Assembly (NCBI GenBank): GCA_045130875.1
Contig: JBGUQI010000018.1
Location: 7,508-71,507 of the forward strand
Direction of reading: 5' to 3'
DNA from: Bacilli bacterium
GTDB taxonomy: Bacteria; Bacillota_I; Bacilli_A; RFN20; CAG-826
DNA length: 64,000 nt
Shown: positions 1-64,000 of the stretch, piece after piece
Layout of the letters: each line of letters starts with the position of its first letter
Numbering within the stretch: position 1 is the first letter of the stretch
Program-made: the position numbers and the translations under genes
Notes under the pieces: model-generated
Told to the model about the DNA's origin: nothing
The model's database searches: none
What the model saw: only the letters and a program-made list of their open reading frames with translations

Positions 1-317
1 AAGTCAAATGTCAAAAGAATCCCAAACTTGATTTTGATGCAGAATTAAAGAAATACGATGAAAAAGCTGAAAAAGCTCGTGTTAAACGTGAAAAAGCAAA
101 GAAAGCCGCTGCTGAAAAAGAAGCCGCCAAGAAAGCAAAAGCGGATGCCAAGCTTCAAGCGAAACTTGCAAAGATGACTCCTGAACAATTGCAAAAGAGA
201 GAAGAAAAACTTGCCAAGAAACAAGCTAAGTTTGATGAACACTGGGCAAAGGAAAGCGCTAAAGGCGAAGTGTATTATAAAAAGATTCAAGCCGAATTAG
301 CAGAAGTCAATAAATAG
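1..317 (+). CDS. 3' end of a CDS cut by the window edge; Lys/Ala/Glu-rich charged C-terminal tail, function unknown
   Basis: The frame ending at TAG 315-317 is open from the window edge (codons start at nt 3). It reads VKCQKNPKLDFDAELKKYDEKAEKARVKREKAKKAAAEKEAAKK...YYKKIQAELAEVNK. The 45-290 minus ORF in the track is its antisense shadow. Confidence 0.5.
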   Translation, partial: VKCQKNPKLDFDAELKKYDEKAEKARVKREKAKKAAAEKEAAKKAKADAKLQAKLAKMTPEQLQKREEKLAKKQAKFDEHWAKESAKGEVYYKKIQAELAEVNK

Positions 318-327
318 AGGATAGCCT

Positions 328-2892
328 ATGAAAGTTGTTGATTTAAAAACTGAATATTTAAATAATCCATTAGGTATTGATGCTACTCACCCATTCATAT
401 CTTGGAAGATTGAAGGCGGGGATATTAAGTTTCAAAAAGCCTTTGAGATTGTTTATAAGATTAATAATCAAGAAGAGAAAACTATAGTTTTAGAATCACC
501 CTCTATGCATTATTCTTTTGAGGAAGAATTACATAGTAGAGACTATGTTTCTTACAAAGTAAGAATTCAAAACGAAAAAGGTGTTTGGTCACCCTATAGT
601 GAAGAACAACATTTCTCTATTGGTTTATTAAATAAAAACGATTGGTCTGCGAAATGGATTTATGGAGACTATAGCGTCTCAAAGAGCAAAAGATATCCTG
701 TTGATTATTTCAAAAAAGAATTTGAAATCAAAGATGTTAATAGAGCAATCTTATACGTTACCGCATTAGGTATTTATGAAGCCTATATCAATGGTAAAAA
801 AGTTAGTAATGGATTATTAACTCCTGGTAGTACAGATCCTCGTAAGAGAGTTCAATATGATACTTATGATGTCTCTCCATTATTAAAGGACGGACACAAT
901 GAATTAGTTATTTTATTAGCGGATGGATGGTATAGAGGCAGTATTGGTGCGAAGGGTTTTACTTATGTCTTTGGCAAAAATACAATGGTGCTTGCTCAGT
1001 TAGAAATTAATGAAAAAGCAGGCAATTTAAGCATAATTTGCACAGATAATACCTGGAAATGGTCAAATGATGGCCCTATTTTATTCGCTGATTTAAAAGA
1101 TGGTGAAATTGTCGATTTCAATAAAGAACCATCCTTTAATGGCAAAGTGAGAATTGGTAGTTATGATAAAGAAATCACATCCTCAAATAACACAAAGGTT
1201 GTGGTTATCTCTAGAAACAAACCAGTTAAAGAATTCAAATCTAAGACCGATAAAGTGGTTTATGAATTTGAAAACAATGTCGCGGGTAATGTTTCCTTAA
1301 AGTTAAGAGCCACCGCCGGACAAAAGATTCATTTGTCTATGGGTGAGATGCTTGATGATAATGAAGATGTTACCTTAAAGAACGTTCAATGTATTAGAAA
1401 AGGTAAGAAAACACCACTTCAGGAAGTGGTAATTATCTGTAAAGAAGGTGTCAATGAATATGAAACCAAATTCTTCTATGGTGGTTTTAAATATGTGACC
1501 ATATTAGAAAATGATGGTGTGGAAATTCTTGATATAGAACAACTCGCTATTTCCACAGAGATGAAAGAAGTATCCACATTCAATTGTTCTAATGAACTAA
1601 TTAATACTTTCTATGACAACACAGTTAGATCTTGTAAATCTAACTTTGTGGATATTCCTACAGACTGTCCCACCAGAGAAAGGATGGGCTGGACTGGCGA
1701 TTCACAGGTCATTTTTGACACCGCTTCCTATCTATTTGATTGTCACGCTTTCTTTAGAAAGCATGTTAAAGATATTTACGATAGACAAGACAAGAATGGT
1801 AGATTACCTCAAATTGCTCCATATTCCGCGGAAGACTGGTTTATGGGTGTGATGAACGGCTCTGTCGGTTGGGCGGATGCCGGTATCTTAATTCCTTATC
1901 GTATGTATCTTAGATATGGCGACTTAAATATATTGAAAGATAATTATGACAACATGGTGAGATACGCGAAGTTCATGATTAAAAGATGTGGAACCGCAAA
2001 AGGTTTATATGCGTTATATGCAAAACCATTACATTTATCTAAAGAGAATAAAAAGTATGGTGTTAACACCGGTCAATCATATGGTGAATGGGCAGAACCA
2101 AATGATGTCAAAGCTTTTGTGTGGACCGATTTTGCCGAACCTCATCCCGAAGAATCAATGGCCTATACCTTCTATATGATGTCCTTAATGGTGGAAATAT
2201 CTAATCTATTAGATAGAAAAGAAGATATCGCTTTATATGAACAATATAGGGATGGTGTGAAGAAAGCCTATCAAGAATTAGTTACTAAACCCAGACATAC
2301 ATTAGACACCGATAGACAATGTAAACAAGTGAGGCCTCTATATTTTGATTTATTAAATGAAGAACAAACAAAGTTTGCTAAAGAAAGACTAATTAAATCT
2401 TTAGATAACTATCGTTGGAGACTAGGTACTGGATTCTTATCAACGCCTTTTATTCTCTATGTCTTAGAGAAGATTGATCCTAATTATGCTTATAAACTTC
2501 TTCTTAATGAAGAAATGCCTGGATGGTTATTTATGGCTAAAGAAAATACCGGCACAATTTGGGAAGGATGGGAAGGCCCTAAATCCCAAGCCGGAATTGC
2601 TTCTTTGAACCATTATTCCAAAGGTGCGATGGTGGAATGGTTATTTAAATCCATGCTAGGTATTAAAGTGAAAGGTGAAAACACCTTTGAAATATCTCCT
2701 GTTATTGGAGAAGGCGTGGACTTCGCTAATGGTAGTTACGATAGCGAATATGGAAAAGTCTCCGTCAGTTGGAAGAAGGCAAATGATAAAGTCTTTTTCG
2801 ATATCAAAGTACCAGTGAACACTAAAGCGACATTTATTTATAATAAACAAACCAAAGAATTAGAACCTGGAATACACAAAATATCTTTTTGA
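328..2892 (+). CDS. alpha-L-rhamnosidase, glycoside hydrolase family 78
   Basis: 854 aa. It carries the GH78 hallmark DCPTRERMGWTGD and a typical GH78 N-terminus (LKTEYLNNPLGID). Confidence 0.9.
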   Translation: MKVVDLKTEYLNNPLGIDATHPFISWKIEGGDIKFQKAFEIVYKINNQEEKTIVLESPSMHYSFEEELHSRDYVSYKVRIQNEKGVWSPYSEEQHFSIGLLNKNDWSAKWIYGDYSVSKSKRYPVDYFKKEFEIKDVNRAILYVTALGIYEAYINGKKVSNGLLTPGSTDPRKRVQYDTYDVSPLLKDGHNELVILLADGWYRGSIGAKGFTYVFGKNTMVLAQLEINEKAGNLSIICTDNTWKWSNDGPILFADLKDGEIVDFNKEPSFNGKVRIGSYDKEITSSNNTKVVVISRNKPVKEFKSKTDKVVYEFENNVAGNVSLKLRATAGQKIHLSMGEMLDDNEDVTLKNVQCIRKGKKTPLQEVVIICKEGVNEYETKFFYGGFKYVTILENDGVEILDIEQLAISTEMKEVSTFNCSNELINTFYDNTVRSCKSNFVDIPTDCPTRERMGWTGDSQVIFDTASYLFDCHAFFRKHVKDIYDRQDKNGRLPQIAPYSAEDWFMGVMNGSVGWADAGILIPYRMYLRYGDLNILKDNYDNMVRYAKFMIKRCGTAKGLYALYAKPLHLSKENKKYGVNTGQSYGEWAEPNDVKAFVWTDFAEPHPEESMAYTFYMMSLMVEISNLLDRKEDIALYEQYRDGVKKAYQELVTKPRHTLDTDRQCKQVRPLYFDLLNEEQTKFAKERLIKSLDNYRWRLGTGFLSTPFILYVLEKIDPNYAYKLLLNEEMPGWLFMAKENTGTIWEGWEGPKSQAGIASLNHYSKGAMVEWLFKSMLGIKVKGENTFEISPVIGEGVDFANGSYDSEYGKVSVSWKKANDKVFFDIKVPVNTKATFIYNKQTKELEPGIHKISF

Positions 2893-2919
2893 AATGTTAT
2901 AACATTATAAAATAGATAT

Positions 2920-4992
2920 ATGATCCAATTTAAAAAAGAAAAAGAATTGCCAATTTATACACCCACTAAATGGCAATCTTTTATATTGAAGAATTATGGT
3001 CTGGTGGATGTCTTTACTTTATCCCAAGTTTTAGGCTGTGATAGAAGAACGGTTTTAAGAGAAGCTAAGAGATTAGGATTAGAAAAGGTCTATTTAGATA
3101 ATGCTTGGGTGGAGAAATCATATCTCACCATTATTGAAAATAACTGGGACTTTTTGTCTTATAGACAAATAAAGCAATTATTCAAATGGGATGATAGTAG
3201 ATGGCAATATGAATTAGAGAATAATGATTATATCAAACTCAAACTCGGTAATTACAAACCAGAGATTCAAGATATTAAATATAGCCCTTTAACCAAAGAG
3301 CAAGAAAAAGAAACCAAAAAGATTAGAAGAATTATAGAGAAGAATGTCATAGAGAATTATGCTTCTCCACATTCTTTTAAATATTCAATGCTGAATGCCA
3401 AAAAGACAGAAGGGGAGATGCTCATTTATCCCTATGATTTAGTGTGCAACGATGTCTTGATGTCAGACGATGATATAGTGTCTGAAGAAGCTTTGAAATC
3501 ATACCAAAGTGCGGGTATTACCGCGTTATGGTTTCAACCCCAACTAATTGATTTATCACTATGTCCATTTAGTAACAAAAACAATGATAATTATTTGAAA
3601 AGACGCGCAAAACTCAACGATTTTATTGAAAAATCCGCGCAATATGGCATAAAAATCTATATTTATCTTAATGAACCAAAAGGACTCAATGTTAATGATT
3701 GGAAAGATGAATATAAGTATTTAATGGGCAGAAGAGAAGACGATACTATCGCCATGTGTTTCTCCCAACAAGAAGTCAAAGATTATCTCTATACCGCTAT
3801 ATATGACTTACTAAAAGCAGTACCTAAATTGGGTGGCATTTTCACCATTACAAGTAGCGAAAGCTTAACTCATTGTAAACACAAGATGTATAGCGATTGC
3901 CCGAAGTGTAAAGATATTCCTCCATATGTGATGGCGGCAGAGATTAACAACATCATTTATAAAGCCGTTAGAGATAGTGGAGCCTCTACTCGTGTCGTGG
4001 CTATGCTTTGGGGATGGATGCCATATTGTGAAATTTCTACAGAAGATGCCTTAAAAGGCATAGCCTTAATGGATAAGAATATTGATATCATGTGTGTTAG
4101 TGAATTTGGCACTCATAAATTCGGAAATATCGGTGAATACTCTATCGCCTATGGCGAACCTTGTTTTGAAACCATTAAATTCTTAAAACATGCCAGAAAA
4201 CTTGGCCATAAAGTTTGGGCTAAAATCCAAGTGAATAATAGTTGGGAGATGTCTAGTGTTCCCACGCTACCTTGCTTCGAATTAATAATTAATCATTTAA
4301 CGAAGTTAAAGAAACTAGGTGTGAATGATATTATGCTCTCTTGGACTTTAGGAGGATTCCCCAGTTTCAATATCTCTTTAACTAATTCTGTTTTATCTAA
4401 TGATTTCAACTATAACCTTTGGTTAAAGGATGAATTTGAAGATAACGCCACGTATATTAAGATGGTGTCCCATCTTTTATCTGAAGGATTTAAGAAATTC
4501 CCATTCTCTCTATATCTTTTGTACTTCTCACCACTTAGTTTAGGGCCCGCAAATATGATTTATAGCGAGCCTACTGGCAAGAAAGCCACAATAGTGACAT
4601 TCTCCTATGACGATGTGGATACATGGTTAAATGGGCTTAATAGAGATGATTTTGAATTAAGAATGAATATTCTATTAAGAAAGTTTAAGAAAGCCACGAA
4701 GATTGCTAATTCTTTAGAAGGAAATGAAAAAGTAGAGCAGGTAAAGAGATACACTAATGTCTGGTACATTACCTATAAGTCTTTTATGAATCAATATTAT
4801 TTCTATAAATATAGAAATGATTTAGAAAAGATTAAAAAGATTATCAATGATGAGATTAAAATAACCAAATCACTATATAGATATGCATCTCTTGATAGCA
4901 CGATAGGTTTTGAACCATCAAATCAATATATCTATACTCCAAATATGTTTTTAGAAAAACTATTAGCCCTTTATAAAATAAAGAGCAGATAA
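2920..4992 (+). CDS. uncharacterized 690-aa protein; possibly a TIM-barrel glycoside-hydrolase-like enzyme with an HTH-like N-terminal segment
   Basis: Long uninterrupted ORF 28 nt after the rhamnosidase gene. It has alternating beta/alpha-like segments (IYIYLNEPKG, GGIFTITSSE, MLWGW). The product assignment is weak. Confidence 0.6.
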   Translation: MIQFKKEKELPIYTPTKWQSFILKNYGLVDVFTLSQVLGCDRRTVLREAKRLGLEKVYLDNAWVEKSYLTIIENNWDFLSYRQIKQLFKWDDSRWQYELENNDYIKLKLGNYKPEIQDIKYSPLTKEQEKETKKIRRIIEKNVIENYASPHSFKYSMLNAKKTEGEMLIYPYDLVCNDVLMSDDDIVSEEALKSYQSAGITALWFQPQLIDLSLCPFSNKNNDNYLKRRAKLNDFIEKSAQYGIKIYIYLNEPKGLNVNDWKDEYKYLMGRREDDTIAMCFSQQEVKDYLYTAIYDLLKAVPKLGGIFTITSSESLTHCKHKMYSDCPKCKDIPPYVMAAEINNIIYKAVRDSGASTRVVAMLWGWMPYCEISTEDALKGIALMDKNIDIMCVSEFGTHKFGNIGEYSIAYGEPCFETIKFLKHARKLGHKVWAKIQVNNSWEMSSVPTLPCFELIINHLTKLKKLGVNDIMLSWTLGGFPSFNISLTNSVLSNDFNYNLWLKDEFEDNATYIKMVSHLLSEGFKKFPFSLYLLYFSPLSLGPANMIYSEPTGKKATIVTFSYDDVDTWLNGLNRDDFELRMNILLRKFKKATKIANSLEGNEKVEQVKRYTNVWYITYKSFMNQYYFYKYRNDLEKIKKIINDEIKITKSLYRYASLDSTIGFEPSNQYIYTPNMFLEKLLALYKIKSR

Positions 4993-5000
4993 TATTTAAT

Positions 5001-5822
5001 ATGAAATTATACGATCAACATGTTCATAGTTATTATTCCTTTGATAGCGACCAACCTATTAAAGCATATTTAGACAAAGCCCAAGAACTTGGTCTTGAGT
5101 ATTTTGTTTTAACTGAACACCTTGATGTTAACTATTTAGATAAAGAACCAGATATTAAATTCGACATTGATAAAGAAGAAAAAGAACTAACTGAATTACA
5201 AAAAGAATATCCTAATATTAGGATATTAAGAGGCATAGAAATTGGTTATAAACCTCATAATATGGATGATGTTAAAAGATTTATGAAAGGTCATAGATTT
5301 GATGTGATTAATTTCTCGATGCATGAATCTGATGGTTTAGATTATTACTTTAAAGACGGTTTTAAAGAAAGGGGCATCAAGAAAACCCTAGATGTTTATT
5401 TCCAAAGAGAATACGAGATGGCGAGAGACTATGATGATTATGATGTCTTTTGTCATTTGGACTTTGGATTTAAGACTGCCTACCTCTTGGATAACTCTTT
5501 TAAAATCAACGATTATGAAGAACAACTTTCTCTTATTATGAAAGAGGTAATTAAGAAGGATAAAGCGTTAGAAATTAACACAAAAGTGCAACAATTTTTG
5601 CCTTTAGAGCACACTAAATATATATTATATTTATATAAAAAATTAGGTGGAAAAAACCTCACTTTATCGAGTGATGCACATGTCATTGATAGGTTTTGCA
5701 TCCACTTTGACAAGTATATTTCTTTAATAAAAGAGTGTGGTTTTGACCATTTAAACTATTTTATCGATAGAAAGAGATATGATATTGATATTGATGAATA
5801 TATTTACATTCATAATAATTAA
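5001..5822 (+). CDS. PHP-family phosphoesterase (histidinol-phosphatase HisJ/K-like)
   Basis: N-terminal metal motif YDQHVHSYYSFDS, followed by LTEH, a MHE motif and SSDAH, all typical of PHP histidinol phosphatases. Confidence 0.8.
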   Translation: MKLYDQHVHSYYSFDSDQPIKAYLDKAQELGLEYFVLTEHLDVNYLDKEPDIKFDIDKEEKELTELQKEYPNIRILRGIEIGYKPHNMDDVKRFMKGHRFDVINFSMHESDGLDYYFKDGFKERGIKKTLDVYFQREYEMARDYDDYDVFCHLDFGFKTAYLLDNSFKINDYEEQLSLIMKEVIKKDKALEINTKVQQFLPLEHTKYILYLYKKLGGKNLTLSSDAHVIDRFCIHFDKYISLIKECGFDHLNYFIDRKRYDIDIDEYIYIHNN

Positions 5823-5842
5823 TTATTAATTGGAACTATTTT

Positions 5843-6979
5843 ATGGGATTTAAGATTATTCGCGGTGACATTACTAAAATTGAGTGCGATGCTATCGTAA
5901 ATAGTGTGGGTTTAGAGACCCCGGATTATGGCCGTATATGTCATGATGTCATTACTAATTCTAAGAGCCAAGAACTCAGAGATTTCATTGACGACTTAGA
6001 TGGTGATGCTTCCGTGGGTGACGTCTTTGTTACCAAGGGATATGCTTTACCCGCAAAGAATATCGTCCACTTAATTTGTCCACATTTTGAATCAGATCCA
6101 GATTTAACTGTTTTCCAATCTGCAGTGAGAAAAGTTTTATTAACATGTAAAGAAAAAGAATTTAAAAATATCGCCATTCCAGTTTTTGGAACAGGCGCTA
6201 ATGGATACAATAGACCAGATGTTTATAATTTATTAACTTTCATGTGTTCCGCGTTCGTGGAATACTATCCAGATTTCAATATCACTTTAGTGACTGTTGC
6301 TAAGTCTGTGCAGATTATGCACAAACTGATGCCTAAATATGCAACAGATGCTTATAAGCATAAAACCGATGATGAACTCCTTCGTTATCACAAAGCGGCA
6401 AAAGCATTTAAACGGAATGATAACGAATATATACCAAGCGACATATATGAAGCTCCAAAAGAATTCTTTGGTAGTGAATTTGAAAAGACCGCCCAAGTCG
6501 CGTTATTACCTCAAGACGATTCCAATCGTCCCACAATTACATTAGATGACAAAACTATGTTTAGAATAGGTAATGTCAAAGAATATATGGAAGTCTATGC
6601 TGGTAGGCGTTTTCCAAATCAGTTCTCTAATGCCGATAAGATACTAATTAGAGCCAAGCGATATTTGGGATTATCATCTAAAGATGATGATGTTGCCAAG
6701 AGTATGACTGCGGCCTCTAAATTATTATCTTCCTACAAAGTAGGTGGAAGAAGACCTAAACCAGAATCAATGTTTAAACTAGCGTTAGGTTTAAGAATGA
6801 ATTATTTAGAAGCTCAGAACTTTATGAATTTCTTTGGTTTATCATTTACCCATCACCCACAAGACAACACCCTAGAATCCGGTGTGAGGTATTGTTTGGA
6901 TCATCATCTCTATGAAATAGAAGAAATAGAAGATGAGATTTATAAACGAACGAAAAAGACATTTTTCTACTCTAAATAA
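5843..6979 (+). CDS. macro-domain (ADP-ribose binding/hydrolase) protein with a ~200-aa C-terminal extension
   Basis: The N-terminus IIRGDITKIECDAIVNSVG ... IAIPVFGTGANGY matches the macro-domain signature. The C-terminal half is unassigned. Confidence 0.8.
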   Translation: MGFKIIRGDITKIECDAIVNSVGLETPDYGRICHDVITNSKSQELRDFIDDLDGDASVGDVFVTKGYALPAKNIVHLICPHFESDPDLTVFQSAVRKVLLTCKEKEFKNIAIPVFGTGANGYNRPDVYNLLTFMCSAFVEYYPDFNITLVTVAKSVQIMHKLMPKYATDAYKHKTDDELLRYHKAAKAFKRNDNEYIPSDIYEAPKEFFGSEFEKTAQVALLPQDDSNRPTITLDDKTMFRIGNVKEYMEVYAGRRFPNQFSNADKILIRAKRYLGLSSKDDDVAKSMTAASKLLSSYKVGGRRPKPESMFKLALGLRMNYLEAQNFMNFFGLSFTHHPQDNTLESGVRYCLDHHLYEIEEIEDEIYKRTKKTFFYSK

Positions 6980-6995
6980 AATTAAATTCTTCAGT

Positions 6996-7025
6996 CGGGC
7001 GAACTTTCACGGTTCGTCTTTTTGT
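6996..7025 (+). terminator. rho-independent terminator candidate after the macro-domain gene
   Basis: GCGAAC / GTTCGT stem (one G-U pair) followed by a T-run. Confidence 0.5.
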
Positions 7026-7071
7026 TTTGCTACTATAGTGGTGCTGATGGGTCAGCAGAAGGAGAACCATT

Positions 7072-7740
7072 ATGGACAAAACAATTAAAATTACCGGAGT
7101 GGGCAGAATCAGTAAAGCCCCAGATCTTACTGTGGTGAGATTACATATCACAAGGACAATGCCAACATACACTGAAGCCTTGGAGGCCACAGCAGAGGAT
7201 GTCAGAATCTTAAAAGATTCTTTAGAGGAAGCTGGATTAGAAAGAAAAACCATCAAGACCACAAGCTTTGAAGTGGAAACAGATTATGACAGCTATTATG
7301 ACAAAGATCATAATTACCACAGAACCTTTAAGGGCTATAGTTATGTCCAAAACTTCAGAATTGAATTTGGTGTAGATAACAAATTACTTGGTAAAGCGTT
7401 ATTCAATATCTCACATTTACCAATTGATCCCGAAATCACTATTAGATATGAAATTAAGGATATTCAGGCCGCGAAAGATGAATTACTAGCCAATGCTGTT
7501 AAAGATGCCACTAAAAAGGCTAATATCATCGCTGATGCCGCAGGCGTTACAATTGATGGAGTGGTGGATATCAACTATTCTTGGTCCACTATGGAATTCT
7601 ATTCCAGAGATATGAATTTCACGTATTGCAAAAAGGCGATGGCATCACCTAAAGCGAAAGAAGATACTTATGATGTCGATATCGAACCAGAAGATATTGA
7701 AAAGAGCGATTCAGTAACTATCATCTTTGCCATTAAATAA
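7072..7740 (+). CDS. SIMPL / DUF541 family protein
   Basis: 222 aa. The start IKITGVGRISKAPDL and overall length fit the SIMPL (26-kDa periplasmic immunogenic protein-like) family. Confidence 0.75.
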   Translation: MDKTIKITGVGRISKAPDLTVVRLHITRTMPTYTEALEATAEDVRILKDSLEEAGLERKTIKTTSFEVETDYDSYYDKDHNYHRTFKGYSYVQNFRIEFGVDNKLLGKALFNISHLPIDPEITIRYEIKDIQAAKDELLANAVKDATKKANIIADAAGVTIDGVVDINYSWSTMEFYSRDMNFTYCKKAMASPKAKEDTYDVDIEPEDIEKSDSVTIIFAIK

Positions 7741-7752
7741 GAGGAACAATTT

Positions 7753-8235
7753 ATGGATGAAAAAGTAATTACCTTAATCAACACATTAGTGCCCACGATG
7801 AGCGAGAAAGAGAAACTCGCCTTCTATCTCGCCTTTGGCGCGCATACCGGAAGAGATCAAAAAGATCACGCTGGATTAGAGTACATTGGTCATCCATTAA
7901 CGGTGTTTGCTCACTGTGATAGTGAAGACACCAGAGTGGTGGCCCTTCTCCACGACGTCGTGGAAGATACAGAAATAACCTTAGAAGATTTATCTTTGTT
8001 ATTTGAATCAAAAATCGTGGAAGCGGTTAAACTCTTATCTCACGAAAAGGGTCCTTATGATAGGGAAACTTATATTAAAAATATAAAAGCCAATCCAATT
8101 GCCAGAAAAGTCAAAATTGAAGACTTAAGAACCAATATGGATAGGAGTAGATTGCTATCACTACTTGAATGGCACGATAACAAAGTTAAAAAACATTATA
8201 AGAATGAATTCGAGGAGTTATTAAAAGATGACTAA
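7753..8235 (+). CDS. HD-domain (p)ppGpp hydrolase-like protein (small alarmone hydrolase type)
   Basis: 160 aa. The HPLTVF ... VALLHDVVEDT motif matches the RelA/SpoT hydrolase HD domain. There is no synthetase domain. Confidence 0.75.
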   Translation: MDEKVITLINTLVPTMSEKEKLAFYLAFGAHTGRDQKDHAGLEYIGHPLTVFAHCDSEDTRVVALLHDVVEDTEITLEDLSLLFESKIVEAVKLLSHEKGPYDRETYIKNIKANPIARKVKIEDLRTNMDRSRLLSLLEWHDNKVKKHYKNEFEELLKDD

Positions 8236-8431
8236 ATACTACGCAGGCGGCGCACTCAAGTTTGAAAATGGTGTTTTATATCTTAGAGAAACTTGTGGTT
8301 ATGTCTATGATTTCTTCAATGATGGTTATGATTTATTCAAACCAGAATTAGAGTGCACCAGGGAAGAAGCGCTCGCGGAATATATCAGAATTTTTGGCAC
8401 CGATGAAGGATTTGAAAACAACAAAAAATAA
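8228..8431 (+). CDS. small hypothetical protein (67 aa) translationally coupled to the HD hydrolase
   Basis: Its ATG overlaps the upstream gene's 3' end by 8 nt (ATG at 8228, upstream TAA at 8233-8235). No recognisable motif. Confidence 0.45.
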   Translation: MTKYYAGGALKFENGVLYLRETCGYVYDFFNDGYDLFKPELECTREEALAEYIRIFGTDEGFENNKK

Positions 8432-8546
8432 TTGTTGCCAAAAATCTCTTATATAAATATAATAATCCTGCTCATAAATCGAGCTACCTTACAGCTTTTT
8501 AAGCCTTACAGATCATTTATTCAATTAATTATTTAGGAGGTAGTTT

Positions 8547-8825
8547 ATGAGCAAATTAATTGATTCCCACTTGATAGGGCAAAATATCAAGAAACTTCGT
8601 CTAAGTCATAACTGGACTCAGGAGTTCTTAGCCGACAGTATCGGATACTGCGTAAGGACCTTACGCCGTGTCGAAAACGAGGGCACAGATAGAATTGACG
8701 TTGTCAACATCTTCGCCGCCGCCTTCGAGGTATCCGCACTAGACATCCTTCAAGGATGTTTTTTGTTTATTTGGACAATATGTAATAACAGATATCAAAA
8801 TAAGTTTTGTTATCTAAATGATTAA
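8547..8825 (+). CDS. XRE-family helix-turn-helix regulator
   Basis: GGAGG RBS upstream. IGQNIKKLRLSHNWTQEFLADSIGYCVRTLRRVENEG is a classic HTH_XRE sequence. The gene looks G+C-richer than its neighbours. Its 3' tail overlaps the convergent gene. Confidence 0.75.
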   Translation: MSKLIDSHLIGQNIKKLRLSHNWTQEFLADSIGYCVRTLRRVENEGTDRIDVVNIFAAAFEVSALDILQGCFLFIWTICNNRYQNKFCYLND

Positions 8826-9399
8826 TAGTTTTGATACCCTGGGGATAAGCAAAATCACCTTTCACTAATGTGGATATGGTGTTATCGCTATTCAAAGTGG
8901 TGAAAGATAAGAATAATGATGAATCTAATGATCTAGATACCATGTTAACTTGGTATTTATTATTATCCACAGGAGCGGTGGTATCGATATCTTCAATCGT
9001 GGTTTCTATCTGATAATCATCAATGCTTAAGTTATTATTTCTAAAAGCACTAATGTCTATGGGAATATTAAAGAAAAATGCATTATTTTCATCATTTAAG
9101 GCGAGTTTTAGCGAGTTTTCTTCATATTCTATCGCAATTATTGACTCTGCTTGATAAGGAGTTCCTAGCTCTTCTAAAGCATCATTTGAGAACTTGATGA
9201 TGTTGTCATAGACCTCACTAATGGTCTCATCCATGACATAGGGATCATCACTCTTTTGATTGGTTTTGGTAATCTTTGGTAAGAAAGCAAAGAAAATAAT
9301 TAAATCAATAACAAAAGAGACGCAGAGAATAATGATAATAATTAATCTCTTGTTGGCTTTCTTTTCTTTTTCTTGAGAGATATTTGACTGTTTGTCCAT
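8767..9399 (-). CDS. membrane-anchored hypothetical protein (N-terminal TM helix)
   Basis: ORF with an ATG at 9399 (the track begins one TTG codon earlier). It has a basic N-terminus followed by the hydrophobic stretch LIIIIILCVSFVIDLIIFFAFL. Confidence 0.65.
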   Translation of the reverse strand: MDKQSNISQEKEKKANKRLIIIIILCVSFVIDLIIFFAFLPKITKTNQKSDDPYVMDETISEVYDNIIKFSNDALEELGTPYQAESIIAIEYEENSLKLALNDENNAFFFNIPIDISAFRNNNLSIDDYQIETTIEDIDTTAPVDNNKYQVNMVSRSLDSSLFLSFTTLNSDNTISTLVKGDFAYPQGIKTINHLDNKTYFDICYYILSK

Positions 9400-9429
9400 C
9401 AACTATTATTTATAATACCTTAAATATAC

Positions 9430-9990
9430 AAAAAAAGGCATTGTCGGTCTTCACCATACAACACTTACTCTAATCTGTTATTCATACACGCACAATCTAG
9501 GCTGAGTAATAGGGAGCGACCCTAATACTTCTAGAGGGGGTATTTCTACCGAACTACGGGAGGAATCGATATCCTCCAACTTTCAGAGAGCTTCAGCAAG
9601 AAAAGATCCATTACGTAAGCTATTCTTGGCATTCTCCTACTCGCGCCTACCAAAGTGGTTATAGGTGATTACTCACCATCAAGCCAGACACTTCTTTTGA
9701 GACCGTAGATAGTAGTTTCTCACGCTACTATCTTAACGGGGGATACATTGCTGCAGAGCCTCTTATCGTGCCCTCTCGGGTAGCTATTTACATCGAAGAG
9801 CGTATTGCGCCACCAACCAAAGCGATCCATTACAACCGGGTACCATTTAGGTCTCGTCTATAGTGCAGTATCCCACACTATATTCTCTTTTGGCTGGGCC
9901 CCAGCCACTGTGCAACAATGACTTCACTGGGTTCCAATGCACATATACTATAACCTCCTGTCAATAGGAGTGGTGAGGACAAGAAATGTC
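9430..9990 (-). ncRNA. large (~560 nt) structured non-coding RNA candidate; ROOL/GOLLD-size class or novel. The 5' end is uncertain
   Basis: No ORF of 60 aa or more in any frame, and G+C-richer than the flanks. There are at least 7 perfect local hairpins. Two loops are GNRA tetraloops only when read on the minus strand. A hairpin plus U7 tract lies at the minus-strand 3' end (9430-9463). Confidence 0.55.
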
Positions 9991-10020
9991 CGATTAAAAA
10001 AAGTTTTGTAAAATATGAAG

Positions 10021-10035
10021 TTGTAAAAAATACAA
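10021..10035. promoter_or_regulatory. palindromic operator candidate TTGTA-N5-TACAA upstream of the XRE gene
   Basis: TTGTAAAAAATACAA is a perfect 5-nt inverted repeat with a 5-nt A spacer. A related half-site TTGTAAAAT lies at 10006-10014, and a near-identical copy lies at 10436-10449. Confidence 0.3.
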
Positions 10036-10055
10036 ACTAAATGTATTGTTATGTT

Positions 10056-10343
10056 ATGAACTTAGGTGAAAGATTTAAAAAGTATCGCAAGAAAGCTGGA
10101 TTGACTCAAAAGGAAGCCGCTCAAGTAATTGGTATTAATAGCTATCAATTAGGTAATTATGAGACCAATAGAAGCGAACCGAGTATCACAATCTTAAAAA
10201 AGATGAGCAATGTTTATGGTGTATCTATAGACACTTTAGTGGGAAACAACACATTACCAGAAGAAATCGTTGACATTAAAGAAAAAGATAATTTGGAACA
10301 AATTATTAAAGAGTTTGTCCAATATTGTGAAGGCAAAAAATAA
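10056..10343 (+). CDS. XRE-family helix-turn-helix regulator
   Basis: MNLGERFKKYRKKAGLTQKEAAQVIGINSYQLGNYETNRSEPS is a canonical HTH_XRE sequence. The track starts 5 codons earlier, at 10041. Confidence 0.8.
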   Translation: MNLGERFKKYRKKAGLTQKEAAQVIGINSYQLGNYETNRSEPSITILKKMSNVYGVSIDTLVGNNTLPEEIVDIKEKDNLEQIIKEFVQYCEGKK

Positions 10344-10372
10344 AGCCATTATTATATCAAAATATTAAAATT

Positions 10373-10398
10373 GATTTATCGTAGATAAATCTTTTTTA
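10373..10398 (+). terminator. rho-independent terminator after the XRE gene
   Basis: GATTTATC-GTA-GATAAATC is a perfect 8-bp stem followed by TTTTTT. Confidence 0.65.
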
Positions 10399-10435
10399 TT
10401 TATATATCATCTTAACAAATAAAAAATACAAACAA

Positions 10436-10449
10436 TGTAAAAAATACAA
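10436..10449. promoter_or_regulatory. second copy of the TGTA-N5-TACA operator-like palindrome, upstream of the small hydrophobic ORF
   Basis: TGTAAAAAATACAA. An additional AAAAAATACAA lies at 10421-10431. Confidence 0.3.
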
Positions 10450-10556
10450 TTAATTTGTTTTATTTTTGTGTTTTTTATGTAAGAATATTAATGCCGTTAA
10501 CGCGGTGGGATGCGTCTCTCTTATCCTCTTTGCACTCGTAAGGAGGTAATAAGGAA

Positions 10557-10622
10557 ATGCACTTAATAAAAAAGACGATTATCCTCATCATAATCGTCGT
10601 GCTACTACTGGTGTTGGTTTAA
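10557..10622 (+). CDS. 21-aa hydrophobic peptide, type I toxin-like
   Basis: AAGGAGG RBS, then ATG at 10557. The peptide is MHLIKKTIILIIIVVLLLVLV. The ORF is enclosed by a 12-bp long-range complementarity (10509-10520 with 10640-10651). An upstream CCTCTT could occlude the SD. Confidence 0.45.
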   Translation: MHLIKKTIILIIIVVLLLVLV

Positions 10623-10743
10623 TTAGCAATGCCCGTAGTGAGAGACGTATCTCCTAATTAAAATATATATTAACTACGTAATTTTTACAAACAGAAAATA
10701 ATATTTTAGATACATATTTAGTCATATTTTATTCATACAATCG

Positions 10744-11646
10744 ATGTTTTTTGCTAAATTAATATCATTGATGAAAAATAAACTTGTCGGATTATTAATT
10801 TTATTATTCGTTTATTTGTTCGCTGTAACGATAGGAGTATTTTCCTATATTGGTTTTAATTACCTTGGTCTCAATGATTATTTGGCGGTTTTAATCGCTG
10901 ATGTTTTAGCGACGGTATTCGTCTGGCTAATGGGTGTGATATTTAAGACTGCCTCGATGTATGATCCATATTGGTCAGTTCAAACATTAGTAATATATCT
11001 AGCTCTGTTAATTAAATATAATAACTGGAATCTAGGCACCATCCTCTTGTTAGTGGCCATTTCCTTATATTCTATAAGGTTGACTACAAATTTCATTATT
11101 GGCTTTGATTCCTTATCTTATGTCGATTGGCGATATAGAATGCTTAAAGAGAAAAGTGGAAAGCTTTACCAATTAGTAAATCTAATGGGTATCTGTATGT
11201 TTCCCACTTTAGTGGTCTATTCCTGTTCATTACCCGTGATTGTGTATGCACGTATAGGTGCATTCACATATTGGGACATCATTGGATTATCCATAATAGT
11301 GTTAGGAATCTTATTAGAATTAATATCCGATATACAGATGAAGAAATTCATTAAGATTAGAACCAGTAGAAGTGAAGTGATTAATATCGGCTTATGGAAA
11401 TATTCCAGACATCCTAATTATCTAGGTGAAATATTAATCTGGTTTGGCGTTGCCTTGGTGTTAATCATCGCTAATTACACATACTGGCATTTCATCTTTG
11501 GAGCGGTAATCAACCTCATTATGTTCCTAGTTATTTCTATTCCTATGGAAGAAAATCACTTCAAGGAATACAAAGAAAATTACGATGTATACTTGAAAAC
11601 TACTTCTCCATTATTAATTCTTCCAAGGAGAAAATTAAAAGAATAA
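10744..11646 (+). CDS. DUF1295 / steroid 5-alpha-reductase-like polytopic membrane protein
   Basis: 300 aa, multi-TM, with the family motif WKYSRHPNYLGEILIWFG. Confidence 0.8.
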   Translation: MFFAKLISLMKNKLVGLLILLFVYLFAVTIGVFSYIGFNYLGLNDYLAVLIADVLATVFVWLMGVIFKTASMYDPYWSVQTLVIYLALLIKYNNWNLGTILLLVAISLYSIRLTTNFIIGFDSLSYVDWRYRMLKEKSGKLYQLVNLMGICMFPTLVVYSCSLPVIVYARIGAFTYWDIIGLSIIVLGILLELISDIQMKKFIKIRTSRSEVINIGLWKYSRHPNYLGEILIWFGVALVLIIANYTYWHFIFGAVINLIMFLVISIPMEENHFKEYKENYDVYLKTTSPLLILPRRKLKE

Positions 11647-11667
11647 GACCATATAATGGTCTTTTTA
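11646..11667 (+). terminator. rho-independent terminator
   Basis: AGACCAT-ATA-ATGGTCT stem followed by TTTTT. Confidence 0.65.
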
Positions 11668-11698
11668 TTATAATTATGATAAAATTCGTAAATAGGTG

Positions 11699-11727
11699 TT
11701 GACTTATATTTATTAATGAATAATAAT
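11699..11727 (+). promoter_or_regulatory. sigma-70-type promoter candidate for the lipoprotein operon
   Basis: TTGACT (11699-11704), then a 16-17 nt spacer, then TAATAA/AATAAT (11721-11727). Confidence 0.4.
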
Positions 11728-11735
11728 AAAGGTGC

Positions 11736-11759
11736 TTAGTTAATTAGTTAAATAGTTAA
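11736..11759. repeat. three tandem 8-mers TTAGTTAA TTAGTTAA ATAGTTAA in the 5' leader of the lipoprotein operon
   Basis: Read directly from the sequence. They lie between the promoter candidate and the RBS of the 11810 gene. Confidence 0.6.
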
Positions 11760-11809
11760 CCAGCAAAGAAATACAAACAAAAACAGATTAGAAGAAAGGG
11801 AAGAAAAAT

Positions 11810-14455
11810 ATGAAAAAATGTTTATCCAAAGCATGTTTAATCTTCTTACCGCTTATGATGGTTATCTCTTCCTGTAGTGGAGCCCATAAGACAGATAAGC
11901 AAAAGATGAATCAAAATGATCTTCCAGATATCTCCATCAAAGAAGAAAACTTCGATGATCTCGACTTCGGTGATGAACCAGTTGAACAATTGAAGTTAGA
12001 TAATCCTGATGCCTATAGAAGTACATATAAAGATGTCTCTCCAAACTTCAAATTCTACTTAAAGTGCAATGGTATTAGACTTCATTCAACATTCTCTGAT
12101 GATCGTTCGATATTAAATATTGAAGATTTGAGTGATAAACCAATAAGTTATACCGCGACATTAGATAATGGTACAAACTTATTCACTGTTGAACCTAGCA
12201 CTCCATATATTGAAGGTCACTGTTATAAAGTTTCATTGTATGAAACATGTTATAGCTTCAAAGTGGAAAAGACATTAGATGCTAGCGTGCGCACTCTCTA
12301 CTTCAATGTTAAAGAAGAAAATAAGAGCGTGATGGAACTAGTGGAAGGCATTCAAAGCTATCCATTAGAAAATGTTATCCAAAATACTGATCCATTAGAA
12401 CCCCATCCTTATCTTATTTATAAAGGTGATCTCGCCGTCAGTGAAAATGACATCGTGAAGTTCGAAAGTTCTGATGAAAGCAAGAAGAATGACACTGTCT
12501 TCGTGAAAGTGGTGTCCACGAGAAAAGATAATAATAACACCAGAGTTAATTATGTTTCTCCAGAAGCGAAAGATATCTTCAAAGACTTAGATCTCCACGT
12601 TGATGATGAGAAGATTCCATTAAATAACTTCCACATCAATAGTAAAGATGAAATCTATGAACAACTATTAAATAGTGAACTAGTGAAAGATTATATCGCC
12701 TATACCGCTTATGAATATAACTTCGGTGATAATAACTCAGCGGTTTGGGACTTCATCAAATCATGTGTGATATCTGTTTCCTTCAAATTCATCGATGTCG
12801 GCATCTCCTTACAGTTCAACTTATTATTTACACATAAGTTCGAATCTGGTTGGGTGTTAAGCCTTAACATCACCGTCCAATGGGAAGAAACATATACCGT
12901 TTCCGCGGATGCCTCAGTGAGAAAGTTCTTAGGAGTTCCATATTGGGTGGATATGTCAATCGCTGCGGATAAGACTGATAAAGTCAGTGTCAAAGCTGCG
13001 ATTGCGATGACTCATTCCACATTCAATCCTGGACCAGAACTTGAAGATCCGAAGAATGTTGATATTAAGAACGCGAAAGAAAACGTCGCTAACTTAAAGG
13101 ATAAATGGATGGAATCCGGAATGTTTGATTCTTATCACGATAAGACCGAATCAGGATTAACATTATTCAATATTGGTTATGTTGATTTCTATCTCGGATA
13201 TGTCACATTCTCCATCGAATTATATGTCACATTAGCTTCCGCGATATCCATTACCGCAGGCGCTGGATGGACATATGAATCCACAACCACGATCATTAGT
13301 TATTCCACAAATGATGGTAACAAGACTGATGGTGGAGCATCCCCACATGGTGTGACATCACATGTCATCAGTGGTGAGTTCATTGGTAAATATAACATTG
13401 AGATGGGTATTAAAGTCCGTTTCGGATTCAGTATTACCGGTCTTAAATGGTTAGCCCAATTAACATTAGATTTAGATGGTAGATTCTATCTAACCATCAC
13501 CGGATTTGGTTCCTTAACCTGGGACCTTGTCACTAAAGACCTAGTTATCGATGTGGGATTCCAGATCGAAATAGGCTTCAAAATTGAAATTACTCTTGCG
13601 GTTGTGATATTAGGACACGGATATGGTAACTGGTCCATCTTCTCCAAGAAGTTCCCGTTTATCATCTTCGGTAATCCTAATAGAGTGCAAGAACATGTCG
13701 TCGATGAAGTGGTCAATTTAAGAAAGATGAACACTAAGATCGATGACACAAATACTATGTGGTTCAATGTCTTAGACGGACTAAGCATGAGTACCGCTCC
13801 TAAGAGATTCAAATATAACGAGAAATTAACCGTGTTAGATTCTTGTTTCATCTCTGAACCAGTAGGTATTAAATTAGTGGATTCCTTCGTTTCCAATAAT
13901 CCAAGTCTCATCGCTATTGAAGGTGACGAATATGTCGTTAAGACTAATCAAAATATGTTTGATGCGACAGCGACATTAACCGTCTCTGATATCTTCGGTA
14001 GTAGAGAACATAGCTACACAATTAACATCCATTATCAGAAAGAAAACACCAAAATAGTGGACTTTGACGGCAAAGACGCTGCTGCTTATGAAAAAGGTGA
14101 TGTCGTTGATATGCCAATGGGTGAAGAGAGAGAAGGCTATATCTTCAAGGGTTGGAAACTTAACGGAAAACGTGTCGATTTATCAAAACCATATCTCATG
14201 GGTGAAGAAGATTTACACTTTGAATCTGACTATATCTCCTATGTCCATTACTTAGTGGAATTCTACGATGGTTATAACAATCTCGTGCAATCCAGCTGGG
14301 TACTCAATGAGGATAGAGCGGTCGCTCCAAGCGCGGATATACGTGATCAAAATATGAATGGATATCGCTTTGTGAGCTGGGATGTCGACTTCAGTTGTGT
14401 AAAAAACAACATGAAGATCTATGGTATCTATACAAGAATAACGGAGGTTGATTAA
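11810..14455 (+). CDS. large surface lipoprotein (881 aa) with C-terminal Listeria-Bacteroides-type repeats
   Basis: Signal peptide with lipobox (LMMVISSC). C-terminal GYIFKGWKLNG and GYRFVSWDVDF motifs match the Flg_new/InlB-B-like repeat. Confidence 0.75.
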   Translation: MKKCLSKACLIFLPLMMVISSCSGAHKTDKQKMNQNDLPDISIKEENFDDLDFGDEPVEQLKLDNPDAYRSTYKDVSPNFKFYLKCNGIRLHSTFSDDRSILNIEDLSDKPISYTATLDNGTNLFTVEPSTPYIEGHCYKVSLYETCYSFKVEKTLDASVRTLYFNVKEENKSVMELVEGIQSYPLENVIQNTDPLEPHPYLIYKGDLAVSENDIVKFESSDESKKNDTVFVKVVSTRKDNNNTRVNYVSPEAKDIFKDLDLHVDDEKIPLNNFHINSKDEIYEQLLNSELVKDYIAYTAYEYNFGDNNSAVWDFIKSCVISVSFKFIDVGISLQFNLLFTHKFESGWVLSLNITVQWEETYTVSADASVRKFLGVPYWVDMSIAADKTDKVSVKAAIAMTHSTFNPGPELEDPKNVDIKNAKENVANLKDKWMESGMFDSYHDKTESGLTLFNIGYVDFYLGYVTFSIELYVTLASAISITAGAGWTYESTTTIISYSTNDGNKTDGGASPHGVTSHVISGEFIGKYNIEMGIKVRFGFSITGLKWLAQLTLDLDGRFYLTITGFGSLTWDLVTKDLVIDVGFQIEIGFKIEITLAVVILGHGYGNWSIFSKKFPFIIFGNPNRVQEHVVDEVVNLRKMNTKIDDTNTMWFNVLDGLSMSTAPKRFKYNEKLTVLDSCFISEPVGIKLVDSFVSNNPSLIAIEGDEYVVKTNQNMFDATATLTVSDIFGSREHSYTINIHYQKENTKIVDFDGKDAAAYEKGDVVDMPMGEEREGYIFKGWKLNGKRVDLSKPYLMGEEDLHFESDYISYVHYLVEFYDGYNNLVQSSWVLNEDRAVAPSADIRDQNMNGYRFVSWDVDFSCVKNNMKIYGIYTRITEVD

Positions 14456-14459
14456 TATT

Positions 14460-15842
14460 ATGAAACGCCTAAGTACATTATTCTTATCATTATTAGCCTT
14501 AACCGCCTTATCTGGTTGTAACCAGAATAAAGGTGATAAATATGTGAGACCAATTATCAATAACGGGGTCTATGATGTAGAAATTCCTACGATTGATTCT
14601 CCAGTTGTTGATATTAAGATCTTAAACATTCCTACAACAGCGATTGAAGTGGGATATATGTCCTATATGGGTATTGAAGTAGAGATTCATTACGCAAGTG
14701 GTGAAGTAGTTACTATCCCATTTACTGAAAGATTATTCCCAATTGATCAATTAGAGATGTTAAAGACTCCTGGTCAAAAGACTATCGACTTCTTATTTAA
14801 GGGCAATCATATCTACTTTGATTTAACTCTTATGGAAGCTAAAGTCCCTGTGTATCACAAAGTGATATTCCAGGATCACAACAATACTACTTTAAAAGAA
14901 AAAGTGTTTGGTTACCTTGAACCTGCAATCTATGATGGCAGAGATATCGAAAGCTATTGGGAAGGTGATTACTATTATTACTTCAATAATAAATGGGATC
15001 ACAATACCGACTATGTCTACTGTGACTTCATCACCCATGCGGAATATGACACATTAGATATTCGTAATAAAGCCTCTAAATATGTTGTGGGCACAAATAT
15101 CAAACACGCTGATGGTCAAACCTATAGACATACCACATTAGCCACAATCAAGAATATTCAAGATAGCAGTGGTGATAGCAAAGTCCTATATTACTTAGGT
15201 GAAGTTAACAACGTGGAAATCGCTCATTCTGAAACCATCTACCATGAAGCCAGTGGTTATAGCCGTATCGAAGGTAACTTCGAGAACGTTACCAATAACG
15301 AAATCATTAAGAATATATTAGATATGTCTAAAGAAGTCTATCACGTGAATAACACTTCTGATACTGCGAAATATCCATTTGATTTCATCACTAATGGTTC
15401 AAGGTTAAACTTAGACTTCTCTGCGGATGAAAGCGGTAAACCTAAAGATTTAGGTAATAGATTAGATGAAGCCTATGGCAAACCAAATTATCCTCGTACT
15501 GACGGAAGAGCGGTATCTCATGATCCAGTCTTATATGGCGACATTATTGATGATATTAAACAATCTATGGTAAATACCTCATTACCACTTTATGAAGGTA
15601 CTAGAACTGGTTATTACAGAATTAGTTATGTAGCTAAAATAGACTTATTATTAGACACCTACTATATGTTTGGTCCAATGTCCTCATCCAACTATATGTC
15701 TAGAGCGACATTAATCCCCTGTTACTACTATGGTTCATTAAAACCAATACTAAGTTATAGTGAAGATGGTAGCTTCACAGATCACTATTCCACAAAAATA
15801 GAATTCGGAACCGAAGACTTAATCGCTATGTTCGTGGACTAA
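14460..15842 (+). CDS. lipoprotein of unknown function (461 aa)
   Basis: GGAGG at 14443-14447, ATG at 14460. MKRLSTLFLSLLALTALSGC contains a lipobox. The gene starts 5 nt after the upstream stop. Confidence 0.75.
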   Translation: MKRLSTLFLSLLALTALSGCNQNKGDKYVRPIINNGVYDVEIPTIDSPVVDIKILNIPTTAIEVGYMSYMGIEVEIHYASGEVVTIPFTERLFPIDQLEMLKTPGQKTIDFLFKGNHIYFDLTLMEAKVPVYHKVIFQDHNNTTLKEKVFGYLEPAIYDGRDIESYWEGDYYYYFNNKWDHNTDYVYCDFITHAEYDTLDIRNKASKYVVGTNIKHADGQTYRHTTLATIKNIQDSSGDSKVLYYLGEVNNVEIAHSETIYHEASGYSRIEGNFENVTNNEIIKNILDMSKEVYHVNNTSDTAKYPFDFITNGSRLNLDFSADESGKPKDLGNRLDEAYGKPNYPRTDGRAVSHDPVLYGDIIDDIKQSMVNTSLPLYEGTRTGYYRISYVAKIDLLLDTYYMFGPMSSSNYMSRATLIPCYYYGSLKPILSYSEDGSFTDHYSTKIEFGTEDLIAMFVD

Positions 15843-15861
15843 AACAATAATCTATAACTAA

Positions 15862-15886
15862 GGCCGGTAGAAATACCGGCTTTTTC
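15862..15886 (+). terminator. rho-independent terminator
   Basis: GCCGGTA-GAAA-TACCGGC stem followed by TTTTT. Confidence 0.7.
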
Positions 15887-15964
15887 TATAAAAACATTGT
15901 TAAAAATAGTATTATTTAAAAAGAAACTAAGCTCTTGAATTAAAAAAAGAGATTAAATTAATAA

Positions 15965-16390
15965 ATGAAAAGTAAGAAGTTTCTTATACCCGCATTAATA
16001 TTATTAGTGGTCTCCTTTTTATCATTCTTTTCTGGTTTTGTGATGATATATCTATGTAGAGATCAGATATTTGGTATTATCTCTATGTTTACCACAGGAG
16101 TGGTGTGCTTAATTCTATGTATTATCTTCTTTGAGAAGTATCGTAAGGAAGAGAAGTTAGAACCTCTTCCTCACAAAGAAGAAAAACCAATAATAACTAA
16201 AAAGAAATCTTCTTCTTATAGAAATGAATATTCTCATATCGAAGAACAAGATGATGAAGATGATCTAGATGAAGAAGAATGGCTAGATTCTTTAGAAGAG
16301 GACGAACTATGTCCTAACGATGATGATGAGGAAGATGAAATAATGGAAGACGAAGGAGATGATTTTGATGAACTCAACGTACTTAAATAA
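15965..16390 (+). CDS. two-TM membrane protein with a poly-acidic C-terminal tail
   Basis: 141 aa. The N-terminal hydrophobic helices are followed by an EEQDDEDDLDEEEW...DDDEEDEIMEDEGDDFDE tail. Confidence 0.6.
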   Translation: MKSKKFLIPALILLVVSFLSFFSGFVMIYLCRDQIFGIISMFTTGVVCLILCIIFFEKYRKEEKLEPLPHKEEKPIITKKKSSSYRNEYSHIEEQDDEDDLDEEEWLDSLEEDELCPNDDDEEDEIMEDEGDDFDELNVLK

Positions 16391-17075
16391 ATACCTACAA
16401 CAAATAAAAGAAAATCCCCATGTCTTACCAGAGGGATTACCCATAGAATTATTAGATGATAAACAATTCGTCTTAGAGATGGTGGCTATGAATGGCTTTG
16501 CTATCGAACATGCCTCTAATAGATTAAAGAATGATAAAGATGTTATTATCGCTTCTTTATTAGCCCCATTTGATGATTTTGATTATCTCGATGAATTAAA
16601 TAATTATCATTGGCCATTAGATTATGTCCCATCTAAATATCTTAATGATAGAGATGTAGTAGTGGCCTCCACAAAACAATATGGCGCCCAACTACTATAT
16701 AGATGTGAACAATATCGTGATGATAGAGATATCGTCTTATTATGTGTAGCTAATGATGGCTTTGCCTTTAGATATATCTCTAAGAGATTACAAGATGATA
16801 GAGAGATAGTCTTATCATCTATTAAAACCTATAGCGATATCCTTAGAGATTTAGATATTAAGTATTTAGATGATAAAGAAATAGTGCTAACCGCGGTATC
16901 CCGTGATGGAGCGTTACTCCGTTATGCTTCTAATAGATTAAAAGGCGATAGGGAAGTCGTTATCGCTGCGGTCAGACATTATGGTGAGGCGATTTCTTTC
17001 GCCTCTCTAGAGCTCCAAAATGATGAAGAGATTATTAATATCTCTAAAGAGAATCTCACAGGGATAGAATATTAG
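16368..17075 (+). CDS. DUF4116 repeat protein
   Basis: Repeated A-S-x-R-L-x-x-D-x-E/D-V/I-V motifs (HASNRLKNDKDVIIASL, YISKRLQDDREIVLSSI, YASNRLKGDREVVIAAV). GGAG lies 9 nt before the ATG at 16368. Confidence 0.7.
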   Translation: MNSTYLNKYLQQIKENPHVLPEGLPIELLDDKQFVLEMVAMNGFAIEHASNRLKNDKDVIIASLLAPFDDFDYLDELNNYHWPLDYVPSKYLNDRDVVVASTKQYGAQLLYRCEQYRDDRDIVLLCVANDGFAFRYISKRLQDDREIVLSSIKTYSDILRDLDIKYLDDKEIVLTAVSRDGALLRYASNRLKGDREVVIAAVRHYGEAISFASLELQNDEEIINISKENLTGIEY

Positions 17076-17079
17076 ATAT

Positions 17080-17901
17080 ATGTATATAGAAGATAGTTTC
17101 AAATATATAACCGATAGGATGATGACTCCTTATACAAAGTTAAATGAGGAGAAAGTCTTTTTATCTCAGTTTAAAAGCGATGAGGATTCTATCCTTGGAG
17201 ATTTTTATTCTGATAAGTCAGAAGTCAAATTGAAGTTTGAATTATTCTCTTGGTTAGCCAACGAGGATTCTATCTTAGATATTAATTATTGCTATGAATT
17301 ATCATCTTTAAATGGTTATGATGATAAACCATTCTATGATGTCTTTATTGAGACTAACGATGATGTTATCTTCCTCGATAGTGTCTACACTCAGAGGTTC
17401 CCCATTAATATCAATAAGTTATCGAAAGCTTATTATGAATATAAAGGTTCTTTATTCCATAAGATAAAAGGAACATTATCCGATAGATATTATGGTCATT
17501 CTGTAGAATCAGAAAAGATTAGAGCCTTTATATTAGATATTAAAGATAGATTATCTCATAGTCATAACCCTGACTCTTGGATGAACTATAGAAGAGCGAT
17601 ATCTAAATTAATAGGGTTATTTCTCTTTCTTATGAAAGAAGAGAATAAAGTATATATAGATAAAAACATTAAGATATATACGATATATTATGACCAAGGT
17701 AATGAAGTTAATGATGATATCAAATACTTCTTTGATAAGGCGAAGACCTTATTAAAAGAACTATTAGGTAAGGATGTTGTTTATACTTATAGGACCACGC
17801 AAGAAGTGGTGGTTTATATCAATGATAAATATCCTAATGTTAGGGGATATGCCTCAAATGAATTAGTGAAGGATATTTTAAGTAGAGATTATAGTTTATA
17901 G
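17080..17901 (+). CDS. hypothetical protein (273 aa)
   Basis: Uninterrupted ORF directly after the DUF4116 gene. No motif recognised. Confidence 0.55.
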   Translation: MYIEDSFKYITDRMMTPYTKLNEEKVFLSQFKSDEDSILGDFYSDKSEVKLKFELFSWLANEDSILDINYCYELSSLNGYDDKPFYDVFIETNDDVIFLDSVYTQRFPININKLSKAYYEYKGSLFHKIKGTLSDRYYGHSVESEKIRAFILDIKDRLSHSHNPDSWMNYRRAISKLIGLFLFLMKEENKVYIDKNIKIYTIYYDQGNEVNDDIKYFFDKAKTLLKELLGKDVVYTYRTTQEVVVYINDKYPNVRGYASNELVKDILSRDYSL

Positions 17902-17961
17902 ATTTTTGTTTGATTTTTAATATATCTAACATAATCTAATAAAGTTATCATTAAGATAATA

Positions 17962-19203
17962 ATGAAAGAGAAGATATTAGATTTTATTAATAAGAATTGG
18001 GTAAACACAATTGTTAGAGATAACAAAGAGTTACCTTATCCTTATAATTCCCCGAATACTGGTATGTATTCCGATTTTTATTATTGGGATCTATATTTCA
18101 TTAACAAAGGTTTGTTACTCACTAAAATGCCAGAACAAGCGGAGAACAATATCAAGGATATGGTGTACTTCGTTAATACCTTAGGATATGTTCCTAATTC
18201 TAATTCTGGTGATATGAGAAATAGAACCCAACCTCCAGTGTTAACACTGTGTGTTTATGATCTATATCAATATAAACAAGATAAGAACATTATCTATAAA
18301 TATATAGAAGCCTTATTAAAAGAACATGACTTCTTTCAAAAAAGAAGGATGACTAATATAGGTCTTAATGCCTATATGTGTGATGACTCCACGAATAAAT
18401 ATGATGAGATTATGAATCATTATAAATATCTCTCTAATAGAGTATATGAATATAGTGATAACCCCGATATTCAATATCAGATAGGGAGAGATATTATCGC
18501 TGTCGCGGAATCTGGTTTAGATTTTAACGCTAGATTTAAAACTAAAACTAGATTAATGGGGGCATCTGAATTTGCTCATTTAGATTTGAATTGTTGGTTA
18601 TATGCTGTAGAGATACGTCTAAGTGAAATGTTATCTATTATTGATAGAAGTAGTGAATCCAAAGAATTCTTATCTCTAGCTAATAAAAGAAAAGAATTAA
18701 TTGATAAATACTTCTTTGATAAGAAACAGGGTATATATGTTGATTATCATCTCAGTGATGGTAAACATTCTAAAGTTATTACCGCGGTATCTTTATACCC
18801 CCATGCGATGGGGATATCTAAAGATAAGGAATCCGCGTTAAAAGTATTTAATCTCTTAGAACAAGAATGCGGGGTTTCCACCGCGGCATATAGAGATGAG
18901 AAACAATATTATCAATGGGATTACCCCGTAATGTGGGGTGAGACTACATTTATCATATTCTTAGCATTACTTAATGTTGGTGAAATAGAATCCGCAAAGA
19001 GAGTCATGGATAAATATATATCTACGATAGAAAAACAGTTTAAGCTAACTGGTTTATTATGGGAGAAATATAATTCATTAGATGGCTCTATCATGAATGT
19101 AGAATATGATGCCCCTCCCTTTATGGGATGGACAGCATCTACATATCAGATATTTGCCTTAGAAGGCATAGATATAAAGTTACCTTATATTAAGATAATG
19201 TAA
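17962..19203 (+). CDS. glycoside hydrolase family 37 (trehalase)-like enzyme
   Basis: Contains trehalase signature-like YSDFYYWDLYF, QPPVL, ESGLDFNARF, DLNCWLY and YQWDYPVMWGE. Confidence 0.8.
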   Translation: MKEKILDFINKNWVNTIVRDNKELPYPYNSPNTGMYSDFYYWDLYFINKGLLLTKMPEQAENNIKDMVYFVNTLGYVPNSNSGDMRNRTQPPVLTLCVYDLYQYKQDKNIIYKYIEALLKEHDFFQKRRMTNIGLNAYMCDDSTNKYDEIMNHYKYLSNRVYEYSDNPDIQYQIGRDIIAVAESGLDFNARFKTKTRLMGASEFAHLDLNCWLYAVEIRLSEMLSIIDRSSESKEFLSLANKRKELIDKYFFDKKQGIYVDYHLSDGKHSKVITAVSLYPHAMGISKDKESALKVFNLLEQECGVSTAAYRDEKQYYQWDYPVMWGETTFIIFLALLNVGEIESAKRVMDKYISTIEKQFKLTGLLWEKYNSLDGSIMNVEYDAPPFMGWTASTYQIFALEGIDIKLPYIKIM

Positions 19204-19217
19204 GCAAGCAAAACAAT

Positions 19218-19241
19218 GTGGCACCTGGTTGCCACTTTTTA
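19218..19241 (+). terminator. rho-independent terminator
   Basis: GTGGCA-CCTGGT-TGCCAC stem followed by TTTTT. Confidence 0.7.
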
Positions 19242-19322
19242 TTTCATTTATAACTTATGCTGCGTGTTACGTGCATTATTAATATATAATAAAAAGCGAT
19301 TAATACATTGGAGGACAACTCT

Positions 19323-22300
19323 ATGAAAAGCCATGGCAAAAATATAATGATGCTCATTTCTCTTTCACTTGCTCTTGGGATTACAGGGTGTGGTGCACAA
19401 CCCAAACACCATTCTCATGAGATTGATGAAAGATATGTCGATGAAGAAGGCAATTTAACAGAACCAATTGATATTGCCACTCATAGTGAAGATGAGGGAC
19501 CGCATCAAGAATACAACAAAGGAATTGTACTAGTTAAAACTCCAGAAGAAGTTGATAAGGATTCTTTAAAACTTGATATTCAATCCGTTGAAAGAATTTA
19601 CCCTCAATCATCTTGGCACAAAATTATTTTAGACGGTGAAGATACGGTTTCTGCTGTTAAATATTTAAGAAGCACAAATATGTTCCAAAAGGTAGACTAT
19701 GACTATGTCATGGGTGTTTCTGCGGAAATTGAGTCAATCGATGTGTCGAGCAATCCATACGCTTCTGATTTATCTTACCTTGATACTATGTGTATCAACC
19801 AAGCATGGGGATATGGCTCTCAAAATCATTTGGGAGGACCTAATGGCGGTGGTTCATCCGATGTCATCATCGCTGTAATAGATACTGGTGTCGACTATAA
19901 CCATATTGATTTAAGAAACAATATTTGGACCAACACTGGCGAAATTCCAAATAATGGCATCGATGATGATAATAACGGATATATAGATGATGTTCGTGGT
20001 TGGGATTGCGTTAATGAAGATAATGAACCGTTAGACGATAATGGTCACGGCACTCATGTTGCCGGAATTGTGGCAGCTGAAAACAATTATGTTGGCACAG
20101 TTGGTGTTGCTTTCAACTGCAAAGTCATGCCCATTAAAGCAGGAAACAGTAGCGGCTATTTTATTAATTCAGATATTGCGCAAGCAATTCAATATGCCTA
20201 TATGAATGGTGCATCTGTTATTAATATGTCTTTTGGCGGATCATCCATTTCTCTTGCAATCGAAGATGCGTTGGTTGATGCTTATAACCAATGTATTTTG
20301 GTTGCAGCGGCTGGCAACAATTCATTGTGTAATCAACCCGATTGTATTGCACATCTTCAAAAAATGCCGTTTTATCCAGCGGCATTGTCTTATGTTATTG
20401 GCGTCATGTCTTGCAACAATGAAGGAACATGCATTTCATCCTTCTCTAATTTCGATCACTACCCATTTAATAAATATGAATATGAAGTATATGCATGTGG
20501 TGAACAGATAATATCTTCTTGGCCAAACAATAAGTATGCTAGATGTAGCGGCACTTCAATGGCGGCTCCGGTTGTCTCGGGTATTGCTGCATTATTAAGA
20601 AGCGCTTATCCAGATAGAGAAACGCATAGTCACAAATTTATTCAATCACAAATTGTTAATACAGGACCTATTTTGGATTTACAAAGGGTGGCCAATGCAT
20701 ATGATGCTTTAACAAAAGTTCCCACCCCATCGCTTAAACTTTACGATTATTATATTTTTGATAATAAATCCATAAATTCTTCTAATAACAATAATGGCAT
20801 TATTGATTCTGGCGAAACCATTCGAATAGCAATAGAACTTCAAAATAGGGGTGGTGTTGCTTCTGATGTCACTGCTTCAATTGATACAATTAGAAATGGA
20901 GATCCAAATCTTGTCGATCCAAACATCGAAATAATTAATGACACATTACATCTTAGTGATGTTGGAACATATTCAGTCAGGGATTGTGGAAAAATATATG
21001 AAAACAACAGCGTAGTTGGAACAAATCTTTATTTTGAGGTAACAATTTCAAATAATTGCCCGCACAATTATTTAATAAATATTAACTTGCATTTAAGTTA
21101 TGAAAACGGTCTTCAAAACGATGGAATAACTTATAGAACTGATAATACCATTTCTTTAAGTGTGGCTAACGGTGTCTATGTACCAATTACAATCAGTCAA
21201 GACATGGTGTTTTCTGGAGATAAAAAATACATTGTTTCAGATACTGTTGTAATTGGTTCGGGTGTGAATGTAACGTTTGAAGCTGGGGCCGACATTGTTT
21301 TTTATGAAAACAGTCAATCCTACATTGATAATCTATATAACAGCCCACGAATCAATGGAAGAAATGCGGAATCGCTTTCATTTATTGGAACAGCTGAAAA
21401 GCCAATAACAATTCATGTTTCTGAAATGTTTGAAGGATATGTTGGGTTTATTTTTGGCGCCACAACTTTTGATTACTGCAACATTATTAACATCGGATTA
21501 AGTACGCAGAATTTTTTGCATTCATCGGTTGAATTCCAGAGAAAATTAACAAGCGATAGAGTGCTTTCGTATAATCAAGGACAAGGAAACTCGAGCGGTG
21601 CACAAGTTGATGTCAGCTTCGCTCAATATTCTATCTTTAAAAATACACACTCAAAATTTGTAAACATCAATGTAACAGAAATGAGGAATTGTGTTTATTA
21701 TTTTGATTATTACAACGATGGAAATGGTGGAATTAATTATTCGTACAATAATTTATACATAGCTACAAAAAGCGATTTCACTTCATGCTTCAACATCTTA
21801 CAAATGGGTGCAAGCAGATCTTATGGTGATGCTTATATATATGATTTTAATACAAGAAAACTTGCTGATTTGCCAACACTAAAATTGAATAGTTATTCAG
21901 AAAATCCATATCTCTTTGGATTGTTTAAGGAGAAGGCGACCACTTTAGCTCCAGGCCATACTTATGTTGAAGAAAATGCGACAGAAGTTAATAAAGTTTG
22001 GCCTTTTATTAAAAACATTAGTATTCAGGATTCTAATGGTGAGCCAACAAATGTTGTGGGTGTTGGCGAGTATACGATTTCAATTGAATTTAATAGAAAT
22101 ATGAATACTTCTAAAGAAATAACTGTTGGTTATGGAACAATTGAACCATATTTTGATTATGTTATTGATGGAAGTTACGTTGTCGACAACATTTGGACTG
22201 GAACTTTTGAGAATAAAGCCGTTATTGAAAATGGCACACAATTTTTGAGGGTGGCTCACGCATTTGCAACTGTCGATGGTTTTGATATGGAATGTGTTAA

Positions 22301-23141
22301 TAATGGGCAATATTTCTCTTTCGATATTGATAAAACAAATGCATTATCAATGACTTTACAAGCCAATCCAGGGAACGAAGGCATTGAATTGATGTGGGCG
22401 CAAGATGATTATGATACTTTAATGGGATATAACATCTATCGTTCAACATCAAAAGATGGGAACTATTCTAAAATAAATCCTTCAATTATTCCTGCTGGTG
22501 AAAATACATATCTAGATGATAGTTGTGAACCAGGTCAAACATATTGGTATACATTTACTGTAGTTTTGAGTGATTTTAGTGAATCTGCACCAGCGGGTAA
22601 AGTTTCAGCTACTGCAAGAGATACTATCGCGCCAACAATTTATCACACGCCAGTAAATCAGGGATATGCCAATAATAATTTGACCATATCTTGTACTATA
22701 AGTGATAACATAGCGGTGCAATCTGCTACGTTATATTATCGAACAACAGGCGATAGTGAATGGAAGTCTCTGACAATGATGAAAGCGAATAATCGTTTCA
22801 GCGCGGTCATTTTTGGTAGTGAAGTGACAATGGATGGACTCCAATATTACATCTCCGCTACTGATGGCACCAATACAGTGACGCGTGGAAGTGCGGAATC
22901 ACCATTCACAATCGTTGTTAAAGATCCATCTACATTGAATAATATGGGTGATGTTGATGGTGATGGTGTTATCACCACAAAAGATGCTTTGATGATTATT
23001 AAAGCCATCAATGATGAAATCATTTTGACAGACGATCAATTCCATCGCGCGGATTTAAATGGAAATAATGAATTATCATCATCTGAAGCCTTGAGAATTC
23101 TTCAATATGTCAATGGCAACGTCACTACATTAGAAATGTAA
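19323..23141 (+). CDS. subtilisin-like S8 serine protease; lipoprotein with Fn3-like module and C-terminal dockerin
   Basis: GGAGGA RBS, then ATG at 19323. Lipobox LALGITGC. Catalytic triad motifs VIDTGVDYNH, HGTHVAG and SGTSMAAPVVSG. Dockerin at the C-terminus. Confidence 0.9.
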   Translation: MKSHGKNIMMLISLSLALGITGCGAQPKHHSHEIDERYVDEEGNLTEPIDIATHSEDEGPHQEYNKGIVLVKTPEEVDKDSLKLDIQSVERIYPQSSWHKIILDGEDTVSAVKYLRSTNMFQKVDYDYVMGVSAEIESIDVSSNPYASDLSYLDTMCINQAWGYGSQNHLGGPNGGGSSDVIIAVIDTGVDYNHIDLRNNIWTNTGEIPNNGIDDDNNGYIDDVRGWDCVNEDNEPLDDNGHGTHVAGIVAAENNYVGTVGVAFNCKVMPIKAGNSSGYFINSDIAQAIQYAYMNGASVINMSFGGSSISLAIEDALVDAYNQCILVAAAGNNSLCNQPDCIAHLQKMPFYPAALSYVIGVMSCNNEGTCISSFSNFDHYPFNKYEYEVYACGEQIISSWPNNKYARCSGTSMAAPVVSGIAALLRSAYPDRETHSHKFIQSQIVNTGPILDLQRVANAYDALTKVPTPSLKLYDYYIFDNKSINSSNNNNGIIDSGETIRIAIELQNRGGVASDVTASIDTIRNGDPNLVDPNIEIINDTLHLSDVGTYSVRDCGKIYENNSVVGTNLYFEVTISNNCPHNYLININLHLSYENGLQNDGITYRTDNTISLSVANGVYVPITISQDMVFSGDKKYIVSDTVVIGSGVNVTFEAGADIVFYENSQSYIDNLYNSPRINGRNAESLSFIGTAEKPITIHVSEMFEGYVGFIFGATTFDYCNIINIGLSTQNFLHSSVEFQRKLTSDRVLSYNQGQGNSSGAQVDVSFAQYSIFKNTHSKFVNINVTEMRNCVYYFDYYNDGNGGINYSYNNLYIATKSDFTSCFNILQMGASRSYGDAYIYDFNTRKLADLPTLKLNSYSENPYLFGLFKEKATTLAPGHTYVEENATEVNKVWPFIKNISIQDSNGEPTNVVGVGEYTISIEFNRNMNTSKEITVGYGTIEPYFDYVIDGSYVVDNIWTGTFENKAVIENGTQFLRVAHAFATVDGFDMECVNNGQYFSFDIDKTNALSMTLQANPGNEGIELMWAQDDYDTLMGYNIYRSTSKDGNYSKINPSIIPAGENTYLDDSCEPGQTYWYTFTVVLSDFSESAPAGKVSATARDTIAPTIYHTPVNQGYANNNLTISCTISDNIAVQSATLYYRTTGDSEWKSLTMMKANNRFSAVIFGSEVTMDGLQYYISATDGTNTVTRGSAESPFTIVVKDPSTLNNMGDVDGDGVITTKDALMIIKAINDEIILTDDQFHRADLNGNNELSSSEALRILQYVNGNVTTLEM
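22947..23138 (+). other. type-I-like dockerin module (two Ca-binding repeats) at the C-terminus of the S8 protease
   Basis: GDVDGDGVITTKDALMIIKAIN ... ADLNGNNELSSSEALRILQYVNG is a duplicated EF-hand-like dockerin segment. Confidence 0.8.
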
Positions 23142-23148
23142 ATAATTT

Positions 23149-24858
23149 ATGAAAAAATTAGCGTTATCATTTTTAACATTAGGATTTGTTTTACCTTTAT
23201 CAGTTTTACCAAGTAAAACATCTTTTGAAATGGCTAACGCTGAAGGCGAAGAAAACAAAATTACATTATCTTGTAATGATAACTTAGCGGAGGGCAGTCA
23301 ATACTATGCTTCTGTTTCATTAAGCAATTACGAAGAAGTAAGCGCTTTATCATTGCAAGTTTATTTCAATAACGATGTGGTGACCATTAATGGCACCTAC
23401 AACACTTTGTCATCATCAGAAGTATCGATTTATGATTCATCTGTAAATGATGACAATATTGCATATTCATATATTTTTAAATCTATAGATACAAATGTTT
23501 CACACCAACTATTTAATTTCTACTTCACAGTTAAAAATGGTGTAACCGCTGGCGATTATTATTTTGATGTGGTGGTTACAGAAGCATACAACAGCTCTCT
23601 TGATGATGTTGAGATTAATATATCAAGGAAGTATTTCCATGTTACAAATAAGACTCAGCTCAAAAGTGCTTATGCTTATCTATCAACTAGTAGCTCTATA
23701 AACAAGTCTATTGATGATGAATTTGAGTTTACTTACTATATAAATTCTTATGAACCATCAAGTGGTGAATATATTATTGCTTACGATGATCAACTATTTG
23801 AATTTGTCTCATTAACAAAGTTAAGTTTCTTTGACAACATGCTGTGTGATTATAACGCGAGTGGTGTTGGGCAAATTCACGTTACTTTTGCGGCAATAAA
23901 TCAGGCCACAAATCAATATTTGTTCAAAATCAAATTAAGAGTAATTGCTAATGTCACAACAAGTTCACAAATAACATTAACCGCAAGTGAACTATATGAT
24001 ACTGAAATGAACCCAATGACGTTTGGTGCTAGTGCACTAACTGTTAACTTAACTTTTGATTCATCTTATGTTGAACATCCAAAAATGGAAACCAGTTATA
24101 CACTAGATACGGTTAATAAAGAAATTTCATTAGACATCACATTAGAAGCTGATTCACATTTAGGCGCTGGCGACTTTATATTAACGTTTGATAAAACGAT
24201 TGTTACATACGTTAGTTATACTAAACACTTCTCACCGACATCATTCACCGTGAATGATAAAGAACAACAATTAGATCAAGGTAGAGTGAAATTCTCAATT
24301 ATTTCTACAACAGATATTATTGATGCTACAGATGTTATTACATTTGTCTTCTCTTATAACGAATCAAGTCAAATTCAACATGCTGTATTCAATTTATCGG
24401 GTAGTGGATTAACTGATTCATTAACGGCCCCTATTGAGTTAGATATATCTGGTACGGAATTTGATATTACTGCGACTGATTTCATCCTTAGATGGTCTAT
24501 TTCGTATCTTTATATGGAAGATGAATCATTTATTGGTAATGGAACAGGAAGATGTTTGTCAGAGGGCCTTTATGTTACCGCTAAAAGAGAACTATTAAAA
24601 CTTGATGAATATTCAATTAACAATTTCACTAACAATGTTAATAACAAATATACAGATGAGCTTGCTCGTTACCTAGCATGGGCATCTGCCTGTGGAGATA
24701 TATCTCCATTTGAAGGAGACGATATTATTCGTTTAAATGGTTCCACAGCTATTAATAAAAACAACGTATCACTTGTTGTTATAATTATTGCTTTTGCAAC
24801 TTCTATTTTGTCTCTCTCCTTTGTGTGCATTATGAAAGCAAAAAGAAAAGCATTATAA
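23149..24858 (+). CDS. membrane-anchored scaffoldin-like protein with three cohesin-like modules
   Basis: Signal peptide, then three ~130-aa modules with cohesin-like patterns (ASVSLSNYEEVSALSLQVYFNNDVV; YIIAYDDQLFEFVSL; GAGDFILTFDKTIVTYVSY). C-terminal TM helix plus KAKRKAL. Confidence 0.7.
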   Translation: MKKLALSFLTLGFVLPLSVLPSKTSFEMANAEGEENKITLSCNDNLAEGSQYYASVSLSNYEEVSALSLQVYFNNDVVTINGTYNTLSSSEVSIYDSSVNDDNIAYSYIFKSIDTNVSHQLFNFYFTVKNGVTAGDYYFDVVVTEAYNSSLDDVEINISRKYFHVTNKTQLKSAYAYLSTSSSINKSIDDEFEFTYYINSYEPSSGEYIIAYDDQLFEFVSLTKLSFFDNMLCDYNASGVGQIHVTFAAINQATNQYLFKIKLRVIANVTTSSQITLTASELYDTEMNPMTFGASALTVNLTFDSSYVEHPKMETSYTLDTVNKEISLDITLEADSHLGAGDFILTFDKTIVTYVSYTKHFSPTSFTVNDKEQQLDQGRVKFSIISTTDIIDATDVITFVFSYNESSQIQHAVFNLSGSGLTDSLTAPIELDISGTEFDITATDFILRWSISYLYMEDESFIGNGTGRCLSEGLYVTAKRELLKLDEYSINNFTNNVNNKYTDELARYLAWASACGDISPFEGDDIIRLNGSTAINKNNVSLVVIIIAFATSILSLSFVCIMKAKRKAL

Positions 24859-24889
24859 ATGTTCCTAAAGCGTTAAATAAGAATAATAC

Positions 24890-24927
24890 GTTCCCTGGTC
24901 AATTCACTGATTAAGGGAACTTTTTTC
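24890..24927 (+). terminator. rho-independent terminator
   Basis: GTTCCCT ... AGGGAAC 7-bp stem followed by TTTTTT. Confidence 0.6.
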
Positions 24928-25062
24928 TTTTTAGATATATGGGTGATAAAATAGTTCACATGGAACTATCCAAAAAGATTGAGAAGTTAAGAAAGAAAAA
25001 GGGTATAGATAATGAACCGAGAGGTTTGAGAACAATATTAAAAAGCGATAGTGGAGGAAATT

Positions 25063-25239
25063 ATGTTTGTAAAAATAAAAGTAAAGGGATATTTGGGGTC
25101 ACCATTTGAGTCCATGGTTAACACAAAATACATATCTATAATCAATTTAGAAAAAAAGATTATTTGTCTTAATAATATTGACCTTACCGTTATTGAGGGT
25201 TTTGACGATCTATTAAGTGCTATTAAAAGCGAGGAATAA
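25063..25239 (+). CDS. small hypothetical protein (58 aa)
   Basis: GGAGG at 25053-25057, ATG at 25063. No motif recognised. Confidence 0.45.
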   Translation: MFVKIKVKGYLGSPFESMVNTKYISIINLEKKIICLNNIDLTVIEGFDDLLSAIKSEE

Positions 25240-25287
25240 ATACCAGGAAACCAATAAATTGAATTATAATATTTCCATATTAACTAG

Positions 25288-26409
25288 GTGATCAACGCAC
25301 CGTTTGTAGCAAAAATAGCATTTATGGATTTTCAAAGGCTAATTAATCAAAAGATTATTCTTAAAGATGGTAGCAAATCTATTATTGAGGATGTGACTCC
25401 CACAAATAAGATAGATGATGTTTTTATATCTTTAGATAACGGTAAAAAACTAAAACTGAGATTTGTTTTAGAAAAAGAAATCATTAGGTTTGCAGATAAA
25501 GATATTCAAAATGAATTATTAAGTCTTATTAATGTTCATTTAGAACAAGAAGCCACAAAGAATTCTGAAATAGAAGAAGCTTATCAATCTGCGGTTGCAA
25601 GTAATAAGCAAAAAGCCATCAATGAATTAAAAGATAAAGTGGTGCATCCTACCTATCATAGGACAAAACAATATCCTAATGTCATTAAAGGTAACAACGT
25701 TGCTTACAAAGCTACATATTGTGATGGTAATGGTGATTGGTTTAAGGCACCATGTTCCATTAATTGTCGAAGATATAATTGTTCTTCTTATGGAGGATTC
25801 TTTTGTAAAACCAATTCTTTATGTAAAGAAGTATTGGATGGCAAGAAAGATGAATCCATTATTCAAGATCAATATAGTAGTGGATTTCTTTGTTATGAAT
25901 CTAGATTATTAATTGATTACACCATATATGCCGGTAGAACCGGCCATGATGAACCTAAAGGTTGGTCTTTAGGATCAAAGAAATTAGTTGTTCTAACAAC
26001 TATTAAACCTGGATATGGCGAAATCGATAGAGTCATCTTTGGTGCTTTCCTTGTTGAAAGAGCGTTTGATAAGACATTAGAAAAAGAAGCTCACGCAGTT
26101 GCATATCAAGAATATAGAATTGCTTTAACTGAAGAAGAATCTGAACAGATGAAATATTGGGACTATGCACCAGGAGATAATGGTGCAAGACCAATTCAAT
26201 GGACAGAGAACTTAACTAGAAAACGCACAGATGATGAATGTGCCTCTATCCTTTATGATTTAGTGAATATCATTAAGAATAGAAATAACAAAGAAGAATC
26301 CGCTAAAGCGGAAGCATTCTTAAATAAGTATTTAGAACTAATACATAGAACTGTAGAAGACATCAAACCCAAAAATGGCGCAAGATTACAGTATTTAAAA
26401 AACAGATAG
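25288..26409 (+). CDS. Cys-rich uncharacterized protein (373 aa)
   Basis: The central cluster YCDGNGDWFKAPCSINCRRYNCSSYGGFFCKTNSLCKEV suggests metal binding. The start is uncertain (GTG at 25288 or ATG at 25324). The stop lies 3 nt before the next gene. Confidence 0.6.
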   Translation: MINAPFVAKIAFMDFQRLINQKIILKDGSKSIIEDVTPTNKIDDVFISLDNGKKLKLRFVLEKEIIRFADKDIQNELLSLINVHLEQEATKNSEIEEAYQSAVASNKQKAINELKDKVVHPTYHRTKQYPNVIKGNNVAYKATYCDGNGDWFKAPCSINCRRYNCSSYGGFFCKTNSLCKEVLDGKKDESIIQDQYSSGFLCYESRLLIDYTIYAGRTGHDEPKGWSLGSKKLVVLTTIKPGYGEIDRVIFGAFLVERAFDKTLEKEAHAVAYQEYRIALTEEESEQMKYWDYAPGDNGARPIQWTENLTRKRTDDECASILYDLVNIIKNRNNKEESAKAEAFLNKYLELIHRTVEDIKPKNGARLQYLKNR

Positions 26410-26412
26410 TTT

Positions 26413-27666
26413 ATGGATGAACATTTAAATATCTTTTATCCCTATTCATTAAAAGAAAGTGACGCTATTAAGGAAGACAACATCACCAGAGCGGCACTTA
26501 TTTCTTTTGATGATATGAAACAAGATGAAAAGATTTGCTTTATTAATAAATTAATAAGTAAAAACATATTATCCAATAAGAATTATAGATTTGAAATTGA
26601 ATTACAACCCACGAGCAGCATAAAACAAGACTGCCAAAAGTTTTTAGTGGGATTTTGTCCAAATGGTAAAGTGGGAGAATATGATTCTTTTGATAATAGT
26701 GTGAACGCTATATATCACGCACCTATCGATCATGATGCTAGACCAGATGGTCAAATCAGTGTTTATGATGGAGATGAATTAGTTGCGGTTATTATATTTG
26801 AGAATAAATTACATAATTTATCTGCCAACCAATTAAAAAGGCATTTTGAATTGATTCTCAATATTACTGATAGAGAAGAAATATCCAATTCTTTGGTGCT
26901 GATTAACTACATAAAATTCTTCTCTCTTTTTAAAGATTCAGAATCAGTTTTATGTAAGAATCTTTTAGAGTTTATGAATATAAATGGTTATATAAAGCCA
27001 GAGTGTTTTAATGATGTTTTGAGATCCAAATATCACAAAAAAGCCAATATTGAATATTTGCTTGGTAAAACCCTTGATATGGTTTGCCGTAGTGGTAAAA
27101 GAGAAAGACAAACTGGATGGGGGGAAATCATCAACATTAAAGACTTAAACCAATGTATTGATATGATTGGTCTTATCTATTATGAGGGTGATGATACGGT
27201 TCGTCTGTGTTTGAAGTTTGCTTCAAGAATGACATCTGCAAGAAGATTCTATTCACACTTAAAAGAAAAGAATATCCATCCAAATAAAGACTTTACTGCA
27301 GAGTTTTGCCTCGGCTATTGGAAAGGGTATATTGAAAGAAGTTTTATAAAAATTAATGATACTAATAAATATATTCAATATTTATTTAATAATATCTCCA
27401 AAATCAAACAATACGAACTTTGTGAGTTAAAACCTTTCATTAAAGATTTAACAACCAAGACAAATACAGAGTTTGATCCTAACAACTATTGCTATGGCGA
27501 CAAGAGATTAACTCATGGTCACATCAATGTCGTTCCTACACTTGACTATTCCAAATATTGGAAGTTGGATGATTTAAAAGAAAAGACCATAGAAGAATTT
27601 GCTAGAGAAGTTGAGCAGTTGATTAATGATTGTTCAAGGCAACTTGATTTAAAAATAGTTTATTGA
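26413..27666 (+). CDS. PD-(D/E)XK-type nuclease candidate (417 aa)
   Basis: ARPDGQISVYDGDELVAVIIFENKLHN gives PD ... E-x-K spacing typical of restriction-endonuclease-fold enzymes. The rest is unassigned. Confidence 0.6.
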   Translation: MDEHLNIFYPYSLKESDAIKEDNITRAALISFDDMKQDEKICFINKLISKNILSNKNYRFEIELQPTSSIKQDCQKFLVGFCPNGKVGEYDSFDNSVNAIYHAPIDHDARPDGQISVYDGDELVAVIIFENKLHNLSANQLKRHFELILNITDREEISNSLVLINYIKFFSLFKDSESVLCKNLLEFMNINGYIKPECFNDVLRSKYHKKANIEYLLGKTLDMVCRSGKRERQTGWGEIINIKDLNQCIDMIGLIYYEGDDTVRLCLKFASRMTSARRFYSHLKEKNIHPNKDFTAEFCLGYWKGYIERSFIKINDTNKYIQYLFNNISKIKQYELCELKPFIKDLTTKTNTEFDPNNYCYGDKRLTHGHINVVPTLDYSKYWKLDDLKEKTIEEFAREVEQLINDCSRQLDLKIVY

Positions 27667-27706
27667 TTTTCTTAAAAAACGCCATTAGTTGGATAAATCT
27701 AACTGA

Positions 27707-27729
27707 TTCCATATTAATGGAATTTTTTA
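27707..27729 (+). terminator. rho-independent terminator
   Basis: TTCCAT-ATTA-ATGGAA stem followed by TTTTTT. Confidence 0.6.
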
Positions 27730-27907
27730 TTGTCCGTTTTTTGGTACACGGCATTTGATATTTGTATATTAAAAGCGTATGTTCCTTGGATAGAAATAGT
27801 TAAAAAACGATTTCCCATGTGTTACACTTTAAGAAATAAATTATTAAATTTCTTTCTTTTTTGTAAGACCAGTTCTTCTTAAAGGAAAAAACTCTGAGGT
27901 ATTTATA

Positions 27908-28228
27908 ATGAAACAAGAGACAATTGAAAGAATAAGAAGATTTACCACTGATAGGGATTGGGATCAATTCCATAGTCCTGCCAATTTAGCAAAATCAATT
28001 TCCATTGAAGCTAATGAATTATTAGAGTGTTTTCAATGGGATGAAGAACACTATGACATCGAAGAAGTTAAAGAAGAACTTGCAGATGTTCTTGTATATT
28101 GTAGAAACATGCTCGATAAACTTGATTTAGATGAAGATGAAATAGTAAATGCTAAAATGGAACAAAATGAGAGAAAATATCCTGTTAGCAAAGCTAAAGG
28201 AAAGGCTGACAAGTATAATAAACTATGA
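27908..28228 (+). CDS. MazG-like nucleotide pyrophosphohydrolase (YpjD-type, 106 aa)
   Basis: DRDWDQFHSPANLAKSISIEANELLECFQW ... ELADVLVYC matches the all-alpha NTP-PPase signature with an ExxE metal motif. Confidence 0.8.
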   Translation: MKQETIERIRRFTTDRDWDQFHSPANLAKSISIEANELLECFQWDEEHYDIEEVKEELADVLVYCRNMLDKLDLDEDEIVNAKMEQNERKYPVSKAKGKADKYNKL

Positions 28229-30084
28229 TTATTTATAACAACACACTTGCAAAATTTAGAGAACACGTCACTCTCAATCTGATGGAACAAATGCTTTTAT
28301 CAGCATTGAGAGATAAAGGTTTGAGTGGTGGTTCTCAAAGTGAAATTAATTCCTGGAACAACTCCCTTCATTTTATGAAAGATGTTCTGGAGGATAATTA
28401 TTTTTCAAGCGACTGCCAAGTAGCTATTGAATATAACATTCCACAAACATCAAAGCGTGTTGACTTTATGATAATGGGTAACAACGGTGTTGAAGACCAT
28501 GTTGTTATCGTTGAATTAAAACAATGGGCAAAGGTTGAAAAGGTTGATGATTCATGTGATCACTCAATAATGTCAGATTTAAAATCGCATGAACCGGTTG
28601 CGCACCCATCTTATCAAGCATACTCATACAAATGTTTAATCTTGGACTATTGTGATGACACTCATGTTAATGATCAAACATTAAAACCGTGTGCCTATCT
28701 TCATAATCTAAGTGAGGCCTATCGCCCAGTTATCGAAGATAATCTATATAGTGAATGGACAACAGAAGCACCTGTATTTTTACAAAAAGATGTTCTCAAA
28801 ATGAGAAATTTTGTTAAGCAATATATTAAGCTCAAAGCTAATGACGGTTCTTTGCTTTATAAAATTGAAGAAGGCAGATTAAGACCAACAAAATCATTAC
28901 AAGATGCTTTAGATTCCATGCTTTGTGGTAACCAAGAATTCCACATGATAGATGAGCAGGTTGTTGCTTATGATAAAATCATGAAAGCCATTAAAGAATC
29001 CCACATTGATAATAAAAAACATGTAATCATAATCACTGGTGGACCAGGCACCGGAAAGTCTGTTTTGGCTATCAATCTTCTTGCTCACTGCATCATTGAT
29101 TTGAAACTCAATGCCTCTTATATCACAAAGAACATGGCGCCTAGAAAGTGCTATGCCAATTTGTTAGCAAAAGGTAATGCTAAAAAAATGATTAATCTGC
29201 AAAAAGCCATCCAATCGCCATGGTGTTTGCCTACAACCATCTATAATGGATTTGATGTTGGCATATATGACGAAGCACATAGAATGCAGAAAAAACCATA
29301 TAGATATTTAGGCAATGATATGCTTGAAGATGCTATTAAAGCCGCAAAAGTATCGGTGTTCTTTGTAGATGATGACCAAAGAATAACGATTGAAGATAAA
29401 TATGATGTTCATTCAATCATCACATACGCAAAAAGAGAGAATGCGATAATCCACAAACCATATGAACTTGTGTCTCAATTCCGATGCGATGGTAGTGATG
29501 GATACATCTCATTCCTAAACAATTTGCTGGAGATAAAACAAACGGCAAATACTGTATTCGAATTTAATAAGTTAAATATAAAAGTATTTGATGATCCGAA
29601 TCAAATGCGAGACGAACTAAGAGAGCTAAATAAAATCAATAATAAATCCCGTATGATAGCTGGTTATTGTTACGATTGGAATGTTAAAAACAATCGTGGT
29701 GAGTGGGATATTATGCTTCCAAACAATTTCAAGGCCAAGTGGAATTTGGAAAACGATGACCACTGGGCGGTTAACCCAAATTCATTTGAAGAAATTGGAT
29801 GCATTCATACTTGCCAAGGTATGGAATTTGATTATGTTGGAGTCTTTATAGGCAACGATCTTTATTATAAAGATGGCCATGTTAGAACTAATAGAAGCGC
29901 AATCTCTAAAGATGATAAGACTAGTGGCATACGCCTTAAATCAACAACCGACGAAGAAGCGGACAAATTAATAAGAAGAACCTATAAAGTCCTACTTACA
30001 AGAGGACTAAAAGGATGCTTTATATATTGTGAAGATAAAGCGTTAAATGAATATCTAAAGAAAGCGCTAGTTAAAAGCAATTAA
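28225..30084 (+). CDS. DUF2075-type protein: N-terminal PD-(D/E)XK-like nuclease module fused to a P-loop SF1-like NTPase
   Basis: VDFMIMG...VVIVELKQW (D...ExK), Walker A GGPGTGKS, Walker B YDEAHRM, and C-terminal CQGMEFDYVGV and YKVLLTRGLKG. A 4-nt ATGA overlap joins it to the MazG gene. Confidence 0.8.
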   Translation: MIIYNNTLAKFREHVTLNLMEQMLLSALRDKGLSGGSQSEINSWNNSLHFMKDVLEDNYFSSDCQVAIEYNIPQTSKRVDFMIMGNNGVEDHVVIVELKQWAKVEKVDDSCDHSIMSDLKSHEPVAHPSYQAYSYKCLILDYCDDTHVNDQTLKPCAYLHNLSEAYRPVIEDNLYSEWTTEAPVFLQKDVLKMRNFVKQYIKLKANDGSLLYKIEEGRLRPTKSLQDALDSMLCGNQEFHMIDEQVVAYDKIMKAIKESHIDNKKHVIIITGGPGTGKSVLAINLLAHCIIDLKLNASYITKNMAPRKCYANLLAKGNAKKMINLQKAIQSPWCLPTTIYNGFDVGIYDEAHRMQKKPYRYLGNDMLEDAIKAAKVSVFFVDDDQRITIEDKYDVHSIITYAKRENAIIHKPYELVSQFRCDGSDGYISFLNNLLEIKQTANTVFEFNKLNIKVFDDPNQMRDELRELNKINNKSRMIAGYCYDWNVKNNRGEWDIMLPNNFKAKWNLENDDHWAVNPNSFEEIGCIHTCQGMEFDYVGVFIGNDLYYKDGHVRTNRSAISKDDKTSGIRLKSTTDEEADKLIRRTYKVLLTRGLKGCFIYCEDKALNEYLKKALVKSN

Positions 30085-30098
30085 GAAAAAAGTAGCAC

Positions 30099-32627
30099 AT
30101 GAATCTAAAACTATTCGAACACAACGGATTTGCTTTAATTGAAAAATACTCTTTTAATGAAAAATATTCTTCGTATGTTTTTTCTGTTGAGGATTTTGTT
30201 GTAATTATTGATAACTGTTTTGATGCTGAAAATGAAAAACACAACTTTTTCAACTATTCGAAGTATTGCGAGATGCAAAACAAATACATGCTCTCCAGTA
30301 GATGCTTGCTTCGATTCAATTTGTCTGGCAACACTTCTAAATTGATAGAAGAGATCATCGATTTAATTAAAAACCACAGCATAAAAGATAATGATTATTT
30401 AGATGATGGAGGCTCTTTTTCTGATGCTCATATTGATAACACTCCTTTAGAATCCTCTTTTGAAGAAATATTTGCTAATGCTTATGGCAATGAAGCGTTG
30501 GAGTGTTTGAGAAAAGAAGTTTCTATTTCGTATGGGGGAAACAAAAACTACTTCATCGACTACGTAATAGAAACAAAAAGTGGAAATTTTGCATTTGAAG
30601 AAAACGGAGTTAATTATCATCACCCATTAATTGTTGGCAAAAAGAGGTATAAAGAATTATTAGATAAACAAAATACCATCATGTTGCTTGGCTATAAGAT
30701 ATATCGTTTTTCTACCGAGAACTTGCATTTTAAAGATAAGGTTGTCGAAGAGCTTAAGTCTTTTTTACCAGATAAAAAAGAATTTATACCAATAATTATT
30801 TTCAAGAATAGTAGAGGTATGGAGTTGTATAGCCATCAAACCGATATTCTTAAACAATTAGATATTGATAGGTTGAGTGGCAAGACGACTTCCTTGGTTG
30901 TTATTCCTACAGCTGCCGGAAAATCTGAAATATGTATTACTGATTTAGAGAAGGAATACATTAAAATGGAAGTTAAGAGAGTTTTAATCATGGTTCCTTC
31001 TTTAAAGATTAAAGAAGATTGGTTAGAAAGAATAAAAGTTATCAAAAAATATTACGAAGTCATTGATGTAATGTTTTACAACAACGTTTTTATTCATCGC
31101 AATGAGCTGTCTCAAGATTATTATGATTATATTGTTTTTGATGAAGCTCACCACGCTCAAGCATCTAACTGCAAAGCGACCATCCAATATTTTACCCCTA
31201 AATATTTAATTGGGTTGACCGCTACCGATGAGAGATTGGATAACCAAAAATTAGAAGAAATATTTGGCAACTATGAAGTCAAATTGACTTTAAAAGAAGC
31301 CATAGATAAAGATGTCATTACAAACATTAGAGCCTACCGTTTGGAGAGCAACATCAACTTAAAAGAAGTTAGATATAATGGCAAAGATTATAATTATTCT
31401 GATTTAGAAAGAACTCTTGTTATTGATTCCAGAAATGAATTGATTGCAGATCTATTAAATAAATATTTTCAACCAAAACAAAACTTTTACAAACAAGGTA
31501 TTATTTTCTGCGTTAATACTGCTCATACAAAAAAAGTGGCAAAATTATTAAAAGATAAGGGTTTAACAGCAGAAGCTGTTTATGGTGGAAATTCTAAAAA
31601 CGACAAAGTATTTGAACAATATAAAAACAAAGAGGTTCAGTTTTTGTGTTCTTGCCAATTAATCTCTGAAGGGTGGGACTCCCCACAAACAGAAGTGGTA
31701 GTGATGGCGAGACCGACGTTATCCAAAGTTTTGTACCTTCAACAGATTGGACGCGGCTTACGGAAGTATCCAGGTAAAGAATGTTTGTATCTTATTGATG
31801 TTGTTGACAATTATTCTTCAAAATTAATTCCATGGAATTTTAATTCATTGTTCCATATATCAACCTATTCCCCATTTATGGGTGTTAAAAACAACGATCA
31901 AGATTATTTGACAATATTTGGATTGTCTGAACATGAGATTGCAATGAAAGAAATAGATATTTTTAGCTTTGAAGAAAAATATAAAGACTATCTATCTCTA
32001 GAGCAGGCCGCCAGAGAATTATTTGTTGGTACTCAAACACTTAATACTTGGAACAAAAACAAAAAATATGCGTCTTTGTATCTTCCAATTGGTAGTAAAG
32101 TTGTTCCCTATTTTTCAGCAAATGATATTTCAAACATAAGATCTGACAAGAATTTAAGCATCCATACAGATGAGACGATACTTAATGATTTCATTGATTT
32201 TATCAATGAAAATACTCTTACTTTCTCGTTTAAATTGGTTTTTCTCATCTACTCACTTCTCCTCGCTGATAAAGAAGGCAACATCAATTTGGATATGTTA
32301 AGCAAGAAGTATGCGGATTTTTATCTTTCTAGATTAAATAAAGGTCTGCCGGTCGATAAAAAGAATTGCATATATAACAAAGACAATCTTTTAAATGAAT
32401 CATTTATTAAAAAGAGCCTATTAGATAATCCCTTTGAAAAATTTGAAAGAAAAAGATTCTTCTACCATTCAAAGGATTTAAATATTGTTTCTTTCAATTT
32501 TGCCCTTTGGACAAAAATGAATGATTCAATAAAAAAAGATATAATGGATAAAGAAATGAAATTTTTGAAAGAATATTATTCAAAATACGGAGGATATGAC
32601 AATGGATATCAATTCAAAATATTATGA
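30099..32627 (+). CDS. SF2 DEAD/DEAH-type helicase (type III restriction res-like) with an N-terminal Vsr/DUF559-like nuclease-fold module and a C-terminal HTH-like/unknown domain
   Basis: N-terminus FIDYVIETKSGNFAFEENGVNYHH. Helicase motifs PTAAGKSE, FDEAHHAQ, GLTATDER and QQIGRGLRK. The ~250-aa C-terminal region is unassigned. Confidence 0.8.
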   Translation: MNLKLFEHNGFALIEKYSFNEKYSSYVFSVEDFVVIIDNCFDAENEKHNFFNYSKYCEMQNKYMLSSRCLLRFNLSGNTSKLIEEIIDLIKNHSIKDNDYLDDGGSFSDAHIDNTPLESSFEEIFANAYGNEALECLRKEVSISYGGNKNYFIDYVIETKSGNFAFEENGVNYHHPLIVGKKRYKELLDKQNTIMLLGYKIYRFSTENLHFKDKVVEELKSFLPDKKEFIPIIIFKNSRGMELYSHQTDILKQLDIDRLSGKTTSLVVIPTAAGKSEICITDLEKEYIKMEVKRVLIMVPSLKIKEDWLERIKVIKKYYEVIDVMFYNNVFIHRNELSQDYYDYIVFDEAHHAQASNCKATIQYFTPKYLIGLTATDERLDNQKLEEIFGNYEVKLTLKEAIDKDVITNIRAYRLESNINLKEVRYNGKDYNYSDLERTLVIDSRNELIADLLNKYFQPKQNFYKQGIIFCVNTAHTKKVAKLLKDKGLTAEAVYGGNSKNDKVFEQYKNKEVQFLCSCQLISEGWDSPQTEVVVMARPTLSKVLYLQQIGRGLRKYPGKECLYLIDVVDNYSSKLIPWNFNSLFHISTYSPFMGVKNNDQDYLTIFGLSEHEIAMKEIDIFSFEEKYKDYLSLEQAARELFVGTQTLNTWNKNKKYASLYLPIGSKVVPYFSANDISNIRSDKNLSIHTDETILNDFIDFINENTLTFSFKLVFLIYSLLLADKEGNINLDMLSKKYADFYLSRLNKGLPVDKKNCIYNKDNLLNESFIKKSLLDNPFEKFERKRFFYHSKDLNIVSFNFALWTKMNDSIKKDIMDKEMKFLKEYYSKYGGYDNGYQFKIL

Positions 32628-33186
32628 TGACAACGCAGACGCTTTTATAACAGATACTTTTGAGTGTGATATGTCTGTTCAATATCACTTTTTTGAAAAG
32701 GAACTAAAAAAGAATGCCAAAACAATATTAGATTTAGGTTTTGGATCTGGAAGAGACTCACTATATTTTCTAAATAAAGGATTTGAAATATACGCAATTG
32801 ATCCATCAAAAAAGTTTTGTGATAACGCCAAAAAGTTGGGTATTAAAAATGTCTTTCAAATAACTGCTCAGGAGATGGAATTTAATAATCTGTTTGATGG
32901 AATATGGGCGTGTGCATCTTTGCTTCATGTGCCTTCAAAGGAATTAAATGATGTATTTAAAAGATGTGCATCTGCTTTGAAAAATAGCGGTGTTATATAT
33001 GTGTCATTTAAATATGGTGTGTTCGAAGGTGAAAGAAACGGCAGGGAGTTTCTTGATTTAGATGAAACCGGCTTACAAAAGTACCTTGAAAACACCCATC
33101 TAATCATCAAAGAAGTACTAATTACTGAAGACGTAAGGCCTGACAAAACAACAAAATGGCTAAACGCAATATTAATTAAGAAATAA
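32602..33186 (+). CDS. small class I SAM-dependent methyltransferase (not an obvious DNA methyltransferase)
   Basis: Motif I ILDLGFGSGRDS, then ACASLLHV. GGAGG lies 8 nt before the ATG at 32602. The gene overlaps the helicase 3' end. Confidence 0.75.
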   Translation: MDINSKYYDDNADAFITDTFECDMSVQYHFFEKELKKNAKTILDLGFGSGRDSLYFLNKGFEIYAIDPSKKFCDNAKKLGIKNVFQITAQEMEFNNLFDGIWACASLLHVPSKELNDVFKRCASALKNSGVIYVSFKYGVFEGERNGREFLDLDETGLQKYLENTHLIIKEVLITEDVRPDKTTKWLNAILIKK

Positions 33187-33206
33187 AGATAAGAGTGGCG
33201 GAATTT

Positions 33207-35291
33207 ATGAAACCAAGACTAAGAAAAACACCAGGAAGAACCTATTACGAATCCTCTATTGAAGATTTTGTGTCGAACAAATATCCAACTGATATAGTTG
33301 ATTTTTTGACTGAGAGTGATGAATCATCAGATCCATATGAGTTATATCTTCAAAAAGGTGCTTGGTCCAATCAAATTAAAATACTTCAAAAATATTTGAA
33401 AGATAAAAAAGGCTACATTATTTTTGAGTACGTTTTATCTAGAGTTAACATGCGCATTGATGTTGTTTTATTAATGGACGGCATCGTCTATTCTCTAGAG
33501 TTTAAGAATAACGAAACAACATTTGAGCCAAGCGCTATTGATCAGGCTGGTGGATATGGCTATGCCTTAAAAAACTTCTATGAAGTTAACAGAGATAAAT
33601 ATGTTGTTCCCATTCTTATAGCCACCAAGGCTCCAGACAGCGATTGTTCTTCGGGGTCTGATTTGGGAATTGATAAGTTGTTTTCTTTATTTAAAGCAAA
33701 CACCAATAAGATGGAACAATATATAGATCTTATTAGAAGTAAATATGGCTCCGAAGTTTTGTATACAGAGGAAGAATTTGAAAACTGGATAAATTCCCCC
33801 TTTAAACCAAATCCCACAATTATTCAAAGCGCCAGATCCATTTATATGAACAATCAGGTAGATGAGTTCTTTAAATTTGATGCCGGTGAGGAAAATTTAA
33901 AAATAACAGAAAGAACTGTCGAGTTGATAGTTAGTGAAGCAAAGGAAAATAAGAAAAAGATTATATGTTTTGTTTCTGGCGTTCCTGGTGCTGGCAAAAC
34001 TTTGGTTGGCTTGGATTTGGCTGGTAAAAGCAAAAACGATAATAGTGATGAGTTCTTTGATACTGTATTCTTCAGCGGCAACGGACCTTTAATAAACGTC
34101 TTGACTGAAGCCTTAGGAAGAGATGCTTATAAAAAAGATTCGACTAAGTATACTTCGAAGTATCAAGCTGTTAGTGATGTAAAGGCTTTTATCCAGGATT
34201 TGCACGCTTTTAAGCAGGATATTATATCCACCAAAAAGAAAGTAATTAATGAAAATGTCTTAATATTCGATGAAGCCCAAAGGGTTTGGGACGAAGAACA
34301 ATTGGAAAAATGGCTAACGAAAAAAGGCGCCGATAAATCATATTATGGTTTGTCTGAGGCCGATCTATTATTGAGCACATTCAACAAAAAAGAATGGGGA
34401 GTCATTGTTGCATTAGTAGGGCTTGGTCAAGATATCCACACTGGTGAAGATGGTTTGGGGGTCTGGTTCAAATCACTTCTTAACAAACATAAAGAATGGG
34501 AGATTAGATTGTCTAAAGAAATCTTTTCTCAAAGAGCGGATAATCTATCTTCATATATTGAATCAATAAAGAATTGCCCCAGAGTAAAAGAAGATCCCGG
34601 CCTTTATTTAAAAACATGTATTAGAACTCCAAGAGCCAAAAACCTATCTGAATTTGCAGAAGCACTTCTCCATAACGAACCAGAAAAAGCTAAAGTGGCG
34701 CTTGAGAACTTCGACGATTATCCAATTTGTATAACCAGAGATTTAAAATATGCTGAACTATTTGTTTCTAGCAATATGTCCAGAAAAGAAAGATGCGGAA
34801 AGCTCTGTAGTAGCAACAGTAAAATATTAGGCAGACTTAGTCATAATTTTGACAACATAGATAATTGGCATTTTGCTAATTGGATGCTTGACGAAAGTGG
34901 TAGAGATTCATCAAACTCTTTAGTTTTTTCGGCCTCTGAATTCAATATTCAAGGATTAGAAATAGACTGGTCATTATTAGGCTGGGATATGGATATGTAT
35001 TATTCAAATGGTGAATGGCATCAACAGAAGATGCTTACCCCAAAACGATTTGTTGAAAGCACAGATGTTCAGAAGAAGCACATTTTAAATTCCTATCGTG
35101 TGCTTCTTACTAGAGCCAGAAAAGGAATGATAATTTACATTCCAAAAGCCAATGATTTTCCAGATTTATATGATGTTGCTAAGTATTATGATTCGACTTA
35201 CAACTATCTCAAATCATGTGGAATCAAAGATATAGAAGAAACTAGCGGTGAGTTTTTAAAAATACCTAACGCAGTTAGATTGCCGTTTTAA
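33207..35291 (+). CDS. second DUF2075-type nuclease-NTPase fusion (paralogue-like of 28225-30084)
   Basis: IDVVLLMDGIVYSLEFKNN (D...ExK), Walker A GVPGAGKT, Walker B FDEAQRVW, and C-terminal IQGLEIDWSLLGW and YRVLLTRARKG. The track starts at GTG 33195. Confidence 0.8.
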   Translation: MKPRLRKTPGRTYYESSIEDFVSNKYPTDIVDFLTESDESSDPYELYLQKGAWSNQIKILQKYLKDKKGYIIFEYVLSRVNMRIDVVLLMDGIVYSLEFKNNETTFEPSAIDQAGGYGYALKNFYEVNRDKYVVPILIATKAPDSDCSSGSDLGIDKLFSLFKANTNKMEQYIDLIRSKYGSEVLYTEEEFENWINSPFKPNPTIIQSARSIYMNNQVDEFFKFDAGEENLKITERTVELIVSEAKENKKKIICFVSGVPGAGKTLVGLDLAGKSKNDNSDEFFDTVFFSGNGPLINVLTEALGRDAYKKDSTKYTSKYQAVSDVKAFIQDLHAFKQDIISTKKKVINENVLIFDEAQRVWDEEQLEKWLTKKGADKSYYGLSEADLLLSTFNKKEWGVIVALVGLGQDIHTGEDGLGVWFKSLLNKHKEWEIRLSKEIFSQRADNLSSYIESIKNCPRVKEDPGLYLKTCIRTPRAKNLSEFAEALLHNEPEKAKVALENFDDYPICITRDLKYAELFVSSNMSRKERCGKLCSSNSKILGRLSHNFDNIDNWHFANWMLDESGRDSSNSLVFSASEFNIQGLEIDWSLLGWDMDMYYSNGEWHQQKMLTPKRFVESTDVQKKHILNSYRVLLTRARKGMIIYIPKANDFPDLYDVAKYYDSTYNYLKSCGIKDIEETSGEFLKIPNAVRLPF

Positions 35292-35451
35292 TGTTTCCAA
35301 CAATTATTTAAAGAACGCAAAATCAATTATAAAAATATTATGGCGCTTATTACATGTCCAGAACGCTAGAAGTTATCAACAATATTAAGAACCCTAAAGA
35401 AACATCGAATGATGGGGAATGCTTATAAACCAATTTATCAGGAGAAATAAT

Positions 35452-35853
35452 ATGAAGAATAAATTATCAAATAAAATATTTAACATTATTGGATTAATTT
35501 CTATTATTTTAGCGGTGGTGTTCATGTTAACAACTACTGCGGATAGTAATAATTCTATGGTTCATTATGCAATTGAATATCAGAAGGCTGCTCCTCTTGT
35601 TGGTTTTGTAATTACATTGATAACACTTCTTGGTGGTATTTTTGTGACAGTACTTTCTGTGATAGGAAAGGCACACAAATATGATTGGATTGAAAGTATG
35701 TTTCTAGCGGCATTATTTATTTATTTTTTAGCCATAGTTTTAGGTGATAAAAATAACGACTTTTTTAGGAACGGTTTTCATGAAAGCACCTCTAAAGCAA
35801 TAATGTGTATAGGCATTGGCTCTGTTTGTTATGGGGTTGGAGCACTTATTTAA
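35452..35853 (+). CDS. small polytopic membrane protein
   Basis: GGAG RBS, then ATG at 35452. Four hydrophobic segments. Confidence 0.55.
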   Translation: MKNKLSNKIFNIIGLISIILAVVFMLTTTADSNNSMVHYAIEYQKAAPLVGFVITLITLLGGIFVTVLSVIGKAHKYDWIESMFLAALFIYFLAIVLGDKNNDFFRNGFHESTSKAIMCIGIGSVCYGVGALI

Positions 35854-35859
35854 AAATTA

Positions 35860-36726
35860 ATGACTCAAGAAATATCTCAATTATTATTAGTTTTATTAGT
35901 TTTATTCCTCGTTGGCTTTGTTATATCACTCGCGATATTTTTGCCTCTTTTCCTCACATATATGTGCAGGACGAGGTATCGCGATTTTGTAAAGTTACAT
36001 AGTAAAGCATTAAGAGAATTAAAGTATATTAACTATAAATATAATAGACAGTTTATTAGGATTCCTAATTTTGATATGTCTCATTCATATGATAATGAAA
36101 ACTTCTACGATGACATATCATGTGAAGACTATTTAATTTATGGCCTTGTCAGCAAACAAAAAGAAGTACTAAAGGGATTGAAAGATACTTTAAGCAACAT
36201 TGAAGTATGTAAGAGTTATCAAACAGAAATAGATGCCATAGATACATTTACTGAGTTTGATGCCGATATAGGTCCTTTGAAAAGAAAAAGGTTGGAAAAG
36301 ATAGAAGAAGATATGTTTGATGATGAGGTATTAACACCAGACATTGATTTTAAAATAACTGTTGAATTAACAAGAACCAATATTAATGGTGACTATCAAG
36401 ATAGTAAGAGCAGAACTTTTTATCCCAAAGAGATCAAAACCATCATTGCTCAGTTAAATCAAAAAAGAGGCAATTTCTACACAAATGAAGATATTTGGCA
36501 CGCGATTTGCCGTGTTGAAAGAGGTAAAGTGTCTAATAAAATGAGATTTGCCATCTATGCTAGAGATGGATATCGTTGCAAGAAGTGTGGAAAGAAACAT
36601 GATGGTGATAATTTAGAAATTGATCACATCTATCCGATTGCTAAAGGTGGCAAGTCAACTTATGACAACTTACAAACCTTATGCAGAAGATGCAACAAAA
36701 ATAAGGGTGCTAATGTAGAATATTAA
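35860..36726 (+). CDS. membrane-anchored HNH endonuclease
   Basis: N-terminal TM helix LLLVLLVLFLVGFVISLAIFLPLFL. C-terminal CKKCGKK...LEIDHIYPIAKGGKSTYDNLQTLCRRCNKNKG is an HNH/zinc-finger motif. Confidence 0.8.
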   Translation: MTQEISQLLLVLLVLFLVGFVISLAIFLPLFLTYMCRTRYRDFVKLHSKALRELKYINYKYNRQFIRIPNFDMSHSYDNENFYDDISCEDYLIYGLVSKQKEVLKGLKDTLSNIEVCKSYQTEIDAIDTFTEFDADIGPLKRKRLEKIEEDMFDDEVLTPDIDFKITVELTRTNINGDYQDSKSRTFYPKEIKTIIAQLNQKRGNFYTNEDIWHAICRVERGKVSNKMRFAIYARDGYRCKKCGKKHDGDNLEIDHIYPIAKGGKSTYDNLQTLCRRCNKNKGANVEY

Positions 36727-36727
36727 T

Positions 36728-37012
36728 ATGTCTCCAAATAATACAAACCACAGAGCAGGTAGAATGATGATGAGAGCAATGGGTCCCGCCGCTTTCTTTA
36801 TTACACTATTAGCCTTTATACTTCCTCCTGTTGGATTTTTGTTAGCTTTTAGGGGATTTTGGATAGATCGACAAAACGGTGAAAGATATGTTGGCTGGAT
36901 AGTGGTGATGGCTATCGCTGTTTTTGCATCACTCGTTATGATTGCTGGCTTAATTGCATTATTAACTTATAGTGGCGAGACCGCTGAAGAGGTTGCTTTA
37001 TTGCTTTTATAA
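36728..37012 (+). CDS. small two-TM membrane protein
   Basis: Starts 1 nt after the HNH gene stop. Two hydrophobic helices. Confidence 0.55.
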   Translation: MSPNNTNHRAGRMMMRAMGPAAFFITLLAFILPPVGFLLAFRGFWIDRQNGERYVGWIVVMAIAVFASLVMIAGLIALLTYSGETAEEVALLLL

Positions 37013-37128
37013 TCAATGTCCATATTTTGGGACATACACCTTGTTAGATTGTTAATAAGAGATTTAAAATCTCAAAAGTGATTTTATATTGATAGTTACG
37101 ATATAATAAATTGAACGGAGATATTCTT

Positions 37129-38370
37129 ATGTTAGAAATTATTATTTTAGTTATCGCATCCTTATTACTCATTGTGGGTATTGTTATTTTAATTATCTTA
37201 ATTAAGAGAAAACCTCAGGTTAATAACAATACAAATAATGAGTTAGATCTAAAAGAAATAGGAGCGTTATCCACTCAATTGGATAATCTTTCTAAAGATA
37301 TCAAGAAAGATATCGAATTAGCGGTATCTAAAGAGATGAATAACTCCTATGAAGTATTAGGCAAACAAAGTGAAAAGAATAATGAGAAATTAGAGAGATT
37401 CCAAGCTAACATCACTGAATCCTTAAATAAGAGATTTGATGCTTTAAACGAACAGATGAATAATCGTTTAAATGACATCAACAAGAAAGTTGATGAAAAA
37501 CTCCAAGAAGGATTTAAAGGAACATCTGAATCAATGGCGCAGGTCAGAGAAAGATTACAAGCCATTGATGATGCGCAAAAGAATATTGAATCATTATCTA
37601 AAGATGTTGTTTCTTTAAAGAATGTCTTAGAAGGCAATCAATCTAGAGGTAAATATGGTGAATACCAATTGAGCATGGTATTACATAATGTCTTTGGAGA
37701 CACAATTGGTTGTTATGAAGAACAATATACGATGAAGAAAGTCAAAGATGGTGATGATGTTAGAGCGGATGCCGTAGTGTTCATGCCTGAACCTAATAAG
37801 ATGATCTGTATCGACTCTAAGTTCCCATTCCAAGACTATAACCGTATCTTTGAATCCACAGATGAAGAAGAGATTAATAAATTAAAGAAAGAATTTACGG
37901 CTTCAGTTAAGAAGCATATTACTGCGATTAAAGATAAATATATTGTGGAAGGTAAAACCGCACCTGAAGCGATTATGTTTATCCCTAATGATGGTGTCTT
38001 CGCCTTTATCCATCAACACTGCGATGATGCAGTAGAGTTTGCTCGTGAAAAACGAGTGGTGTTAACTTCGCCAAGTACCTTACCATCTATCTTAGTCACT
38101 ATTAATATGGTGCGTATCGAAGTTGAAAGAGCAAAGAATGTCCAAGAGATATCTAAACAATTAAATAGATTAAGTAAAGACTTCGAGATGTTTGGTAAAG
38201 AATGGGATACATTCTCTAACCAATTAGAGAAAGCCTCTAATAGTAGAGAGAAACTCGATAAACGAGTGGGAAGAATCACTACGAAGTTTGAAGCTATTAA
38301 AACCAGCAATCCTCAAGAGATAACTGCGGATGAGGTAGTGGAAGTCGATTATAACGAATCTAATGATTAA
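37129..38370 (+). CDS. rmuC: DNA recombination protein RmuC
   Basis: N-terminal TM helix and coiled coil, then GKYGEYQLSMVLHNVFG ... ADAVVFMPEPNKMICIDSKFP, typical of RmuC. Confidence 0.85.
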   Translation: MLEIIILVIASLLLIVGIVILIILIKRKPQVNNNTNNELDLKEIGALSTQLDNLSKDIKKDIELAVSKEMNNSYEVLGKQSEKNNEKLERFQANITESLNKRFDALNEQMNNRLNDINKKVDEKLQEGFKGTSESMAQVRERLQAIDDAQKNIESLSKDVVSLKNVLEGNQSRGKYGEYQLSMVLHNVFGDTIGCYEEQYTMKKVKDGDDVRADAVVFMPEPNKMICIDSKFPFQDYNRIFESTDEEEINKLKKEFTASVKKHITAIKDKYIVEGKTAPEAIMFIPNDGVFAFIHQHCDDAVEFAREKRVVLTSPSTLPSILVTINMVRIEVERAKNVQEISKQLNRLSKDFEMFGKEWDTFSNQLEKASNSREKLDKRVGRITTKFEAIKTSNPQEITADEVVEVDYNESND

Positions 38371-38377
38371 TATTAAT

Positions 38378-38406
38378 GACCAACATTCAATTGTTGGTCT
38401 TTTTTA
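38378..38406 (+). terminator. rho-independent terminator
   Basis: GACCAACA-TTCAA-TTGTTGGTC stem followed by TTTTTT. Confidence 0.7.
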
Positions 38407-38427
38407 TTTATGTATAATATATAACGT

Positions 38428-39201
38428 ATGTCTTGGATGATTGTATTTAGTTTATTAATTCCATTAGCGGGTACCGTTCTCGGTGCAGCGATGGTTTTCT
38501 TTTTAAAGAATGGTATTCATCCACGTGTTAAAAAGATATTGATGGGCTTTGCCTCTGGTGTGATGATTGCGGCTTCTATTTGGTCATTATTACAGCCAGC
38601 GATTGAACACTATGACAAGAAAGACTTTAGGATGTGGTTAGTCCCGGCAGTGGGATTCTTATTAGGTATTGGCTTTATGCTCTTACTTGACTATATCATT
38701 CCTCATATCCATGGTAAGGAAGAGGAAGGTATTAAGAGTAGTAAGATGTCTAAAACATCAAAGATGATGTTAGCGGTTACTCTTCATAATATCCCCGAAG
38801 GTTTAGCGGTAGGTGTGGTTATTGCCGGGATGATTACCGGTAATATCAATGATAAAGCCATGTTAGCCTTAGCGATTGGTATTGCCATCCAAAACTTCCC
38901 TGAAGGCGTTATTGTCTCTATGCCTTTAAAAGAAGAGGGATTTCCTAAATGGAAAGCATTCTTATTTGGATGTATTTCCGGTATTGTGGAACCAATAGCC
39001 GCAGGATTAGCGATATTATTAACTAGCTTTGTAACAGTGATATTACCATATACTTTAGCGTTTGCTGCGGGTGTCATGATATATGTTGTCGTAGAAGAAT
39101 TAATTCCTGAAGCTAGCCAAGGAGAACATTCTAACTTAGCGACGATCGGTTTAGCGGTGGGATTTGTTCTCATGATGATATTAGATATCACTTTAGGCTA
39201 A
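38428..39201 (+). CDS. zupT: ZIP-family divalent metal transporter (ZupT-like)
   Basis: 257 aa with HNIPEGLAVG and QNFPEGV motifs, and a ZupT-like length and topology. Confidence 0.75.
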   Translation: MSWMIVFSLLIPLAGTVLGAAMVFFLKNGIHPRVKKILMGFASGVMIAASIWSLLQPAIEHYDKKDFRMWLVPAVGFLLGIGFMLLLDYIIPHIHGKEEEGIKSSKMSKTSKMMLAVTLHNIPEGLAVGVVIAGMITGNINDKAMLALAIGIAIQNFPEGVIVSMPLKEEGFPKWKAFLFGCISGIVEPIAAGLAILLTSFVTVILPYTLAFAAGVMIYVVVEELIPEASQGEHSNLATIGLAVGFVLMMILDITLG

Positions 39202-39202
39202 T

Positions 39203-39838
39203 ATGACATTTGCAATATTATTACAGATATTCTTATTAGGCATCGGCTTATCCGCTGATGCTTTTTCAGTTGCTTTAACCGATGGTTTAACTTATAGCGA
39301 TATCAATAAGAAGAAATCCTTCTTCATCGCTATAGTATTCGGTGTAATGCAAGCATTAATGCCCCTAATAGGCTTCTGGTTGGTCGAATTAGTGGAATTC
39401 ATATTAGGTGGTGTTGCAGGAGAAAAGGCCGGTAATATCGCCTCTTTAGTGGTTGTGTGGATTGCTTTTGGTTTATTGCTCTTTATCGGTGGTAAAATGC
39501 TTATCGAATCTATCATTGAATTAAGAAAACCAAAAGAAGAGAAAACTAGTAAGAAGTTCTCTATTAAAGAAGTATTATTCTATGGCTTTGCCACAGCGAT
39601 AGATGCTTTAGCAGCGGGTATTACCATGCATACTGGTTTATCTAATATATATACTGTATGGTTACATGTCTCTATTATCTTAGTGTTAACATTCTCTATC
39701 TCTTTATTAGGATTATTCTTAGGTAAACAGATCATGAGATTATTAAAAGGCAAGTATGAGATATCCGGGATTATCGGTGGTATTATTCTTATCTTATTAG
39801 CCATCTGGGTAGTGGTATCTCACTATACAGGTTTATAA
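39203..39838 (+). CDS. mntP: manganese efflux pump MntP
   Basis: LSADAFSVAL, PLIGFWL and TAIDALAAGI are duplicated DUF204 motifs as in MntP. The start is 1 nt after the ZIP gene stop. Confidence 0.8.
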   Translation: MTFAILLQIFLLGIGLSADAFSVALTDGLTYSDINKKKSFFIAIVFGVMQALMPLIGFWLVELVEFILGGVAGEKAGNIASLVVVWIAFGLLLFIGGKMLIESIIELRKPKEEKTSKKFSIKEVLFYGFATAIDALAAGITMHTGLSNIYTVWLHVSIILVLTFSISLLGLFLGKQIMRLLKGKYEISGIIGGIILILLAIWVVVSHYTGL

Positions 39839-39960
39839 TACATTATAAATTAATTGAAATGATATAGCATATATGCTATTTTTTTTGACAAAGAAAAGTC
39901 TTAAAAACTCGGAACGGAAACCTCTCAAACTATAGAATTATAGAAAGGAGGTATCCCGCA

Positions 39961-40050
39961 TTGAAGGATGAAAACAAAGAACTGATAAAGCTCTTGAAAA
40001 TCGCCCTGATTTGCCTTCTTGTGTGTCTAATTGGCTTGCTAATGAGATAA
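39961..40050 (+). CDS. 29-aa peptide with a hydrophobic C-terminal helix, type I toxin-like
   Basis: GGAGG lies 9 nt before TTG at 39961. The peptide is (M)KDENKELIKLLKIALICLLVCLIGLLMR. The ORF is enclosed by an interrupted 16-bp long-range helix (39912-39929 with 40091-40107). Confidence 0.4.
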   Translation: MKDENKELIKLLKIALICLLVCLIGLLMR

Positions 40051-40059
40051 AAAAAGAAG
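40031..40059 (+). repeat. 29-nt direct repeat, copy 1 (3' end of the small toxin-like ORF)
   Basis: TTGGCTTGCTAATGAGATAAAAAAAGAAG, repeated with 1 mismatch at 40157-40185. Confidence 0.85.
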
Positions 40060-40156
40060 CTCTCATAATTACCACAACCACGTAAGTAGATTTGAGGGGC
40101 TCCGTTCTTCTGGATTTATTATATCACACCAAGATACTTAGTAAATATGGATGTTG

Positions 40157-40185
40157 TTGGCTTGCTAATGAAATAAAAAAAGAAG
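40157..40185 (+). repeat. 29-nt direct repeat, copy 2 (decayed partial duplicate of the toxin-like ORF)
   Basis: TTGGCTTGCTAATGAAATAAAAAAAGAAG. Only a 9-codon remnant (ATG at 40147, MDVVGLLMK) remains. Confidence 0.85.
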
Positions 40186-40304
40186 TTCACCCGTTGTACT
40201 AACCTTACAAGTATGTTGGCGGAGCTCCTCAAATTGTAGTGGGGGGCAATAGGGGACGAGGTCTTTTCTTTTTTTATATAAGAAAATATGATTATAATTT
40301 TGAT

Positions 40305-40667
40305 ATGAAATTAGCATCTACTATTTTTAGTTGGTTGGGTTTAGCGGTGACAATTGCCATCGGTATTTTATTAATTTCTAATTATCACGTGACTAGTGAG
40401 TGGATAGAATCTAAGACATGTGAAATGTGGGATTGGGATTTAATTTGCAATTCTATTAAAAGACAAGAAATTACTTATACAGGAACACCTTGGTATGTAT
40501 ATATCATTTGGATTGCAACTTTAGTTGCACAACTCATAATTTTGGTTTGGAGGCAGATGTCGATATCTAATGGAAAAAAGACTGCCTGTGGCATTGTGAC
40601 TCTTATATGTGTCAGCGTAGTGGGTGGTTTGTTGACACTACTAATTAATAAAGATGAATTATATTGA
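40305..40667 (+). CDS. membrane protein of unknown function (120 aa)
   Basis: In-frame ATG at 40305 (MKLASTIFSWLGLAV...). The track's GTG start at 40239 would read through the upstream repeat region. Confidence 0.55.
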   Translation: MKLASTIFSWLGLAVTIAIGILLISNYHVTSEWIESKTCEMWDWDLICNSIKRQEITYTGTPWYVYIIWIATLVAQLIILVWRQMSISNGKKTACGIVTLICVSVVGGLLTLLINKDELY

Positions 40668-40718
40668 AGGGCAGCAAGCACTTCTTTTTTATATAATTAT
40701 TAATAAGGCTATTTGAAT

Positions 40719-41783
40719 ATGAAGACATTTAATAGAGACTTATACCTTTCATCCATATTTGAAGGCGATATTGTGTACTTTGAAACAGCCTTACCTTTTG
40801 AAGGCGAAGAGATTAGCCTTTTATATCCCATAGATGAGATCATTTCAGTGAGAAATTATCGATTAGATATCGAATATAAAGATGGTATTGATTATGTGGT
40901 TAAAGATGGGAAGTTATTTATACTTCCTAATGGAAATATCAAAACCACATCTTTAGATGAATATTATTCAAAGGAACCAGGTTCTATACAAATAGGAGTG
41001 GAGCCAAGTCGTTGCCCTTATAAGTTTAGTGAACAAAGATATCTCATGTATGGTGAAGGCGATTATATGACTAGTAGACAAATTGCTGTTAGCTACAAGC
41101 ACAAAGGATCTTGGAATTTGTTTAGACAGACAAATCTAACTAATAAAGTTAAAAGATTTATTAATAAATTAATAAATAAACAAGAAACCACGATATTGTT
41201 TTATGGTGATTCAATTACTGTTGGATGTAATAGTAGTGGTACGGAATATGGTGGTAATCAACCTCCTTATGCCGAACCATGGCCAGTGATGGTAACTGAA
41301 TATTTAAAAGACAAATATAATGCCAAGATTAACTATGTTAATACCGCTGTGGGTGGCAAAAATACTCCATGGGGTTTGGAGAACTTTAAAGAAAATGTTT
41401 TGAAATACAATCCCGATTTATTAGTGATTGGTTTTGGGATGAATGATGGATTTCTTCCCAAGGAAGAACATATTAAATTAATCATGAATATGGTCAACCA
41501 AATGAGAGAACATAATCCTGATTGTGACATCATTCTTATCGCTACAACAGTAGCTAATAATGAATCAACATGGTTTTTGGCACAAAACACTTATATTGAT
41601 GAGTATCAAAAGATTGATTTAGATAATGTCGCGCTCGTAGATATGACGCACACGCATTTAGATTTATTAAAGAAAAAGAGATTTAAAGATATGACTGGTA
41701 ACAATGTCAATCACCCAAATGACTTCTTAGCGAGAGTGTACGCTCAATCGATATTAGAAGTGATGGGCGAGTTAAAGAAATAA
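40719..41783 (+). CDS. SGNH/GDSL-family hydrolase (esterase)
   Basis: Block I FYGDSITVG, block II VGGKN, block III GFGMNDG, and C-terminal NHPND. Confidence 0.8.
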   Translation: MKTFNRDLYLSSIFEGDIVYFETALPFEGEEISLLYPIDEIISVRNYRLDIEYKDGIDYVVKDGKLFILPNGNIKTTSLDEYYSKEPGSIQIGVEPSRCPYKFSEQRYLMYGEGDYMTSRQIAVSYKHKGSWNLFRQTNLTNKVKRFINKLINKQETTILFYGDSITVGCNSSGTEYGGNQPPYAEPWPVMVTEYLKDKYNAKINYVNTAVGGKNTPWGLENFKENVLKYNPDLLVIGFGMNDGFLPKEEHIKLIMNMVNQMREHNPDCDIILIATTVANNESTWFLAQNTYIDEYQKIDLDNVALVDMTHTHLDLLKKKRFKDMTGNNVNHPNDFLARVYAQSILEVMGELKK

Positions 41784-41815
41784 TAAAGCAAACCACAATC
41801 AAATATTAGAAATAT

Positions 41816-42538
41816 ATGGCTAAAATCACATTGGAACATTTAAATCTTTCTTATAAAAAGAAAAGAAAAGAATTCACCACTGTTAGTGAAGATTTAAGTG
41901 TGACTTTTGATGATGCTAAAGTAAGTCTTATTATCGGTGAATCGGGATGTGGTAAAACCACAATATTAAGAGCGATAGCGGGTATTCTTAATCCTCAATC
42001 AGGACATATCTATTTTGATGATATCGATGTCACTAGTTATGATCCAGGGAGCAGGAATATATCCTATGTTAGCCAAGCTATTGGATTATATCCAAACCTC
42101 AGTGTCTTTAATAATATCGCTTTCCCTCTTCAAGTTTCTCATACTCCAGCGGATGAGATTAGAGAAAGAGTCCAAGAAGTAGCGGAGATGTTAAAGATTG
42201 AATATCTCCTAGCTAGAAAACCCAGAGAATTATCTATTGGTCAAGCCCAAAGAGTGGCTATCGCTAGAGCTATAGTGAAACGCTCGATAGTGTATCTCTT
42301 TGATGAACCATTCTCTAATCTAGATAAGAATATCTCTCGTGAATTAATCGCGGAATTGAGGAGTTTATTCACTAAATTAAGAGCGACAGTGATATTTGTG
42401 AGTCATGACACAAATGAGGGTTTTTCCATCGCTGATGAAGTCTATGTAATGGATAGTGGTTCCATTATATTAAAGGGAACACCGATGGATGTTCTTAACT
42501 CTAAAGATGAAAGAGTGAAGAGACTAATAAAGGGTTAA
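41816..42538 (+). CDS. ABC transporter ATP-binding protein (sugar-type NBD without the C-terminal regulatory domain)
   Basis: Walker A GESGCGKTT, signature LSIGQAQRVAIARA, Walker B LFDEPFSNLD. Only 240 aa. Confidence 0.85.
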   Translation: MAKITLEHLNLSYKKKRKEFTTVSEDLSVTFDDAKVSLIIGESGCGKTTILRAIAGILNPQSGHIYFDDIDVTSYDPGSRNISYVSQAIGLYPNLSVFNNIAFPLQVSHTPADEIRERVQEVAEMLKIEYLLARKPRELSIGQAQRVAIARAIVKRSIVYLFDEPFSNLDKNISRELIAELRSLFTKLRATVIFVSHDTNEGFSIADEVYVMDSGSIILKGTPMDVLNSKDERVKRLIKG

Positions 42539-42539
42539 T

Positions 42540-43016
42540 ATGAAGTTCTATAACCAAGAAGATTATTTAAAGATTGATAAACAAAAGAAAGTAAACCTTC
42601 TTTTAATTATCATTATGTGTGTCTTATTCGTGGCTATATTATTAACTGCGATATTTGTGAGTAACTATAAGACTAGGTTTATCTTTTCTCTGATCACTAG
42701 TCTAATAGAGTTTATCGATGTAGTATTCCTTATTTACTTCATCGGTAAATATTTATATTTAAAAAGAATTAAAAATGAATATTTCATTCTTTTAGAATCT
42801 AAAGATGAAGTCATTAGAGGAGAGATACTTGAAGTATCTGATTTCTTAACGACTCTACCAGATAAATCGAGATGTTATGAAGTGATGGTAAAAGTGGATG
42901 ATAAGGAGACCATCTACTATTTAAGTATGATATTCGATAGAGAATATCTTAAAGAGGGCTCATGTGAGTTATTAGTGAGCTCTGATTATATTAAGGGTGT
43001 GAAATATGAAGATTAA
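42540..43016 (+). CDS. membrane protein of unknown function
   Basis: Starts 1 nt after the ABC gene stop. Two TM helices, then a soluble domain. Confidence 0.55.
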   Translation: MKFYNQEDYLKIDKQKKVNLLLIIIMCVLFVAILLTAIFVSNYKTRFIFSLITSLIEFIDVVFLIYFIGKYLYLKRIKNEYFILLESKDEVIRGEILEVSDFLTTLPDKSRCYEVMVKVDDKETIYYLSMIFDREYLKEGSCELLVSSDYIKGVKYED

Positions 43017-43572
43017 ATATAATTTGAAGAACCATATTTCCTCCACATTTATCTTCTATCTCCTTTCAGTATTGATTGTGCCTTTATTATGTTCATATTT
43101 AATATTCATTAAAAATAAACCCAAGGCCACTCAAAGATTCTCTTTCTTTAGTGAAGTGAGTTTCGTAGATGAAGGGGAATTCAAACAATCATTATTTAAT
43201 ATCCTCCCTGAGGATTTAGAAATTGATTTATATGATATGGATAGGAATGATAATGTCTTTAATACTTATTTTTCATCCTATGGTTTGAATAGTGATATCT
43301 GTCTATTATCTAAAACCACATTAAATAAATTTGAGACAATTGATTTTGTGAATCTATCTAACACTAGATGGGATAAGGAAGATAATTATCACTTTGGTGA
43401 TTATAGTATCGGTGTTCACTATGTAAATATGACTCCCTTTAATGTCATAGATACCGATGAAACCTATTACTTATTAGCGATGAAGAAAAGTGTCCATCTT
43501 AATGGCATCTTAGAAAATAGCAAAACCGATCAAGTTGATCGTGTATTGGAGTATCTCATTAACAATGGCTAA
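43006..43572 (+). CDS. membrane-anchored protein of unknown function
   Basis: Overlaps the upstream gene by 11 nt. N-terminal TM helix. Confidence 0.55.
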   Translation: MKIKYNLKNHISSTFIFYLLSVLIVPLLCSYLIFIKNKPKATQRFSFFSEVSFVDEGEFKQSLFNILPEDLEIDLYDMDRNDNVFNTYFSSYGLNSDICLLSKTTLNKFETIDFVNLSNTRWDKEDNYHFGDYSIGVHYVNMTPFNVIDTDETYYLLAMKKSVHLNGILENSKTDQVDRVLEYLINNG

Positions 43573-44467
43573 GAAAGAGACTGTCTACTTCAAAAGAAGT
43601 AAATATCGGAAAGATGATTTCTCTTTAGAAGATTTACCATCTAATCGTGGTAAACAGTTTTTCGATATTTTGAAGAATGACTGGAAGGTCTTATTATTCT
43701 TAGGATTAATCTTTTTCTTATTCTCTTTACCATTTCTAACCTTAGAGTTCTTCCATTGGTTTTTTAAAGTTAATTTACCCACACAGTTAGAGAGTCAGGG
43801 CGTAGATGAGGCAACGATATATAGTTCCTTGCAATTAACCGAAGTCTTTTACGAATTAGCGCTTATTCTCACTAATCTCATTATCGCTATCCCTCTTTCG
43901 GGAGCGATGAGAGTGTTCAAGAGACTTATCCATGCGGAAGGAGTCTTATTTAGAGATGACTTTATCACCGGAATTAAACAGAATATCGGTAAGTTCTTAT
44001 TGTTCATGTTTTTATACTCGATTTTGCGATTTACCGCGCAATTTACGTATATTTATATGCAAAATATCCCTTTTTTCTCCGAGATTTTAAAAGGAGTTAC
44101 TACTGGTATCTTATATGTATTATTCGTTCCTATTCTCTTATTTATGATGTGTCAGGATGCGATATATAAGATGGGATTCTGGACTAATTTCAAGAACTCT
44201 TTCCAATTAGCGATAAGAGGTATATTAGGGATGCTAATATTCTCCTTCATCATCTTTGGAACATATTTTATTAAGCTTATTCCCCTTATCTATGTCCAAC
44301 TTCTCGTGTGGGGATTTGTGATATTGATATCACCTTTATATCTCCTCTCATTATCATTGTTTACGATGTCAAAATTTGATAGATATATTAATAAGGACTA
44401 TTACCCCGAAGTATATCGTAAAGGACTACGACCAGATGGAATTATACACAACCACACAGACCATTAA
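43565..44467 (+). CDS. YesL-like (DUF624) integral membrane protein
   Basis: ATG at 43565 overlaps the upstream stop. FFDILKNDWKVLLFLGLIFFLFSLPFL is a typical DUF624 start. The family is commonly linked to sugar ABC systems. Confidence 0.6.
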   Translation: MAKKETVYFKRSKYRKDDFSLEDLPSNRGKQFFDILKNDWKVLLFLGLIFFLFSLPFLTLEFFHWFFKVNLPTQLESQGVDEATIYSSLQLTEVFYELALILTNLIIAIPLSGAMRVFKRLIHAEGVLFRDDFITGIKQNIGKFLLFMFLYSILRFTAQFTYIYMQNIPFFSEILKGVTTGILYVLFVPILLFMMCQDAIYKMGFWTNFKNSFQLAIRGILGMLIFSFIIFGTYFIKLIPLIYVQLLVWGFVILISPLYLLSLSLFTMSKFDRYINKDYYPEVYRKGLRPDGIIHNHTDH

Positions 44468-45317
44468 AAAATGTCCATATTCCTCACACATCTTAGTGCC
44501 CCCCACAGATGTGCATAAAGCGACATTTTTTGTCTTGTCTTTCGTAGAAAAGGGTGAAGCCACGATTGAGTTCTACGATAAAGATGATAATAAAAAGAAA
44601 ACGATAACAGTCGTGGAGAATACCTGTTTCTTCTCCTATCCTTTCGTAGCGATGAAATATATCTCTTATTCCAAAGATCTTTCTTATCGAAACATCATGG
44701 TTAATGAGAAAGTGATGATGGAATGCTGTAACTTCTTACATCCCGGATTATATGATGATTTATTAAATCTCGAATATCCTCCATCATTTCATATCTCTCC
44801 TCCTTCGATTATCTATCTTGCGGAATGCGCTTCCGCATTAGAGGGAGCGAATAAGAATAAACAGAAAGATGCTGCGCATCGTTCTTTAGTGTGCTCCCTT
44901 CTCAATCAATACTTAGTATCTAAAACTACGAATAATATCTTCCCGATTTGGATCAATGGTTTCTTGAGAAGTCTAGAAGATGAAGAGTTCTTATCTAAGT
45001 CAGTAGAGGATATGGTTAAATCTACAAACTATTCTCATGGATATGTGAATAGAGAATTCAAGAGATGTATTGGTTGTTCTATCAAACAATATATCATTCG
45101 TAAGAAACTCGATAGAGCGACAGTCTTATTAACCACGACAAGCTATTCTATCGAAGAGATAAGCGATATCTTAAAGTTTGGTAACGCTAGTAACTTGATT
45201 ATTATCTTCAAGAAGAGATACGGTTTAACACCGGCGAAATATCGTAAATTATATGGTTCTTCCATCCAGGTAGATGTTTATCAGGAATGGGGAAATATCA
45301 CCTATCCTGATAAATAA
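44436..45317 (+). CDS. AraC-family transcriptional regulator
   Basis: C-terminal double HTH (YSHGYVNREFKRCIGCSIKQYIIRKKLDRA...FKKRYGLTPAKYRK). The start is uncertain (the track gives 44376). Confidence 0.75.
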   Translation: MELYTTTQTIKKCPYSSHILVPPTDVHKATFFVLSFVEKGEATIEFYDKDDNKKKTITVVENTCFFSYPFVAMKYISYSKDLSYRNIMVNEKVMMECCNFLHPGLYDDLLNLEYPPSFHISPPSIIYLAECASALEGANKNKQKDAAHRSLVCSLLNQYLVSKTTNNIFPIWINGFLRSLEDEEFLSKSVEDMVKSTNYSHGYVNREFKRCIGCSIKQYIIRKKLDRATVLLTTTSYSIEEISDILKFGNASNLIIIFKKRYGLTPAKYRKLYGSSIQVDVYQEWGNITYPDK

Positions 45318-45414
45318 TTATTAATTTAAGAGACCCATTGAGGTCAAAAACATAATATTTTTGTCATAAAATTAATATTTGCCATTTTTTTAGCATTACA
45401 TAAAATGTAAATAG

Positions 45415-46332
45415 ATGAAGAGTAAAACAGTCAGTAAATTACAGGGTTTTCCTATTAAGAATAAAACCCGTAGACAAGACCGTTTGGTTTTGATTATTTT
45501 CTGTGTCATCTTTGCTTTATATTCATTGATTTTATTGTTCCCGTTCTATTGGATTTTATTGAACTCTCTAAAGACGAAAGCGGAATTCGCTCAAAGTACT
45601 TGGTCATTCCCCACCTCTTTAGTGATTAGTAACTATGGACAATTATTCCAACTTCAAAGATATAAATTCGATGTCTTTGAGATGTTTAGGAATTCTTTAA
45701 TTCTCTGTCTTATCGTTCCCACGATGAGTACGATATCCACGACATTAGCGGCATATGTTATGGCGAAATATAAATTTAAAGGAAGAACAATTTTGTTCTT
45801 TATCTATATGATTCCCATGATTGTCTCTATCGCCGGTACCGCATCCTCAACCTTGAACTTATTTGAAAGACTAGGTTTTGATGAGATGCCATTCGTGGGT
45901 ATTGCCTTTATGTCCGCTTCTGGAACGGGATTAGGATTCCTATTAATTCACGCAGTGTTTAAATCCACATCTGATACTTATATGGAAGCCGCTCGTATCG
46001 ATGGTGCGGGTCACTTAAGAACTTTCTTCCAAATCATGTTACCCCATGCGATGGGTATTATTGGTACAAACTGGGTATTGGGATTTATCGGAACATGGAA
46101 TGATTATGTCACTCCGAGAATATTCCTTGGTAAGGGATATATGACCATCGCTACTGGATTAGAGAAGATTCATACCTTAGTCACTGATGTCGGTGAATAC
46201 GCGGATGTCTTTATGAATAACTATCCTCTATATTTCGCAGCGATTATCTTATCCATTATTCCGATTATCGTCTTGTTATTAGTGTTCCAGAAACAGATCA
46301 TGAAAATCAGCCTCGGAGGAGGCATCAAATAA
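45415..46332 (+). CDS. carbohydrate ABC transporter permease (MalG-type)
   Basis: EAA loop EAARIDGAGHLRTFFQIMLP. Six TM segments. Confidence 0.85.
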   Translation: MKSKTVSKLQGFPIKNKTRRQDRLVLIIFCVIFALYSLILLFPFYWILLNSLKTKAEFAQSTWSFPTSLVISNYGQLFQLQRYKFDVFEMFRNSLILCLIVPTMSTISTTLAAYVMAKYKFKGRTILFFIYMIPMIVSIAGTASSTLNLFERLGFDEMPFVGIAFMSASGTGLGFLLIHAVFKSTSDTYMEAARIDGAGHLRTFFQIMLPHAMGIIGTNWVLGFIGTWNDYVTPRIFLGKGYMTIATGLEKIHTLVTDVGEYADVFMNNYPLYFAAIILSIIPIIVLLLVFQKQIMKISLGGGIK

Positions 46333-46349
46333 TTAAGGAGGGCTTTTAT

Positions 46350-47930
46350 ATGAAAAACATTAAAGCTTTAGCATTTGGATTAATTAGTTTATCCGCTTTA
46401 ACGTTAGGAGCGTGTAACGCTAACAAGGATAATGAAATTCAAAAAGAAGGACGATTATCCATCGTCTATTATCCTGGTGGATATGGTACGGAATATCTCA
46501 ATACATTCTGCAAGGAATTCTTAGCGGAGAAGAAAGGTGTCACCGTTGATGAAATCGTCGAGAATGAAGATTACATCCTCATCCCTGATGAAGATATCAC
46601 CTATGGTGCGGATTATTACTTAACTAGCACGGCAAGATGCCCAGATTTAATCATCTCTAACTTATTAAGCCCGAAAGCGGTCACACAAGGATATGTCGCT
46701 AATCTCGATGATGTCTTTGATTCTTCTATTGAAACATCACATGGTTCTACAAAAGTTGATGACTTTGTGATGAAAGAAGCCGCGGAACAATATACTTATG
46801 AAATCAGAAGAGGACAAACCGCAAAGCATAGATTTGCGATGCCTTGGTCTGCAATTCCTCTTTCTCTTGCTTATAACAATACTTTATTGATGCAACTCAA
46901 CCATGTTGATACCACTTATAGTGTGGGTGAAGATGCCATCAGTGATGGTAAATGGGCTAGAGCCCCAATTACCGTCGATGAATTATTATCCGCATTTAAA
47001 GATTTAGATGCTTATAACACTTCTAATGGTAAGAATATCGCTAAGATGGGTTGGGCCGCAGTTAATGGCACAAACTGGTTTGAATCCTTAATTATTACTT
47101 GGTGGGCCCAAAGACAAGGTGTTGACAGTGCCTATCTATATCCTAGTGAAGGTAGTTATTATGATTTCTGGAAATACGATAGTGCGGAAATCTTCAAGCA
47201 AACTGGCTTACAAGATGCTTTAAAGCAAATTCAAGAAATCATCATCAAAGATGGTAACTTCGCTAACTCCTTCAATAGTGTGGGTTCCATGACTATTAAG
47301 AACGCTCAACAAGCATTCGCCGAAGGTAAAGCCTTATTCTGCTTAACCGGTGACTTCTTTGAAAAAGAATATTCTCCCTTTATCGAACAATCCGGACAAG
47401 AATTCAAGATGATGAGAGTGCCAGCGATTGATGGAGCGATTAAGAATGAAGATAACTCCTTTAGGAAGTTAACATATCTCAATATCTCTAGCTGCGCTTA
47501 TGTTCCCAATAAAGGCGCGAATAAAGAATTAGCGAAAGAATTCTTAAAGTACACAATTACTGAAGAAAACTGTGCCAGATTCTCTGAAATGACTGGTGGT
47601 ATTAGACCAGTGAATTATGATGTCAGAACATCCAGTGGTTATGAAGCTTTATCAAGCTTTAAGAAATCTGTCTTTGATTTATATTACGACGCAGATGATT
47701 ATCTCTATAAATTCCCCAGAAATGTCGATGTCGAAGATATTTCTCCAATTTATTTATATGAAGGTGTTTCCGAAAACATCTTTGTTGGTTCTTCTTATTA
47801 CACAGTCATCAGTAATTTAAAGAGCATGACTCCTAAACAAATCATGATCGATGGTGCTGCGGGCTTTGACAGCATCTATACCCGTGCGGTCAAGATGTTC
47901 CTGGAATGGAAGAGACAATACGAACTATAA
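46350..47930 (+). CDS. extracellular solute-binding lipoprotein of the sugar ABC system
   Basis: AGGAGG RBS, lipobox LTLGAC, 526 aa. Located between the two permease genes. Confidence 0.8.
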   Translation: MKNIKALAFGLISLSALTLGACNANKDNEIQKEGRLSIVYYPGGYGTEYLNTFCKEFLAEKKGVTVDEIVENEDYILIPDEDITYGADYYLTSTARCPDLIISNLLSPKAVTQGYVANLDDVFDSSIETSHGSTKVDDFVMKEAAEQYTYEIRRGQTAKHRFAMPWSAIPLSLAYNNTLLMQLNHVDTTYSVGEDAISDGKWARAPITVDELLSAFKDLDAYNTSNGKNIAKMGWAAVNGTNWFESLIITWWAQRQGVDSAYLYPSEGSYYDFWKYDSAEIFKQTGLQDALKQIQEIIIKDGNFANSFNSVGSMTIKNAQQAFAEGKALFCLTGDFFEKEYSPFIEQSGQEFKMMRVPAIDGAIKNEDNSFRKLTYLNISSCAYVPNKGANKELAKEFLKYTITEENCARFSEMTGGIRPVNYDVRTSSGYEALSSFKKSVFDLYYDADDYLYKFPRNVDVEDISPIYLYEGVSENIFVGSSYYTVISNLKSMTPKQIMIDGAAGFDSIYTRAVKMFLEWKRQYEL

Positions 47931-47955
47931 TCTTTGATTAATCTAAGGAGCGAAG

Positions 47956-48921
47956 ATGATACTACATCAGAAGAAGAAAACATCTTTAAAGATTAAAAGA
48001 ACGATATTTATCGTTAGTTTTCTCGCGCTTTCACTCGCGCATTTTATCGTCTTCTGGCTCTTTATCAATGTCGACACAATTCGATTAACATTCTTTAAAG
48101 CTAATGAATATAACGAAGAGATATTTGTCGGCTTATATAATTACACAAAACAATTTAAAGATATCTTCTTAGGTGAAGATAAAGCCGCACAGAGGAGTTT
48201 CTTTAACTCCTTCCACGCAGTGGGTATTAATATGCTCATCTTACCTATCTCTATCGTCGTGGCGTATGCCTTCTATAAGAAGGTCTATGGTTATTCTTTC
48301 TATAGAATTATATTCTATTTACCATCGGTTATCTCTATCGTCGTCTTAGCCGCGGCATTTAGAGAGATGTTTAGACAATATGATGATGGTACAACGGTTA
48401 TTACTGGTCCTGTCGCCCAGTTATTATCGAGTATCGGTATCAATAAGCAGTGGCTAGACCCCGGAATTGATACAGAGGTGAAGTGGCCACTTATCTATAC
48501 CTTTGCCATCTTAAATGGTATGGGGGCTAATGTCATCTTATTAACTAGTGCGATGAATCGTATTCCTAAGGAATTAAGCGAAGCTTCTAGACTTGATGGT
48601 TGTGGTTTCTTTAGAGAGATGACTCATGTAACCATTCCTCTTATTATGCCGACGATAACCACATGGGTGATGATGATATTTGCCGCAGTATATTCCTTCT
48701 TTATGCAACCGATGTTGATCTTTGAGAACAACTCCGGAAAAGATGGAGCCTTCTTAACCGCACCATGGCAGATCTTTAATTTAGTAGCAGATGCCGGTTT
48801 TGATAAACAGAGATTAATTGGCGCTGCTTGTTTAGGTATTATGCTCACTTTAGTGGTATTACCTCTTAACCTTGCCATGAGAGCGTTACTCAATAGATTT
48901 ACCGCGGAGGTGTCATATTAA
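47956..48921 (+). CDS. carbohydrate ABC transporter permease (MalF/UgpA-type)
   Basis: EAA loop EASRLDGCGFFREMTHVTIPLIMP. Confidence 0.85.
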   Translation: MILHQKKKTSLKIKRTIFIVSFLALSLAHFIVFWLFINVDTIRLTFFKANEYNEEIFVGLYNYTKQFKDIFLGEDKAAQRSFFNSFHAVGINMLILPISIVVAYAFYKKVYGYSFYRIIFYLPSVISIVVLAAAFREMFRQYDDGTTVITGPVAQLLSSIGINKQWLDPGIDTEVKWPLIYTFAILNGMGANVILLTSAMNRIPKELSEASRLDGCGFFREMTHVTIPLIMPTITTWVMMIFAAVYSFFMQPMLIFENNSGKDGAFLTAPWQIFNLVADAGFDKQRLIGAACLGIMLTLVVLPLNLAMRALLNRFTAEVSY

Positions 48922-48922
48922 T

Positions 48923-51613
48923 ATGAGAAAACCATTAATCCTTCCCTTATTAGCCTTATCCTCCCTTTTAGCGATGGGTGTATCCATCAAAGAACTTAAT
49001 AAAGTGGATGCCGCTTATGACACAAAGAATGTCGTCAGTGAACAATTCGATGGTGAGCTCGATGAATCCTGGGAACTAGTGGGTAATACTTCAATTGAGA
49101 AACAATATTCCTCAATGAGATTAAAACCCAAAGCGTATGATTGGGGAACATCTTTAGCCTTAAATCAACGATTAAGTGGCGATTTTACCGTCAAAATGGA
49201 ACTTACTACCTTAAAGATGGGTGGTTGGTTTGGTGTGGCTTTCGCGGGTGTTTCTTCTTCCGCGTATTTCTCTAGTTGTCAGGGTGGATTAGTCTTCTTT
49301 GATATCAAGACTTCCACATTAGGCACCACAAGCGGGGAACTCGCAGTTGTGGATGATTTTGAATTACCAGTTTTCTCTTCTAATTTAAAAACCAAGAGAC
49401 AAGTGGTAATTGAAGTCGATGATGTGGGCAATAATCATTCGAGAATGTCAGTCTCTGTTTATGAAAATGAACAGTTCATCGGCAACGTTTTAACTAACTA
49501 TGAATTTAATAATTTAGATGGATATATGTTATTTAATTCCAATCGTAAAGATGTGGAAATCTTTAATATTGAAATATTAAATGGCAGTGGTGAGAGATTA
49601 TATTATGATGATTTCTCCGCCTCTAAAGTGTTATATCCTACGAGTGGTTCTATCGATAGTGAATGGTACTCTAATGGCTTTAGTGAAGAAGAACTAAAGG
49701 TTGGTTATATTAACTATCTATCCTTAAACCAAGTGGGCGATGGTATTGTCTACCAAAAACCATTAGATAAAGTTAATGATCCTGATTTAGATGTCGTCTA
49801 TCACTTCTATAGTGAAATCTCTTATTCGATGATGGATTTCGGTGGTGAATCGGGATTTGAAATCGGTAAGAAAGATAAAGATTCCCATGGATATTTCTTC
49901 GGTATCCGTCGTTTAGCGTTAGGTTACTCCATAGTTACCTATAAATATGGTGAATCTAATGAGGTAGTGGTTAATTCCTCAAATGAGGATTATCTATTAA
50001 GAATGCCATTAGAACTCAATGTTCATACGAATGGTGATATCGATATCATCGCTGGTGATATCTCTCAAACAGTGAGAGTCACTGATTATGATGGATACCA
50101 TGGTTTATTTAGTTATGACCACTTAAACGAAAGTCAAACTGGTAAAGGAATGAATATCTTCTCCTTTAAGATGGATAAGACTAATTACTATGACCGTAGT
50201 AGTGGTGATATCTACATGAACTTCAATGGCACAAAGAAGACTTACTTTGAAGACATTGATGAATACACCTATGATTACTTCATTTCTCGTAGAGAATGGA
50301 ATATCGGCACAAATGTCTCCGCTTCTAAATGGAAAAACAAAGACCAAGGGAATGGTAAATTAGAATTCCAGATGGCCACAGGAACATCATTATTTGGACC
50401 AAAGGTGATATATAAAGACTTCGTTGTGAAGTTTGATGTTGAAATCACTTCTGAAACTGTCCCCTATGGTGGGGTTGTGGGACTAGAGTTTGGTAATTCT
50501 CGTTCTGGGTTATTATATGAAAACACTAAATCATTAGGCATTGCCTATTATACCGGTGAAAACCATGAATATATGACTGTCTCATTTGCGACGAATATGG
50601 AATACGCAGACGAAGATGATCGATACTGCACAGATGAACAAGGCAATAAAGATATCTTTAAATCTAATGGTAAGTTCACTTTGATGTATATCTGTCAGAA
50701 CAATACAGTATCAATGCATTATCTACTAGATGGTGAAGATGAATCCACTTTAGCGAAGACTAGATGTGTGGTCTCTTGTAAAGAGAATGAATCCACGGAT
50801 GGATATCTCGCGATATATGGAGCGAATGGCATTTCCTTTACCGTTGATAATTTATCAATCATCAACTTAGATTACGCTGCGAAAGCGGATGGCTATAAAG
50901 GGCAAAGTGATTATCAAGAAGTCACTCGTGTGGATTTTTCTAAAAAAGACACCATTAAAGGTGTTGAATATCAAAACGCTTCTATCACTGATGGAAGAAT
51001 AAGAATGAACAATGAAGGTTTAATCAAAACTGATAAGTTTGTGAATGATGGCATCCTCAGATTAAATATCAGTGATATCGAAGATACTTTAGATATTAAA
51101 TTAGACTCATTAACTATTAAATTAGTTAATAAAAATAATAACAAATCAGTAGTGGTCGCTGATGCCTTAGGAACAAGGACCTATCCTTTAGCGTCTTCCT
51201 TTGATTTTAGACAATCTCTCGTGGAATTAGAGAAATTAGGTAATCAATTATTCATCAGATTAAAAGATCGAACCACGCCTCTATCTTCGATAAATAAAAA
51301 TGAAATAGTGGCCACAATCAATGGTAATATCTCCGATAAATTAATTATTCAAGCCAAAGGCGGCTTTGTATCATTGAATGATTTAACATTTGTAAACCTA
51401 AATAAATATGTGACAATCGCTAATCGTGATTATAATCCTGACACCGATAGCTTTGAACCATGGAATCCTAAACCACCTAGAGATGGTGGAGATAAGAAAA
51501 AGAATAATAATTTAGTAATTATCATTCCTATCGTTATTGGTAGTGTGGTTTTAATTGCCGCGGCAGTGGTTGTTACCATCTTAATCGTTAGAAGGAGGAA
51601 AGCTCATGCATAA
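48923..51613 (+). CDS. large surface protein (896 aa), signal peptide plus C-terminal TM anchor; probably carbohydrate-binding
   Basis: N-terminal signal peptide. The C-terminus LVIIIPIVIGSVVLIAAAVVVTILIVRRRKAHA is a TM helix with a basic tail. Embedded in the sugar locus. Confidence 0.7.
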   Translation: MRKPLILPLLALSSLLAMGVSIKELNKVDAAYDTKNVVSEQFDGELDESWELVGNTSIEKQYSSMRLKPKAYDWGTSLALNQRLSGDFTVKMELTTLKMGGWFGVAFAGVSSSAYFSSCQGGLVFFDIKTSTLGTTSGELAVVDDFELPVFSSNLKTKRQVVIEVDDVGNNHSRMSVSVYENEQFIGNVLTNYEFNNLDGYMLFNSNRKDVEIFNIEILNGSGERLYYDDFSASKVLYPTSGSIDSEWYSNGFSEEELKVGYINYLSLNQVGDGIVYQKPLDKVNDPDLDVVYHFYSEISYSMMDFGGESGFEIGKKDKDSHGYFFGIRRLALGYSIVTYKYGESNEVVVNSSNEDYLLRMPLELNVHTNGDIDIIAGDISQTVRVTDYDGYHGLFSYDHLNESQTGKGMNIFSFKMDKTNYYDRSSGDIYMNFNGTKKTYFEDIDEYTYDYFISRREWNIGTNVSASKWKNKDQGNGKLEFQMATGTSLFGPKVIYKDFVVKFDVEITSETVPYGGVVGLEFGNSRSGLLYENTKSLGIAYYTGENHEYMTVSFATNMEYADEDDRYCTDEQGNKDIFKSNGKFTLMYICQNNTVSMHYLLDGEDESTLAKTRCVVSCKENESTDGYLAIYGANGISFTVDNLSIINLDYAAKADGYKGQSDYQEVTRVDFSKKDTIKGVEYQNASITDGRIRMNNEGLIKTDKFVNDGILRLNISDIEDTLDIKLDSLTIKLVNKNNNKSVVVADALGTRTYPLASSFDFRQSLVELEKLGNQLFIRLKDRTTPLSSINKNEIVATINGNISDKLIIQAKGGFVSLNDLTFVNLNKYVTIANRDYNPDTDSFEPWNPKPPRDGGDKKKNNNLVIIIPIVIGSVVLIAAAVVVTILIVRRRKAHA

Positions 51614-52865
51614 GAGAATTATCAGCACATTATTAATGGCTTTATCTTTAGCTTTAACTTCTTGTCAAACTCAAAAAGAAGAACAGAAGACTTATACCTA
51701 TGATCGTAGTTACTTCAACGGTATATGCGCTTTAAGTGGGGAATTTAATAATGGTGTGGACTATGCCTTAACTAATGACTGGACCGCTAGTAAAGTCAAA
51801 GCTTTAAAGGCTAAATCCTCACGTCTATGGATCGCTATGAGTGGTCTATTCACCGTTGGTGAAAATGATGACTTAACAGTTAATCAAAAGTATTATCTCG
51901 TCATGAAAGACCATGTCGATAAATTAAAAGAAGCAGGAGTGGAGAACTTCTTACTCATGTTCACTAGCTTTGTCTATCCCACTGGATATGTACCATCTAC
52001 TGGATATGTCGTTCCTGATCCAAATGAAGAATATGATGACTATATTAGATTCTTAAATTTACAAGCCCTAGCGGCAAAAGAAATCAAGACTATGTTCCCG
52101 GAAATTAGGAACTTTGAACCGGGAAATGAGCCAGATTTTGCTTGTCCTGGCTGTATTCATAAGAATGGATTTATCTTCGGTGGAGATATGTCTGTTAACT
52201 ATGCTTTTGTCTATAACGATGATGATAAGACATCCATCCTCGCAGATTTGTGCTGGTATGTCAGAAGAGCGATTAGAGAAGTCGATCCTGACGCAAGAGT
52301 GGCATTCCCTGGATTAACTAATCAATATAGTGTTCCTGAATTTATGGACTTAGTCTATAAGAGAATTGAATCTACCTGCTTACCAGCGGGTCAAGAATAT
52401 TGCGATACTGATCCAGATAACTATTTTGATATCTTGAACTGGCATCCCTATCCCACACAAGTGAGGGAAGATGGTTCCATCAGATGGGATGACTGGGTGC
52501 AATACAATAAGGATGTCTATCAAGTTACCATCGACCATGGTGATGAAGGTAAAGAAGTCTATTTCTCTGAATTGGGTTGGACTGATTGGGGTAATAGAGA
52601 TGAATACTCTTTAGAGAGAATCGCGGAGAACTATACTGGCGCTCTTACTCATATTAGAGATGAGATGCCTTGGGTGACTGCAGTGTTTGCTTTTAGATTA
52701 ACAAATCTAATCCATCAACATTTAGACGATTCCGGTGGTGAGGAGAACTTCGGTTTATTCTATCATCCAGATGATCCATTAACTCCCGCGAAACCTAAAC
52801 CCGCAGCGTATGCAGTGGCGAAATTCTTTAATGGTGAAGATTACGATTTAGACGCCAATTTATAA
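51606..52865 (+). CDS. lipoprotein glycoside hydrolase, clan GH-A-like TIM barrel
   Basis: Lipobox LALTSC. Acid/base-like FEPGNEPD and nucleophile-like YFSELGW motifs. Confidence 0.7.
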   Translation: MHKRIISTLLMALSLALTSCQTQKEEQKTYTYDRSYFNGICALSGEFNNGVDYALTNDWTASKVKALKAKSSRLWIAMSGLFTVGENDDLTVNQKYYLVMKDHVDKLKEAGVENFLLMFTSFVYPTGYVPSTGYVVPDPNEEYDDYIRFLNLQALAAKEIKTMFPEIRNFEPGNEPDFACPGCIHKNGFIFGGDMSVNYAFVYNDDDKTSILADLCWYVRRAIREVDPDARVAFPGLTNQYSVPEFMDLVYKRIESTCLPAGQEYCDTDPDNYFDILNWHPYPTQVREDGSIRWDDWVQYNKDVYQVTIDHGDEGKEVYFSELGWTDWGNRDEYSLERIAENYTGALTHIRDEMPWVTAVFAFRLTNLIHQHLDDSGGEENFGLFYHPDDPLTPAKPKPAAYAVAKFFNGEDYDLDANL

Positions 52866-52867
52866 TC

Positions 52868-54655
52868 ATGAAAAATAAATATTTCCTAGGATTAGATGAA
52901 GTCTCCGCAGAGGTGAATTCCTATTGTGATGAAGGGCTAAAGAATAAATATATTGCCCACTTTGCAAATGCTTTTGGCTGTAAAACAGTGAGAGTGTGGT
53001 TATCCACGAAAGAGATTATCCGTATCAAGGAAAATGATGAGATTGAATTTATTGCTAAGGGATTAATAAATCTTCATAATTATTTAGAATCATTAAGACG
53101 AGCGGGCGTAGAGAGGTTCTTATTATTGGATTGGGCCTTTGTCTATCCTTATGGATACTTCCCCTCTGATAGATGGGTAGTACCAGATCCTAAAAAAGAA
53201 CCAGTGATGTATCAGAGGTTCTTAAAGTTGCAACAAAAAGTGAGATATGAAATCGCGAGCAATTTCTCCCTTATTGAATATTTTGAAACGACGAATGAAC
53301 CAGATGGAGAAGCAGGAGTATTTCTCCATAAAAATGGTTTCTGCATGACTGGTCAAAAAGACAATAAAGACTTCATCTTCACGAGAGATGAAATTGAAGA
53401 TATTATCTTAGATTTAAATTACTATGAAACACTAGGTGTTAAGGAAGCTAATAAGAATGCGAAGGTATTATTACCTTCCTTCTGTAATTTTGATTACGCA
53501 CCCAGTTATTTAGATAACATCTATAAGAAGATTGAAAGTGGCAAGTATCCCACAGTGGGTGACACTAAATCTAATAAGGTAGAATCCTTCTTTGAGATTC
53601 TTAATTGGCATCCCTATAACTTAAAAGATTCTGATATCAATGATTATTGGTTACAGACTCAAATGAACCTCAGAAAGGTTATTTTAGACCATAATGACGG
53701 AGCAAGACGAGTGTGGTATACCGAGAATGGTTGGTGCGACTTTAAAAGAGAAGATGAAAAGCATAGAGTCGCGAAAAGATTTATCGATTTATTCCATGTT
53801 GTAGAAGAGAGAATTCCCTGGGTTGAAACAGTCTTCTTATTTAGATTATTTACTTTATGTAATAGAACGGAAACTGAAGCGGAAGATAACTTTGGTTTAC
53901 TATATAACGAATTCGATTGGGACACTCCCTTAATGCCTAAACCATCCGCAATAGCGATTTATAAATATGTCCATGGAGAGAATGCCTCTTTAGAACCACT
54001 TTATAAATTCGCAAAAGTGAGTGAGAAGAATTACTTCCCACATACAGTAATTAATGAAGGTGGTAAATATAAGGTTTTAGTGTTAGGTAACCATATCACT
54101 TATCAGAACAAAGCACCCTGGAATGGACTCAATGAATCTAAGGGATTAGATGCTAGTAAAGTGAATAGGGATTACGCTCATATATTGTTCGATAAATTAC
54201 AGGATAAACTCGGTGATGTCGAGATGACTCTTGTGGATATGAGAACATGGGAAACATGCTTCTATTACAGCGAAATTTACCAAAAATTACCGCAATTTAG
54301 GAATAAAAACGTAGATTTACTCATTGTGAGACTCGGTGAAAATGTCGGTAGTTGTTCCCTAAATGACCACCCATTTAAAGAGCATTTACTCAAACTCATT
54401 AACTACTTTAAAGGTGAGAACACCAAGGTTATTTTGAGTACCACAATTGGAGATAAACCAAAAGTGGATACCGCTTGCCAAGAACTAGCTAAAGAGAAGG
54501 ATATTCCACTTATTGATCTTACAGTCTTTAAGAACAACTATGCCTTGTTATCAAAGGGCACTTATAAGAATATCGAACATAAGAACTGTCCTAATGATGA
54601 TGGCATGAAACTCATCGCGGACTTAATGTTCTCCGCTTTTAAGAGCATCTCATAA
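52868..54655 (+). CDS. paralogous clan GH-A-like hydrolase fused to a C-terminal SGNH-like domain (no signal peptide)
   Basis: ETTNEPDG and WYTENGW parallel the upstream gene. The C-terminal ~200 aa resembles an SGNH fold, but block I reads GNH, not GDS. Confidence 0.65.
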   Translation: MKNKYFLGLDEVSAEVNSYCDEGLKNKYIAHFANAFGCKTVRVWLSTKEIIRIKENDEIEFIAKGLINLHNYLESLRRAGVERFLLLDWAFVYPYGYFPSDRWVVPDPKKEPVMYQRFLKLQQKVRYEIASNFSLIEYFETTNEPDGEAGVFLHKNGFCMTGQKDNKDFIFTRDEIEDIILDLNYYETLGVKEANKNAKVLLPSFCNFDYAPSYLDNIYKKIESGKYPTVGDTKSNKVESFFEILNWHPYNLKDSDINDYWLQTQMNLRKVILDHNDGARRVWYTENGWCDFKREDEKHRVAKRFIDLFHVVEERIPWVETVFLFRLFTLCNRTETEAEDNFGLLYNEFDWDTPLMPKPSAIAIYKYVHGENASLEPLYKFAKVSEKNYFPHTVINEGGKYKVLVLGNHITYQNKAPWNGLNESKGLDASKVNRDYAHILFDKLQDKLGDVEMTLVDMRTWETCFYYSEIYQKLPQFRNKNVDLLIVRLGENVGSCSLNDHPFKEHLLKLINYFKGENTKVILSTTIGDKPKVDTACQELAKEKDIPLIDLTVFKNNYALLSKGTYKNIEHKNCPNDDGMKLIADLMFSAFKSIS

Positions 54656-54696
54656 TTTAACAATTATATTTAAATTATTGATATTTCTTTAATACG

Positions 54697-54727
54697 TGGT
54701 TCTTTATAAAATAAAGACCATGTTTTT
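54697..54727 (+). terminator. rho-independent terminator candidate
   Basis: TGGTTCTTTAT / ATAAAGACCA imperfect stem followed by TGTTTTT. Confidence 0.5.
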
Positions 54728-54822
54728 GTTGTGTCAAAAACAATGATTTTATATGAAAAACTAATATTTTTGCCATGTATTTTAATACATACAATAAAGG
54801 TATATTAGGAGGAAACTCTACT

Positions 54823-56682
54823 ATGAAAAAATTTATAAGATTTTTTGCTGTAGTTTTAGGTTTAGGCTTAGTTTCTGGTGCAGGTGTCGGTCTTGCTCTT
54901 AGTCAAAAAGCACCCGCAAACAAGACTTTTGAAATGGCAGAAGCCGCTAGTTCTAGTTCTTATACAATGACAGCCAGAGAATTATTGGCGGCCAAGACTG
55001 CGAATTACAACGACACAGTTGCACTTGTTGATGGTAATCTTCGTGTTACCGCGACAGTTGTTGCTCAATTTAATATCGCGTTTAATTCGGCAGAAACATC
55101 TAATTTCGGCAAACTATCAAGAAATGCCACATCATTTACTCTCACTATGAAAGTTTCTGCAGCTAGCGAAATTGCTACCAATGTCTTGATTTGTAGATAT
55201 AGTGACGGTTCAACAAACAAATGGATTTATAAGTCTATTGATTTAAGTGCTGCTGAAGCTGGTTTTATTGATGTCACTTTCGCAAAGCCGGAAGACTTGG
55301 TTTATTTTGAAGTTCCTACTTTCCAAGCTTCTGTTGTTGGCGCATATGTTGATATTCAGTCTTGTAGATTTGATGGTTTAACAGCATTCACAGTTAAGAA
55401 TTATACTAACTTAGTTGATGGATGGAATCATGGCCAAAATGGTGGCAACGCCGTCTTATTTAGATTCAACGATACTTTAGGCGCCAATGGTATAACATAC
55501 ACAAACTGGGCTCCCCAGATTGCTGATAAAGTGACAATTAATGGTGTTGCTATTTGTGATATCACTGGTGGTAAAATCAGTTATGACCATGGTGGAAAAT
55601 ATTTCTGGGTCCAGTATTCTGAAGAATCTATAGTTCCAACCGCGGAATATCCAAACACAATTCTTGAAATCAAAGATGGTACTTTCTTTGAAAATTCCAT
55701 TTTAAGTGGTATTAAAGTTGCCTTTAACCAAACCACAAGCCTTTGGGAAGACAATGCCATCTTCTTATACGATATTATTCAAGATGCTGAATACACCTTA
55801 TTTACAGTTAATAGCACTGATTATGTCGCCAATACTCAATATGCTTATTATTCCGCTGCTGCTATGCCAGAATTACCAGACTGTAACTTTGGCGTTCAAT
55901 TAAATGCTGTAGCAGAAACTGATGATCGCGACCCATTCTATATTAGATTTGGTTCTTCTCTTGCTGGAAACGACTTTGTTGATTTAGTTTTAGATCCAAA
56001 AGGTAATAAAAATCTATATATCCGTAAATTTAATGGCACAACTGCAGTCATGGATCCCACCGTTAAAGCATTTGAAATGACTACTGGTGTCACTTATAAA
56101 ATTGAGTTCTATTCCCTTAAAGATAGTGAATCAACAGTTACCTTTATTTTAGGTATTAATGGAAAGGTCATCTTTAAGACAGAATCATTATCATTAGGTG
56201 CTACTCCAGTTGCTAACAACTTCTTCTGTGTTATGAGAGGGACCAACAATGATACTAGTATCACATTCTCAGAATGTCCTACCACAAATGCGGAAGCCAT
56301 TCAAAGATTTGGCAAGAGAGTTCTTCATACTGAAGACATCCCATTCAGCAATAATGCTGAAACCAATGCTTGCTTGACTTATTATGGTCCTGCTAAAGCT
56401 TATTACACCAATCGTTTAAGCAAAGCGGAAAAATTATTAGTCGTAAACGATGGAGCTTATGCTGATCTTAAAGCAAGATTAGTCGCTTGGGGTGCCGCTA
56501 ATGGTGAAAACATTACTTTCAATGCTAGTACAGGCGCTATCGTGGTGAATGCTTCTAATAGAATCTCATTATTCCATGATGAAAGTTATAAGAATGTCAT
56601 TCTCATCGTTGTCTTAGCAACTTCTCTTGCGGGCTTATTCACCTTCTTATATTTCTACAAGAAAAAGAAAGCCGCTAAATAA
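54823..56682 (+). CDS. surface protein (619 aa) with signal peptide and C-terminal TM anchor; shares a domain with the two downstream giant proteins
   Basis: AGGAGG RBS, then ATG at 54823 (MKKFIRFFAVVLGL). C-terminal VILIVVLATSLAGLFTFLYFYKKKKAAK. Confidence 0.75.
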   Translation: MKKFIRFFAVVLGLGLVSGAGVGLALSQKAPANKTFEMAEAASSSSYTMTARELLAAKTANYNDTVALVDGNLRVTATVVAQFNIAFNSAETSNFGKLSRNATSFTLTMKVSAASEIATNVLICRYSDGSTNKWIYKSIDLSAAEAGFIDVTFAKPEDLVYFEVPTFQASVVGAYVDIQSCRFDGLTAFTVKNYTNLVDGWNHGQNGGNAVLFRFNDTLGANGITYTNWAPQIADKVTINGVAICDITGGKISYDHGGKYFWVQYSEESIVPTAEYPNTILEIKDGTFFENSILSGIKVAFNQTTSLWEDNAIFLYDIIQDAEYTLFTVNSTDYVANTQYAYYSAAAMPELPDCNFGVQLNAVAETDDRDPFYIRFGSSLAGNDFVDLVLDPKGNKNLYIRKFNGTTAVMDPTVKAFEMTTGVTYKIEFYSLKDSESTVTFILGINGKVIFKTESLSLGATPVANNFFCVMRGTNNDTSITFSECPTTNAEAIQRFGKRVLHTEDIPFSNNAETNACLTYYGPAKAYYTNRLSKAEKLLVVNDGAYADLKARLVAWGAANGENITFNASTGAIVVNASNRISLFHDESYKNVILIVVLATSLAGLFTFLYFYKKKKAAK

Positions 56683-56703
56683 GAGAATTAATTATTCTAA
56701 TTA

Positions 56704-56731
56704 AAGCAATCCTTAATGGGTTGCTTTTTTT
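56704..56731 (+). terminator. rho-independent terminator
   Basis: AGCAATCC-TTAAT-GGGTTGCT stem followed by TTTTTTT. Confidence 0.6.
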
Positions 56732-56838
56732 GATAGGAAATATCAAATGTCAAAAATTTGATATTTTTTTGTAAATTATTTAATTATTTTATAGGGCGAA
56801 TGTAATAAACTAAAAATGTAGATAATCAATTTATTGAT

Positions 56839-59589
56839 ATGAAGAAAAGATTTTTAGGAATTATTTTATCTTCCTTCCTCGCTCTTGGAGCTATGATCTT
56901 TTCTCATAACCAAAATAATAGTGGTTCTATAGCTAAAGCTGATGATTTAGTGGGCACTCCTACAGTTAGTTGGAATAACGCTGATTATTCCGCAGGACTT
57001 GGAGGAGAGGTTTGGTCTCCAAACACTAATAGTAATGGTGTTCCTCAAGAAGGATATTGTTTATTGGCTCAATATCCCAGTGATATCTCTGCGACTACTT
57101 ATACAACACAAAACCTTATTTCTGCGGGTATTACTGGTTGTAATGTCGGAGATTATGTCCTCATCAATGGTGTGGCTAGTAAGAATGTTACTGGTGTTAT
57201 CGCTAAGTGTTATCCCGTGAATGGTATATTCATCTATGTCCCACATAGTAGTGTGGCTTTTTCTGATGAATATGAATATGTAACTATCGAAGTATTAGAA
57301 GGTATGTCCATTGATGGTAGTGCACAAACTGTAGCTACTAGATTTGAATATCGTGGTCTATTAGGTTCCTATGGTAAATGGGAAGTTAATCCCGCACCGA
57401 TTGAGAAAATAAACGCTCAATTAGCGAAGATTGACTGGAATAACATGGATTATTCCTTCACATTGGGTCAAGAATGGTGTGGAGAATTATTACCTAGTGG
57501 TGCTCCTAAAAATGGTTACTGCTTATTAGCGTTCTTCAATGAAGAAGGTAAATCCTATAGTGAATCTTCTATCGGTGATGTCACCATGACTGGTAGAGGT
57601 GTTCTCGGTATCGGTTTAAACGCTGATTATAAGATTAAAGTTAATGGAGTTAACATCATTGATGTTGCGGACTCCAAATGTTATATATTCCCCACATATG
57701 GCTTATTCTTCTATATTCCTGACTCTTCCATCACTTATAGTGAAGAATATCCATACCCCATTATCTCTTTAGAACAGGGATTACATTTTAATAATGTCTA
57801 TCTCCCGAGAATCAATTTTGAATTTAGAGGAGTCTTAGGACAACTCAATGCTTGGATCTACACTAAAGATGCTTCTGAATATAACCATTTTGAATTCAAT
57901 GGTATTCCAGAAGCTTGGAACAATAGAGCGGTTGATGACACTCATAACGCCACAATCCTCCAATATGGTGAATATGGTGTCGATTATCTAAAAGAAGACC
58001 ATACCGCAGACGACACTAACTTAGTGAATCAATATTCCGACTGTGGTAATAAAATTACCATCAATGGTCATGGTTTATGGGAATACGAAGATGCAGTGGT
58101 GAGTTATTGGCATGGTTATTGCTATGTCTATATCGCTTTACCATTATCCGCTTTAGTGCCTAATAACGGTTATAAGATAACAACATTACATATCTCTCAA
58201 AACACTGTTTTCTGGGATACGATGTTTGGTGATTTATATCTATATCTCTTCAATGGTAAATGGGTCCTTGAAAGACCAGAGACACCAGATGATAGTGAAT
58301 ATGAAAGTGCATTCACTTTCTCTTCTACCTTTGGTAAAGAACAAGAAACATTAACTAATAGCAATCGACAATTAGTGGCCTCTAAAGAGACGAGCTTATC
58401 CACTTTTGGTTTATTGATGAATTATAAACTCAAAACTGAAGACAGTGCCTTTGTCTTATATGCTTTAGGTGGACAAGCCCAAAGTGGTCTTAGATTAGTG
58501 TTTAGAGAAAACACAATTTCCTTATATGATTCCACAGAAGGAAATGTCTTATTAGGTAACGCTACATTACAAGTATTTAGTTATGATGAATGGTATTCAT
58601 TATTCTTCTATACTCGTATGGTTGATAATAAATTATCAATCTATGTGGCTATCGATGATATTACCTATATCCATCTCGATGAAGTTTATTTAACTAATAG
58701 AAATAATATCGGTAATAACTTCTCCATCATTTGGGGTAGTGGTGAAATCTCCTTAAAGAATAGTGTTCCTGGTGCGGATAATAAGAAACCATCCTTATCT
58801 TATAGTGGTAAAGCCGCTTATGGTGTTCTTGTGGGTGCGGATAAGATTGATTTCTCCAATCGTTGCTCTGCATTTGATGCTCATGATGGTGATGTCACAA
58901 GATTAATTCAATATGTCTGGCCAGAAGGTTCTTTATCTACTGATAACAAGATTAATAAAGGTATCTGGGATGTTAACATTATTGCTTATGATAAAACCGG
59001 TAATACCTCTGAATTAGTAGTAGTGGTTATCGCTACAGATAAATTAGATGTTACAGTCACGTTTGATGGACAAAACCCCGTTAATTATCGCGTTGGTGAT
59101 TGTATTGCCTGTGTTCCTGATCCAGTGAAAGAGGGAGATGGAGTGACATCCTATAGATTTATCGGTTGGTACTATAACGATAGATTATGGGATTTTGAAA
59201 ACGATTATATCGTTAGTGATATGAACCTCGTGAGTAGGTTCCAAGAAACTATCGAAGAATATTGTGTTTCCTTCATAGTGGAAGGTTTAAGAGGTGTTTC
59301 CTCTTATGAACTATATTTTGGCTATGGAGCGAAATTAAATGTCCAGATGTTCGCAAAAGAAGGCTATAGTGTCAAAGCCTATATCAATGATGAAGAAGTA
59401 GAAACCATTACTGTCACTTCCAATATGAGTGTCAAGTTAGTCTATACCTCAAATGAAACTGAACCCACGAAGAAGAAAGGTTGTGGTGGATCCATATCCT
59501 CTACAACTATGTTGATACCTGTTATTTCTGGTTTGGCCTTTGTTTTACTCATGGCCTTAAGAAAGAGAGGAGGTAAAGAACATGAATAA
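56839..59589 (+). CDS. giant surface protein (916 aa), signal peptide, Listeria-Bacteroides repeat, C-terminal TM anchor
   Basis: Signal peptide. YRFIGWYYNDRLWDFENDYIVSDMNL repeat. C-terminal MLIPVISGLAFVLLMALRKRGGKEHE. Confidence 0.75.
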   Translation: MKKRFLGIILSSFLALGAMIFSHNQNNSGSIAKADDLVGTPTVSWNNADYSAGLGGEVWSPNTNSNGVPQEGYCLLAQYPSDISATTYTTQNLISAGITGCNVGDYVLINGVASKNVTGVIAKCYPVNGIFIYVPHSSVAFSDEYEYVTIEVLEGMSIDGSAQTVATRFEYRGLLGSYGKWEVNPAPIEKINAQLAKIDWNNMDYSFTLGQEWCGELLPSGAPKNGYCLLAFFNEEGKSYSESSIGDVTMTGRGVLGIGLNADYKIKVNGVNIIDVADSKCYIFPTYGLFFYIPDSSITYSEEYPYPIISLEQGLHFNNVYLPRINFEFRGVLGQLNAWIYTKDASEYNHFEFNGIPEAWNNRAVDDTHNATILQYGEYGVDYLKEDHTADDTNLVNQYSDCGNKITINGHGLWEYEDAVVSYWHGYCYVYIALPLSALVPNNGYKITTLHISQNTVFWDTMFGDLYLYLFNGKWVLERPETPDDSEYESAFTFSSTFGKEQETLTNSNRQLVASKETSLSTFGLLMNYKLKTEDSAFVLYALGGQAQSGLRLVFRENTISLYDSTEGNVLLGNATLQVFSYDEWYSLFFYTRMVDNKLSIYVAIDDITYIHLDEVYLTNRNNIGNNFSIIWGSGEISLKNSVPGADNKKPSLSYSGKAAYGVLVGADKIDFSNRCSAFDAHDGDVTRLIQYVWPEGSLSTDNKINKGIWDVNIIAYDKTGNTSELVVVVIATDKLDVTVTFDGQNPVNYRVGDCIACVPDPVKEGDGVTSYRFIGWYYNDRLWDFENDYIVSDMNLVSRFQETIEEYCVSFIVEGLRGVSSYELYFGYGAKLNVQMFAKEGYSVKAYINDEEVETITVTSNMSVKLVYTSNETEPTKKKGCGGSISSTTMLIPVISGLAFVLLMALRKRGGKEHE

Positions 59590-61222
59590 GAAATTATTTA
59601 TTCCTCTAGTTCTCTCTTCTTTACTCTTTGCGTCTTTGAGCTTTAGAAAAGGTTTTAACGCTAGTTATGCGAGTGATGTTGTTAACTTTGATGTGAATGC
59701 AATACAAGCTTTATCTCATAGAGATGGGATGACTGTTAACTTTGTTAATGATGATTTATTAGAATACTGGGATAGTGATTCTAATGATATCGATAAACTC
59801 AGAACTTTATATGAAATGAACACTGATATTGAGTCCTTTATCTCTAATTCATTTGACCATGAATATGTCCGTGAATTATATGCGAATTGGGATTCCTTTA
59901 AACCAGTGAATAATACTTTATCTTGGAAATCTAATGTCAGTGCTTCTAGCTATGACATCGTGGTTTCTTTAAATCCAGAATTAACCGAAGCTCTATATGA
60001 GGCTAAAGGATTAACCGAAACAGAATATACAATGGAGAATCCATATGCTTCATCTCATTATTTCTGGCAAGTAACCGCACACACGAAGAATGGAGATGTG
60101 AAATCATCCATCTTTGACTTCTATAGCGGTGATCATAAACGTACCGTGAGCATTCCTTCTATTTCCAATACTCGTGATATCGGTGGATTCACTGGTGAAT
60201 TTGGCATGATGCAACAAGGTTTAATCTATAGAAGTGGTCGTTTAGATGATCTTGATGAAAGCGCTAGTGAAGCGTTAAGACAATTAGATATTCAAACGGA
60301 TTTAGACTTAAGAAAGAACGGAGAAGGTGCGAAAAACCCCGCACATCTAACGAATTATTACTTAAAAACCCTCTTAAGTTATTATCAAGATTTCAATGAA
60401 GAGAATCGTCCTAACACGATTGAAGCCGTGAGAATATTTACTAATCCCGATAATTATCCAGTGATGTTCCACTGCGCAGTTGGTAGAGATAGAACTGGTA
60501 CTTTAGCTCTCTTATTACAAGCTCTATGTGGGGCTTCTAGAGAATATATCGTCCATGATTATTACACCTCGATGTGGTCAGTCACTGGCGCTTATCAAAA
60601 ATCACTCAATGATTTAAACCTCACTATAGTGAATGACACCCTTAATGCCTTAGAGAGATTTGGTGATAATCTCACTGATGGAGCGGAGAAGTTCTTAAGA
60701 CAACGTGAAGACACAATTACCCACGAATTAGTGGGTCTCACTGATGATGAGATTACCGCTATTAGAGATATCTGGTCTGGTAAGACTAGTGTTAATCATG
60801 GCTTTAAGACCTTTAAAGCGGAAGAAAACTATGAAGGTAAGACCTTGGTGAAGATTAAAGCCTTAGGTCATCAAGAGATGGCGATGATGGTCACTAAAGG
60901 AACAGTGCTAAGTGAACCTTATCAATTAGATCCATCTATGATGTGGATGAGTGAAGGTAGAGCCTTTGACTTTGCTACACCGATTAATGAGATGACATTT
61001 ATCTATGCTGACTATGTCATTCAATATGTGGTTGCTATCCATTTCGCAGGTATTGCTAGACAAGATGAAATCTTAAGAGTTAATCGTGGTGAAGTTATCA
61101 ACTTTGATAAATATAACCTCGATGGCTTTAGTATGTTTGCCATCTCTGATGAAGGCAGAGAGATTACTTCATTTGAAGCCACAAGAGATGCCTATATAAA
61201 TATTATTTATATGAGAAAGTAA
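59582..61222 (+). CDS. secreted protein-tyrosine-phosphatase-like enzyme (CX5R, Y_phosphatase3-type)
   Basis: Signal peptide and active-site loop MFHCAVGRDRTGT. Overlaps the upstream gene by 8 nt. Confidence 0.75.
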   Translation: MNKKLFIPLVLSSLLFASLSFRKGFNASYASDVVNFDVNAIQALSHRDGMTVNFVNDDLLEYWDSDSNDIDKLRTLYEMNTDIESFISNSFDHEYVRELYANWDSFKPVNNTLSWKSNVSASSYDIVVSLNPELTEALYEAKGLTETEYTMENPYASSHYFWQVTAHTKNGDVKSSIFDFYSGDHKRTVSIPSISNTRDIGGFTGEFGMMQQGLIYRSGRLDDLDESASEALRQLDIQTDLDLRKNGEGAKNPAHLTNYYLKTLLSYYQDFNEENRPNTIEAVRIFTNPDNYPVMFHCAVGRDRTGTLALLLQALCGASREYIVHDYYTSMWSVTGAYQKSLNDLNLTIVNDTLNALERFGDNLTDGAEKFLRQREDTITHELVGLTDDEITAIRDIWSGKTSVNHGFKTFKAEENYEGKTLVKIKALGHQEMAMMVTKGTVLSEPYQLDPSMMWMSEGRAFDFATPINEMTFIYADYVIQYVVAIHFAGIARQDEILRVNRGEVINFDKYNLDGFSMFAISDEGREITSFEATRDAYINIIYMRK

Positions 61223-61235
61223 GAAGGGAGATAAT

Positions 61236-64000
61236 ATGAAGAAAAATAAATCCATTATTGCACTAGCGACATTATTCTTCTCTATTTTTACTTTGGGTTC
61301 ATTAGGTAATAAGAATAATGACTTCACTCCTGTTAAAGCCGATGATGAGTGGACCACAATAAACACTAAAGCGACAGCGAAACAAACTGTCTTCTTATAT
61401 AATGCGGGTGACTCCTATATCTTCTTTAATGTCACTCCTAATGACTATACATCCATGAGTAGTGATTATACCTATGTAGTTAACACTCCATATTACAACA
61501 CTGTGGATTATAACTTCTTAACTCATATTCAATTTTCTAATGATAATCAGAACTATATTCCTTTCAGTACGATATATTTCGACATCGATTACAATTTCTT
61601 CTTTAAAGATGGAACATTTAGATTCGGTCTAAGAAGAAATATCGATACAGTAGTACAAGATGGTACCTATCAATACATCAAAGTATTAGAAGGTTGTGAA
61701 TTCCCTTCCTATTCATATTGTTTGAATGGTGGGACTAAACAGAAATACGTCCAAGAAAATACCACAATCTCCAAATTAAGAATCACCCATGATTATGAAC
61801 AGGGTGGTGTCTCTGAATATGAAGAGATGGTGGAAAAACCCAGAAAGACCTTTAAACAGATCGCTCCCGGATGGAATAATGCTTCCTATGGGGGAGATAA
61901 AAACTTCCATCAATTAATTCTCACCTATGGTGATCATGGTGTGGATTATCTATCTAATGACCATGTCGCGAATGCCACGAATAGAGCGAAACAAGCTTAT
62001 GATATCGGTAATAAACTAACGATTAATGGCTTACCTATCTATAAGATAAATAGCAAATTTGGCAGCACCCATGTGGGATATGACCATGGGTATGCTTATC
62101 TATATATTCAATATCCAGTTGAAGTTCTTTTGATGAACAAAAACAATCTAGTACCCACACTTCATATTGAAGAGGGAACTGAGTTCATCGATGTCACTTT
62201 GTCAGAAGTCACTCTTAAGTTTGTCGGTGGAGTATGGACTGTTTCTGATTCTGATGACTTTAGAATCGAAAACCCAATGAACTTAGATGACTATCTATTA
62301 GTCAATATGCCCCATGAATTTGGTACTACCGCACACGCGATTATGGGTGGATTACCGGCGGAAGGTGTGAAACTTGCATTCACCATTAATTTAGGTGATT
62401 TCGATTTAACTAATACTAATTTAGTATTCAATATCGATGGTTTATATCATTGCTTATTCCTTATCTCTCCATCTATGGGAGCGGTTTTATTACTCGATAA
62501 AGATGCGAATAACGCAGTATTGCAGCAATTTAATGGTTATGCCTTCGCGAATAATACGGATTACGCTTTTGAAATTGAGATTACCTGTACTAGTACAGAA
62601 ACCATCTTTAAATTAGCAATTAACCATTTCTTAGTGATTAATTACACACTAGCGGGTAATCGTGCAGCCGCATGTGATATGTGGGTCATCGATACCTCTG
62701 GTTGTGTAACCATGGATTACTATAAAGAAGTCGAAGCTTATAAGCCCGCGATTGTCTATGGTGGAACCTCTACCTATGATTTCATGGAAGGTGATCCATT
62801 ATATAACTTCGCTGGTGTCGTCGATGCAGTCGATTTATATAGTGATGATGTTAGCTATGCTAATCTTGAATTTATCTATCCCGATGGTGCGGTTACTGAT
62901 AATCGATATAACGCTGGAACATGGACATTAACTATCTCTTTATCCATTGAAGGATATGAGACCAATACGAAAGTGGTGACTATCCGTGTTCATAGTAAAA
63001 CTTCAATGGCGAAGATCTATTATGATGACGCTGATCCGATTGAAGTACCTATCGGTTCTAAATTAGTGCCACCTCCAAATCCGAATACCTATCGTGAAGG
63101 TGATTATGACTATGTCTTTGATGGCTGGTATTTTGAAGGCGCCAAATGGGACTTTGAAAATGATGTGGTTCAAGGCGATATGCATCTATACGCGCATTAT
63201 AAGAAGACAACGCCTCACTATATAGTGACTGTGGTATTTGAAGGTATTCCAAGAAGTAATGAAACATATTCATTAACCAAAGGTAGTTCCTTACCATTTG
63301 TGTTATTCGAACTCGATGGTGCAACTTATGAAGTCTATTTAGGGAATAACAAGATCACTTCTTTAGTGGTTCAAGATGATATTACAATCACTGTTAAATA
63401 CACAGTGGTGTTCACCTATGTAGAACCCAAAGAACCCACATGTACCGAAGATGGTAATGTCGGATATTGGTATTCCCCAGTTTATAAGAATTATTACTTC
63501 GCGGATCCAGAAGGAAGAGAATTAATTCCCGATGCGATTCTTCCAAAGTTAAATCATAATATCGTCCATTTAGATTATATGGATTCATCCTGTCATGAAT
63601 TAGGACATATCGAATGTTATTACTGTGAGAACTGCCACAAGCATTTCAGCGATGAAAATGGGCAAAATGAGATAGAAAACTGGAGTATTGCCAAGAAACC
63701 ACACGTTTTAACGCATCATCCAGAAGTTGAAGCGACATGTGAAGAAGACGGCCATATCGAACACTGGACATGTCAAAATGAACCGGGTGTTTATTATGGT
63801 GATGAACAATGTTCCATCATCTTGGAAAATGTTATCATCCCCGCGATTGGACATGACTATCGCGCTCCAACGTATACATGGAGAGAAACCGATAATGGTT
63901 ATGAATGTGTAGCCTCTATTTTATGTACACATTGTAATGAGGGAATTACCGAAACTAAGTTAGCCACGAAAGTCGTGGTTAGAGAATCTTCTTGTTCTAG
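61236..64000 (+). CDS. giant surface protein, 5' part (open to the window end); paralogue of 56839-59589
   Basis: Not in the ORF track because it has no stop. GAAGGGAG RBS, then ATG at 61236 (MKKNKSIIALATLFFSIFTLG). I read the frame through to 64000 without a stop. YVFDGWYFEGAKWDFENDVV repeat. Cys-rich repeats at the end. Confidence 0.75.
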   Translation, partial: MKKNKSIIALATLFFSIFTLGSLGNKNNDFTPVKADDEWTTINTKATAKQTVFLYNAGDSYIFFNVTPNDYTSMSSDYTYVVNTPYYNTVDYNFLTHIQFSNDNQNYIPFSTIYFDIDYNFFFKDGTFRFGLRRNIDTVVQDGTYQYIKVLEGCEFPSYSYCLNGGTKQKYVQENTTISKLRITHDYEQGGVSEYEEMVEKPRKTFKQIAPGWNNASYGGDKNFHQLILTYGDHGVDYLSNDHVANATNRAKQAYDIGNKLTINGLPIYKINSKFGSTHVGYDHGYAYLYIQYPVEVLLMNKNNLVPTLHIEEGTEFIDVTLSEVTLKFVGGVWTVSDSDDFRIENPMNLDDYLLVNMPHEFGTTAHAIMGGLPAEGVKLAFTINLGDFDLTNTNLVFNIDGLYHCLFLISPSMGAVLLLDKDANNAVLQQFNGYAFANNTDYAFEIEITCTSTETIFKLAINHFLVINYTLAGNRAAACDMWVIDTSGCVTMDYYKEVEAYKPAIVYGGTSTYDFMEGDPLYNFAGVVDAVDLYSDDVSYANLEFIYPDGAVTDNRYNAGTWTLTISLSIEGYETNTKVVTIRVHSKTSMAKIYYDDADPIEVPIGSKLVPPPNPNTYREGDYDYVFDGWYFEGAKWDFENDVVQGDMHLYAHYKKTTPHYIVTVVFEGIPRSNETYSLTKGSSLPFVLFELDGATYEVYLGNNKITSLVVQDDITITVKYTVVFTYVEPKEPTCTEDGNVGYWYSPVYKNYYFADPEGRELIPDAILPKLNHNIVHLDYMDSSCHELGHIECYYCENCHKHFSDENGQNEIENWSIAKKPHVLTHHPEVEATCEEDGHIEHWTCQNEPGVYYGDEQCSIILENVIIPAIGHDYRAPTYTWRETDNGYECVASILCTHCNEGITETKLATKVVVRESSCS

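Follow-up and report, generated by a model that had tools for sequence, protein, structure and literature searches.

The minus strand at positions 9425-9955 of the 64-kb stretch of DNA analysed here (the window) very probably encodes a ROOL RNA (Rfam family RF03087). This assignment is based on a match to the full length of the family model, on a multi-junction fold that covaries among relatives and on the retention of the complementarities that form the cage contacts in ROOL structures. ROOL is among the very few natural RNAs that form cages without protein, and no cellular function is known for it. The finding is a further instance of a known family and not a new RNA class, and naming the RNA is routine, as a standard Rfam scan suffices. 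What is new is restricted to the context: the copy belongs to a compact, non-phage subclade in which an XRE gene lies next to ROOL, the promoter repeat is invariant and a slot accepts cargo, a combination for which no description was found in the publications consulted.

When Rfam 15 was scanned over the whole window, ROOL was the sole family above its gathering score. The cmscan match reaches 206.6 bits against a gathering score of 99.1 (E = 3.3e-45 for the 64-kb window), spans model positions 1-574 of 574 and is not truncated. In the same test, the experimentally characterised ROOL of Ligilactobacillus salivarius pMP118 scores 130.4 bits, below the window copy. The original prediction, made from the sequence without database searches, had proposed a large structured RNA of the ROOL or GOLLD size class or else a novel one; the ROOL reading is supported by a full-length match at twice the gathering score, while the fallback of a novel class fails, the RNA being an ordinary family member. 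GOLLD, OLE, HEARO, raiA, RNase P, tmRNA and T-box models gave no match above gathering in the window, and a permissive scan of positions 9200-10200 at E ≤ 1 added only a chance AfaR match (20 bits against a threshold of 100) and no GOLLD. The lack of RNase P, tmRNA and T-box signatures, likewise predicted, was upheld by the Rfam scan, and ARAGORN finds neither tRNA nor tmRNA in the 64 kb.

The RNA lies in a gap of ~640 nt (9403-10040) between a minus-strand ORF ending at 9399/9402 and an XRE gene at 10041. The longest ORF in this gap measures 38 aa, with none of 40 aa or more in any frame, and the G+C content of 9430-9990 is 0.453 compared with 0.345 for the whole window, in which equally G+C-rich 531-nt segments make up 0.08%. 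The original prediction had described the region as ORF-free, G+C-enriched and oriented on the minus strand, and it was right on all three counts, the last because the ROOL model matches that strand; its hand counts of 29/60 and 18/60 G+C are both exact. Each of the eight hairpins on its list is a perfect local inverted repeat, yet as elements of structure they fare unevenly. Four map to conserved ROOL helices (Table 1), two are chance local alternatives and one lies outside the RNA. The bases of the hairpin at 9892-9906 belong to the long-range helices P2/P3 and those of the hairpin at 9771-9780 to the long-range P5, where relatives read CCCGAGUAGG, whereas relatives do not conserve the hairpin at 9955-9970, which falls into the promoter region. 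Of two proposed GNRA loops, GUAA at 9664-9677 is genuine, but CCC-GAGA-GGG at 9771-9780 does not occur in relatives. The predicted 3' hairpin followed by U7 (9430-9463) contains both elements, but with the 3' strand of P1 between them: the order is a terminal GAAG-loop hairpin, the 3' strand of the closing helix P1 and then the U-tract. This tract is kept in 7/9 relatives, and an unrelated insertion in locus L262 begins directly after it. A palindromic, self-kissing reading was also considered for the loop of the 9559-9577 hairpin, which holds 4-nt palindromes in six of the nine sequences, but was not retained.

Table 1. Features of the ROOL locus, in positions of the window.
Feature	Position	Strand	Remarks
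ROOL RNA gene	9425-9955	-	full-length Rfam RF03087 match by cmscan
Probable transcribed core	9430-9940	-	~510 nt, P1 5' strand to U7; predicted ends
P1, 5' strand	9934-9940	-	GCAUUGG
P1, 3' strand	9438-9444	-	
U7 tract	9430-9436	-	3' end of probable core
P3a	9859-9882	-	GGGAUAC-loop hairpin; conserved helix
P8	9708-9732	-	hairpin; conserved helix
GNRA-capped hairpin	9664-9677	-	GGUGA-GUAA-UCACC; model hairpin GccgaGAAAucggC; 4/5 pairs covary
Conserved ROOL helix	9559-9577	-	hairpin
Equivalent of B4 (L8:J6/8)	9719-9722 and 9698-9701	-	P8 loop UGAG with CUCA
P10 pseudoknot	9683-9686 and 9627-9630	-	UGGC with GCCA (linker 5' flank); matches env-120 349-352/406-409
Linker flank and J17/18	9593-9597 and 9501-9505	-	GCUGA (linker 3' flank) with UCAGC (internal loop of P17/P18 arm)
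P18 tip, equivalent of L18	9512-9522	-	GGGUCGCUCCC; loop UCGCU at 9515-9519
Variable linker loop	9590-9632	-	43 nt; 31-51 nt in relatives
-10-like box	9947-9952	-	TATAGT; candidate ROOL promoter element
Inverted repeat	9977-9991		GGACA-N5-TGTCC; candidate operator at or near -35; TCAC follows on the ROOL strand
XRE1	8547-8825	+	XRE-family HTH gene (Pfam HTH_3), convergent with ROOL; conserved part to ~8770
Terminator-like hairpin and T-run	8741-8761		inside last conserved codons of XRE1 (LDILQGCFLF)
211-aa gene	8767-9399	-	predicted membrane protein; slot between ROOL and XRE1
XRE2	10041-10343	+	second XRE-family gene (Pfam HTH_3, 4.6e-15), divergent from ROOL

Homologues were collected via a conserved 5' motif and fall into two groups, viral-contig and genomic. 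A genome-wide search with the pattern AACCCAGTGAAG-N8-30-GCTGGG gave at least 120 loci, in which the presence of ROOL was confirmed by nhmmer; among the matches listed for this pattern, 111/120 are chance occurrences in unrelated phyla and 9 carry a ROOL. The viral-contig ROOLs (n = 7), which share ~45% identity with the window copy, are without exception located among tRNA arrays. The genomic ROOLs number at least nine, and eight of them are 64-78% identical to the window RNA; the MAG labels of these eight relatives read Anaeroplasmatales, Erysipelotrichaceae, Bacilli or Bacillales, Roseburia hominis and Sodaliphilus. A BLASTN search of phage and plasmid collections with the RNA returned no match; BLASTN misses ROOL relatives because the family is too divergent for it. 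Our own nhmmer profile missed the L. salivarius ROOL, which the Rfam model detected.

The covariation analysis suggested in the original prediction was carried out on the window sequence and its eight relatives (alignment A1, nine subclade sequences). If the Rfam structure is projected through the window row of A1, 55 pairs are changed on both sides, a value that 0/500 shuffles reach, and structures slid by 1-3 columns yield 12-29 such pairs. An independent RNAalifold run arrived at the same architecture (131 pairs, 63 of them compensatory) and fixed the registers of four helices that were shifted in the model alignment. The refined structure with two pseudoknots comprises 136 pairs with 97.2% of cells paired and 67 covarying pairs, while its slid controls have 36-43% of cells paired and 7-15 covarying pairs; it was built from the same nine sequences, and the unbiased figure is that of the projected Rfam structure. 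The multi-junction fold is conserved among the relatives through compensatory changes.

According to published cryo-EM structures, the ROOL monomer is flat and oligomerises without protein, as an octamer (~28 nm) or, in L. salivarius, as a hexamer. Protein-free cages have been described for the env-120, Enterococcus faecalis, Firmicutes CAG:227 and L. salivarius RNAs; a disordered linker sits inside the cage in the solved structures, and no protein partner is known according to the published literature. The contacts were mapped onto the window via the covariation table of Kretsch et al. for env-120. In env-120, the pairs 307-309/333-335 are annotated as B4, an intermolecular kissing loop that links neighbouring chains (Kretsch Suppl. 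Table 3). The equivalent UGAG/CUCA element is paired in 9/9 sequences with covariation at 2/4 positions, a pattern that by its nature does not distinguish inter- from intramolecular pairing. The P10 pseudoknot is also paired in 9/9, with compensatory changes at 3/4 positions. The complementary GCUGA and UCAGC segments, each invariant in 9/9 sequences, have their counterpart in the covarying env-120 pairs 458-461/578-581 (Kretsch et al.). At the tip of P18, GGGUCGCUCCC fits the Rfam consensus GGUcGCUCC, the most conserved block; in solved ROOL structures, L18:L18 constitutes B6, the symmetric bridge that joins two half-cages. The linker itself is without sequence conservation in A1. Judged from the sequence, the B4, P10 and L18 complementarities are kept in the window RNA.

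Two departures from env-120 are shared by the subclade, both in features that are not universal among ROOLs. Stem P3b is missing, model positions 109-135 being deleted in the window and in 8/8 relatives, and P1 is short throughout (6-7 bp according to RNAalifold and pair counts). In the solved ROOL structure P3b packs against P1 and P2, and the joint loss is hence coherent. As the model score is still twice the threshold, these differences represent variation within the subclade and no ground for exclusion from ROOL. Yet small stem differences alter the stoichiometry among ROOLs, so that neither cage assembly nor hexamer or octamer size is assured for this copy.

A plausible origin of the transcript is the TATAGT box, which ends 7 nt upstream of P1. 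If it serves as the -10 element, transcription would start at ~9940, at P1, and would give a ~510-nt RNA, similar in length to the discrete, abundant and stable 520-nt ROOL of L. salivarius, the only member for which such a transcript has been shown. A TAnAnT box is found 16-20 nt downstream of the inverted repeat in 8/8 loci with 5' flank, although a generic scan for sigma-70 promoters called none on the minus strand ahead of the RNA. TTGACA at 9959-9964 was rejected as the -35 element: its partner at 17 nt lies inside P1, and the corresponding start would remove the 5' strand of this helix. The transcript would end at the P1 helix and the U7 tract, fold into a flat monomer and then, with no protein required, form a hollow cage of six or eight copies that encloses the 43-nt linkers. 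Taken as a whole, this sequence of events from upstream promoter to cage is probable, albeit with less certainty than the identity of the RNA.

The convergent gene on the 3' side of ROOL, XRE1, recurs with it. XRE1 homologues (54-68% identity) are located directly 3' of ROOL and convergent to it in four further loci (L096, L123, L094, L025), among which the other neighbours differ (ZIP/HMA, M48 peptidase, SDR, RimP, AAA_14 ATPase). A search of 5.8 billion proteins with XRE1 returned only five clusters of close relatives, and in the contigs retrieved through the protein that had enough flank, ROOL was downstream and convergent in 5/5 cases (L262, L256, L261, L263, L264). The 7.5 kb downstream of the ROOL in L046 hold no XRE1 homologue. 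A metagenome scan with XRE1 yielded two near-identical loci only, and tblastn against plasmids and phages gave generic ~40% HTH matches in Proteobacteria for the former and none for the latter. An HTH gene also follows ROOL in L. salivarius, the one species for which the publications consulted note such a neighbour; those who described it proposed that it takes part in ROOL expression, but its product was rejected as a close XRE1 homologue, as BLASTP finds no similarity. On the other side of the RNA, XRE2 was found only in the near-identical loci L134 and L262, with unrelated upstream genes elsewhere; it is a local neighbour outside the conserved module.

The interval between ROOL and XRE1 varies. 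In four loci (L123, L094, L025, L263) the conserved end of the XRE gene is 7-50 nt from the 3' end of ROOL, while in the window the interval holds a gene for a predicted 211-aa membrane protein, whose start lies 30 nt beyond the U-tract, on the ROOL strand. Compared with its counterpart in L134, this ORF displays 38 synonymous and 19 non-synonymous codon differences, with 46/65 differences at third positions, and to judge from this pattern it is a real gene. It is missing from most relatives, and its product has no Pfam, PADLOC or PHROG match and no detectable toxin signature. The accessory islet with XRE regulators that had been predicted is broadly right, but the toxin-like character of the ORF found no support. 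In L134 (92% identical) the slot carries, besides the 211-aa gene, a RelB/Fic pair, with 33-nt direct repeats of the XRE terminator hairpin on either side, and in L262 the 211-aa gene together with a gene for a Phd-type antitoxin, as an insertion directly after the U-tract. An 80-aa gene and a 446-aa gene, both of unknown function, occupy it in L256 and L261, respectively. The gene after XRE1 in L265 encodes an AAA/STAND-like ATPase, but this contig stops before any ROOL.

The inverted repeat upstream of the RNA has a core that is invariant in 12/12 subclade loci with 5' flank (the window included), although the surrounding sequence is unconserved. The copy at 9977-9991 is the sole exact one in the 64 kb; a second copy upstream of the window XRE1 was searched for, and none was found. 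In the P0003 lineage, a second copy is present ~150 nt upstream of the XRE gene. When viral contigs were scanned with the inverted-repeat pattern, 120 chance matches and none with ROOL were obtained. An HTH protein may bind this candidate operator and control ROOL transcription, with XRE1 as the obvious candidate. Alternatively, the repeat may be no operator but a hairpin at the 5' end of the RNA or a promoter element to which RNA polymerase or an alternative sigma factor binds directly. A hairpin of 5-6 bp could form from the repeat, the right half of which (GTCCTCAC) lies at the expected -35 position, and the window has no second copy near XRE1, all of which would suit such a role. Yet the stem is invariant, whereas every true RNA helix nearby covaries, and changes at the outer bases of the left arm are uncompensated, which favours protein recognition of DNA over an RNA hairpin. 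The -10-like box downstream also means that the repeat is probably untranscribed, and the second copy in the P0003 lineage is the pattern expected of a shared operator. A function other than that of an operator seems less likely than not, but it deserves more weight than any of the alternatives for the RNA itself.

Among these, the original prediction had already raised a long cis-acting 5' leader, riboswitch-like or an attenuator, of the 211-aa gene. The short distance and common strand fit this idea, and so does the absence of a recognisable promoter or strong Shine-Dalgarno sequence in front of the ORF, which makes read-through co-transcription plausible. However, close relatives keep the RNA with another downstream gene or with none: no gene precedes the convergent XRE gene in L123, L094, L025 and L263, and unrelated genes are situated downstream of the same RNA in L134, L262, L256, L261 and L064. 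As ROOL is conserved with or without the 211-aa gene, and as the L. salivarius RNA is discrete and stable, we reject the leader reading as highly improbable. The same low likelihood applies to a phage-borne, tRNA-linked ROOL with the window as prophage, a setting suggested by the published ROOLs, which are often prophage-borne near tRNA arrays, and by the 7/7 viral-contig copies found among tRNAs. The 64 kb contain no tRNA, no similarity to any phage or plasmid record was found, and the RNA is only distantly related to the viral type, as the identity of ~45% indicates. Among the proteins encoded nearby are glycosidases such as a rhamnosidase, a trehalase-like enzyme, a subtilase that bears a dockerin, a DUF1295 membrane protein, PHP, Macro, SIMPL and HD proteins and the two XRE regulators, with no match to phage structural or replication genes. 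The window copy is chromosomal-looking and tRNA-independent. Least of all is a decayed protein-coding gene with incidental hairpins to be expected, an explanation of negligible probability that could appeal to a G+C content above that of typical intergenic DNA. Homologues aligning as a conserved protein-coding gene, which the original prediction had named as evidence for a pseudogene remnant, were not found: no frame stays open in any relative. Moreover, the substitutions are compensatory over 67 base pairs and not codon-patterned, and the match to the covariance model is full length.

With the RNA read as a chromosomal ROOL, its surroundings in the non-phage subclade could be understood as a small module of ROOL, the convergent XRE gene and the repeat. 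In the simplest reading, XRE1 or another HTH protein would bind the repeat and set ROOL transcription, while the ROOL-XRE interval would take up accessory genes, the 211-aa gene possibly being expressed by read-through from ROOL. We regard this combination as possible, though somewhat short of an even chance. More tentative still, and on balance doubtful, is the further step that the chromosomal subclade represents a regulated three-part module composed of an XRE switch, an operator and a slot that gathers toxin-antitoxin or defence-like cargo. If true, such a module would place the making of the cage under a dedicated switch and link it to accessory or stress genes, and it would offer a first genetic handle (regulator, operator and co-varying cargo) on the role of the ROOL cage. 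The recurring XRE partner, the invariant repeat and the variable slot provide a route to the question of when cells make ROOL, a step toward its function. In addition, a compact non-phage variant that lacks P3b and has a short P1 is a natural test of which parts are essential to the cage and of what separates hexamer from octamer.

Compared with the reference ROOLs of known structure, namely env-120 from cow rumen (PDB 9MDS) and those of E. faecalis (9J3T) and L. salivarius (9J6Y), the window copy, known by its sequence, has the full-model match, the same order of helices and junctions, P10, L8:J6/8 (B4), L18, the GNRA hairpin, a variable internal linker and a low-G+C Bacillota host. It differs in size, with ~510-530 nt against a mean of 581 nt for known ROOLs and 659 nt for env-120, and, in contrast to the latter, has no P3b and a P1 of 6-7 bp instead of ~17 bp. 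Unlike most described ROOLs it has neither tRNA nor phage neighbours, although ROOL has been found outside prophages before (Weinberg et al.), and its conserved promoter-proximal inverted repeat sets it apart from known members. An HTH regulator gene adjoins the RNA as in L. salivarius, but it is convergent, whereas LSL_1884 is co-directional, and the two proteins lack homology detectable by BLASTP. Among other large RNAs, GOLLD is likewise a large ornate RNA of bacteria and phages that forms an RNA-only cage and shares the tRNA and prophage context of the usual ROOLs, yet it has another sequence and fold, exceeds 800 nt and assembles into a 14-mer. OLE is also a large structured noncoding RNA of Bacillota and a homo-oligomer (dimer), but with an unrelated fold, protein partners (OapA-C and others) and extremophile hosts.

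The gene XRE1, which codes for an XRE-family helix-turn-helix protein and converges with the ROOL RNA gene, carries within its open reading frame what is, judged by its sequence, an intrinsic-terminator-like site. The site, a hairpin (GACATCC-N5-GGATGT) with a T-run (8741-8761), lies in the final codons that the XRE1 family conserves (LDILxGCFLF), and these codons encode a hairpin with a T-run in the related loci L123, L094, L025, L096, L262 and L263 as well. Beyond it, the protein tails of the family are unconserved and differ in length, as if the stop codon were normally not reached by transcription that had ended earlier. In L134, a 92% identical relative, XRE1 and the gene for the 211-aa predicted membrane protein are separated by an inserted pair of RelB-like and Fic-like genes (PADLOC candidate PDC-S04, 1e-44). 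Because 33-nt direct repeats of the terminator-like hairpin (L134 647-679 and 1767-1799) flank this insert, the sequence suggests that the hairpin serves as a recombination or insertion site.

The XRE1 leader, 3' of a promoter-like site, starts with AATCnnGCTC...GAGCGAATCAA, a small conserved hairpin, with a conserved AGAGATCAATTATTAGGAGG block after it, at the ribosome-binding site; together, these could form an autoregulatory element. At XRE2, the XRE-family gene divergent from ROOL, one TGTAAAAAATACAA-like copy lies just upstream of the start and two lie downstream. Such sequences are repeated in L134 too and are possible operators of XRE2.

Coordinates of regulatory-type features at the ROOL locus and related loci (L-numbers)
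Feature	Position	Detail
Strong promoter-like site upstream of XRE1 leader	window 8435-8463	TTGCCA-17-TATAAT
XRE1 5' UTR	window ~8455-8545	counterparts in L096, L263, L261, L265, L256
TGTAAAAAATACAA-like copies bracketing XRE2	window 10022-10037, 10419-10433, 10437-10450	n=3
Second GGACA-N5-TGTCC copy, P0003 lineage	L256 1378-1392; L257 715; L258 72; L259 70; L260 122	

Further along the window, successive large ORFs that have no assigned family (25288-35291) surround a gene for a helicase (30099-32627) akin to the R subunits of type I restriction systems and to RadD (NCBIfam matches well below cut-off), and this region, ~15 kb from ROOL, may be a defence-type island. A 1277-aa subtilase (19308-23141) has a type I dockerin domain at its C-terminus (Pfam, 2e-09), a hint that the organism is of the cellulosome type or associated with gut/rumen fibre.

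The L094 contig (CAVIJE010000014.1), which bears the label Sodaliphilus sp. and whose bin is assigned to a genus of Bacteroidales, carries XRE1 paired with a ROOL of the Bacillota-type subclade, next to a rimP gene; this reflects either a binning error or a horizontally transferred module. The subclade members L123, L094 and L025 carry, downstream of the -10 box and 20-35 nt upstream of the closing helix P1, an additional small 5' hairpin whose stems differ yet are self-complementary (UUCU/AGAA, CUUG/CAAG, CUCUC-UUCG-GAGAG); the window's ROOL group lacks it.

In Ligilactobacillus salivarius (L267, pMP118), inspection by eye showed a long inverted repeat rich in A and T, TTATGCAAATAAA ... TTTATTTTGCATAA, at ~48878-48918, ~70-110 nt upstream of ROOL; it may be a counterpart operator for the helix-turn-helix gene of that locus. 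In the P0003 lineage, the XRE gene has the second copy of the GGACA-N5-TGTCC inverted repeat ~150 nt upstream, and this copy is followed by TTGATT-N6-TATAAA, which resembles the TTGACA-N6-TATAGT of the window's ROOL promoter.

Follow-up and report, generated by a model that had tools for sequence, protein, structure and literature searches.

A five-gene nuclease and methyltransferase block in a Bacilli bacterium, probably assembled from three separable candidate anti-phage modules

Five genes (A to E) in the 64,000-nt stretch of Bacilli DNA that we analysed (the window) probably make up three modules, A-B, C-D and E, each able to exist alone, which have repeatedly been assembled in the same order and which here lie in a chromosomal defence island. 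All three are candidate anti-phage modules. ORF calling placed the five genes on the + strand between 27908 and 35291, as tightly packed as a preliminary description had reported:

27705..27731, + strand: terminator-like hairpin and U run at the 5' edge of the block, closing the upstream gene pair
27908..28228, + strand: gene A, 106 aa; predicted all-alpha NTP pyrophosphatase of the DCTPP1/RS21-C6 (MazG-like) family
28225..30084, + strand: gene B, 619 aa; N-terminal PD-(D/E)xK motif and DUF2075/SF1 helicase, Nhi-like architecture
30099..32627, + strand: gene C, 842 aa; predicted restriction-fold nuclease, SF2 DEAH helicase and winged HTH
32602..33186, + strand: gene D, 194 aa; predicted class I SAM-dependent methyltransferase, small-molecule type
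33207..35291, + strand: gene E, 694 aa; nuclease-DUF2075 protein, member of the PADLOC candidate single-gene system PDC-S41

Genes A and B overlap in an ATGA, 14 nt separate B from C, and D starts within gene C, overlapping its 3' end. Two starts are available for D (32596 and 32602); we preferred 32602, as had been proposed before, because a GGAGG lies 8 nt ahead of that ATG. Gene E also has two candidate starts (33195 and 33207), and the ATG at 33207, which leaves a gap of 20 nt after D, was confirmed by the length of its homologues (693-694 aa). The upstream terminator, previously put at 27707-27729, was recovered as an 8-bp stem (27705-27724; dG -7.1 kcal/mol, z -3.2) followed by a U run; our consensus scan had missed it because it is AT-rich. 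A search 3' of E found no terminator, and the promoter-like hexamers between 27741 and 27783 are consensus matches only. The five genes probably form one co-transcribed cassette. An RmuC gene lies 1.8 kb downstream of the block.

Gene A matched the MazG-like family PF12643 in Pfam (2e-15) and, in the PDB, the pyrophosphatase 4qgp (9e-20) and dCTP pyrophosphatase 1 (1.6e-15), in agreement with its first annotation as a MazG-like NTP pyrophosphohydrolase. Residues E34, E37, E40, E57 and D60 are invariant among 33 homologues. A is a clear homologue of DCTPP1, an enzyme that prefers 5-modified dCTP. Gene B matched the DUF2075/SLFN-g3 helicase family (PF09848, 3e-88) and gave partial matches to the PADLOC models of PDC-S41, AbiO and Nhi. 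In its family (70 sequences), D80, E97, K99, the Walker A motif and DEAHR (motif DEAxR) are 100% conserved; the D..ExK and Walker motifs that had been read in both DUF2075 proteins are indeed present in B and E.

The architecture of B and E, a PD-(D/E)xK motif joined to a DUF2075 SF1-type helicase, is shared with Nhi and Nhi-like proteins. Nhi (SERP2475 of S. epidermidis) defends as a single protein, which is reported to break down the replication intermediates of phages (Bari et al., bioRxiv 10.1101/776245), and 'Nhi-like' systems were named by Millman et al. (bioRxiv 10.1101/2022.05.11.491447). Only part of the helicase region, however, resembles the Nhi model of PADLOC (1.4e-15 for B, 1e-5 for E), and B-type genes differ from Nhi in usually carrying a MazG/DCTPP1-like partner: in a B-anchored scan of metagenome loci, MazG was adjacent to the B-type gene in 52 of 80. 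This specific and frequent pairing also sets A apart from the DCTPP1/RS21-C6 and MazG-type house-cleaning pyrophosphatases to which it is related. We did not find the pairing described in the literature searched, nor any paper there with both 'DUF2075' and 'MazG'. MazG is on a published list of domains predicted to defend by acting on nucleotides, none of them experimentally validated (DefensePredictor, PMC13092281). C was absent from all 80 B-anchored loci, and a D-like methyltransferase occurred once among them.

The protein encoded by C could be divided as follows (all + strand):

Residues 1-100: beta-rich domain
Residues about 116-222 (nt 30444-30764): restriction-endonuclease-like fold
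Residues 241-575 (nt 30819-31823): SF2 DEAH helicase
Residues about 631-686 (nt 31989-32156): MerR/RacA-type winged HTH
Residues 687-842: helical domain with an invariant NPFEKFERKRF motif

Pfam recognised ResIII (1.5e-17) and Helicase_C (3e-12), and 712 of the 8000 candidates scored were homologues with E <= 1e-5. The Vsr/DUF559-like motif proposed for the N-terminal region found no Pfam match; a model (pLDDT 86) gave Foldseek matches that were weak (E 0.07-0.3) but consistently to PD-(D/E)xK nucleases. The C-terminus had been left unassigned; a MerR/RacA/Xis-type winged HTH was found there, while the helical domain that follows it gave no confident match. In PADLOC, C came closest to the mREase_IV models (3e-32, confined to the helicase core), and its overall layout, in which a nuclease is followed by an SF2 helicase and then by a DNA-interacting C-terminal part, is similar to that of SauUSI-type enzymes (PLD nuclease, SF2 helicase, DUF3427). 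C differs from these in having a restriction-fold domain instead of PLD, a winged HTH and helical domain instead of DUF3427, and normally a coupled methyltransferase, which type IV enzymes do not have. True SauUSI-type genes are found next to C-D or A-B in L007, L038, L089, L094, L109 and L119.

Gene D matched Methyltransf_11/25 in Pfam (1e-12), with no match to N6_Mtase, DNA_methylase or any other DNA-methyltransferase family. Its family profile gave the uncharacterised RPA2492 as the best PDB match (3e23, 2e-31), followed by phosphoethanolamine N-methyltransferases and TehB, which upholds the earlier assignment of a small-molecule-type class I fold lacking DNA-methyltransferase motifs. In a C-anchored scan (61 genome loci plus L001-L006), C and D were adjacent, mostly overlapping, in 45 of 53 assessable non-redundant loci, with the order C-D in 24 and D-C in 21; eight of the 53 had C without any methyltransferase. 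The D-type methyltransferase was also found paired with an unrelated Cas9-type HNH nuclease (HNH_4), and this HNH-D pair stood alone in L152 and L155.

A nuclease or translocase tightly coupled to a SAM methyltransferase is a feature of types I-III R-M and of MADS, BREX and DISARM, and the pairing of the D-type family with alternative nucleases resembles R-M logic. D, however, has neither DPPY/NPPY or PC motifs nor a target-recognition domain, and it matches mad2 of MADS only across the shared SAM-binding core. The block contains no specificity subunit, PglZ, BrxC or DrmA/B, and we agree with the preliminary description that it is not a classical R-M, BREX or DISARM arrangement. Our leading guess for D, held tentatively, is an unconventional self-marking methylation; the idea is weakened by the eight loci in which C has no methyltransferase.

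C-D and HNH-D could instead be centred on nucleotides, D methylating a free nucleotide or making a DNA mark other than m6A, m4C or m5C, the nuclease reading the mark and the adjacent hydrolase policing the pool of modified dNTPs. The small-molecule methyltransferases closest to D among solved structures, its missing DNA-methyltransferase motifs and the homology of A to DCTPP1 would fit such a scheme, as would the four nucleotide-hydrolase families that adjoin C: a small protein termed c2 (10 non-redundant loci), NUDIX (3 loci), MazG (3 loci) and an HDIG-like protein (1 locus). We took c2 to be an NTP pyrophosphohydrolase because of its NCBI name ('nucleoside triphosphate pyrophosphohydrolase') and an EExxE...EELAD motif; hhalign gave it a probability of 1% against MazG. 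In L007, L038 and L089, NUDIX genes are also found with modification-dependent enzymes of the SauUSI type. However, no hydrolase adjoins about 70% of the C-D loci, the D-C clade of Lachnospiraceae is mostly free of them (with the exception of L054, where A-B is nearby), and the generic Methyltransf_11/25 folds include RNA and protein methyltransferases too. We consider this scheme improbable.

Gene E belongs to the same Pfam family as B (DUF2075/SLFN-g3 helicase, PF09848, 1e-58), and in the alignment with the B family it shows its own versions of the motifs, D..EFK, GVPGAGKT and DEAQR. The PADLOC model PDLC05014 (PDC-S41) matches E end to end (2e-180), positions 3-654 of the 657 in the profile aligning with residues 15-681 of the protein. 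This comparison places E, over its full length, in PDC-S41, a computational candidate already catalogued by the PADLOC authors as a single gene; we found no mention of PDC-S41 in the literature searched. Its homologues form more than 100 clusters (73-85% identity), and in the four contexts sampled (L148, L150, L156 and L157; 76-85% identity) they all stood alone, as autonomous genes in other islands. A five-gene cassette ends with E in the window, in L153 and in L159; in the C-anchored scan it was near C only in the window.

The five-role cassette is not a one-off, since the same order of roles, MazG-DUF2075-HNH-MTase-DUF2075, occurs in at least two further, unrelated genome contexts (L153/L154 and L159/L160) with differing flanks. 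Compared with the window, A is 89% identical in these, E 75-81%, D 57-59% and B 33-36%, and C is replaced by HNH. In all three versions, the genes from A to D either overlap or lie 0-14 nt apart. The full set was present in two of five D-anchored contexts (these, like the four E-anchored ones, are a small and non-random sample), and partial versions were found in L007 (B-A-C-D), L054 (A-B-x-x-D-C) and L123 (B-D-HNH).

This recurrence, the tight junctions, the partial sets and the mosaic pattern would be accounted for if the five genes were one integrated system of interdependent parts (pyrophosphatase, DUF2075, swappable nuclease, methyltransferase, DUF2075); D, for example, might provide all three nucleases with a mark on self DNA, or A might adjust the dNTP pool on behalf of the entire complex. 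Role-for-role replacement within a conserved A...E frame argues for functional integration rather than chance neighbours. The modules are, however, commoner alone: A-B occurs without C in the 52 loci mentioned above, A-B is present in only 3 C-anchored loci and is absent from about 42 of 45, and there are the four lone E genes and two lone HNH-D pairs. Moreover, stand-alone copies of E are just as close to the one in the window (76-85%) as the in-block copies are (75-81%), which gives no sign of co-evolution with partners, and PADLOC catalogued its family as a single-gene candidate. SauUSI-like genes adjoin A-B and C-D at similar rates (5/80 and 2/~50 loci), which is the background level of defence-island clustering. 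We regard full integration as possible but rather unlikely.

The preliminary idea of a single, indivisible and wholly undescribed system could not be maintained in that form, A-B, C-D and HNH-D being far commoner apart, E belonging to PDC-S41 and B and E having the published Nhi/Nhi-like architecture. Conservation as a block held for the order of roles, which recurs twice, but not for the helicase, replaced by HNH, or for the sub-modules, commoner alone. Likewise, novelty with respect to PADLOC was lost for E; C-D, HNH-D and MazG-DUF2075 correspond to no complete PADLOC v2 system and to no describing paper in the literature searched.

Neighbours of C-D in 44 loci match BrxP, JetA, MzaC, DrmD, a CBASS cyclase, mREase_IV and many PDC families; L001 has SIR2-HerA and Dcm-MutH-like genes, and L003 an integrase, MobL and BrxA. 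These surroundings, dominated by known and candidate defence genes, tell against the block being a DNA repair or recombination and nucleotide house-cleaning set, as the nearby RmuC gene and the housekeeping relatives of MazG, NUDIX and SF1/SF2 helicases might suggest. The distribution is patchy over Bacillota, Fusobacteria and one archaeal contig, some copies are on integrase/MobL elements, and the full length of E fits the HMM of a defence candidate. We hold a housekeeping role to be very unlikely.

Taken as three modules, the block would work as follows. In the first, A would be a DCTPP1-like dNTP pyrophosphatase, and B an Nhi-like PD-(D/E)xK nuclease with a DUF2075 SF1 helicase. The second would consist of C, an ATP-driven translocating nuclease with a winged-HTH DNA-binding tail, translationally coupled to D; C would be the effector of the pair, and D would confer SAM-dependent immunity or discrimination for its partner nuclease, which is C here and HNH elsewhere. 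The third would be E, a second Nhi-like nuclease-helicase equal to PDC-S41. B and E would sense and degrade phage DNA or replication intermediates, while the NTP hydrolases found near the nucleases (MazG/DCTPP1-like, c2, NUDIX, HD) may act on the dNTP pool, either removing modified dNTPs, by which phages arrive at nuclease-resistant DNA, or starving replication.

The preliminary description had read five plus-strand genes, here called A to E, as one candidate undescribed defense system. The genes, the terminator-like hairpin in front of them and an RmuC homologue behind them are the following.

27705-27731, plus strand: AT-rich 8-bp hairpin with a U run (dG -7.1, z -3.2), which ends the upstream gene pair
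27908-28228, plus strand: A, MazG/DCTPP1-like protein, 106 aa
28225-30084, plus strand: B, nuclease-DUF2075 protein, 619 aa
30099-32627, plus strand: C, nuclease-SF2 helicase-winged HTH protein, 842 aa
32602-33186, plus strand: D, small SAM methyltransferase, 194 aa counted from an ATG preceded by GGAGG
33207-35291, plus strand: E, nuclease-DUF2075 protein, 694 aa
37111-38370, after the gene for a 94-aa membrane protein: RmuC homologue (7e-61; PADLOC RTasRmuC, 2e-23)

The junctions were found as described (an ATGA overlap, 14 nt, D overlapping the end of C, and 20 nt), and so was the upstream terminator-like element, with its 8-bp hairpin and U run. The ATG start of E is backed by more than 100 homologue clusters, each of 693-694 aa. 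We looked for a terminator 3' of E and none was evident. All ORFs of the window of at least 100 aa that are not nested in a longer plus-strand ORF lie on the plus strand, so that the co-directionality of A to E is by itself weakly informative. Directly upstream, and ending at the hairpin, are two plus-strand genes separated by 3 nt (25288-26409 and 26413-27666; 373 and 417 aa). They had no significant match in Pfam, NCBIfam or PADLOC, their sole match being a sub-threshold APOBEC3-like one (9e-4), and could be a further uncharacterized defense pair. Directly 3' of E (35419-37012) are genes for a membrane protein (144 aa), a protein of 288 aa that ends in an IscB/Cas9-type HNH domain (6e-15), and the 94-aa membrane protein; together with the RmuC homologue (35419-38370), they are possibly a further defense module.

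B and E are DUF2075 (PF09848)/Schlafen-group-3 helicase proteins (3e-88 and 1e-58, respectively). E69, D80, E97 and K99, as well as the Walker A motif GxxGxGK[ST] and DEAxR, were 100% conserved in 70 members of the B family, which bears out the D..ExK and Walker motifs previously claimed for both proteins; E aligned with its own versions of these motifs, including D..EFK. At the motif level, both are thus predicted to combine an N-terminal PD-(D/E)xK nuclease with a DUF2075 helicase having intact Walker A and B. Residues 15-681 of E matched positions 3-654 of the 657 of PDLC05014 (2e-180, 599 bits), the profile of the PADLOC single-gene candidate PDC-S41, and we assign E on this basis as a full-length member; the match of B was partial (1.5e-24, C-terminal third). 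No mention of PDC-S41 was found in the literature searched. The PADLOC model for Nhi, the nuclease-helicase defense of S. epidermidis, matched B at 1.4e-15 (over no more than a portion of the helicase region) and E at 1e-5. Nhi reportedly degrades intermediates of phage replication, and the published second example, called Nhi-like, has no sequence identity with it (bioRxiv 10.1101/2022.05.11.491447). B and E have the same architecture as these single-protein defenses; we class them, by this architecture, as new members of the Nhi-like kind, and by analogy they probably act like Nhi.

The neighborhoods of the two DUF2075 genes differed. In each of four separate islands (L148, L150, L156 and L157), a close homologue of E (76-85% identity) stands by itself, and E homologues can thus, as in the definition of PDC-S41, be autonomous single genes of defense islands; in-cassette copies were found in the window, L153 and L159. 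A giant NOV_C protein (1480-1516 aa) is encoded after the E-type gene in L150 (10173-14615) and L159 (10921-15471), two different contexts, which may be a recurrent pairing. For B, we inspected the best 80 metagenome loci of at least 583 relatives. A MazG homologue was adjacent in 52 of the 80, usually immediately upstream, while C was absent from all of them and a D-like methyltransferase was present in one (L123).

The helicase region of C matched ResIII and Helicase_C, and its core was closest to SauUSI-type mREase_IV (PDLC03658 and PDLC03659 at 3e-32, residues 245-579, helicase only). The regions on either side were modeled from shallow alignments of 23 sequences (substrings of the proteins retrieved by homology search); Foldseek gave no match at E < 0.001 for either model, and its results were used for fold-class consistency only. 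The model of residues 1-238 (pLDDT 86) contains an alpha-beta-beta-beta-alpha-beta unit at 116-222, with invariant E140, D154, E167 and H174. Its best matches (weak, E 0.07-0.3) were Bax1, R2 endonuclease, AF1548, Can2 and Cas4, all PD-(D/E)xK nucleases; a profile search of PDB sequences gave no match for this region. The C terminus had been described as unassigned, which holds for part of it. The model of residues 575-842 (pLDDT 78) starts with a MerR/RacA/Xis-type winged HTH (RacA by Foldseek: probability 1.0, TM 0.64 over 56 residues; RacA HTH also the sole, weak match in the profile search of PDB sequences, E 0.04), but the helical domain that follows had no confident structural match. C would be read as a nuclease that translocates at the expense of ATP and carries a DNA-binding tail of its own.

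Homologues of C numbered 712 at E <= 1e-5 (8000 candidates scored). Homologues of the block's proteins come from MAGs named Acholeplasmatales, Bacilli and Bacillales. A scan with one genome per species gave 61 loci, from Erysipelotrichaceae, Sharpea, Solobacterium, Lachnospiraceae, Acholeplasmatales, Cetobacterium/Fusobacteriaceae and one Methanomicrobium contig. Some copies are on integrase/MobL elements, and one (40% identity) was found by a search of a phage database on an unannotated 'Bacteriophage sp.' faecal contig; no full-length C was found in a plasmid database. A PADLOC scan of 128 neighbors from 44 loci returned BrxP, JetA, MzaC, DrmD, a CBASS cyclase, mREase_IV and many PDC candidates. 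E adjoins C in the window only. In Methanomicrobium mobile BP (L033, NZ_JOMF01000009.1, 9655-12463), C accompanies a small NTP pyrophosphohydrolase, with no methyltransferase. This contig is from an archaeal isolate, its C is 57% identical to that of the window and the pyrophosphohydrolase is of bacterial type, which indicates that a rumen methanogen acquired the genes horizontally or that the contig is contaminated. In another methyltransferase-less lineage (L046, 12588-16257, and L059), four conserved genes lie behind C (506, 206-248, 180-226 and 175 aa), of which the first had a faint HSDR_N_2-like match; they may serve C as alternative partners.

By its Pfam match (Methyltransf_11/25), D belongs to the class I SAM methyltransferases. 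The claim that it is of the small-molecule type and lacks DNA-methyltransferase motifs was supported: there was no Pfam match to N6_Mtase, N6_N4_Mtase or DNA_methylase, and WACASLLH is found at motif IV, where amino-methyltransferases have (D/N/S)PPY. The best PDB match of the family profile was 3e23 (2e-31), an uncharacterized structural-genomics methyltransferase, followed by phosphoethanolamine N-methyltransferases and TehB. D also matched mad2 of MADS (2.7e-15, profile positions 289-408 of 492), but we rejected this as a sign of a DNA methyltransferase since nothing beyond the generic SAM-binding core is matched. The D family has about 2,400 homologues at E <= 1e-10. A methyltransferase adjoins C in 45 non-redundant loci, with the order C-D in 24 and D-C in 21; most of these pairs overlap or abut, and they involve two methyltransferase subtypes with a mutual identity of about 25%. 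No methyltransferase was adjacent to C in 8 of 53 assessable loci (L017, L031, L033, L043, L045, L046/L059 and L048), which include the complete Cetobacterium somerae chromosome.

We also looked up five D homologues that do not belong to the C-linked set. D-type methyltransferases were found to form tight pairs with another protein as well, of 320-326 aa and with an HNH domain of the Cas9 type. A shared D-binding domain was sought by comparing this partner with the C terminus of C (hhalign), and none was found; the HNH protein of L123 had no BLASTP match to C. The two partners thus appear to have no domain in common. HNH-methyltransferase pairs also occur away from DUF2075 genes (L152, 236-5999; L155, 1-5998), where they follow a protein of about 1050 aa (RNA_pol_A_CTD, Sigma70_r4) and proteins of 532-645 aa of no recognized family, all without a PADLOC match; this may be another conserved neighborhood. 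In a further lineage (L161-L163, from 8001 in L161 and L162 and from 404 in L163), a D-type gene is followed by conserved uncharacterized genes (320-331, 82, 339 and 119 aa, an AAA ATPase of 535 aa, and 184 aa), with an HNH gene in one of the three contigs.

D would serve whichever nuclease it is coupled to. Self-marking, as in R-M, is a possible role that we propose tentatively, because it is the commonest reason for pairing a nuclease with a methyltransferase. Against it, D resembles small-molecule methyltransferases and C survives without one in the 8 loci; D could instead control the nuclease (e.g. by a SAM-dependent restraint) or methylate nucleotides.

The remaining gene, A, is predicted to encode a MazG/DCTPP1-type all-alpha NTP pyrophosphatase, both by homology (Pfam PF12643, 2e-15; dCTP pyrophosphatase 1/RS21-C6, 1.6e-15; pyrophosphatase 4qgp, 9e-20) and by its metal-binding EXXE...EXXD motif (E34, E37, E40, E57 and D60, invariant in 33 homologues). 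DCTPP1 presumably prefers 5-modified dCTP. A MazG gene and a B-type gene are near C in the window, in L007 (B-A-C-D) and in L054 (A-B-x-x-D-C). In 10 non-redundant loci C has beside it c2, a protein of 104-108 aa that NCBI names nucleoside triphosphate pyrophosphohydrolase. Pfam, NCBIfam and PDB gave no family link for c2, and hhalign gave a probability of 1% for a relation to the MazG-like family; we kept the label because of the NCBI name and the presence of an EExxE...EELAD motif. A NUDIX gene adjoins C in L001 and L038 and is nearby in L007, and an HDIG-like protein is beside C in L048 (5.9e-6, borderline, just below the curated cutoff). Counting the latter, at least three hydrolase families with confident assignments recur beside nuclease-helicases: DCTPP1-like MazG, NUDIX and the borderline HDIG-like protein. 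SauUSI-type PLD-helicase-DUF3427 genes (914-1220 aa), often with a NUDIX gene beside them, repeatedly adjoin the MazG-DUF2075 pair or the NUDIX-C-D trio (L007, 13037-16317; L038, 1962-5372; L089, L094, L109 and L119), a hint that an association of modification-dependent nucleases with dNTP hydrolases may be more general. Because several hydrolase families recur beside C, B and SauUSI-type enzymes, the data suggest that the nuclease action includes clearing modified dNTPs or depleting dNTPs. MazG is named among predicted, unvalidated defense domains in a 2026 paper (PMC13092281).

The whole A-E order of roles was reproduced in two of the five D-anchored contexts, with C replaced outright by an HNH protein (sizes in aa).

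L153/L154: MazG (106), DUF2075 (651), HNH (326), methyltransferase (194), DUF2075 (694), then GmrSD genes
L159/L160: MazG (115), CpXC, DUF2075 (652), HNH (322), methyltransferase (205), DUF2075 (694), flanked by a MjaI-type R-M system and a NOV_C giant

Identity with the window was 89% for A and, for L153/L154 and L159/L160 respectively, 81% and 75% for E, 57% and 59% for D, and 36% and 33% for B. The extra CpXC-domain protein (211 aa) lies between the MazG and DUF2075 genes (L159, 4469-5104). Replacement is thus role for role inside a conserved A...E frame. Co-conservation of the block holds for the order of roles, while C is swapped and the modules are commoner alone. We favor, as fairly probable, the reading that A-B, nuclease-D and E are three autonomous modules recurring as a cassette, because every module is far commoner alone, because stand-alone copies of E are as similar to the window E as the in-cassette copies, and because the rates of SauUSI-type neighbors are comparable for A-B (5/80) and C-D (2/~50). 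That A to E form one integrated system is in our view unlikely: the mosaic replacement and the 0-14-nt junctions from A to D speak for it, but not the greater abundance of each module on its own. The anchored samples are small, and this balance could shift.

Comparison with known systems agreed with the claim that the block is not classical R-M, BREX or DISARM. D lacks the (D/N/S)PP(Y/F) or PC/ENV motifs of the DNA methyltransferases of types I-III, in which a nuclease would be expected only together with its protective methyltransferase, in contrast to the 8 C loci. PADLOC found no component of MADS, BREX or DISARM (mad1-8, PglZ/BrxC, DrmA/B) other than the mad2 core of D, and the block has no N6-adenine methyltransferase with a specificity determinant, whereas the product of mad2 is m6A in a bipartite site. 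C shares with SauUSI-type type IV enzymes an SF2 helicase core related to mREase_IV, but had no match to the PLDc domain or to the C-terminal DUF3427 reader, both of which were found in c31, a genuine SauUSI-type protein; lacking them, C is not an enzyme of the SauUSI type. The pairs MazG-DUF2075, C-D and HNH-D matched no complete system of PADLOC v2 (2023) and were not found in the literature searched. Nor did that literature contain a paper on DUF2075 together with MazG, or a relevant one that linked Nhi defense to MazG. The claim of one wholly undescribed five-gene system is not supported, E being a member of the catalogued candidate PDC-S41.

Comparative genomics points to the block as a form of immunity by nuclease-helicases, to which R-M-like functions and functions in the nucleotide pool are accessory. 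It might even represent a new restriction-like class, in which a D-type non-canonical mark, on DNA or nucleotides, would be read by nucleases that can replace each other, namely the REase-SF2-wHTH protein C and an HNH protein of the Cas9 type, with the hydrolases and DUF2075 proteins integrated. This seems quite improbable to us; if true, the cassette would be a multi-layer system that connects editing of the nucleotide pool with the degradation of DNA. That the chemistry of D is categorically new is likewise improbable. The translational coupling of a widespread atypical methyltransferase to two unrelated nucleases, if confirmed, would mean either a new self-marking chemistry or a new form of nuclease control. 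Sanitation or depletion of the dNTP pool would, if confirmed, be a built-in partner of nuclease-based immunity, and the role-for-role swapping in cassettes of uncultured gut and rumen Bacillota would offer a tractable test of whether neighboring defense modules cooperate.
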